A stretch of 33,263 nt of DNA from Firmicutes bacterium UBA4053 (GTDB lineage: Bacteria; Bacillota; Desulfotomaculia; Desulfotomaculales; Nap2-2B), in the NCBI GenBank assembly GCA_002382125.1, contig DFZP01000032.1, positions 1-33,263 of the forward strand, written 5' to 3'. The translations under genes and the position numbers were made by a program. Positions within the stretch are counted from its first letter, which is position 1. Each line of letters opens with the position of its first letter. Shown here piece after piece: positions 1 through 33,263 of this stretch. The notes under the pieces were generated by a model. That model was not told the origin of the DNA. It did no database searches and worked only from the letters and a program-made list of their open reading frames with translations.

Positions 1-777
1 GACTACCTGGATGACAACCGGATTAGTGTGATTTTAAGCCTGGACGGGCGTCGCGAGGTGCACGATAGATTGCGTGTTTTTCCCGGCGGCAGAGGTTCTT
101 ACGAAATTGTCGCAAATAACATTTCCCGTTTTTTAGACTCTCATCCAAAGGTGGATTATTACCTGCGGGGGACCTTTACACGATATAACCTGGACTTTGC
201 CAGTGATGTATTGCATATGGTGGACCTCGGCTTTCCAAGGGTATCGGTGGAGCCGGTGGTAGCCTTTGAAGGGGAGGATTATGCCCTTCGTGAGGAAGAC
301 CTGCCTTTAGTTTATGCAGAATATGAACATTTGACACGAGAGTTGTTGGCCCGTTCCCGCCGGGGGCAACAGGTAGATTTTTACCACTTTAATATCGACA
401 TGGAAGAAGGGGCTTGCTTACCCAAGCGTCTTAGCGGGTGTGGAGCAGGTTATGAATACCTGGCAGTAACTTATAAAGGGGATCTATATCCCTGTCACCA
501 GTTTGTGGGGCGGCCGGAGTACCGGATGGGTGATGTATATAAAGGGATAGTTAGAGATGATTTGCGGGATTTGTTCCGTCATGCTCACGTGTATTCAAAA
601 GAAGGTTGCAGCGCCTGCTGGGCCAGGTTTTACTGCAGCGGGGGCTGCCATGCCAATGCTCATGCGTTTAACGGTTCAATCCACAAGCCGTATCAACTGG
701 CTTGCCGGTTAATGCGAAAGCGGCTGGAGTGCGCTCTTTATTTACAGGCGTGGAGAACTCTGGAAGGTGGTTGGTGA
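1..777 (+). CDS. radical SAM/SPASM-domain maturase, C-terminal part (5' end outside window); anSME / SCIFF-type thioether maturase-like
   Basis: Frame 1 is open from base 1, with no stop before the listed GTG at 28, so the gene is cut by the window edge. The C-terminus has Cys-rich auxiliary-cluster (SPASM/twitch) signatures: CLPKRLSGCGAG, YPCHQF, CSACWARFYCSGGCHANAHAF. Confidence 0.75.
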   Translation, partial: DYLDDNRISVILSLDGRREVHDRLRVFPGGRGSYEIVANNISRFLDSHPKVDYYLRGTFTRYNLDFASDVLHMVDLGFPRVSVEPVVAFEGEDYALREEDLPLVYAEYEHLTRELLARSRRGQQVDFYHFNIDMEEGACLPKRLSGCGAGYEYLAVTYKGDLYPCHQFVGRPEYRMGDVYKGIVRDDLRDLFRHAHVYSKEGCSACWARFYCSGGCHANAHAFNGSIHKPYQLACRLMRKRLECALYLQAWRTLEGGW

Positions 778-943
778 AAAGTAATTATGGTTGTGAAGTT
801 AAGTTGATAGTAAATATTTTTTTGCCTACGCCGGCATCTTGAGCATTCCTTATAGATTGCCAGCACGTTGAGTCGATCGATTGGGTTTTGTGTCAGTATT
901 TTTTATTCATAAATGGAAATTTTAAGTTTTGAGGTGGTTTTAC

Positions 944-2305
944 TTGAGGTTGCCTTGTTGGATGCGGGTTATTCAGAAGCCGCCGGCTTTTAAACAAATA
1001 ATAGCGCTGGCAGGCATGTCGTTTTTAGTGATGGTGATGTTGGCGATTATTGTTAATGAGCAGCGCACATGGGCCGTACAGGTGGGTGACCGGGTGGTGG
1101 CAGTGGTTGCAGATCAGGAGGCTGCCCGGGCAGCGCTTAAGGAGGTAACTTTAAGCCGTACACAGGCTGCAGGTAAACCGGTGAGTCCGGCAGAACGGGT
1201 GATCATCAGGCGGGCTTCCGGTAATGATGGTAAAATGGTGGTAAGTGTTTTTGCACTGAAAGAGATACTGGAACAGGAAGTGTCATTTAAAGCTGGCGCC
1301 ACTGCTTTAATGGTTAATGGGGAGAAAAAGCTTATCTTGCCCGATTACAAAACGGCCCGGGCCTTGCTGGAAAAAGTGAAAGAGCAATATAAACGTAATC
1401 CGGGAGATCAGGTTGCCTTTGCAGAAGACATACGGCTGGAAAATACTACAGCGCGACTGGAACAAATCCTGACCTTCGAGGAGGCTTTGGCGGCAATAAA
1501 AGGTGAAGCTAAAGGGGTCCACGCGTATACGGTTAAAGAGGGAGATACTCTTTGGGACATTGCGAAAACCGCTCGTCAGGATGTTAACAGTATTCAGTCA
1601 ATTAATCATGGTCTTTTTCCTGAACGTTTGCGGGTTGGTCAGGATATTTACCTTTCCAGACAGGTACCGGTGGTTAACGTAGTGACGATCACCAGGCCTG
1701 TGGTGAAGGAAGAAATTCCTTTTTCTGTGGAAGAAAGAAAGGATAATAGTTTGTACAGGGGTCAGTATAGAGTTGTGCAACAGGGTGGACCAGGGCAGAA
1801 AGAGGTTACTTATGAAGTTACCTGTGTCAATGGTATTGAGAAAAGCCGTCAGGTTATAAAGGAAGAGGTTTTAAAAAAACCTGCCGTCCAGGTGGTGGCC
1901 AAAGGTTCGCGTTGGTTGCTTGCCTCCCGCTCCGGCGGGTCTGGCAGGTTGGCATGGCCGGTGGGGGGAGCTATTGTTTCATCCTTTGGCAACCGTAGGG
2001 GAGAATTCCATGCCGGGATTGACATAGGAGCGGCTTCGGGAGTACCGGTAGCAGCAGCCGAGTCGGGAGAAGTGATCCGTGCGGGTTGGTATAGCGGTTA
2101 CGGAAAATGCGTGGATATAAGCCATGGAAATGGTGTTCTCACGCGTTATGCGCATCTTTCTGCAATCAGTGTGCGCGTGGGTGAGCGGGTTAACCGCGGC
2201 CAAATGATTGGGAGAGTGGGAAGTACAGGTAACGCCAGTGGTCCTCACCTTCATTTCGAGGTAATGACCAATGGCCGGACATTAAATCCGGTTCAGTTTT
2301 TGTAG
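944..2305 (+). CDS. membrane-anchored LysM/G5-domain M23 family peptidoglycan metallopeptidase
   Basis: TM segment IIALAGMSFLVMVMLAIIV. LysM-like YTVKEGDTLWDIAKTA. G5-like YRVVQQGGPGQKEVTYEVTCVNGIEKSRQV. M23 motifs HAGIDIGA and GSTGNASGPHLHFEV. The ORF opens at TTG 929. TTG 944 lies 6 nt after GAGGTGG (931-937), and ATG 962 is also possible. Confidence 0.85.
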   Translation: MRLPCWMRVIQKPPAFKQIIALAGMSFLVMVMLAIIVNEQRTWAVQVGDRVVAVVADQEAARAALKEVTLSRTQAAGKPVSPAERVIIRRASGNDGKMVVSVFALKEILEQEVSFKAGATALMVNGEKKLILPDYKTARALLEKVKEQYKRNPGDQVAFAEDIRLENTTARLEQILTFEEALAAIKGEAKGVHAYTVKEGDTLWDIAKTARQDVNSIQSINHGLFPERLRVGQDIYLSRQVPVVNVVTITRPVVKEEIPFSVEERKDNSLYRGQYRVVQQGGPGQKEVTYEVTCVNGIEKSRQVIKEEVLKKPAVQVVAKGSRWLLASRSGGSGRLAWPVGGAIVSSFGNRRGEFHAGIDIGAASGVPVAAAESGEVIRAGWYSGYGKCVDISHGNGVLTRYAHLSAISVRVGERVNRGQMIGRVGSTGNASGPHLHFEVMTNGRTLNPVQFL

Positions 2306-2409
2306 AGACGAAGGGCGGCGGGCAAATATTTTTGGATGGTTCTTTTTGGCGCTTGATTTTAAAAGGGAGATGGGGTTAAAATTAGAGCGGTAAAGATGGA
2401 GTGGTAAAG

Positions 2410-3006
2410 ATGGTTAAGAAGAAATCAACTTTTCATGATCGGCGCAGAAAGAAGCAAAGGATTGTATTTATTATACTTGCAGCATTTCTTTCTGTGGGCC
2501 TGATCGGTTCTTCGATGGTATGGATGGGCGGGGGCTACTTTTCTCCGCCGGAGGAGAACAAGGCCGGAATGCTTGCTCCGCAGGAAACCGTCAGCAGCCT
2601 TGAAGCCAAAGTAAAGGAAAATCCCGGAGATGTCCAGGCTTTAGTTGAGCTGGCAAGGGTTTATGCAGGTTCGGAACGGTCAAAAGAAGCATTGGAAACC
2701 TACGAGAAGGCCGTTGCACTCAAACCGGACGATAGCTCTTTACGCCTTGAACTGGCATGGACCAGTTTTTTATCAGATGATTACGATAATGCCATAACCA
2801 ATCTGGAAAAAGAAATAAAGCGCCGTCCGGAAAATAAAGAGGCGTATTATTTATACGGTTATGTGCTGGCTGAGGGGAAAAAGGATTATCAGCACGGGAT
2901 TCAACAGTTAGAAAAATTTATCGAATTGGCTAAAGAAGGCGACGAAGTGGTCAAAGCCCGCCAGACGATAGAGGAGTGGAAGCAGCATTTACAAACGAAG
3001 GGGTAG
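2410..3006 (+). CDS. TPR-repeat protein with N-terminal membrane anchor
   Basis: Basic N-terminus followed by the TM helix IVFIILAAFLSVGLIGSSMVWM. TPR-like repeats follow (ALVELARVYAGSERSKEALETYEKAVALKPDD...). ATG 2410 lies 8 nt after GGAG (2398-2401), while the ORF opens at GTG 2401. Confidence 0.7.
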   Translation: MVKKKSTFHDRRRKKQRIVFIILAAFLSVGLIGSSMVWMGGGYFSPPEENKAGMLAPQETVSSLEAKVKENPGDVQALVELARVYAGSERSKEALETYEKAVALKPDDSSLRLELAWTSFLSDDYDNAITNLEKEIKRRPENKEAYYLYGYVLAEGKKDYQHGIQQLEKFIELAKEGDEVVKARQTIEEWKQHLQTKG

Positions 3007-3038
3007 AATAGAGGCACAAAAGTCGCTCCTTATTTGTA

Positions 3039-3551
3039 TTGGTGTATAGTAGTTACTTAGTTATTTGGTCAGAACCGGAGAAAGAAGAACATTTAAGAAA
3101 TGTTTTTGTGACTTCCGGGCCTATGATTCACGAGTTGACTCACCTGGTGGTGGATTATATTACCGGGGGGAATGTTCCACGCTGGGTTACTGAAGATCTG
3201 TCCCAATACGAAGAATACAGGCTGACTGGTTTTAAATTCGGCGAACCGGCAGGTTTGCTTGAACAGACGCCTTATTTTTTTAAAACAATGGAGGAGGGGT
3301 TTGATGAATTGCCGGACCAGACCCTTGCTTACTGGCAGAGCCTCTCGGCAATCCAATATATTGTAGAGGAATATGGTAAGGATAGTGTTCATCAAATCTT
3401 GAAAGTTTTAGCTGGCGGTGATAGTATAAATGAAGCAATGTACGAAGTATTGGGTGTGGCGCAGAAAGAATTTCAGGCAGATTGGTGGCGTTGGGTAACA
3501 GTGAAAAGAGGTTTTTTGAATAATAGCCGGCAGGAACTGAAGGCCTTTTGA
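3039..3551 (+). CDS. peptidase MA-like (HExxH) domain protein, short and possibly N-terminally truncated
   Basis: HELTH zinc-binding-type motif followed by WVTEDLSQYEE, which resembles the Peptidase_MA_2 pattern HExxH...EGLAxY. An in-frame stop at 3009-3011 limits the ORF. The start is TTG with no clear RBS. Confidence 0.55.
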   Translation: MVYSSYLVIWSEPEKEEHLRNVFVTSGPMIHELTHLVVDYITGGNVPRWVTEDLSQYEEYRLTGFKFGEPAGLLEQTPYFFKTMEEGFDELPDQTLAYWQSLSAIQYIVEEYGKDSVHQILKVLAGGDSINEAMYEVLGVAQKEFQADWWRWVTVKRGFLNNSRQELKAF

Positions 3552-3621
3552 AGAATATTTTGGGCAAGGGATGTCGAAAAAGCAATTTATATGTGTAACT
3601 GCCGGGAGGCTGTAGAGTGTA

Positions 3622-4875
3622 ATGGACAAGCTTATAGTTGCGGGAGGGAATGTTTTAAGGGGACGGGTACGGGTAAGTGGAGCCAAAAATGCTGCGCTGG
3701 CTATTTTGTGTGCTTCAGTAATGGCTGAAGGTACTGTGTCGCTGGAAAATATTCCTGATATTAATGATCTTCGGGTGATGATAGAACTTGTCAGGACTAT
3801 TGGAGCAAAAATAGACTGGCAGGAAGACAATTTCCTGACTGTATCAATGTCTGGTTGCTGCGTGGGTATGCCTCCTTATGAATCGGTGAAAAAATTAAGG
3901 GCTTCTAACCTGTTGATTGGCCCGATGCTGGCGCGTTTTGGTCAGGCGGAGCTATGTCTGCCTGGTGGTTGTGACATTGGTTTGAGGCCGATGGATCTTC
4001 ACTTTAAAGGCTTTGCTGCTTTAGGGGCGGAGCTTGCTTTAGAAAAGGGGATGATGAAGGCGCGTGCAAAGCGTCTTGCCGGAGCGAGGATATACCTGGA
4101 TTTTCCCAGTGTCGGGGCTACTGAAAATATCATGATGGCAGCCTGCCTGGCAAAGGGGCGAACCGTTATTGAAAATGTGGCCAAAGAACCCGAGATTGTG
4201 GACCTGGCCAGCTTTTTAAATTGTTTGGGGGCAAAGATAAGAGGAGCCGGTACTGACGTAATAAAAGTAGAAGGTGTAAAGTGTCTGGGGGAATGTCTGC
4301 GTTACAATGTTATACCTGATCGTATTGAAGCAGGTACCTTTATGGTAGCAGCAGCCGCTACGGGCGGAGATGTAAAATTGGAAAATGTAATTCCTCTACA
4401 TGTGGAACCATTAAGTGCTAAACTACGGGAGGCAGGGGTGGAAGTTCTTGAGGAGGGGGATGTTCTTTATGTAAAAGCGGCAAATTGTCTGCGCCCTGTT
4501 GACATAAAAACAATGCCTTATCCAGGTTTTCCTACTGATATGCAGTCGCAAATGATGGCCTTGCTTTCTGTTGTGCCTGGAACAAGTGAGGTTGTGGAGA
4601 ATGTTTTCGAAAACCGGTTCCGTGTTGCCGGTGAGTTGAGGCGTATGGGAGCCGATGTCGAGGTAAAAGGCCGGATGGCTATAATTAAGGGTGTGCCCGA
4701 ATTGTTCGGCACACGGGTCAGAGCAACTGATTTGCGGGCAGGGGCTGCCCTGGTGGTGGCTGGTTTAATGGCCAAAGGAGAAACCGAAATAGCCGGCGCT
4801 GATTATATAGACAGGGGTTATTACAAATTAGAGGAAAAACTGGCTTTGCTTGGAGGGAAGGTCCGGCGCGCTTAA
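3622..4875 (+). CDS. murA: UDP-N-acetylglucosamine 1-carboxyvinyltransferase
   Basis: Full-length MurA-like sequence: MDKLIVAGGNVLRGRVRVSGAKNAALAILCA..., with active-site region LPGGCDIGLRPMDLH. RBS GGGAGG lies upstream of ATG 3622. Confidence 0.95.
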   Translation: MDKLIVAGGNVLRGRVRVSGAKNAALAILCASVMAEGTVSLENIPDINDLRVMIELVRTIGAKIDWQEDNFLTVSMSGCCVGMPPYESVKKLRASNLLIGPMLARFGQAELCLPGGCDIGLRPMDLHFKGFAALGAELALEKGMMKARAKRLAGARIYLDFPSVGATENIMMAACLAKGRTVIENVAKEPEIVDLASFLNCLGAKIRGAGTDVIKVEGVKCLGECLRYNVIPDRIEAGTFMVAAAATGGDVKLENVIPLHVEPLSAKLREAGVEVLEEGDVLYVKAANCLRPVDIKTMPYPGFPTDMQSQMMALLSVVPGTSEVVENVFENRFRVAGELRRMGADVEVKGRMAIIKGVPELFGTRVRATDLRAGAALVVAGLMAKGETEIAGADYIDRGYYKLEEKLALLGGKVRRA

Positions 4876-5201
4876 AAAGACGGTTTTCTTAATGCCGGGC
4901 GCTGGCAGGCATCGACGTCTGGCAGCGAATACCTGTGGACATTAGCTGCTTGTCTTGTGAAGATTAGTGATAATCTTGTGTTTGATTTTAAGGAAAGTGG
5001 TTGCCGGATAATTTGAGTAGATGTAGTCTTAGCCAGTGGGTGTGTTGTTTTTAGGGAGAGAGATAGAGAAATATTTTGAGGGCGTTTGAAAAACCTGTTC
5101 TTTTGCCTTAAGAATGCCGGATATGGGCAAGTTTAAGGTGAGTTGGTGAGAAAGCAGAGTATTTTAAAGCTAAAAAATTTTATGGAGGTGCTTTAAAGTA
5201 A

Positions 5202-5519
5202 ATGTTAGCCATCAAGCTTGGGAATGTTGAAATTGAAGTTGATGAAGACGGATTCATTCAAGATCCGGCTTTGTGGAATGAAGAAGTAGCCAAAGCCCTT
5301 GCGTTTACGGAAGGCGTTAATGAACTAGGCGAAGATCACTGGAAGGTAGTTAATTACCTACGTGATCATTATTTAAAGTTCCAGATTGCTCCTATGATCC
5401 GGAAGCTTTGCAAAGAAACCGGTTTTAGTTTGAAGTATATTTATGAGTTGTTCCCCTCGGGTCCAGCTAAGGGTGCGTGCAAGGTGGCAGGTTTGCCTAA
5501 ACCTACTGGTTGTGTATAA
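5202..5519 (+). CDS. dsrC: DsrC (TusE/DsrC/DsvC family) sulfur-carrier protein of dissimilatory sulfite reduction
   Basis: 105 aa. The C-terminal arm CKVAGLPKPTGCV has the two conserved Cys residues (penultimate Cys and a second Cys 10 residues upstream) that distinguish true DsrC from TusE. RBS GGAGGTG at 5184-5190. Confidence 0.9.
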   Translation: MLAIKLGNVEIEVDEDGFIQDPALWNEEVAKALAFTEGVNELGEDHWKVVNYLRDHYLKFQIAPMIRKLCKETGFSLKYIYELFPSGPAKGACKVAGLPKPTGCV

Positions 5520-5574
5520 ACTGATAAGGAAGAATAACCACGAAGTCTATACCCGTGTTATCCCGGAGCTAAGT

Positions 5575-5629
5575 AAACACTGCCCGTCCCTATATAAATT
5601 CGTATGGGGACGGGCAGTGTTTTGATTTT
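5575..5629. terminator. bidirectional Rho-independent terminator between convergent dsrC and ypeB
   Basis: Perfect 16-bp stem: AAACACTGCCCGTCCC (5575-5590) pairs with GGGACGGGCAGTGTTT (5607-5622). The loop is 16 nt, with T-rich sequence 3' on the plus strand and an A/T run on the other side. Confidence 0.8.
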
Positions 5630-5667
5630 GTCGTGGATATGGACCTTTTGACCTGCCGCCGGGGAAA

Positions 5668-7041
5668 TTAAAAGCTTAAGATCCCTTCTTTGTTCCGGAT
5701 CAGTCTTAAAACCTGTTCTTCCTTGCCGTTCAACGCGTTAATATAAATTAAAAAGGTATCGTTGTCCAACTGGCCGCGGAATTCATAGGTGAGTTTTTCT
5801 TGCTCCATGCCTGCCGGAATCAACACCAGGCGGCCGCCACTTATATTCTTAAGATGTGCGCTCAATTTAGCCCGGGCTTGCGATGGCATCAGGCGGGGGA
5901 TGGGCAGCGTGCGCCGGTGATGGGTCATCAGAAAACCTGTCGCTTCAACTCCCAGTACCTGGCCGTTGTCAAGCGCAACGGTGACCTTGATCTGATCCGG
6001 GTAGAGGATAATTCCGTCCTGCATCGCGGCAAAATTAAATATTGCCAGGCCGCTTCCCTGTTCATAATAGATCGGCGCCATGTTTTGATAGCCTTTTTGG
6101 ACCAAAAATTTCCGTGCTTTTTCTCTGGCTGCGGCAATGCTTATTTTATCTTTGCCAATGTCGCGGGCAGATGCGTACCATAACAGGCGGCCGCCCTGCC
6201 GGCTGATGGCTACAGTTATCCTCTGGTTTGCCTGTGGCGGAGGTGAGGCTATTTCTACGTGGTAGGCCGGTATTTTACCTTCGCTTGTGCGGGTTCTTGC
6301 TACTGTATAATTTGTGCCGGGGTGGCGGTCAATGAACTGTAAGGCATGATCCCCGGCCTGAGCGGCGCTGATTTTTTTGCCTGTTAATCCTTTAGGTGTC
6401 CTTTTTTCCAGATGATCCGAAAAAGGACCGTCATAGATTAATGTGGGAAAGTTTTTCAGGTGTTTTTCCATTTCCTGAAAGTTTCCATTGGCCAGTTTTG
6501 GTCCTTCTCTCCGGATCAGCCACCCGGTTTGCCGGACCAGTTCACTCATATAGAGCTTTCCTTCAGCAATCTTTCTTTCCATGTCCTGGAGTTCTGTGTT
6601 TAGGGCAGATGTTTGTTTGTAGAGTTTTCTTAAGTTTTCCCAGTCTTTCTCATTTTTTGATTCTCCTGCCGCTACTTCGCCCAGCAAAGAGTAAGAGTAA
6701 TCTCCTACCTGGGTGAGAAACTTGGAAGTGCGTCCCATGGTAATGTCAGGCAGGGGCAACTGATTCAAGTTGGTTTGGGCAGCGTTGGCCCGCTGCCATA
6801 TTTCTGTGAATATTTTGCTGTCCTGCTCGGGGGCCTGTGCTACCAGCACTTTAGAGAGCAAGACTTCCACGTTTTGCACATTTTCCAGCAGGTCGTAAAA
6901 AGCACAGTAATATTTATTGCTTAAGGCAATTTCCAGTTGTTTGCGGATAGTGAATTGCTGATAACTCCAGTAAAAAAAGCTGCCCAGCAGTACTACTCCG
7001 ATTACCGAAGGTAAAAGCCAGCGCCAGCGCGATCTATGCAA
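5668..7041 (-). CDS. ypeB: germination protein YpeB (PepSY-domain partner of SleB)
   Basis: N-terminal TM, then blocks recalled from Bacillus YpeB: NKYYCAFYDLLENVQNVE, LPLPDITMGRTSKFLTQVGDYSY, DTFLIYINALNGKEEQV. TTG start at 7041 with RBS GGAAGGGG. Confidence 0.9.
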   Translation of the reverse strand: MHRSRWRWLLPSVIGVVLLGSFFYWSYQQFTIRKQLEIALSNKYYCAFYDLLENVQNVEVLLSKVLVAQAPEQDSKIFTEIWQRANAAQTNLNQLPLPDITMGRTSKFLTQVGDYSYSLLGEVAAGESKNEKDWENLRKLYKQTSALNTELQDMERKIAEGKLYMSELVRQTGWLIRREGPKLANGNFQEMEKHLKNFPTLIYDGPFSDHLEKRTPKGLTGKKISAAQAGDHALQFIDRHPGTNYTVARTRTSEGKIPAYHVEIASPPPQANQRITVAISRQGGRLLWYASARDIGKDKISIAAAREKARKFLVQKGYQNMAPIYYEQGSGLAIFNFAAMQDGIILYPDQIKVTVALDNGQVLGVEATGFLMTHHRRTLPIPRLMPSQARAKLSAHLKNISGGRLVLIPAGMEQEKLTYEFRGQLDNDTFLIYINALNGKEEQVLRLIRNKEGILSF

Positions 7042-7125
7042 TTAAGCTATCCCCTTCCGCCTCAGGTAAATTATGATCTTTATTTTTAGCGCAGGGACGG
7101 CGAAATATGCACGGAGACTTTATTT

Positions 7126-8850
7126 TCAGGCGTTTTCCAGAAGTTTTCTTTTGAGCAAAAATTCCAGGGCTGCAGGGAGTTGTTCAATTGATTCCATCAG
7201 GTAAAGTTTAGATCCGTATTGTTCCTGGAATTGTTCTTTTAATTCATCATTAAAGCCATATCCGATTGTGATCAGGTCTATATTTTGTTTCTGGCAGAAC
7301 TTCAGGGCCTCACCAACACTGACCCCGCAATTTGGTTCCCCGTCGGTGATGTGAATAATCAATCTTTTTTTATCTTTCGGCGTGCATAGGCCGGCGGCAA
7401 TTATTGCCTGCCCGGTAGGGGTCCGGCCGGCCGGTGAGGCGGTGTACAGTTTGTTGTGATGAAGTACCCGCATCACATAACAGCGCCCGCTTTGTTCCTG
7501 GTAGCAAAATACGTTGAGTTTATTTCCGAAACCTTTTGCTGCTTCGTATAGGGAGACATAAGTATTTTGCACCATCAGCCAGTCTCCCCCTTTGCCCCCT
7601 CCTTTTTTTAGGGCCATGGATTCTGAAGCGTCTACCAGGATGGTTATGTTCCAGAATTTGTTTTCAAAGGTGCGTTCCTTTTCTTTAAATACTTTCCCCT
7701 CTAATGGAGTTCTGTACAATTTCCTGCCGTCAATCTTGCCGTAATCAAGACCTCTGTTTACCCTTAAAGCGGTGGGATTAGCCTTCTGCTGGGCCAGAAA
7801 AATGAGCTTCAGTCTTTTGACCAGGTAAGGATCGGGCAGTGCCCTGCAGGGTTTGGTTTCATCCCAGAAACGGGTAGGAACAACCTGAAAACTTTCCTTC
7901 CCGGCGATTGCTTTTATTTGCCTGGTCAGGTCCCTTTCTTCATCTTCCTCTAAAACTTTGTTAATAGATGATTCTAAGTCAGCGGGTAGGGGTTTTACCT
8001 GCCGTTTGATTAATTTATCCCGTTCCTGCAGTTCTTCCTGATCTTCTTCGCATTCCTCACAACGGTTTTCATCGGCCGTAATAAGCTCTTCTATCTCGGG
8101 TAGTTCTGTCTTCCATTTTACGAGATAAATTGACAAAGCTTCCCACATTTCCTGGTATAGAAGCGCTCTGTAATTGCCTCTTTCCGACGATGAACCATTA
8201 TTCTTGGAATGTTTAATTTCATCAGTGCTTGATAATAAAAAGTTTAAGGGTTCAATGTAATCGGGATGGATAAAATGGTGAAGCTTATTTTCAAGTACTT
8301 GCTCCCCCCAGATTTGAAAGAGTGATACGAGGGTAGGGGGAGAAAGAGGATTAACATTTATCTTGCGGTTGAACCACTTCCATGCGTTGGAAATGTAACG
8401 GCGCCATACAATATTGTCTTCCGCTACGTAATTAATATAAATATCTTCCGCCACTTCGAAGAAATTATAAAGGGCAAAACGAGCTGCCAGACCCAGGCCC
8501 GTGATGTTTTTTTCTAAGATAGTCCAGACTAAGTCGCTTAGTTCTTTACAATGCAGGGCTTCATGAGCGACCCATCCTACCAGAACGTCCATTTTTCCCG
8601 GAGGAATAGGGTAGTCGCCTAAAACAAAACCGGGATCGAGTAAAATCTTTCCCTCGGTTAAATCGGACATTCCCGCCCATTCAATGGTCTTTAAATTTGA
8701 GGTAATATACCCCCCCACTTTTCTGAGCGCCTTAAGAGCATAAGCCATTTCTCTCGGTTCTATAGGTGATTTGTTTTTTCTCCAGTATTCCGAAAAACCG
8801 GCCTTAAAATCCTGTTCTTCGGCATCACGCAGGCTGGCCACAACCATCAC
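7126..8850 (-). CDS. von Willebrand factor A (MIDAS) domain protein with N-terminal HExxH region; NorD/CbbO/CobT-like partner of the adjacent AAA_5 ATPase
   Basis: Intact MIDAS signature: DASES (nt 7618-7632), TPTGQAI, HITDGEPN. N-terminal HEALH at nt 8551-8565. An acidic linker (ENRCEECEEDQEELQERD, EEDEERD) separates the halves. The exact start is uncertain (GTG 8850, ATG 8847 or GTG 8841). The ORF overlaps the ATPase ORF by up to 26 nt. Confidence 0.8.
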   Translation of the reverse strand: MMVVASLRDAEEQDFKAGFSEYWRKNKSPIEPREMAYALKALRKVGGYITSNLKTIEWAGMSDLTEGKILLDPGFVLGDYPIPPGKMDVLVGWVAHEALHCKELSDLVWTILEKNITGLGLAARFALYNFFEVAEDIYINYVAEDNIVWRRYISNAWKWFNRKINVNPLSPPTLVSLFQIWGEQVLENKLHHFIHPDYIEPLNFLLSSTDEIKHSKNNGSSSERGNYRALLYQEMWEALSIYLVKWKTELPEIEELITADENRCEECEEDQEELQERDKLIKRQVKPLPADLESSINKVLEEDEERDLTRQIKAIAGKESFQVVPTRFWDETKPCRALPDPYLVKRLKLIFLAQQKANPTALRVNRGLDYGKIDGRKLYRTPLEGKVFKEKERTFENKFWNITILVDASESMALKKGGGKGGDWLMVQNTYVSLYEAAKGFGNKLNVFCYQEQSGRCYVMRVLHHNKLYTASPAGRTPTGQAIIAAGLCTPKDKKRLIIHITDGEPNCGVSVGEALKFCQKQNIDLITIGYGFNDELKEQFQEQYGSKLYLMESIEQLPAALEFLLKRKLLENA

Positions 8851-9709
8851 CCCCGACCATATCCGGCTTGAAGATCAGGTAGCTATCCTCTCTAACCTGC
8901 ATGTCTTTTGTTTCTATATGAACAGATAAAAGGACAGACTCCAGTACATCCTTGGAGACCTGAAGGCTGTACGTTATTGCCTCCTTTAAGGAGGCGCCCA
9001 TAGCTACTAATTCGGCGATCATTAAACTATGCCTGGTGGAAACCGGAATGGGAACCTGGGAATCACCTCTTAGCTTATGAACGATTCTTAAAATAGTTGA
9101 GGCATCTTCTTCTTTAATGCCTGTTTTCAAAACAAGAACTTTCCGTTCCACGGCAAAAGGGAGGTAATCCATGTTAATAACGTAAAATCTGTCGCGCAAG
9201 GCCACGTCTAACGCTTCTGTGCCGGTGTATTCCTCGCCCTCGTTCATGGTGGCAAAAAAGACTATTTCTGGAGCAACTTCAACCAATCCCAGTTCGTCTA
9301 CCCAGATACATCTATCTTCAGATAAAACGGAAAACAGCTCGTTTAAAGCTTTCGGATGTTCTGGTCTGTTTATTTCTTCCAGATGAATTATGCACCGGGG
9401 TGTGGAAATAGCCTTTGGGAAGAGAAATTCCTGATAATAGGTTTCTCCGCCTTTGAGTCCGTGTTGCCCAAAAAGTTGGCCCGGCTCGGAAAGCAGGCCT
9501 ACCTGGAATACAGCCAGCGGGCGATTATAAAAAGAAGCAAATTGACGCACCAGAGAAGATTTTCCACACCCCTGCCTGCCGGTAATTAAGACGTTGATCG
9601 GGTGCTTTGAGGATAGCTTTTCCATTCTATCCAAGGCATTGATAACCTCTTCGGGGGCGAAAAAAAAAGCATCCAGCGATGGAACTCTTAGTTGTTTGCT
9701 ATACTGCAT
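8825..9709 (-). CDS. AAA+ ATPase, AAA_5 (MoxR/CbbQ/NorQ/CobS-like) family
   Basis: Walker A GRQGCGKSS (nt 9557-9580). Walker B region CIIHLEEINRPEHPKALNELFSVLSEDR. Sensor region FFATMNEGEEY. Arg-containing ALRDRF. ATG 9709 lies 5 nt after AGGTGA, while the ORF opens at GTG 9718. Confidence 0.85.
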   Translation of the reverse strand: MQYSKQLRVPSLDAFFFAPEEVINALDRMEKLSSKHPINVLITGRQGCGKSSLVRQFASFYNRPLAVFQVGLLSEPGQLFGQHGLKGGETYYQEFLFPKAISTPRCIIHLEEINRPEHPKALNELFSVLSEDRCIWVDELGLVEVAPEIVFFATMNEGEEYTGTEALDVALRDRFYVINMDYLPFAVERKVLVLKTGIKEEDASTILRIVHKLRGDSQVPIPVSTRHSLMIAELVAMGASLKEAITYSLQVSKDVLESVLLSVHIETKDMQVREDSYLIFKPDMVGGDGCGQPA

Positions 9710-9747
9710 ATATATCACCTGTACCTTATAAATTTTTTATTTCGCCC

Positions 9748-9775
9748 ATTTTAACATTTTTAAATTTTATGTCAA
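9748..9775 (-). promoter_or_regulatory. candidate sigma-A-type promoter for the ATPase/VWA genes
   Basis: The minus strand reads TTGACA (9775-9770), a 16-nt spacer, then TGtTAAAAT (extended -10, -10 hexamer at 9753-9748). This is about 40 nt upstream of ATG 9709. Confidence 0.45.
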
Positions 9776-9807
9776 GATGTTTTTTTGAGTGATATTTCAC
9801 TGCGGCC

Positions 9808-10518
9808 TCACCAGGCAAATATATGACGTCCGATTTGGGTCAGGATATTTCGTGTCCAGATCCAGGTGTTCACTGTCTTGGACGGGTTCCAGAAATAAAT
9901 TGCGCCTCCGGTTGGGTCCCAGCCGCTCATGGCCATCAAGGCTGCCCTGAGTGCTTCCTGGCTTACCGGCCGGTTGTACTGCCCGTTGCTTACCGATTCG
10001 AAGGCGCGGGGCTGGTAAATTACACCTGGCAGGGAATGAGGAAAAGCTGCGCTGCGCGTCCGGTTAAGGATTACCGCTCCTACTGCTACCTTTCCCATAA
10101 AGGGTTCATCTGCCGCCTCTCCTTCTATTACCCGGGCCAGTAAATAAGTTTCATCCCGGTTGCTGATCCCGCGTGATACGCTTACAGGCCCAGGTAGATG
10201 GTAGTTACCGTAATCATAGGAAAATCCCAGTGCCGCCCACGTATTCGGACCTGCTATGCCATCCGGCGCCAGTCCGTTGCGAAGCTGGAATTTGATCAAT
10301 GATTGCTGAGTTATACTGCCAAAAACACCGTCCACCGGTCCGGAGTAGTACCTCCATGACGCTAACTGTTGCTGAAGGCGAATTACATCATCGCCTGAAA
10401 GACCCCAGTATATTGTTCTATACTGGGCAGGAGCTTTTTGCGGATCCAGAAAAAAAATGCTTCCCGCCAAAACAAAAAAGGCAATAAGTAAAAAGATGGT
10501 GTGTTTATATTTATTCAT
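9808..10518 (-). CDS. sleB: spore cortex-lytic enzyme SleB (PG_binding_1 + Hydrolase_2 domains)
   Basis: Signal/TM sequence at the N-terminus. Peptidoglycan-binding repeat GDDVIRLQQQLASWRYYSGPVDGVFGSITQQSLIKFQLRNGLAPDGIAGPNTWAALG. Catalytic domain YLLARVIEGEAADEPFMGKVAVGAVILNR...YQPRAFESV...IYFWNP. Confidence 0.9.
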   Translation of the reverse strand: MNKYKHTIFLLIAFFVLAGSIFFLDPQKAPAQYRTIYWGLSGDDVIRLQQQLASWRYYSGPVDGVFGSITQQSLIKFQLRNGLAPDGIAGPNTWAALGFSYDYGNYHLPGPVSVSRGISNRDETYLLARVIEGEAADEPFMGKVAVGAVILNRTRSAAFPHSLPGVIYQPRAFESVSNGQYNRPVSQEALRAALMAMSGWDPTGGAIYFWNPSKTVNTWIWTRNILTQIGRHIFAW

Positions 10519-10624
10519 TTTATGACACTGCTTCTCCTTTCTGTGATTATTTAGCAGTCAACTGTCAGCCGGCTCATTTTATAGTTATAGTTTTTCATCA
10601 GGGCTGGTTTTATATGTACAATGA

Positions 10625-10654
10625 TTGAAAGACCTGCCTTATGAATGGTATAAT
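10625..10654 (+). promoter_or_regulatory. candidate sigma-A promoter of lepA
   Basis: TTGAAA (10625-10630), 18-nt spacer, TGgTATAAT (extended -10, -10 hexamer at 10649-10654). This is about 45 nt upstream of ATG 10698. Confidence 0.55.
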
Positions 10655-10697
10655 GCAAATGCGGTTTGTTTTGGGATAGAGGAGGTTTTGTGCTTAA

Positions 10698-12506
10698 ATG
10701 AGAAGAGAGCAGGAGTTAATCCGTAATTTTTGTATTATTGCCCACATCGATCACGGAAAGTCTACCCTGGCAGACAGGTTGCTGGAGTTTACCGGCGCCC
10801 TGAGCAAAAGGGAAATGATGGAGCAGGTTTTGGATCAGATGGACTTGGAGCGCGAGCGGGGTATTACCATTAAAGCACAGGCGGTACGTCTTGTTTACCG
10901 GGCGCGTGACGGCAAGGAATATCAGTTGAACCTTATTGATACTCCCGGTCATGTGGATTTTAATTACGAGGTGTCCCGCAGTCTGGCTGCCTGTGAAGGC
11001 GCTTTGCTGGTGGTGGACGCTGTCCAGGGTATCGAGGCGCAGACACTGGCCAATGCTTATCTGGCTATTGAAAATAACTTGGAACTTATTCCTGTAATTA
11101 ATAAAATTGATCTACCGAATGCCGAGCCGGAACGGGTAAAGAAGGAGATCGAAGAAATGCTCGGACTCGATTCATCCGGGGCCGTGCTGGTCTCCGCCAA
11201 ACTGGGAAGCGGGATAGAAGAAGTATTAGAGCAAATAGTGGCTAAAATTCCTCCTCCCGGTGGCGATTGTAATTCTTCACCCCGGGCGCTTATTTTTGAT
11301 TCTCACTATGATTCTTACAAGGGTGTTGTTGCTTATGTGCGGGTTGTCGATGGTTCGCTATGTACGGGCATGCAGATTAAGGCAATGTCCTCGGGCAAGG
11401 AATTTGAGATTAATGAGGCAGGTATTTTCCGTCCGGCGATGACTCCCACAGGAGAGTTAAAAACAGGAGAAGTGGGCTTTATTGCAGCCAGTATCAAGAA
11501 CGTAAAAGATACACGCGTGGGAGATACAATTACTGCTGCCGGCCATTCTGCTGCCGAACCCCTGCCTGGTTACCGTAAGGTAACGCCCATGGTTTATTGT
11601 GGTCTTTATCCTGTAGAGACGGCAGACTACGACGATTTGCGTGATGCTCTGGAGAAGTTGCAGCTCAACGATACGTCTTTGGTTTTTGAGGCGGAAACTT
11701 CCGTCGCCTTAGGCTTTGGTTTCCGGTGTGGTTTTTTAGGCCTTCTGCACATGGAAATTGTTCAAGAACGCTTAGAGCGTGAGTACAGGCTGAATCTGAT
11801 TACCACTGCCCCCAATGTGGTTTACAGGGTTATAACTACTACCGGTGAGACAATGGAGATAGAAAATCCCAACAGGCTGCCTGCTGCGGGCAGGGTGGAA
11901 GAAATGGAGGAGCCCTTTGTTGTAGCTGTGATTATGATGCCTAAGGAATATATAGGTGCGGTGATGGAGCTTTGTCAGGAACGGCGGGGCGTTTTTAAAA
12001 ACATGGAGTACCTGGGAGAAAACCGCGTTATGCTTTCTTATGAACTTCCTTTGAGCGAGATCATCTATGATTTTTTCGATCATTTGAAGTCCCGGACCCG
12101 GGGATACGCTTCTTTGGATTACGAACTTTCAGGTTACCGGGAGGGCAGGCTGGTCAGGCTGGATATTATGGTCAACGGCGAGCCTGTGGATGCGCTTACC
12201 TTCATTGTACACGCCGATAAAGCGTACCAGCGCGGGCGGCATTTAGTAGAAAAATTGCGCGGCCTTATACCCAGGCACCTTTTTGATGTGCCTGTCCAGG
12301 CAGCTATCGGCAACAAGGTAATTGCGCGGGAAACCGTTAAGGCCAGGCGTAAAGATGTGCTGGCCAAGTGTTATGGTGGAGACGTTACCCGCAAGCGCAA
12401 GCTTTTAGAAAAGCAGAAAGAAGGCAAAAAGCGGATGAAGCAGGTAGGCAACGTAGAAATCCCCCAGGAAGCTTTCATGGTGGTGTTGGATACCAGGGAC
12501 GAGTAA
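10698..12506 (+). CDS. lepA: translation elongation factor 4 (LepA)
   Basis: GTPase motifs [18 protein letters not shown]. The LepA-specific C-terminal region is present ([12 protein letters not shown]..., [16 protein letters not shown]). RBS GGAGG at 10681-10685. Confidence 0.97.
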
Positions 12507-12528
12507 ATTTTATTTGTTGGCGATCAAG

Positions 12529-13464
12529 TTACTTTTTCACCAGTTCGTCCAGGGTTTTGAATGTATATCCCTGGGCTTTAATGTCCTTGATTATTCTTTC
12601 CAGGGATTCCGTGTTGTCTTTGGATACTGCATGTAAAAGAATGAGTGCGCCGCTATGCACATTATCCATTACCGACTGGTAGGCTTCTTCCGGTCCACCC
12701 GGCATGGGTACCCAGTCTACCAGCGCCAGGCTCCAGAAAATGTTATAGTAGCCGAGGGCTTTAGTTTCGGTCAGGGTTTTTTCACTATATTCTCCTTTGG
12801 GTGGGCGCAGGTAGATCATCTTTTTGCCGGTCAATCTGAAGAAGTCTTCTGCTAATTGTCCGATCTCCTTTTTGACTTCTTCGCCTGTCAAGTCCGGCAG
12901 GCAAGGGTGATTTACCGTATGGTTGCCTACAATATGCCCTTCTTGTACCATCCTTTTTACCAGTTCCGGCTGAGATTTCAAGTAATGCCCGGTAATAAAG
13001 AAGGCTGACTTTACATTTTGTTCTTTTAAGATGTCTAAAATTTTTGAGGTGTATCCGTTTTCATAGCCCTCGTCAAAAGTCAGATAAACAGCTTTTTCTT
13101 TAGGATCGCCTATCCAGTAAGCGTCATACAGGGCAAGGGTATCGCAAATGCCGGCCGGTACCTCGGGTTGTTGGTGATTGCCTTTTTTCTTGATTCCCCA
13201 ACCATATTTTTTGTCGGGTAAGTTACCTGTCGTAGTGGTTTTTTGTACGTCTTCGTTTTTTGGCGTGGGGGCTGTGTATTTTTTATTTCCATAGCTGTTT
13301 TGGGTAGTACTGCTTTTCAGATCAGTTGTTTGTGTTATATTATTTCCATAGCTGGTTTTGTCTGCCGAACTTTCTTTCCAGGTGGGCAGGTGGTTCCTGC
13401 CGGCGTAGCCGGCAATGCCAGCCACCAATAGGATTACTGCTAGAACCAACAGCTTTCTCCTCAA
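12529..13464 (-). CDS. pdaA: polysaccharide deacetylase, delta-lactam-biosynthetic de-N-acetylase PdaA-like
   Basis: NodB-fold motifs YLTFDEGYENGYT, GNHTVNHP, LRPPKGEYS, as recalled for sporulation PdaA. N-terminal TM plus a low-complexity Thr/Lys-rich linker. TTG start at 13464 with RBS GGAGGT. Confidence 0.8.
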   Translation of the reverse strand: MRRKLLVLAVILLVAGIAGYAGRNHLPTWKESSADKTSYGNNITQTTDLKSSTTQNSYGNKKYTAPTPKNEDVQKTTTTGNLPDKKYGWGIKKKGNHQQPEVPAGICDTLALYDAYWIGDPKEKAVYLTFDEGYENGYTSKILDILKEQNVKSAFFITGHYLKSQPELVKRMVQEGHIVGNHTVNHPCLPDLTGEEVKKEIGQLAEDFFRLTGKKMIYLRPPKGEYSEKTLTETKALGYYNIFWSLALVDWVPMPGGPEEAYQSVMDNVHSGALILLHAVSKDNTESLERIIKDIKAQGYTFKTLDELVKK

Positions 13465-13671
13465 TGTTTATTACCTCCACTATGTTTTTATTTAAAAATT
13501 TTTAGATGTCTTTCAAGGATTAGTGTTGGCAAAGGGTAATGGCTTTATCCACCGTGTTTAAAGTTCGACATTATTCGATTAAATTCCTCTTAAATTCCTT
13601 TATTATTGCCGGGTTCGTTATCCACCTCCGTGATAGTCGTGATTTTATGGATTTTATAAGGCGTAATCTTA

Positions 13672-13700
13672 TTGACACAGACGAGATTTTTTGTTACTAT
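13672..13700 (+). promoter_or_regulatory. candidate sigma-A promoter of the tRNA cluster
   Basis: TTGACA (13672-13677), 17-nt spacer, TGtTACTAT (-10 hexamer at 13695-13700). This is about 55 nt upstream of the first tRNA. Confidence 0.5.
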
Positions 13701-13753
13701 AAATGTGCGTGAGTCAAAGATGTATCGGTTTGTGCTTTCAAATTGCCGGGGTT

Positions 13754-13829
13754 GCCGGCGTAGCTCAACTGGCAGAGCGGCTGATTTGTAATCAGCAGGT
13801 TATGAGTTCAAGTCTCTTCGCCGGCTCCA
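13754..13829 (+). tRNA. trnT: tRNA-Thr (anticodon TGT)
   Basis: Cloverleaf by eye. Acceptor GCCGGCG/CGCCGGC. Anticodon arm GCTGA-TTTGTAA-TCAGC. T-loop TTCAAGT, with one T-T mismatch in the T stem. Encoded CCA. Confidence 0.88.
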
Positions 13830-13937
13830 TTTTGGTTGTTGTGAGGCGGAAGGTAATATATCCTCTGGAGTAAGTAACAGGAAAGCGGAAGATAATTTTA
13901 TCAAGACCTCCGGCATCCGACGACTGACATCCATTAT

Positions 13938-14023
13938 GGAGGGGTTCCCGAGTGGTTAAAGGGAGCAGACTGTAAATCTGCCGGTTGTCGCCTTCGCAGG
14001 TTCGAATCCTGCCCCCTCCACCA
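13938..14023 (+). tRNA. trnY: tRNA-Tyr (anticodon GTA), long variable arm
   Basis: Acceptor GGAGGGG/CCCCTCC. Anticodon loop CTGTAAA. Long extra arm. T-loop TTCGAAT. Encoded CCA. Confidence 0.92.
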
Positions 14024-14110
14024 ACTCAGAAGTCAGAAGTCAGAAATCGGAAAAAAGTTGCGGCTCCGCAAAAACTATTACTCCGACATCTGACGACCAA
14101 CCTCAGTTAT

Positions 14111-14186
<76 letters not shown>

Positions 14187-14187
14187 T

Positions 14188-14263
<76 letters not shown>

Positions 14264-14273
14264 GTTTTAATGT

Positions 14274-14350
14274 GGCGGCGTAGCTCAGTTGGTTAGAGCA
14301 CGCGGTTCATACCCGCGGTGTCCGGGGTTCAAGTCCCTGCGCCGCTACCA
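14274..14350 (+). tRNA. trnM: elongator tRNA-Met (anticodon CAT)
   Basis: Acceptor GGCGGCG/CGCCGCT. Anticodon arm CGCGG-TTCATAC-CCGCG. T-loop TTCAAGT. Encoded CCA. It resembles the Bacillus elongator Met rather than the Ile2(CAT) type, though lysidine-Ile cannot be formally excluded by eye. Confidence 0.85.
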
Positions 14351-14358
14351 TAGAAATG

Positions 14359-14387
14359 CCGGTCGGGACGATCGGTGTTTTCTTTTT
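14359..14387 (+). terminator. Rho-independent terminator after the tRNA cluster
   Basis: 7-bp stem CCGGTCG / CGATCGG (one G-U pair), loop GGA, followed by TGTTTTCTTTTT. Confidence 0.6.
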
Positions 14388-14484
14388 ACCATATATTACC
14401 TTGTTTTCCTAAATAGGCACAATAACCCCTTGGGTTACTGATTTGTAAATTGAGGTAGCGACCGAATACAATCGAAATAAAAAA

Positions 14485-14667
14485 ATGAGCGTGAAAGAGC
14501 GTCTTCAAACCATGGAGGCTCTTTGGGATTCGTTTCTGGATGAAGAATCCGAAATTGAGTCACCAGAATGGCATCGGGACATTCTCGAAGAGAGAAAGAG
14601 AAAGATTAAAAACGGCAAAGCGGAATTCATTTCTCTTGAAGAGTTGAAGGCGAGTCGCAAATCGTGA
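14485..14667 (+). CDS. putative addiction-module antitoxin component (Unstab_antitox-like)
   Basis: 60 aa: MSVKERLQTMEALWDSF...SPEWHRDILEERKRKIKNGKAEFISLEELK. This matches the 'putative addiction module component' family as I recall it. Its stop overlaps the next ORF's start (GTGA). Confidence 0.7.
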   Translation: MSVKERLQTMEALWDSFLDEESEIESPEWHRDILEERKRKIKNGKAEFISLEELKASRKS

Positions 14668-14834
14668 AAATCAGAGATGTCGTTGCATTAAAAGAAGTCG
14701 CAAATGACTTGAGCGACGGGAAAGCCTTTTATGATAGAATAGAAGCAGGCGCTGGTGATTATTTTTGGGATAGTTTAGTTGCCGATATCGAATCCTTAAT
14801 AATCTATGCGGGTATTCATAATAACTACTGTTAG
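14664..14834 (+). pseudogene. truncated RelE/ParE-family toxin remnant (N-terminal about 56 codons only)
   Basis: My translation from GTG 14664: MKIRDVVALKEVANDLSDGKAFYDRIEAGAGDYFWDSLVADIESLIIYAGIHNNYC*. It resembles the N-terminal half of about 100-aa RelE/ParE toxins (...GxGxYFxDSLxxDIESLxxYAGIH...). It stops before the conserved C-terminal catalytic half, and I saw no continuation in other frames. Confidence 0.5.
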
Positions 14835-14898
14835 ATCTGCCGAAGGAAAACCAAAGGCAGGTAAGAGAGGCTTATGCTCAGTTCAAAAAAGCGGTCTG

Positions 14899-15636
14899 TT
14901 AGAAAAACATCCTGAGCATCTGAAAGTTACGCTTTACTTCGTTTTGCCCATGGACAAAGCTACCATATTCTGTGGAATGACCCGGAAGGAGATATTCCAC
15001 CTCCAGGGCAGATAGTTTTTCAATGCTTTTTCCCATGGCGCTTAAGCTCCCGCCGGGAAAATCTGTTCTGCCTATACTTCCGTAAAACGCCACATCTCCT
15101 GAAAACAACACCTTTTTTTCCGGCCAGTAAAAGCATAGAGAACCTGGCGAATGGCCGGGAGTATGCAGTACCTGCAGGGTAATATTTCCTAATTTCAATG
15201 TGCCTTCGCCCAGCAAAAAATATGGGTCAATTTTTGGTGGTTCGGTCCCCAGCAGAGCAAAAAAATTTTCGCCGGTGGCTAAAAAAAATTCATATTCTTC
15301 CTTTGAGAAGGCAATCAACGGTGATTCTTTTCCCCTGGTTCTTTGTGCCAAAGCTCCGCTTGCCGCACAGTGGTCGGGGTGGGAGTGTGTGTTGATGATT
15401 ATTCCTATTTCCTCGTCTTTGATTCCGTCTGCTTTTATTGCTGCTAGAAGTTGTTCAAAGCACGGCTCGCGAAATTCATTGACAATGCTTCCGGGGTCAA
15501 TGATCACATGAGGATATTCTCCTGGCAGAATGTCAGTCAGAAGATAAGAATTGCAGTTATTTCCCCTTCCCTGCCAGAAATAACAATATATATTAGCCAA
15601 TATTTTTACCGGTTTGTAAGAATCTGAGTGCAACAT
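14899..15636 (-). CDS. MBL-fold metallo-hydrolase (glyoxalase II-like)
   Basis: HxHxDH motif INTHSHPDHCAA, later HTPGHSPGS, GDVAFYGSIGRTDFPGG and LPGH. Strong RBS AAGGAGGAG before ATG 15636. Confidence 0.85.
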   Translation of the reverse strand: MLHSDSYKPVKILANIYCYFWQGRGNNCNSYLLTDILPGEYPHVIIDPGSIVNEFREPCFEQLLAAIKADGIKDEEIGIIINTHSHPDHCAASGALAQRTRGKESPLIAFSKEEYEFFLATGENFFALLGTEPPKIDPYFLLGEGTLKLGNITLQVLHTPGHSPGSLCFYWPEKKVLFSGDVAFYGSIGRTDFPGGSLSAMGKSIEKLSALEVEYLLPGHSTEYGSFVHGQNEVKRNFQMLRMFF

Positions 15637-15737
15637 AGCTCCTCCTTAGAAATATTTAAAATGTTCCTTTTAAAAGGATTATATTATAAAATAAGCTTGA
15701 AAGCTATAATTAGTTTATTTGAAGGAGATGACATAAA

Positions 15738-16286
15738 ATGAGCAAGATAAAAAGCGCCTGGGAAATTGCTATGGAGAAGGCGGCGAAACTTGAAGTAACT
15801 GCTGAAGAACTCCAAAAACAGGTGCAGGAAAAATGCCGGTTTGCCGGCGGGGCACTGGCTGACCGGTATTTAAATGATTTTGACTTAAAACAATTAAAGT
15901 CTGATCTGGAAAAGTATCAAAACGAAGAAAAGGATCTGGTGATTAAGGCAATAGTATCAGGGTTAATAGAGGCGCTCGAGTTGGGGAATTATGAAAAACT
16001 GGAAAAGGTAGCAGAAGGAATTTTTAACCTTACCGGGAATAAAAAGGTTAAAGAAACGAAAGGCAGATTATATATAATTTTTGATGGTTTTAAAAGTGCA
16101 GAACAGAAAAAAAGAAGGGAAATTGAAGAGTCGGGAAGAAAATTATTAAACCGCCTGGGGATTTCCGGTGAGGCTGTGGAAATTATTAATCCTGGCGGAA
16201 ATGAAGAATGGGTACGGGAACTGGAAAAAACTACCCGGCCATTTAAAGAAGAGTTCATAAAGATGAAGGAAGAACTGCTCGTTTAA
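15738..16286 (+). CDS. hypothetical protein, Lys/Glu-rich and predicted coiled-coil
   Basis: 182-aa ORF with RBS AAGGAGA before ATG 15738. It is co-directional with dprA. I recognise no catalytic motif. Confidence 0.6.
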   Translation: MSKIKSAWEIAMEKAAKLEVTAEELQKQVQEKCRFAGGALADRYLNDFDLKQLKSDLEKYQNEEKDLVIKAIVSGLIEALELGNYEKLEKVAEGIFNLTGNKKVKETKGRLYIIFDGFKSAEQKKRREIEESGRKLLNRLGISGEAVEIINPGGNEEWVRELEKTTRPFKEEFIKMKEELLV

Positions 16287-16340
16287 AGATCAGAAGGGGT
16301 TATTGAATGCCATTGACAAATAACGGCAGGAGTGAACATA

Positions 16341-17438
16341 ATGCAGGAAAAGGCTTATTGGCTGGGCTGGCAAATTATTCTTCCCGGCATGGCCAAGCGC
16401 ATCTGGAACTTAATTGAACGTTTTGGTTCACCTGCCGCGGCCTGGAACGCAACGGCAGGTGAGTTGGTAAGAACAGGCGGATGTTCTGTAGAAACGGCAT
16501 CTGCCCTGGACAAACGAAAAGCCGGCCTGGATTTGCAGATAGAACTGGACCGTCTTGAAGAAGCCGGTATAACCTACATATTATATGAAGAATCTTCGTA
16601 TCCTGAATTACTGAAAACTATTTTTGACCCGCCGCCCGGTCTTTTTATACGAGGCTCCTTATTGCCTGCTGACAGTCTGGCAGTGGCCGTTGTGGGTTCC
16701 CGCCGCCCCACTCCTTACGGACTTGCTGTGGCCGAAAAGATGGCTGAGGAGATGGCCCGGGCCGGTATAATCGTGGTCAGCGGCATGGCTCGCGGTATTG
16801 ATAGCAGTGCCCACCGGGGAGCGCTTAAAGCGGGAGGATGTACCATTGCTGTCTTGGGCTGTGGTCTGGATGTGGTTTATCCCCGCGAAAACCGGCGCCT
16901 GAAGGAAGACATTTCCTCCTGCGGCGCCGTAATAAGTGAGTATCCGTTGGGTTCTTTGCCGGAAGCGTGGCATTTCCCTGTGAGAAACCGTATTATTAGC
17001 GGTCTTTCTAAGGCAACGGTAGTGGTGGAAGCAGGTGAACGCAGCGGGGCATTGATCACTGCCGATTGTGCATTGGAGCAGGGGCGGGATGTGCTGGCCG
17101 TACCGGGCAATATCAGCAGTCCATTGAGCAAAGGACCCAACCGCCTGATTAAACAAGGTGCGCGCCTGGTGGAGAAAACAGAAGACATTTTGGAAGAAAT
17201 AGGGGTGGGTTCCTTGTTCGGGGCGGAAAACGGTAAAACACCATCCCTTCCGCAGTTGACTGAAGAAGAAGAAGCTGTTTACCGCTTGCTCTCGCATGAG
17301 CCGGTAGATTTAGATAAATTGGTTGCCCTGGCAAACTTGCCGGTACAGGAAGTTCTGGCAGCCCTGATGTTTTTGGAGATAAAAGGTCTGGTACGGCAGT
17401 TGCCAGGCAGGCTTTATGTTTTGCGGGGCCTGGCTTGA
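16341..17438 (+). CDS. dprA: DNA-processing protein DprA
   Basis: Rossmann-like core VAVVGSRRPTPYG...VVSGMARGIDSSAHRGAL...GCTIAVLGCGLDVVYPREN...FPVRNRIISGLS...VVVEAGERSGALITA, plus a C-terminal winged-helix-like tail. ATG 16341 follows GGAGTG, while the ORF opens at GTG 16332. Confidence 0.92.
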   Translation: MQEKAYWLGWQIILPGMAKRIWNLIERFGSPAAAWNATAGELVRTGGCSVETASALDKRKAGLDLQIELDRLEEAGITYILYEESSYPELLKTIFDPPPGLFIRGSLLPADSLAVAVVGSRRPTPYGLAVAEKMAEEMARAGIIVVSGMARGIDSSAHRGALKAGGCTIAVLGCGLDVVYPRENRRLKEDISSCGAVISEYPLGSLPEAWHFPVRNRIISGLSKATVVVEAGERSGALITADCALEQGRDVLAVPGNISSPLSKGPNRLIKQGARLVEKTEDILEEIGVGSLFGAENGKTPSLPQLTEEEEAVYRLLSHEPVDLDKLVALANLPVQEVLAALMFLEIKGLVRQLPGRLYVLRGLA

Positions 17439-17452
17439 AATTATGCCTTGAC

Positions 17453-17499
17453 CCCTCCCCCTAACCCCCTCCCTCAAAGGGAGGGGGTTAGGGGGAGGG
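17453..17499 (+). terminator. perfect 21-bp G/C-rich hairpin (probable dprA terminator or structured element)
   Basis: CCCTCCCCCTAACCCCCTCCC (17453-17473), loop TCAAA, GGGAGGGGGTTAGGGGGAGGG (17479-17499). It begins 15 nt after the dprA stop. A TTTTT run follows about 10 nt downstream. Confidence 0.5.
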
Positions 17500-17605
17500 A
17501 GATTTGAACTTTTTCGACAGTTTCTTTTAAGATGGATTTTTCCGGTTAATATTAGCATATAAGAATTACAGGCGGCAGATACTTCAAAAAGAGGAGTGAA
17601 TGTTA

Positions 17606-19735
17606 TTGCCAAAGACGCTGGTAATCGTTGAATCCCCGACCAAGGCAAGAAGCCTGAGTAAGTTTCTGGGCAGTAAATATACCGTCAAGGCATCAATGGG
17701 ACATGTGCGTGATTTGCCCCGCAGCCGGCTGGGTATAAATACGGAGGATAATTTTCAACCCAGGTATATCACCATCAGGGGCAAGGGAGAAGTTATCAAA
17801 GAGTTAAAAGCAGCAGTCAAGAAGGTTGATCGGGTATTGCTGGCCCCTGACCCGGATCGTGAGGGCGAAGCTATTGCCTGGCATTTACAAGAGATGCTGG
17901 GAATAGAAAACGGACCATGCCGTGTTGAATTTAACGAAGTGACCGGGCAGGCTGTTCAGAAGGCAATCAAAGCCCCCCGTGACATTGACTATAACCGGGT
18001 AAATTCTCAGCAGGCGCGGCGAATTTTAGACCGCCTGGTGGGTTATAATTTGAGTCCCCTGCTGTGGCAAAAGGTGAAAAGTGGTTTGAGTGCCGGCCGC
18101 GTTCAATCGGTTGCTGTTCGCCTGATCTGTGACCGGGAAGAGGAAATTCAATCCTTCGTACCTGAAGAATACTGGACGCTGACAGTTGTTTGCATACAAA
18201 AAGACGGTATTTCCTTTGATGCCCGTCTTTTCAAAATTGGTGACGAAAAAGCAAGGATTCCTGATCGTTCCCGGATGGAAATAATCTTAAAAGATCTTGG
18301 CCCGGCTTCCTACCGGGTAGTTAAGATCAGCCGCCAGGAAAAGCCTCGCTATCCTGCCCCGCCCTTTACTACAAGTACTTTGCAGCAGGAGGCTTATCGC
18401 AAGTTGAATTTTACTGCCCGGCGAACCATGGCAGTAGCCCAGCAATTGTATGAAGGCCTGGAGGCGGGTGAAAAAAGCCCGGTTGGCCTGGTCACATATA
18501 TCCGTACCGATTCCACCAGGGTAGCCGAATCTGCCCGTGATGAGGCACGGGCCTTGATCCGTGAAAGGTTTGGACAACAGTATGTTCCTCATTCACCCCG
18601 TCAGGTAGTGTCAAAGGGGAAAATTCAGGATGCCCATGAAGCAATACGCCCTACTGATGTTTGCCGGGAGCCGGACGCTGTCAAAAAATACCTGACTCAG
18701 GATCAGTACAAATTATATAAGCTCGTCTGGTCCCGTTTCATAGCCAGCCAGATGAGTCCGGCGCTGATTGAAACTACCGGTGTTGATCTTGTTGCCGGGA
18801 AATATACTTTCCGGGCGACGGGTTCGGTGATCAGGTTTGCTGGTTTTATGCAGGTTTATACTGAATCCACGGATGATGGGACAAAAGAGATTGAAACACT
18901 CTTGCCTGACTTGGCGGAAGGCGATATTCTCAAGGCCAAATCATTAATCCCGAAGCAGCATTTTACTCAGCCTCCGCCGCGTTACACGGATGCTACTTTA
19001 ATTAGAACGATGGAGGAAAAAGGTATAGGCAGGCCCAGCACGTATGCTCCGATTGTGGAGACGATTCAAAAAAGAGGTTATGTTACAAAGCAGAAAAAGC
19101 AGTTTGTTCCTACTGAACTGGGAATGATTGTGGTAGGTCTGCTGAAAAATCATTTCTCCGAAATAATTGACGTGGAATTTACCGCTATGATAGAAGAAAA
19201 GCTGGATAAGATTGAGGAAGGAGAGCTTGATTGGGTTCAAATGATCCAGGAATTTTACTACCCGTTTCAGCAGACGGTGAAAAAGGCCGGAGAAGAAATA
19301 GAGCGGGTAACGATCCCGGATGAGGTTTCTGAAGAGATATGTGAAAAATGCGGACGCAACATGGTGATTAAGACCGGCCGGTACGGCAGGTTTCTGGCGT
19401 GTCCCGGATTTCCGGAATGCCGCAATCTTAAGCCGCTGATTACATCTACCGGTGTGTCCTGTCCTCAATGTGGAGGCGAATTGGTGATCCGGCGAAGCAA
19501 AAAGGGCCGCCGGTTTTATGGTTGCAGCCGCTTTCCGGAGTGTAATTTTGTTGTCTGGAATGAACCCAGCATCGAGCCGTGCCCGCAATGCGGCGGCTTG
19601 CTGGTGATCAAAAACAACCGCGGGGAAAAAGCGCAGTTGGCGTGTGTAAATGGTAGTTGCGGCTTTAAAACGGGGAAAGAAAGTCACGGGACGGGGAAAA
19701 GGCCAAAGCAGTTGAAACAAACGCTAAAACCATGA
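17606..19735 (+). CDS. topA: type IA DNA topoisomerase I
   Basis: TOPRIM start KTLVIVESPTKA, DPDREGEAI. Active-site region GLVTYIRTDSTR. C-terminal zinc ribbons (CEKCGRNMV...CPGFPEC, CPQCGGELV..., CPQCGGLLV...). TTG 17606 has better spacing to GAGGAG (17591-17596) than ATG 17600. Confidence 0.97.
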   Translation: MPKTLVIVESPTKARSLSKFLGSKYTVKASMGHVRDLPRSRLGINTEDNFQPRYITIRGKGEVIKELKAAVKKVDRVLLAPDPDREGEAIAWHLQEMLGIENGPCRVEFNEVTGQAVQKAIKAPRDIDYNRVNSQQARRILDRLVGYNLSPLLWQKVKSGLSAGRVQSVAVRLICDREEEIQSFVPEEYWTLTVVCIQKDGISFDARLFKIGDEKARIPDRSRMEIILKDLGPASYRVVKISRQEKPRYPAPPFTTSTLQQEAYRKLNFTARRTMAVAQQLYEGLEAGEKSPVGLVTYIRTDSTRVAESARDEARALIRERFGQQYVPHSPRQVVSKGKIQDAHEAIRPTDVCREPDAVKKYLTQDQYKLYKLVWSRFIASQMSPALIETTGVDLVAGKYTFRATGSVIRFAGFMQVYTESTDDGTKEIETLLPDLAEGDILKAKSLIPKQHFTQPPPRYTDATLIRTMEEKGIGRPSTYAPIVETIQKRGYVTKQKKQFVPTELGMIVVGLLKNHFSEIIDVEFTAMIEEKLDKIEEGELDWVQMIQEFYYPFQQTVKKAGEEIERVTIPDEVSEEICEKCGRNMVIKTGRYGRFLACPGFPECRNLKPLITSTGVSCPQCGGELVIRRSKKGRRFYGCSRFPECNFVVWNEPSIEPCPQCGGLLVIKNNRGEKAQLACVNGSCGFKTGKESHGTGKRPKQLKQTLKP

Positions 19736-19813
19736 TATAGCCACAAACCTTGATGCTTAAAGAAGTAGGTGTTCAGTTAACCTTTTCCCCTGTCAGGAGG
19801 TGAATTCTGATCC

Positions 19814-20722
19814 ATGTATACATACATTGATATCTTTATCAATTATTTACAGGCGGAAAAAAATGTATCGAAGCACACACTGGAAAGTTACCAGCGTGAT
19901 CTATTCCAGGGAGTGGATTTTTTTGCCCACCTGCTGGGGAAAAAAGATGCGCATATAAAGCCGGAAGATATTAACTATCCGCTGGTGCGTGACTATCTTT
20001 CCAAACTGCACAGGGATAGATTGGCCCGTACCAGCATTAACCGTAAACTGGCAAGCTGGCGTTCTTTTTTTCGTTTTTTATGCCGGGAAGGGATAATAAC
20101 CGGCAATCCTCTGGCCAGGGTTAACTCTCTCCGGTTGGAAAAGCGCCTGCCCTCTTTTTTGTTTGAGGAGGACTGCCGGACGCTGGTGGAAACTCCCTCA
20201 AAAAACGATCTCTTAGACTTACGCGACCGGGCGCTGTTGGAAACCCTGTATGCTTCCGGTATGCGGGTAAGCGAACTGGTAAACCTGAACACGGGGGAAC
20301 TGGATTTATCGGCGCGATATATAAGGCTTTTGGGCAAGAGAGGAAAAGAGAGAATAGTGCCTGTTGGTTTTCCGGCGGCAGAGTCTCTTCAACGATACCT
20401 GGACGCGGGTCGGCCGCTGCTGGCGGCACGGGGAAAACCTGCCGGCCAGGCAGTTTTTTTAAACAAGTACGGTAACCGTCTTTCGGCCCGCGGGGTGCGC
20501 AAAATTATTAACAAGCATGTTCGCCTTTCCTGCCTGGGACGCCATGTAAATCCTCATATGATGCGGCATTCATTTGCCACTCACCTTTTGGACGGGGGAG
20601 CGGATATACGGGTGGTACAGGAATTGCTGGGCCATGCGCGTTTATCCACCACCCAGATATATACTCATGTTACGCGGGAGAAATTAAAGCAGGTTTACCA
20701 GCAGGCTCATCCCCGTGCCTGA
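19814..20722 (+). CDS. xerC: tyrosine recombinase XerC (CodV-type chromosome dimer resolvase)
   Basis: Phage-integrase-fold catalytic residues (ASGMRVSEL, HMMRHSFATHLL, LGHARLSTTQIYTHV). Its position directly upstream of hslVU-codY matches Bacillus codV. Confidence 0.9.
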   Translation: MYTYIDIFINYLQAEKNVSKHTLESYQRDLFQGVDFFAHLLGKKDAHIKPEDINYPLVRDYLSKLHRDRLARTSINRKLASWRSFFRFLCREGIITGNPLARVNSLRLEKRLPSFLFEEDCRTLVETPSKNDLLDLRDRALLETLYASGMRVSELVNLNTGELDLSARYIRLLGKRGKERIVPVGFPAAESLQRYLDAGRPLLAARGKPAGQAVFLNKYGNRLSARGVRKIINKHVRLSCLGRHVNPHMMRHSFATHLLDGGADIRVVQELLGHARLSTTQIYTHVTREKLKQVYQQAHPRA

Positions 20723-20758
20723 TATGGCAGGTTTTGGAGAAAAGGAGAGAGTATAGTA

Positions 20759-21304
20759 ATGTTTCACTCTACCACAATTGTGGCGGTAAAAAAAGGTGAC
20801 CAGGTAGCCGTGGCGGGAGATGGTCAGGTTACTTTCGGACAGAATACGATTTTAAAGCACCGGGCCAGGAAGATCAGGCGCCTGTACAACGACCGGGTGC
20901 TGGCGGGTTTTGCCGGTTCGGTGGCCGATGCCTTTACTCTTTTTGAAAAGTTTGAAGGAAAGCTGGAAACCTACCACGGGAATATTCAGCGGGCTGCCGT
21001 TGAACTGGCCAAGGAGTGGCGTACGGACAAGGTCCTGCGCCGCCTGGAGGCGCTGTTGATTGTTGCCGATGGTGATCATTTGCTAATTATTTCCGGTGGT
21101 GGAGAAGTAATAGAACCTGACGACGGCGTGGTGGCAATAGGCTCGGGTGGTCCCTATGCCTTGGCCGCGGCCAGAGCACTGATAAAACATACTGAACTGC
21201 CGGCCACAGAGATAGTCCGGGAAGCCATGTTCATCGCAGCAGAGATATGTGTTTATACCAACAAGGAAATTACCATAGAAGAACTAAACGTAGGAGGGAC
21301 TTAA
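20759..21304 (+). CDS. hslV: ATP-dependent protease subunit HslV (ClpQ/CodW)
   Basis: [28 protein letters not shown]...[14 protein letters not shown]..., a typical HslV. Confidence 0.95.
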
Positions 21305-21307
21305 GTA

Positions 21308-22705
21308 GTGGAAAACCTTACCCCGCGGGAAATTATGAATGAGTTAAACAAGTACATTGTTGGGCAGGAAAAAGCCAAGAAAGCAGTAGCCATCGCCTTG
21401 CGCAACCGCTACCGCCGCAGCAAGCTGCCCCCGGATTTGCGCGAGGAGGTAATGCCTAAAAATATTCTCATGATTGGTCCGACTGGCGTAGGTAAAACAG
21501 AAATTGCGCGCAGGCTGGCCAAGCTGATGAAAGCCCCGTTTGTCAAGGTGGAAGCCACCAAGTTTACCGAAGTAGGTTACGTGGGCCGGGATGTGGAAGG
21601 AATGATCCGTGATCTGGTTGAAACGTCGATTCGAATGGTGAAACAAGAAAAAATGTCTCTGGTTGAAGAAAAAGCAAAAAAGGCGGCCGAAGAACGAATT
21701 GTCGAATTGCTGGCTCCACTGCCCGGGCAGGAACCTTCTTTCCGGAACCCCTTAGAGTTGCTCTTTGGTGGAGACAAACAGGCTGAACCGGCAGATCAGG
21801 CGCGGGAACAAAAAATTCGCCGTGTTCAGTTCGAAAGAGAAACCCTGCAGGAAAAGCTGGCCCGTGGTGAACTGGAACAGGAATATCTGGAGATTGAGGT
21901 AGAGGATACAACCCCTCCCATGCTGGAAGTCTTTACGGGTTCTGGTGTTGAAGAAATGGGTATTAATATCCAGGACATGCTGGGAGGCCTTTTGCCCAGG
22001 CGAAAGCGCAAACGTAAAGTAACAGTAGCGGAAGCCCGTAAAATCTTAACGCACCAGGAGGCGCAAAAGTTAATCGACATGGACGAGGCAAATTCTGAAG
22101 CTGTAAAAAGAGTAGAAGAACACGGAATTGTTTTTCTGGATGAAATTGATAAAATAGCCGGGCGGGAAGACGGGTTGGGACCTGATGTTTCCCGGGGTGG
22201 AGTGCAACGGGACATATTGCCCATCGTAGAAGGCTCTACGGTAATGACCAAATACGGTCCTGTAAAAACTGACTATATTCTTTTTATTGCGGCCGGCGCT
22301 TTCCACGTCGTAAAACCATCTGACCTAATTCCGGAACTGCAAGGCCGGTTTCCCATCCGGGTGGAACTGGAAAATTTGACTGAAGAGGATTTTCTGCAGA
22401 TTTTAACTGAACCGCAAAATTCTCTAATTAAGCAATATACCTTCCTTCTGGCCACCGAAGGGATGGAAATAAAATTTTCAAAAAATTCTCTTGCGGAAAT
22501 TGCAAAAATCGCGTATACTGTAAATGAGCAGACTGAAAACATAGGCGCCAGGCGGTTGCATACGATTATGGAAAAGCTGCTCGAAGATATTTCGTTTGAT
22601 GCTTCAGAGCTAAGCGGAAAATCTTTTGCTATTGACGAGGAATATGTTCGTCAAAAACTTGGGGAGATAGTTAAGAACGAGGATTTAAGCCGTTATATTT
22701 TGTAA
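21308..22705 (+). CDS. hslU: ATP-dependent protease ATPase subunit HslU (ClpY/CodX)
   Basis: [31 protein letters not shown]. Walker [16 protein letters not shown]. Walker [11 protein letters not shown]. The I-domain insertion is present. GTG start at 21308 after GGAGGG. Confidence 0.97.
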
Positions 22706-22783
22706 TCTTCGCTTTATTGCTTCTCTTCAAAAGCTGTTTTCCCGGTTTGAAAGAAGATATAAAAAGGAGAGGAATCGGTTCAA

Positions 22784-23569
22784 ATGCGCAACTTATTAGA
22801 AAAAACACGTTCTTTAAACAAGCTGCTTCAAAAATCAGCCGGCTACCCCGTAGATTTTAAGGAAATAGCCGCCATCTTAGGAGATAACATTGGTTGCGGT
22901 GTCTACATAATTGATCGCCGGGGTAAAGCACTGGGATACGCTTACCTGAGGGGTTTTACGTGTGACATAATGTATAACTTTGTGGAATTTCCGGATGGAT
23001 TCCCGGAGGAATACAATGGAACCCTGCTCCGTATGGATGAAACGCACGCTAATTTCTGTCAGACGGAAAATATCTGCGTTTTTAACCAGGAGATACGTTG
23101 TAAATTTAACAATAAGGTAACCACCGTCGTGCCCATTGTGGGGGCCGGATCGAGACTGGGAACACTTGTGTTGGCCAGGTTCGACACACACTTCACGGAC
23201 GAAGATCTGATCCTGGCGGAGTACGGCTCTACAGTAATCGGTATGGAGATTCTGCGGGCGCGGGCAGGACGCATGGAAGAAGAAGCCCGCAAAAAGGCAG
23301 CCGTTCAGATTGCCGTTGGTACCCTGTCATATTCCGAGTTGGATGCGGTACAGCATATCTTTGAGGAACTGGCCGGTGAAGAAGGGTTGCTGGTAGCCAG
23401 TAAAATTGCCGACCGCGTTGGGATTACCAGATCGGTTATTGTAAACGCCCTGCGCAAGTTTGAAAGCGCAGGAGTAATCGAATCCAAGTCGTTGGGAATG
23501 AAAGGCACATATATAAGGGTGATCAACGACAGGCTGATGGAAGAATTGGAGAAGCTAAAGCATTATTAA
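22784..23569 (+). CDS. codY: GTP/BCAA-sensing pleiotropic transcriptional repressor CodY
   Basis: [13 protein letters not shown]..., GAF-like N-terminal domain, and C-terminal w[33 protein letters not shown]. Confidence 0.95.
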
Positions 23570-23584
23570 GTACAGAAAGCCACA

Positions 23585-23628
23585 AAACCACAGTTTCTCG
23601 AAGAAGAGACTGTGGTTTATTGGTTTTT
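23585..23628 (+). terminator. Rho-independent terminator after codY
   Basis: AAACCACAGT (23585-23594) pairs with ACTGTGGTTT (23609-23618), with further inner pairs. It is followed by ATTGGTTTTT. Confidence 0.6.
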
Positions 23629-23637
23629 AACAGAAGG

Positions 23638-23667
23638 TTGCTTATCCCGCCTGTTAAATGCTATAAT
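23638..23667 (+). promoter_or_regulatory. candidate sigma-A promoter of cysE-cysS
   Basis: TTGCTT (23638-23643), 18-nt spacer, TGcTATAAT (extended -10, -10 hexamer at 23662-23667). Confidence 0.55.
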
Positions 23668-23701
23668 AACTTATAATTTAACATTAAAGTTTTGTGTCTG
23701 A

Positions 23702-23742
23702 CCTGTCTGCGTGCCTGTCTACGTGCGACGCACAGGCAGGTA
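23702..23742 (-). repeat. palindromic repeat family, copy A (inverted orientation, with partial internal duplication), in the cysE leader
   Basis: The reverse complement reads TACCTGCCTGTGCGTCGCACGTAGACAGG+CACGCAGACAGG. The 22-nt core (23714-23735) differs from copies B-D at 2-3 positions. On the plus strand the hairpin is followed by TATTTTT. Confidence 0.8.
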
Positions 23743-23769
23743 TTTTTCGAGATAGGGAGAGTTTACCGC

Positions 23770-24429
23770 TTGTTTGGGCGTTTTAAAAAGGATATTCAAG
23801 CTGTTTTTGACCGTGACCCGGCAGCCAAAAGCCTCTTCGAAGTACTCCTTTGTTACCCCGGCCTGCACGCTGTTATTTTGCACAGGCTGGCTCATTTTTT
23901 TTACCGCTGCCGGCTTTTTATTGTGGCGCGCCTGATTTCCCATTTCTCCCGCTTTTTCACACAGATTGAAATCCATCCGGGGGCAAAAATTGGAGAAGGA
24001 TTTTTCATAGATCACGGCGCGGGTGTGGTAATAGGAGAAACAGCAGAAATAGGCAATAACGTTACCATTTATCAGGGAGTTACCCTCGGCGGCACCGGCA
24101 AGGAAAAAAGCAAACGCCATCCTACTATTGGGAATAATGTAGTGATCAGCACCGGCGCTAAAATCCTGGGTTCGTTTATCGTAGGGGATAATGCTAAAAT
24201 TGGGGCCGGTTCGGTGGTGTTGAACAGCGTGCCTCCTAACAGCACGGTAGTAGGAGTGCCCGGGAAAGTCGTTTCCCGTGACGGGCAAAAGACAGATGAA
24301 AAAGGATTGCCTCTGATCGATCTCCGGCACGATCAGCTTCCCGACCCAGTGGCGGAAATAATCAACGGCATGCTGCAGGAGATTGAAGGCTTGAAAAAAC
24401 GCGTGTTGGAACTGGAAGAAAGATCATAA
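23770..24429 (+). CDS. cysE: serine O-acetyltransferase
   Basis: [20 protein letters not shown]..., with hexapeptide repeats [41 protein letters not shown] 23770 follows GGGAGAG. The longer ORF from 23692 would translate the repeat element and looks non-native. Confidence 0.9.
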
Positions 24430-24460
24430 GTCTATTTTTCGAAGGAGAAGGTATCGTTCC

Positions 24461-25933
24461 ATGGAAATATACAACACTCTCACCAGGCAAAAAGAGAAAT
24501 TTATTCCCCGCCAGGCCGGGAAGGTGTCCATCTACGTTTGCGGCCCTACTGCCTATAATTACATTCACCTGGGGAATGCCCGCCCCCTGGTGTTTTTTGA
24601 TACCGTCCGCCGCTACTTCCAGCAGAAGGGTTACGAGGTAAGATATATCCAGAATTTTACCGATATCGACGATAAAATCATCAAACGTGCTTTAGAGGAA
24701 AAGGACGACCCCTTGCGCCTTGCTCAAAGGTATATTGACGAATACTTTAAGGACGCTGATGCTTTAAACGTAAAGAGGGCTGATCATCACCCCAGGGTTT
24801 CTGAGCACATGGAAGACATTATCAGACTGATTGAGATATTAATAGAGAAGGGATTTGCCTACGCGGTAGAGGGAGATGTTTATTTTGATGTTTCCTCTTT
24901 TCCTGAATACGGGAAGCTTTCTCACCGGTCTTCCGATGAAATGCTTGCCGGGGCAAGAGTAGAGGTGGACCCGCGAAAGAAGAATCCCATGGATTTTGCG
25001 CTCTGGAAATCTGCTAAGCAGGGGGAGCCTTTCTGGGAGAGCCCGTGGGGCCAGGGACGCCCGGGCTGGCATATGGAATGCTCGGCCATGTCCTTAAAGT
25101 ACTTGGGTCCTGGCTTTGACATCCACGGAGGGGGTATGGACCTGATCTTCCCCCACCATGAAAATGAAATTGCCCAATCGGAAGCGGCTACCGGTAAACC
25201 TTTTGCACGTTACTGGGTGCATAACGGTTTTATTACGGTAAACCAGGAAAAAATGTCAAAATCTCTGGGAAACTATTTCCTGATAAGGGAAATACTGAGC
25301 AAGTTCCCCCCCCTGGCAGTTCGCTTTTTTCTGCTTTCAACTCATTACCGCAGCCCGCTGGATTTCGATGACGAAAATGTGGCCGCGGCAACCCGGGGTC
25401 GGGAACGTCTTAAAAACAGCATAGAGCTTTTAAATGAAGCGCTGAATCATCACCGGCACGAAGAAATCCGGGAAGAAGACGAAAAATTCCTGGTCAGATT
25501 GGAAAGCTGCCGTTCCCGCTTTATGGAGGCCATGGATGACGATTTTAATACCGCCCTGGCGATTGGGGTTTTCTTCGAACTGGCCAGGGAAGTAAATATT
25601 CATTTACAGGAACATGGCAGGCATTATTACCCTGCCTGCCTGTGCGGTGCACGCAGACAGGTTTTAGAAAAGGCTATGGAAGCATATAAGTATTTCAACG
25701 CAGCGCTGGGATTGTTCAAGACGGATGCCGGGGGCAGGATGGTTTTCGACGATCAACCGGATGCTCAAGGAGATCTGGTTCATTCATTAATAGAGTTGCT
25801 TATCCAGGTGCGTGCCGAAGCGCGTTCCAAAAAAGACTGGGCAGCGGCAGACCGCATCAGGGATGGCTTAAAGGAACTGGGGATAATGATCGAGGATACA
25901 CCGCAGGGAGTGCGCTGGAAAAAGCTTTCGTAG
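24461..25933 (+). CDS. cysS: cysteine--tRNA ligase
   Basis: Class I motifs: HLGNA (HIGH-type) and KMSKS. Zinc/cysteine-binding residues are present (CGPT..., WHMEC...). The C-terminal anticodon-binding region is present. Confidence 0.97.
   Translation: MEIYNTLTRQKEKFIPRQAGKVSIYVCGPTAYNYIHLGNARPLVFFDTVRRYFQQKGYEVRYIQNFTDIDDKIIKRALEEKDDPLRLAQRYIDEYFKDADALNVKRADHHPRVSEHMEDIIRLIEILIEKGFAYAVEGDVYFDVSSFPEYGKLSHRSSDEMLAGARVEVDPRKKNPMDFALWKSAKQGEPFWESPWGQGRPGWHMECSAMSLKYLGPGFDIHGGGMDLIFPHHENEIAQSEAATGKPFARYWVHNGFITVNQEKMSKSLGNYFLIREILSKFPPLAVRFFLLSTHYRSPLDFDDENVAAATRGRERLKNSIELLNEALNHHRHEEIREEDEKFLVRLESCRSRFMEAMDDDFNTALAIGVFFELAREVNIHLQEHGRHYYPACLCGARRQVLEKAMEAYKYFNAALGLFKTDAGGRMVFDDQPDAQGDLVHSLIELLIQVRAEARSKKDWAAADRIRDGLKELGIMIEDTPQGVRWKKLS
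25628..25661 (+). repeat. palindromic repeat family, copy B, inside the cysS coding sequence
   Basis: TACCCTGCCTGCCTGTGCGGTGCACGCAGACAGG, translated in frame as YYPACLCGARRQ. Confidence 0.8.
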
Positions 25934-25945
25934 ACGATTGAGGCG

Positions 25946-26350
25946 GTGAAGAACTTTTTGTTTAAAGCGGACGTAAAAGCAGAAGAAGTTCCCATTCTTG
26001 TTCTGGCCTACATTGGGGATGCTGTCTATGAGCTGTTGATTCGCCAGTACCTGGTCGGCCGGGGTATTACCAGGCTCAATCAATTGCATGATAGGGCCAC
26101 CGGATATGTCAGGGCAGACAGCCAGGCGGCAGCCATGCGGGTCATCAAGGATAAGCTTAGTGAGGCGGAAGCGGCAGTGGCCCGGCGTGGCCGGAACGCC
26201 AAAAGTGGACACCCCCGGCGTGGAACGGAAGTTAATGATTATCGCTACAGTACGGGCATGGAAGCGCTCATAGGTTTTTTATACCTTAAAGGTGAATACA
26301 ACCGGCTAAAGGAAATCATGAACATGGTCCGGCAGGCTATAGAAGGATAA
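25946..26350 (+). CDS. mrnC: Mini-ribonuclease 3 (Mini-III, YazC)
   Basis: LAYIGDAVYELLIRQYL..., RGRNAKSG..., YRYSTGMEALIGFLYL. It holds the same position as Bacillus yazC, after cysS. Confidence 0.9.
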   Translation: MKNFLFKADVKAEEVPILVLAYIGDAVYELLIRQYLVGRGITRLNQLHDRATGYVRADSQAAAMRVIKDKLSEAEAAVARRGRNAKSGHPRRGTEVNDYRYSTGMEALIGFLYLKGEYNRLKEIMNMVRQAIEG

Positions 26351-26384
26351 AGGGTGCCGGACACGAAGCAGGTGGATTTTTGTA

Positions 26385-27158
26385 ATGAGTTTTAAAGAAC
26401 CACCGCAGGATGTTATTGCTGGCTGCAATCCAGTGCGGGAGGCGTTAAAGGCAAACCGGCCAGTAAACAAGCTGTTGGTGGCCAGAAGAATAGAAACAGG
26501 CGGCTGGCAGGAAATAAGGCGGCTGGTACAGGAAAAGCAGATACCTGTACAGCAGGTGGAAAGGGTTTACCTGGATAAGCTGTTTCCCGGTACGGTTCAC
26601 CAGGGAGTAGTAGCTTTAACTGCGTGCAAAGAGTACCTGTCAATAGATGAGGTATTGCTTGCAGCGGGCAAAGAACAACCCTTTCTTATCCTCCTGCATG
26701 AAATAACCGATCCGCATAACCTGGGCGCTATTATCCGTACCGCTGAAGCAACGGGCGTACATGGAGTGGTCATCACCTCACATCGTTCGGCGTCTCTTAC
26801 CCCGGCGGCAATGAAGGCCGCGGCAGGGGCGGCGGAATACGTGCCGGTATCCCGGGTAACAAACATGGCGCAGGCCATTCGATACCTTCAACAGCAAAAT
26901 ATATGGGTGGTCGGCGCTCACCCGGCGGCGAAAGATATCTTTTGGAACGCCAGGCTGGACGGCCCAATTGCCCTGGTTATTGGCAGCGAAGGAAAGGGTC
27001 TGGGTCCTCACATCCGGGACAACTGTGATCTTTTGGTGCGCCTGCCAATGGCGGGAAACTTAAATTCTCTTAATGCTTCAGTAGCGGCAGCCGTGCTTGC
27101 TTATGAAGTGTTCCGGCAAAGGAGAATGGCTGCTCATGGGAGAGTACCTGATTGTTGA
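26385..27158 (+). CDS. rlmB: 23S rRNA (guanosine-2'-O)-methyltransferase RlmB/YacO (SpoU/TrmH family)
   Basis: SpoU-type motifs: ITDPHNLGAIIRTAEATG, ALVIGSEGKGL, SLNASVAAAVLAYE. Confidence 0.9.
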   Translation: MSFKEPPQDVIAGCNPVREALKANRPVNKLLVARRIETGGWQEIRRLVQEKQIPVQQVERVYLDKLFPGTVHQGVVALTACKEYLSIDEVLLAAGKEQPFLILLHEITDPHNLGAIIRTAEATGVHGVVITSHRSASLTPAAMKAAAGAAEYVPVSRVTNMAQAIRYLQQQNIWVVGAHPAAKDIFWNARLDGPIALVIGSEGKGLGPHIRDNCDLLVRLPMAGNLNSLNASVAAAVLAYEVFRQRRMAAHGRVPDC

Positions 27159-27675
27159 TGGATATAACGTTATTTTTGCCTGGCCAGAGCTTGAAGAATT
27201 GAAAAAAACCAGCATGGAAAATGCCCGGCTTAAACTCATTGATATTTTGATCAGCCATGCGGCATTAACCGGATTCCGGATAATCGTGGTTTTTGACGCC
27301 CACAGGGTAAAGGATGTTCAGCAGCGGGTGGAAAATGAACATGGACTAAAAGTGATCTATACGGCAGAAGGAGAAACGGCCGATACCCTGATTGAAAGGC
27401 TGGCGGGAGAGTTTTCCAGACGTTCTACCTGTGCGTTGCACGCAGACAGGGATACCGTTTATGTTGCCACTTCTGATTGGGCGGAGCAACGAATGATCTT
27501 CGGCCAGGGAGCCTATCGCATTACTCCAAAAGAGTTGTTACGATGGGTGGAACGGGTGGAAAGGGAGCCAAAGTATCATTATATAGGCGGAACGGCTGCC
27601 GACGATTACCTGGAAAACCGCTTGAAGGAAAATATACGTGCTGTTTTAGAAAAATGGCGGCGCAAAAAAAGCTAA
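27136..27675 (+). CDS. yacP: NYN/PIN-like ribonuclease YacP (Rae1 family)
   Basis: YLIVDGYNVIFAWPEL..., VVFDAH..., VYVATSDWAEQ. ATG 27136 follows GGAG (27121-27124) and overlaps the rlmB 3' end by 23 nt. Confidence 0.88.
   Translation: MGEYLIVDGYNVIFAWPELEELKKTSMENARLKLIDILISHAALTGFRIIVVFDAHRVKDVQQRVENEHGLKVIYTAEGETADTLIERLAGEFSRRSTCALHADRDTVYVATSDWAEQRMIFGQGAYRITPKELLRWVERVEREPKYHYIGGTAADDYLENRLKENIRAVLEKWRRKKS
27426..27450 (+). repeat. palindromic repeat family, copy C (shortest form), inside the yacP coding sequence
   Basis: TACCTGTGCGTTGCACGCAGACAGG, translated as STCALHADR. This is a different reading frame of the element than in cysS. Confidence 0.8.
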
Positions 27676-27689
27676 AATGTTATTTTTTC

Positions 27690-27718
27690 TTGACGCGATT
27701 TTTACCCTAAGTTATAAT
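27690..27718 (+). promoter_or_regulatory. candidate sigma-A promoter of sigH
   Basis: TTGACG (27690-27695), 17-nt spacer, TATAAT (27713-27718). Confidence 0.6.
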
Positions 27719-27789
27719 AGTCGAGGATACAACAAAACACAGCAGTTATTAACTGACTAAAAGATTAGATTTTTGGTTGGGGAGCTTGA

Positions 27790-28455
27790 TTGATAAAGCG
27801 GGGGGATACAGTGATTTCATACGCCCAGAGAGATATTGCTACCTCTTACCAGTTAATGATCGATGAAGAAGTAGTTGGATTTGCCAGGGAGGGTGATGAT
27901 AGCGCTTTAGAATACCTGATCAATAAATATAAAAATTTCGTTCGGGCCAAAGCTCGTTCCTATTTTTTGATTGGAGCCGACCGGGAAGACATCATCCAGG
28001 AAGGCATGATTGGGCTTTATAAGGCTATTCGCGACTTTCGGCTGGACAAGTTGTCATCTTTCCGTGCTTTTGCCGAATTATGCATTACGCGGCAGATCAT
28101 TACAGCCATCAAGACAGCCACACGGCAAAAACATATTCCTCTCAACTCATATATTTCCCTGAATAAGCCTGTATATGAGGAAGATTCCGACCGTACTCTT
28201 TTAGATATTATTTCCTGTGCCAAAGTGGCCGATCCGGAAGAAATGATTATTAACAGGGAAGAATATTTTGATATTGAAGAAAAAATGTGTGAAATCTTGA
28301 GCTCTTTAGAATGGAAGGTGCTCATGTCTTACCTGGAAGGCAAGTCCTACCAGGAAATTGCCGAAGACTTAAAACGCCACGTTAAATCCATTGACAATGC
28401 GCTGCAGAGGGTAAAACGCAAGCTGGAGAGGTACCTGGAAAAGCGTGAGGTATAA
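27790..28455 (+). CDS. sigH: RNA polymerase sigma factor SigH (early sporulation / transition state)
   Basis: Near-identical blocks to Bacillus SigH as I recall it: FVRAKARSYFLIGADREDIIQEGMIGLYKAIRDF, FAELCITRQIITAIKTATRQKHIPLNSY, HVKSIDNALQRVKRKLE. Start is TTG 27790 (RBS GGGGAG) or GTG 27811. Confidence 0.95.
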   Translation: MIKRGDTVISYAQRDIATSYQLMIDEEVVGFAREGDDSALEYLINKYKNFVRAKARSYFLIGADREDIIQEGMIGLYKAIRDFRLDKLSSFRAFAELCITRQIITAIKTATRQKHIPLNSYISLNKPVYEEDSDRTLLDIISCAKVADPEEMIINREEYFDIEEKMCEILSSLEWKVLMSYLEGKSYQEIAEDLKRHVKSIDNALQRVKRKLERYLEKREV

Positions 28456-28516
28456 TTGACAGAAAAAAGATCTGTAATGTCACCGGTTGGTAGAGCAAAT
28501 CCTTTTTTCTTTTCTA

Positions 28517-28549
28517 TACCTGCCTGCCTGTGCGTTGCATGCAGACAGG
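28517..28549 (+). repeat. palindromic repeat family, copy D, intergenic (sigH - crp/fnr)
   Basis: TACCTGCCTGCCTGTGCGTTGCATGCAGACAGG. Confidence 0.8.
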
Positions 28550-28640
28550 GCTATGATCATCCGAAGGAGATAACTGGGGTGAGGCTTTAAACTTCAGCTT
28601 AAAAAATTACATACAGGTGTGGGTCAGTGGCGTTTAATGC

Positions 28641-28670
28641 TTGAACATATATTCATAATATTTTTATAAT
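28641..28670 (+). promoter_or_regulatory. candidate sigma-A promoter of the Crp/Fnr-family gene
   Basis: TTGAAC (28641-28646), 18-nt spacer, TATAAT (28665-28670). Confidence 0.4.
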
Positions 28671-28724
28671 TGCAGGATAAGTAAATTGTACAACGGAAGC
28701 AAACTATCTGGAAGGAGGGTAATT

Positions 28725-29396
28725 ATGAGGCTGACAACCTATTCCGAGAGGCGGCTTAATGAGAACATACTTTCCCGGCCCGCCAGAATGACGTACAAAG
28801 CCAATACAATATTTTATAACAGAGGCGAGCAGGCATGGAAGGCTTATTATTTAGAGAAAGGCCTGGTAAAGTTATCATTGATCAGCAGGGATGGAAACCA
28901 GAGATCGCCGGTATATATTACTGCCGGCAGTATGTTTGGAGAATATGGCCTGGTAAGCAACTCTTACGGAGCAACGGCCATTGCGGTTGTGGATTGTGAG
29001 GTTGTGCCCTTCAACAAAGAGCAGTTTGCAAGATTGATAAGTGAAGATTTTATCTTTGTCCAACTTTGCATTAGTTCCCTGGTGGAAAAACTCCAGGGGG
29101 TGGTAGAACAGTATAATGCAGCAAGCTTTATGGATCGGTTCGGCAAGGTGGCCAACGGATTATCCTGCCTGGCCCGGCGGTGGGGGGAGTCTGTTTTACT
29201 AACCGGTACAGATGGTGATGTTACCGAATGCTTGAGGCTCAGGATAACTCACCAGGAATTGGCCGAGTTTTCGGGGGTTACCCGTACAACTGTCACCACT
29301 GTGTTGAGTGCCCTCGAAGCCAAGAAAATAATCCAAAAACGGGCTAAAGAAATAATCGTACTGAATTTAAAAGAGTTGGAGCGTTGGGTAATGTAA
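28725..29396 (+). CDS. Crp/Fnr-family transcriptional regulator (no N-terminal Fnr-type Cys cluster)
   Basis: cNMP-binding-like beta-roll (GSMFGEYGLV...) and C-terminal HTH ITHQELAEFSGVTRTTVTTVLSALEAKKII. ATG 28725 follows GGAGGG, while the ORF opens at TTG 28686. Confidence 0.85.
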   Translation: MRLTTYSERRLNENILSRPARMTYKANTIFYNRGEQAWKAYYLEKGLVKLSLISRDGNQRSPVYITAGSMFGEYGLVSNSYGATAIAVVDCEVVPFNKEQFARLISEDFIFVQLCISSLVEKLQGVVEQYNAASFMDRFGKVANGLSCLARRWGESVLLTGTDGDVTECLRLRITHQELAEFSGVTRTTVTTVLSALEAKKIIQKRAKEIIVLNLKELERWVM

Positions 29397-29900
29397 AAAT
29401 GTAGTCAAAAAAACATTTTCTTTGTTCCCTGGAAGACAGACAATTAAGAATATTTAAGGGATAATACCTAAAAGTAATAATTTATAATCTTAAGAAAGAT
29501 CATGTTGGGGGGTGGGCAATTTTTATTAGTTGTGCTGTTTTTTATATTGGCGGTAGTTTGCTGTCTCGCCCTCTTTCCCAGGAAAAACTGGCGCGGCTTT
29601 TTCCTGAGTCTTCTATCGGCAGGAAAGCAGAAAAGATCACCATGACAAGATAACCGGAGCACGCTGGACGGCACTTGAACGACAAGGAAGGAGTAGTTTC
29701 GCCACGCAGTTTCAAAGAATGGTAGGGTTTTATTCGGGGAGAGGTTTATCCTGGTACAAGCTTCTTTAGCTCTGCCGGAGCTTTGCGGGGTGAACACTCA
29801 GACTTATCGCCCAGAGGCTCCAACAGAGAGTAGAAAGGCTGCTATTATAGGTTGTTCTTCAGGAGGATGGTTAGTAAGTCTTAGAAACGAGGTGGTTTAA

Positions 29901-30554
29901 ATGGCCAGATGGGGCATGGTTATTGATTTAAAGAAGTGTATTGGCTGCTGGGGTTGCGTGGTGGCCTGTAAGGAAGAGCATTTTTTGCCCCGGGGGGTGT
30001 TTTGGAACAGGGTCTTAACTGGTGAGACAGGTAAGTTTCCGGCGGTTGTCAAGCAAATGTACCCAGTGCTTTGCAACCACTGCAAGGATGCGGCCTGCGT
30101 AAAGGTTTGTCCTACAGGCGCTACTTCAAAAAGAGAAGATGGCATGGTGTTGGTAGATTATGACAAATGCCTGGGATGCCGGTACTGTGTGGTAGCCTGT
30201 CCTTATCAACAGCGAACCTTTTATGACGATGACAAGGCAGAATACTACCCCGGACAGGGGCTAACCGCCTGGGAAGTCCTGGGCGGGCAGTTGTACCCGT
30301 TACAAAAAGGGACGGTGGTAAAATGTACTTTTTGCGTGGAAAGGATCGACGAAGGAATTAAGCGCGGTTTAACCCCTGGGGTCGACCGGGATGCAAGTCC
30401 TGCCTGTGTGGTTGCCTGCCCGGTGGAAGCCAGGACTTTCGGCGACCTGGACGATCCTTTCAGTAACGTGTCCCAGCTTCTTAAAGAGCGCAGAGGAAAC
30501 CAAACGCATCCGGAATTCGGCACTGATCCATCAGTGTATTATTTAAGTTATTAG
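29901..30554 (+). CDS. 4x[4Fe-4S] ferredoxin-type electron-transfer subunit of a molybdopterin oxidoreductase (DmsB/PsrB/NrfC-like)
   Basis: Four cluster motifs: CIGCWGCVVAC, CNHCKDAACVKVCP, CLGCRYCVVACP, CTFC...CVVACP. RBS GAGGTGG. Confidence 0.9.
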   Translation: MARWGMVIDLKKCIGCWGCVVACKEEHFLPRGVFWNRVLTGETGKFPAVVKQMYPVLCNHCKDAACVKVCPTGATSKREDGMVLVDYDKCLGCRYCVVACPYQQRTFYDDDKAEYYPGQGLTAWEVLGGQLYPLQKGTVVKCTFCVERIDEGIKRGLTPGVDRDASPACVVACPVEARTFGDLDDPFSNVSQLLKERRGNQTHPEFGTDPSVYYLSY

Positions 30555-30617
30555 TTTTAAAAAAACTAAAGCTTTTCTTAAATACACAACCACGTTTGCA
30601 AAAAGGGGGAATAAGTT

Positions 30618-33221
30618 ATGTTTGCGCAAAAAGAAAAGATATGGGAGGATGTGTGGATTAACTCAACCTGTGGCGTGTGCTATTGTGGCTGCGGAATCAA
30701 AGTTAGGAGGATAAACGGCATACCGGTTAAAATCGAGGGTATTCCTGGAAGCACCATGGGGGGTGAAAACGGCGGCCTCTGCGGCAAGGGTATAGCCGGC
30801 CTGATGTATTATCATGACCCCAACAGGCTAAAAAAGCCTTTAAGAAGAACTAACCCTGAAAAAGGAATAGGAGTTGACCCCAAATGGAAGGAGATTTCCT
30901 GGGAAGAAGCTTTAAGTGAAATTACAGAAAGAATGAAGAAAATCATAGCCGACGATCCAATGAAAATTATGGTCACCGGCCCCACCCAGCGGGGCAGCGA
31001 CGGCACCTATAACTGGCCCATGTTATGGTCAAGCGCTTTTGGTCAGAAAGGGCAGGGCTCTTTAAATGCAGGAGGCGGGAGCCTGCATTGCGGTAACGCT
31101 GCTCATATGATGGCAGGGTTGGTTCATGCTGCCTGGGACGTAACTCCTGACTGGAAATATACAAGATATGTGCTTAAATTCGGTACCAGCCTGGGTACCG
31201 GTTCAGGACATTCTGCCATGACGGTAGCCAGGTTAAGGGCCAAGGCAATGGAGAAGGGAGTAAAGGAAGTGGTTTTTGACCCCATGTGCAATTTTGCCGG
31301 GGGAAAGGCCACCGAATGGATATCTATTCTCCCCGGGACAGATTCAGCAGTAGTCCTGGCCATGTGCAACTATATCCTGAATGAATTAAAAGTTTATGAT
31401 GCCCCGTACTTAAAGGCCAAAACAAATCTTCCTTATCTCATTGGCGCCGATGGGCATTATATAAGAGATAAAGAATCGGGTAAACCATTGATCTTTGACG
31501 AGCGGGAGAAAAAGGCTAAGGTGTTTGACGATCCCACTTTGAAATATGATGATTGCGCGCTGGAAAGAGAATACGAAATATATGGTCAGAAGTGGCAGCC
31601 GGCATTTATGGCTTTAAAGGAACACCTTAAACAATATGAAATAGAATGGGCAGCAAAAATCAGTACGGTCCCGGCAGCCACCATCAAACGCATCGCCACC
31701 GAGTGGGTGGAAAACGCTCAGATTGGCAGCACGATTGAAATTGAGGGGAGGGTTTTCCCTTATAGACCGGTAGCTGCTTGTGTTTTTCGCGGTGGCCAGG
31801 GGCATTCCAACGGTGTCCACCAGGTGGCGGCGATAGACCTGCTTAGTGAATTGGTAGGAGCGGAGGATGTCCCTGGAGGCACTCTGGGCTGGCCTTCCAA
31901 AAGAAGAAGATATCCGGAAGGAAAGTATGAAATGCTTTCCAGCAAAGGGCCTGATGGGGTATTAATTCCTGGAGTTTTTTATGCTCATATTCCCTGGCCT
32001 CCCCACAAGCCCGAGATACCCTGTAAATCTATGGGCTGCGTAGAATTATGGGTTCATGCCACAGCCCCTCATCTTCCGTTTGTTAAAGAACGGGAAGAAA
32101 TCTGGAAGAAGCTGGGTATGAAGGCCAGGCCAGAGATGATCATTGGTCCGGCAGTCAACTTTGTTATCGACAACTGCGACTGGCAGTCAATGGTTGAGTT
32201 TTGCAAAGATGTGTTTGTGGTGCAGATGGATCTCTGGAGTAACGAAACTGATGAGGCAGTAGCAGATATAGTTCTTCCCGATCTCAGCTTTTTAGAAAGG
32301 TATGCCTGGCAGAGTGAACTTGACGCCTATTTTTTCAGCCAGAGCCCTTCTTACGAGCCCTGGTATATACACATGCAGAAACCGGTGGCCAAACCGGTAG
32401 GTGAGAGCAGGTATTATTTCGACGTTTTCATAGAACTGGCAGAAAGGCTGGGGTTCAGGGATAGGTTTAATCAGGTTATAAATGTCTATTATAAAATACA
32501 GGACGAAGAGTTGAAGATAAAGCCGGGGGAGAAACTGACCTGGTCGGAGATAGGCGAGCGCGTCCTCAAATGGGTTTATGGTAAAGATGCAGAAAAGGTA
32601 AAAGAACAGGGATACGCCACCTGGCATAAGCCTATTGAAGATGTTTACTGGCGCTGGGAGATGGATACCAGGGTCCCTGTATACATGGAGCATTTATTGG
32701 AGACCAGGGAAGAAACGGAAAGGATTTGCAAAGAAGTGGGTCTCGATCTCGACGTGAAGCAATTTACCCCCTTTGCGAGTTGGTTTTATCCTACCAGTTA
32801 CACAGAGTTGGACGATGAATACGACATGCTCGGGTTTTCCTACAGGGATGTCTTACACACCAACAATACTACCAACCAGAACCCCCTGATATCTGAGATT
32901 AGCGACTTGTGTCCTTATACCTGGACAGTAACCATGAATCCGGAGGTTGCCGGGAAGAAAGGAATTAAGGACGGGGATGTGATCCAGATGGAAAACCGGT
33001 ATGGAGTAAAAGAAAAGGGAGTGCTTAAATGTATGGAGGGACAAAACCCCAGGACCATCGGCATAGCCGGTCAGGGCGGCCTTTGGGCAAAGGGCCGGCC
33101 AATTGCCAGGGGAAAGGGAAGTAATTTCTGCAAACTCTTGCCTACTTATCTGAAGCACTATGATCCTCTTACAGGCAACACTGAGACCTCAGTGGCTTTG
33201 AAGGTGTATAAGGCAGAATAG
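30618..33221 (+). CDS. molybdopterin (bis-MGD) oxidoreductase catalytic subunit, DMSO-reductase superfamily, no Tat signal, substrate unknown
   Basis: N-terminal FS0 motif C18-x2-C21-x3-C25...C55. Molybdopterin-binding-type blocks follow (ILPGTDSAVVLAM..., a C-terminal beta-barrel-like region with DGDVIQMEN). No twin-arginine leader is present (MFAQKEKIWEDVW...). RBS AGGGGGA. Confidence 0.88.
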   Translation: MFAQKEKIWEDVWINSTCGVCYCGCGIKVRRINGIPVKIEGIPGSTMGGENGGLCGKGIAGLMYYHDPNRLKKPLRRTNPEKGIGVDPKWKEISWEEALSEITERMKKIIADDPMKIMVTGPTQRGSDGTYNWPMLWSSAFGQKGQGSLNAGGGSLHCGNAAHMMAGLVHAAWDVTPDWKYTRYVLKFGTSLGTGSGHSAMTVARLRAKAMEKGVKEVVFDPMCNFAGGKATEWISILPGTDSAVVLAMCNYILNELKVYDAPYLKAKTNLPYLIGADGHYIRDKESGKPLIFDEREKKAKVFDDPTLKYDDCALEREYEIYGQKWQPAFMALKEHLKQYEIEWAAKISTVPAATIKRIATEWVENAQIGSTIEIEGRVFPYRPVAACVFRGGQGHSNGVHQVAAIDLLSELVGAEDVPGGTLGWPSKRRRYPEGKYEMLSSKGPDGVLIPGVFYAHIPWPPHKPEIPCKSMGCVELWVHATAPHLPFVKEREEIWKKLGMKARPEMIIGPAVNFVIDNCDWQSMVEFCKDVFVVQMDLWSNETDEAVADIVLPDLSFLERYAWQSELDAYFFSQSPSYEPWYIHMQKPVAKPVGESRYYFDVFIELAERLGFRDRFNQVINVYYKIQDEELKIKPGEKLTWSEIGERVLKWVYGKDAEKVKEQGYATWHKPIEDVYWRWEMDTRVPVYMEHLLETREETERICKEVGLDLDVKQFTPFASWFYPTSYTELDDEYDMLGFSYRDVLHTNNTTNQNPLISEISDLCPYTWTVTMNPEVAGKKGIKDGDVIQMENRYGVKEKGVLKCMEGQNPRTIGIAGQGGLWAKGRPIARGKGSNFCKLLPTYLKHYDPLTGNTETSVALKVYKAE

Positions 33222-33263
33222 TAATTAACGGACAGCAAAGAAAGAAGGGGATTTAATTGCAGG

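Follow-up and report, generated by a model that had tools for sequence, protein, structure and literature searches.

We consider it rather probable that four short repeats in the 33.3 kb window (the whole stretch of DNA analysed) represent a non-autonomous insertion element of 27 nt, REP-like or SDR-like, which we call E1 and which would be moved in trans as a folded single strand, presumably by machinery of the HUH/Y1 type. The small mobile palindrome, REP-like or RPE-like, of the original prediction is upheld by exact 27-nt insertions relative to orthologues, by the lack of any copy in a syntenic relative, and by dispersal of the sequence among unrelated flanks.

The window was rescanned by Hamming matching with a tolerance of 6 mismatches, and again with either half-element on its own. 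The four core copies reported at 23714-23735 (minus strand), 25640-25661, 27429-27450 and 28528-28549 (all plus strand) were recovered at these positions; both scans of the whole window bore out the statement that it holds no further copy, and dinucleotide-preserving shuffles gave 0 matches, as expected of repeats said to be beyond chance. All four copies lie inside 4.85 kb (P ~0.011 under uniform placement), at spacings of 1921, 1789 and 1099 nt. These are not the regular spacers of about 25-75 nt of a CRISPR array, a candidate that had rightly been set aside for the irregular spacing and two copies inside genes; one copy is also inverted. As full 27-nt units, copy A (CCTGCCTGTGCGTCGCACGTAGACAGG; 23714-23740, minus strand) occupies the gap separating the codY terminator from cysE, with the cysE start (23770, as taken from the gene calls) 30 nt downstream of it; copy B (CCTGCCTGTGCGGTGCACGCAGACAGG; 25635-25661, plus strand) is within cysS; copy C (TCTACCTGTGCGTTGCACGCAGACAGG; 27424-27450, plus strand) is within the yacP (NYN) gene and shows a 5' tail variant, TCTAC, that recurs in L026 and L098; and copy D (CCTGCCTGTGCGTTGCATGCAGACAGG; 28523-28549, plus strand) follows the sigH stop codon by 68 nt. 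The partial duplicate noticed beside copy A proved to be a right-arm piece at 23702-23714, the sole extra fragment in the window, of which 23702-23713 (CACGCAGACAGG, minus strand) abut the copy; this piece arose by tandem duplication of the 3' arm or else is what is left of a nested copy. Comparable arm repeats were seen in L107 and L009.

The repeat unit had been given as the 22-nt core, which is too short: across aligned copies, the information content begins 5 nt upstream of that core and is at background beyond 27 nt, so that the edges of E1 are sharp. Its consensus is CCTGCCTGTGCG-NN-GCACGCAGACAGG, with loop positions 13-14 free to vary while the stems are retained. Copies are uniform, 87 of 132 among the matches listed being perfect across the 25 specified positions. 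The 5' tag reads CYTG, with C1, T3 and G4 invariant and C, T or A at position 2 in the 47 distinct variants; it is neither GTAG nor CGTC, and GTAG/CTAC and CGTC/GACG are absent from the consensus, a 5' CTAC occurring only in rare variants. The region upstream had been described as TAC followed by a variable number of CTGC units. Its 5' part is indeed variable; the units are better counted as CCTG, with one in copy C, two in copy A and three in copies B and D (the third at 25631-25634 and 28519-28522, respectively), and in copy B one additional C separates TAC from the first CTGC. The upstream TAC is confined to this window, being absent in 160 other E1 copies. E1 measures 3 x 9 nt and contains zero stop codons in all six frames. 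This freedom is not significant, as it is also found in 26% of shuffles and in 12% of the 27-mers of the window, and stop-codon freedom as a selected property was rejected on these unexceptional frequencies.

The fold originally proposed (5 bp, a 2-nt bulge, 4 bp and a 3-nt loop) coincides with the minimum-free-energy fold as DNA, at -5 to -7 kcal/mol, and agrees with covariation between sister families. Overall, E1 consists of the C-Y-T-G tag, unpaired in this fold, 5 bp, a conserved 2-nt A-R bulge on the 3' arm (A21-R22), 3-4 bp and a free loop, with 93.9% of stem cells paired over the 47 distinct variants. In E2, a sister family of equal length and shape, the stem carries a compensatory change: pair 9-23 is T-A, C-G or A-T by type, and is never unpaired. 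The covariation check across copies, which the original prediction had suggested, backs the hairpin, since the observed score was reached by 0 of 500 shuffles and collapses in slid controls; few independent events underlie it. To judge from this covariation and its few events, the hairpin structure may well be needed for spread. A slipped hairpin register using the first CCTG was also considered; the pair counts are against it, and none of the E2 rows keeps C6-G22 intact.

E1 adds exactly 27 nt, and no host bases are lost. Copy B adds 9 residues (ACLCGARRQ) to CysS inside its DALR domain; these residues are missing from the 59 CysS homologues compared, and the DALR_2 match extends over 68 residues versus the 57 positions of the profile. 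In yacP, the alignment with the orthologue of the syntenic relative, L120, shows a gap of exactly 27 nt at copy C, which is read in a different frame from copy B. Once the 27 nt are removed, CysS and YacP both return to orthologue length. Both copies sit harmlessly in two housekeeping genes; with a stop-free unit of 3 x 9 nt, a copy that enters a tolerant loop of a protein can persist as a 9-residue insertion. The syntenic relative (~70% nucleotide identity) contains zero E1 copies across 13.4 kb, so that comparison at orthologous loci, another check that had been suggested, finds all the copies missing there. It had also been stated that mobility would be argued against if only these copies existed and were ancestral in all relatives; the opposite was found. 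An empty site was read directly off the sequence of L122, where the hairpin GCGGGCG-TCT-CGCCCGC is uninterrupted, while in L100 and L123 the same hairpin has 27 nt in its loop.

The insertion sites share features. E1 prefers Y-R^Y flanks at its junction, and its flank pairs are more mutually complementary than control pairs (Mann-Whitney p = 9e-6). Many copies are located at the apex of host palindromes or inside the loop of another copy, with E1 nested in E1 in L107, L018, L058, L077 and L093. Lineage-specific composites were also seen to transport E1 together with their own flanks.

Beyond the window, E1 was found in at least 119 genome stretches, from MAGs of more than 20 phyla, with flanks that are all different, and in viral DNA (about 25 contigs, 30 stretches); the INPHARED collection of cultured phages contained no copy. 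One E1-bearing contig, L063, is binned as Methanosarcinales, which may reflect a binning error. Nearly all matches in the genome collection are MAGs, long-read MAG chromosomes included (OZ241917.1, OZ244937.1, OZ245363.1 and CBDCML01), and one copy is borne by the finished plasmid pSTJ1 of a cultured isolate, Sulfuricystis multivorans J5B, where it occupies the loop of a 14-bp host inverted repeat. Outside the window, E1 lies in either orientation relative to genes, and 39 of 131 copies fall in long open frames, versus 77% of random positions.

No mobilising enzyme could be assigned to E1 in the stretches searched. The original prediction had advised looking for RAYT or IS200-like transposases; profile searches did retrieve RAYT-like ORFs in 3 of 149 E1 stretches (1.09 Mb) and 2 of 121 E2 stretches (0.57 Mb) among the matches listed, and no clear link emerged, the window itself encoding no Y1 protein. 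Two of the three ORFs in E1 stretches touch a copy (L100 and L123). The association is at most a weak enrichment, as five ORFs are too few to link RAYT to the element. The locus of the closest RAYT homologue, L122, contains no E1 copy over 20.8 kb, the peptide of the element is present in only 1 of 120 RAYT homologues (the orthologue of L100), and no Y1 transposase is annotated in the first 50 kb of pSTJ1. All-against-all ORF clustering of the 119 genome stretches listed yielded no recurring neighbour gene family, and neither a reverse transcriptase nor a template gene recurring near copies. We would place the enzyme elsewhere: E1 would be recognised as a folded single strand, then cut and joined in trans by a protein encoded at another locus, most likely an HUH/Y1 nuclease (RAYT or IS200-type), a class that works on single-stranded DNA without generating a duplication. 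Either this machinery, or E1 itself carried on plasmids and phages, may cross phyla and keep the sequence near-uniform.

The strongest competitor, which we judge improbable, is templated insertion, with the 27 nt copied from a conserved master, either an RNA via reverse transcriptase or a DNA in break repair, and pasted into nicks or loops. It would account for the extreme uniformity of copies across phyla, for the missing target duplication and for the lack of a transposase adjoining the copies; however, the ORF clustering gave it neither a recurrent reverse transcriptase nor a template gene, a variable loop at positions 13-14 between kept stems would be predicted if existing copies are recognised, not if one master is copied, and the lineage-specific composites bring E1 along with their own flanks.

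Target duplications distinguish a second possibility, that E1 is a DDE-transposase MITE shrunk to its two terminal inverted repeats. No consistent duplication was found in 125 copies at 16 x 12 boundary offsets and lengths of 2 to 6 nt, no combination occurring beyond a few. HUH chemistry is not expected to produce one. The label MITE-like, proposed earlier, is consequently unfit, as E1 has no target-site duplication and is far too small. In favour of this origin, the two arms are inverted copies of each other over about 10-12 nt, and IS elements are known to enter REP loops (IS1397, cited in PMC3116915). Against it, the bulge is asymmetric and, like the unpaired 5' tag, conserved, and 27 nt is far under the size of known MITEs, which makes it very unlikely.

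Less likely again is a functional cis-element of the cysE-cysS-yacP-sigH block, a hairpin bound by a regulator or an RNase and kept by selection. The clustering of the four copies in one block, where copy A falls in the leader region of cysE and copy D closely follows sigH, would suit it. A dispersed protein- or RNA-binding site linked to the cysE-sigH block was one of the original suggestions. This proposal is contradicted by the same operon of the syntenic relative, which lacks the copies, by two copies being coding insertions in different frames and one copy being inverted, by the use of either orientation elsewhere, and by the identical sequence in unrelated contexts of more than 20 phyla. 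A permissive-threshold Rfam search of 23000-29500 gave only STnc240, a chance match. An intrinsic terminator was rejected as well, since no copy is overlapped by any of eight terminator-like sites or has a T-run on its 3' side. The copies need not serve the cysE-sigH genes in any way.

The near-restriction of matches in the genome collection to MAGs could hint at an assembly, adapter or chimera artefact, for which the chance is negligible: copies are in frame in essential genes, long-read chromosomes and a finished isolate plasmid carry E1, and flanks differ at every copy. Eight further metagenome contigs of the same Peptococcaceae-like organism, from at least 6 samples and 99.74-100% identical, have the same copies wherever the sites are covered, copy A being unchanged in six other assemblies and copy D in eight, which excludes an artefact and means that the copies are fixed in the species. 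No presence/absence polymorphism was observed among these near-identical assemblies, which we count against the mobile-element reading, as it gives no sign of current activity in this organism. The organism has four copies that are old enough for fixation, yet they are missing from its nearest available relative.

E1 may be compared with several known systems. REPs are dispersed, non-coding and occasionally intragenic imperfect palindromes of 20-50 nt, with an unpaired conserved 5' tetranucleotide and a bulge (PMC8266576, PMC3733652), and for group-2 REPs TnpAREP requires the conserved 5' motif and the bulged palindrome, which it processes as single-stranded DNA (PMC8266576). E1, a 27-nt palindromic hairpin with an unpaired 5' tetranucleotide and a stem bulge, falls within this description, and its build agrees with what TnpAREP requires in group-2 REPs. 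It differs in its CYTG tag, as opposed to the GTAG or CGTC of the two described REP superfamilies; in that no REPIN- or BIME-type doublets were found, the host having four copies in 33 kb, two of them intragenic, and no doublets, nor any cognate RAYT flanked by copies; in its preference for loops and nesting in itself; and in its range, one and the same sequence being present in more than 20 phyla when a REP family is confined to a species or genus. Elements of the IS200/IS605 group (IS608, ISDra2) and PATEs are folded hairpins in single-stranded DNA that use a short target motif, make no duplication and need a single-stranded target. The latter need would explain the loop preference of E1. 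They have two distinct subterminal hairpins and at least 100 nt, unlike E1, which is one 27-nt hairpin with no TnpA linked.

The SDR1-8 repeats of the Nostocaceae, reportedly described by Elhai et al. in 2008, are said to be hairpins of 21-27 nt with compensatory changes and nested insertions into themselves and into other repeats. To our knowledge no enzyme mobilising SDRs has been named, and E1 is alike in this. With its 27 nt, compensatory pair 9-23 and nested copies, E1 is likened to SDRs by their description, not by SDR sequences. SDRs are reported only in one cyanobacterial lineage (PMC5861425), and PMC2884548 mentions them as well. E1, in contrast, spans phyla and viral contigs. Lineage specificity is the usual assumption for REP- and SDR-type repeats alike. 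RPEs, of about 100-150 bp and confined to Rickettsia and relatives, land in frame in protein-coding genes, where the extra peptide is tolerated. E1 resembles them in this in-frame insertion only, being 27 nt long and devoid of the CGTC tag that RPEs carry (PMC3733652).

The same 27-nt sequence in very distant phyla offers an unusually clean system for studying how tiny repeats move, with clear filled and empty sites, a readable Y-R^Y loop rule, compensatory sister families and a copy in a cultured strain (J5B, pSTJ1). E1 is also a practical matter in annotation: housekeeping proteins acquire 9-residue insertions from it, ORF calls acquire spurious Cys/Arg-rich peptides, and it could pass for a regulatory motif. 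More tentatively, and with less confidence than in the insertion element itself, E1, E2 and E3 might form a superfamily not described before, made up of bulged hairpins that are CYTG-tagged and exactly 27 nt long. This superfamily could be the smallest horizontally spreading mobile DNA known, active in more than 20 phyla and in phage, entering single-stranded hairpin loops, its own included, giving 9-codon stop-free insertions and driven by a putative broad-host-range single-strand nuclease/ligase. A literature search with the E1 and E2 sequence strings matched only unrelated primers. At least 29 of 120 E2 copies are located in the loop region of E1/E3-type copies.

The four copies in the window belong to a phylum-spanning superfamily of 27-nt hairpins targeting hairpin loops, a family background more interesting than could be seen from the original prediction. 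A pattern search of the window for the repeat, a 27-nt unit termed E1 (CCTGCCTGTGCG-NN-GCACGCAGACAGG), recovered the same four copies, A to D, and none in dinucleotide-preserving shuffles. Hamming scans (6 mismatches at most for the whole unit, 1 for each half) detected no further copy in the 33 kb, as previously stated, the sole extra piece being an additional right arm adjoining copy A. Copy A is inverted and lies 30 nt upstream of cysE (23770-24429), which follows codY (22784-23569); copy B is within cysS (24461-25933), upstream of the mini-RNase III gene (25946-26350) and rlmB (26385-27158); copy C is within yacP (27136-27675), in a reading frame other than that of copy B; and copy D lies 68 nt past sigH (27790-28455), ahead of a Crp/Fnr regulator gene (28686-29396). 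Such clustering is somewhat unusual, since four copies inside 4.85 kb of 33.3 kb correspond to P ~0.011 under uniform placement. A third CCTG unit precedes copies B (25631-25634) and D (28519-28522), a feature of only 5 of 166 copies overall, which suggests either CCTG-repeat slippage or a local source copy common to both.

Eight further metagenome contigs of the same organism, recovered from at least six different samples (metagenomes of oil-sands tailings and of hydrocarbon enrichments among them), match the window at 99.74-100% identity. In all eight, the copies are present base for base at every site covered, with no presence/absence variation among them; they are hence genuine insertions rather than an artefact, and are fixed in the species-level population. 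The organism is Peptococcaceae/Desulfotomaculia-like, its CysS sharing 69% identity with the Desulfofundulus protein, and the window sequence is found again in metagenomes from oil-sands tailings and from methanogenic enrichments degrading hydrocarbons (JGI 3300002446, 3300002220, 3300035454; ENA ERZ922797).

A profile of 126 copies from the window and other genomes showed conservation across all 27 nt of E1, information outside the unit being at background except for a weak Y-R on the 5' side and Y on the 3' side. A length of exactly 27 nt was supported by three of three filled/empty comparisons: (i) CysS of the window carries 9 additional residues in its DALR domain relative to 59 homologues, (ii) the alignment of yacP with its syntenic orthologue (locus L120, GCA_020725585.1; ~70% nucleotide identity) contains a single clean 27-nt gap, and (iii) a hairpin that is empty (GCGGGCG-TCT-CGCCCGC) upstream of a RAYT-like gene at locus L122 has 27 nt inserted between its 5' arm and loop in stretches L100 and L123. 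Together with unrelated flanks across phyla, these sites bear out the main reading of the original prediction, a REP-like small mobile palindrome. Its suggestion of a binding site specific to the cysE-sigH block is wrong, as L120, whose genes from codY to sigH are arranged in the same way, lacks any copy over 13.4 kb.

A scan of species-representative genomes found E1 in at least 119 stretches. By record title, the matches listed include Thermodesulfobacteriota, Kiritimatiellota, Verrucomicrobiota, Planctomycetota, Nitrospirota, Nitrospinota, Methylomirabilota, Latescibacterota, Acidobacteriota, Chloroflexota, Bacillota, Actinomycetota, Spirochaetota, several Pseudomonadota classes, Patescibacteria, Elusimicrobiota, Bacteroidota, Ignavibacteriae, Armatimonadota and others, as well as one contig binned to Methanosarcinales. 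Among these listed matches, the flanks differ at every copy, several MAGs contribute 4-6 stretches apiece, and three are long-read chromosomes. E1 also occurs in 30 stretches from ~25 viral contigs, with none in cultured-phage records, and a perfect copy resides on plasmid pSTJ1 of the cultured Sulfuricystis multivorans J5B. In a sample chosen on an exact 18-base core, copies were strikingly uniform, 87 of 132 being perfect over the 25 specified positions and 31 having one change. A sister family, E2 (CTTGCCTGCGCG-NN-GCGCGCAAGCAGG), also of 27 nt, was first noticed nested in E1, in L123 and likewise in L066, and is abundant (at least 120 stretches in a metagenome scan, L165-L284); rarer types are E3 (CCTGCCTGTGCC-GG-CATGGCAGACAGG) and an AGCG...AGT type. 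Literature searches with the E1 and E2 sequences found no published description of the superfamily.

In the minimum-free-energy DNA fold of E1, CCTG is unpaired, positions 5-9 pair with 23-27 and 10-13 with 17-20, and an A21-R22 bulge and a 3-nt loop remain. The hairpin originally predicted held up under covariation: 93.9% of pairs were formed over 47 distinct 27-mers (pair 9-23 being T-A in 31, C-G in 13, A-T in 2, T-G in 1 and unpaired in none), the score and the number of double changes were reached by 0 of 500 shuffles, and slid pairing partners, used as a control, gave only 20-49% pairing. A slipped register using the first CCTG was unsupported and rejected. Because the 47 rows group into few families, the covariation comprises a handful of independent compensatory events, yet it is consistent and specific.

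No target-site duplication was found at any boundary or length tested. E1 and E2 have a flank signature in common (-2, Y in 73-76%; -1, R in 80-87%; base after the element, Y in 83-87%), which is a target preference since these bases are the host's in the L122 empty site. Flank-flank pairing at or below -20 kcal/mol was seen in 15% within a copy versus 3.6% between loci (Mann-Whitney p = 9e-6), contiguous-stem counts concurring, and copies clearly sit at the apex of host palindromes in L069, L059, L068, L100 and pSTJ1. The pSTJ1 copy occupies the loop of a perfect 14-bp inverted repeat spanning the start codon of an HTH-domain gene (62143-62263; L154 5940-6060), whose translation initiation it may alter. 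E1 is nested in E1 in L107 (three deep), L018, L058, L077 and L093, the host copy being split in or beside its loop, while E2 lies inside E1/E3-type copies in at least 29 of 120 cases (24 reverse versus 5 forward), a very large enrichment given that such hosts make up very little of any genome. Long open frames hold about 30% of copies, versus 77% of random positions, and copies in them favour neither strand (17 same, 22 opposite); E1 is stop-free in all frames, but so are 26% of its shuffles, and this is therefore a permissive property and no evidence of selection.

In some genomes E1 sits at the tip of longer repeats that are specific to a lineage. Five copies of an ~85-nt composite palindrome, ATCTAAGTTGAGCGATTTTGTAAGGCAGG-[E1]-TCTGAATATAGAATCGCTCAATTTAGGT, were read (L056, L074, L091, L113; CALGPO01 MAG), one of which splits a RAYT-like ORF (L074, about 7540-7620), and the L001 flanks resemble those of this composite. 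In Thermodesulfobacteriota and Dissulfurispiraceae MAGs (L003, L005, L014, L115, L117), E1 lies within another recurrent palindrome, GTCATTCC(C/G)GC...GC(G/C)GGAATGAC, apparently a dispersed hairpin family in its own right.

The data point to recognition of E1 through a folded single strand, since its stems covary and its loop is free, its tag and bulge are conserved, its insertion is exact and duplication-free, and its loop targets are single-stranded. Folded single strands are the substrate of HUH/Y1 enzymes such as those of the IS200/IS605 and RAYT type, which work without creating a duplication. For E. coli TnpAREP, both a conserved motif on the 5' side and a palindrome with a bulge are needed, and cleavage falls on either side of the hairpin (PMC8266576). 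As this chemistry and these requirements match the features of E1, we favour a mechanism in which E1 would be mobilised in trans by such an enzyme; insertion by a templated route, involving reverse transcriptase or repair, is a less likely alternative. RAYT-like ORFs (PF01797, NF047646) were present in only 5 of 270 element-bearing stretches and touched a copy in two of the five, at most a weak enrichment. The locus of the nearest RAYT homologue (L122) has no copy, and ORF clustering revealed no other recurring neighbour family. In L100 (3560-4400), L123 (9480-10950) and L122 (7386-10819), a RAYT-like Y1 transposase ORF lies within or directly after a DUF1156 / N6_N4 DNA methylase gene, with the hairpin GCGGGCG-TCY-CGCCCGC on its 5' side; homologues of this type are labelled 'putative DNA methylase' by some sources.

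Among known families, REPs are closest to E1 in anatomy, but E1 differs in its tag, in having neither doublets nor a demonstrated REPtron and, chiefly, in its identical sequence across phyla. In a wide-ranging survey of REPs, the superfamilies described are GTAG and CGTC alone, and neither Firmicutes nor the E1 sequence is mentioned (PMC3733652). In behaviour, by description, the small dispersed repeats (SDRs) of cyanobacteria are closest. The 2008 study of Nostocaceae by Elhai et al. reportedly found repeats of E1-like size with a shared hairpin and self-nesting. SDRs are reported from Nostocaceae only (PMC5861425). RPEs have in-frame tolerance as their sole feature in common with E1. CRISPR, terminator and DDE-type MITE readings each failed their defining test and were rejected.

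The window also contains a perfect 22-bp hairpin, CCCCTCCCCCTAACCCCCTCCCT-caa-AGGGAGGGGGTTAGGGGGAGGG (17452-17500), between an ORF (16332-17438) and topA. Its GGAGGGGGTTAGGGGGAG arm recurs next to an E1 copy of a Deferribacteres MAG (L048, 2108-2125), and the hairpin may be a second hairpin repeat common to several phyla.
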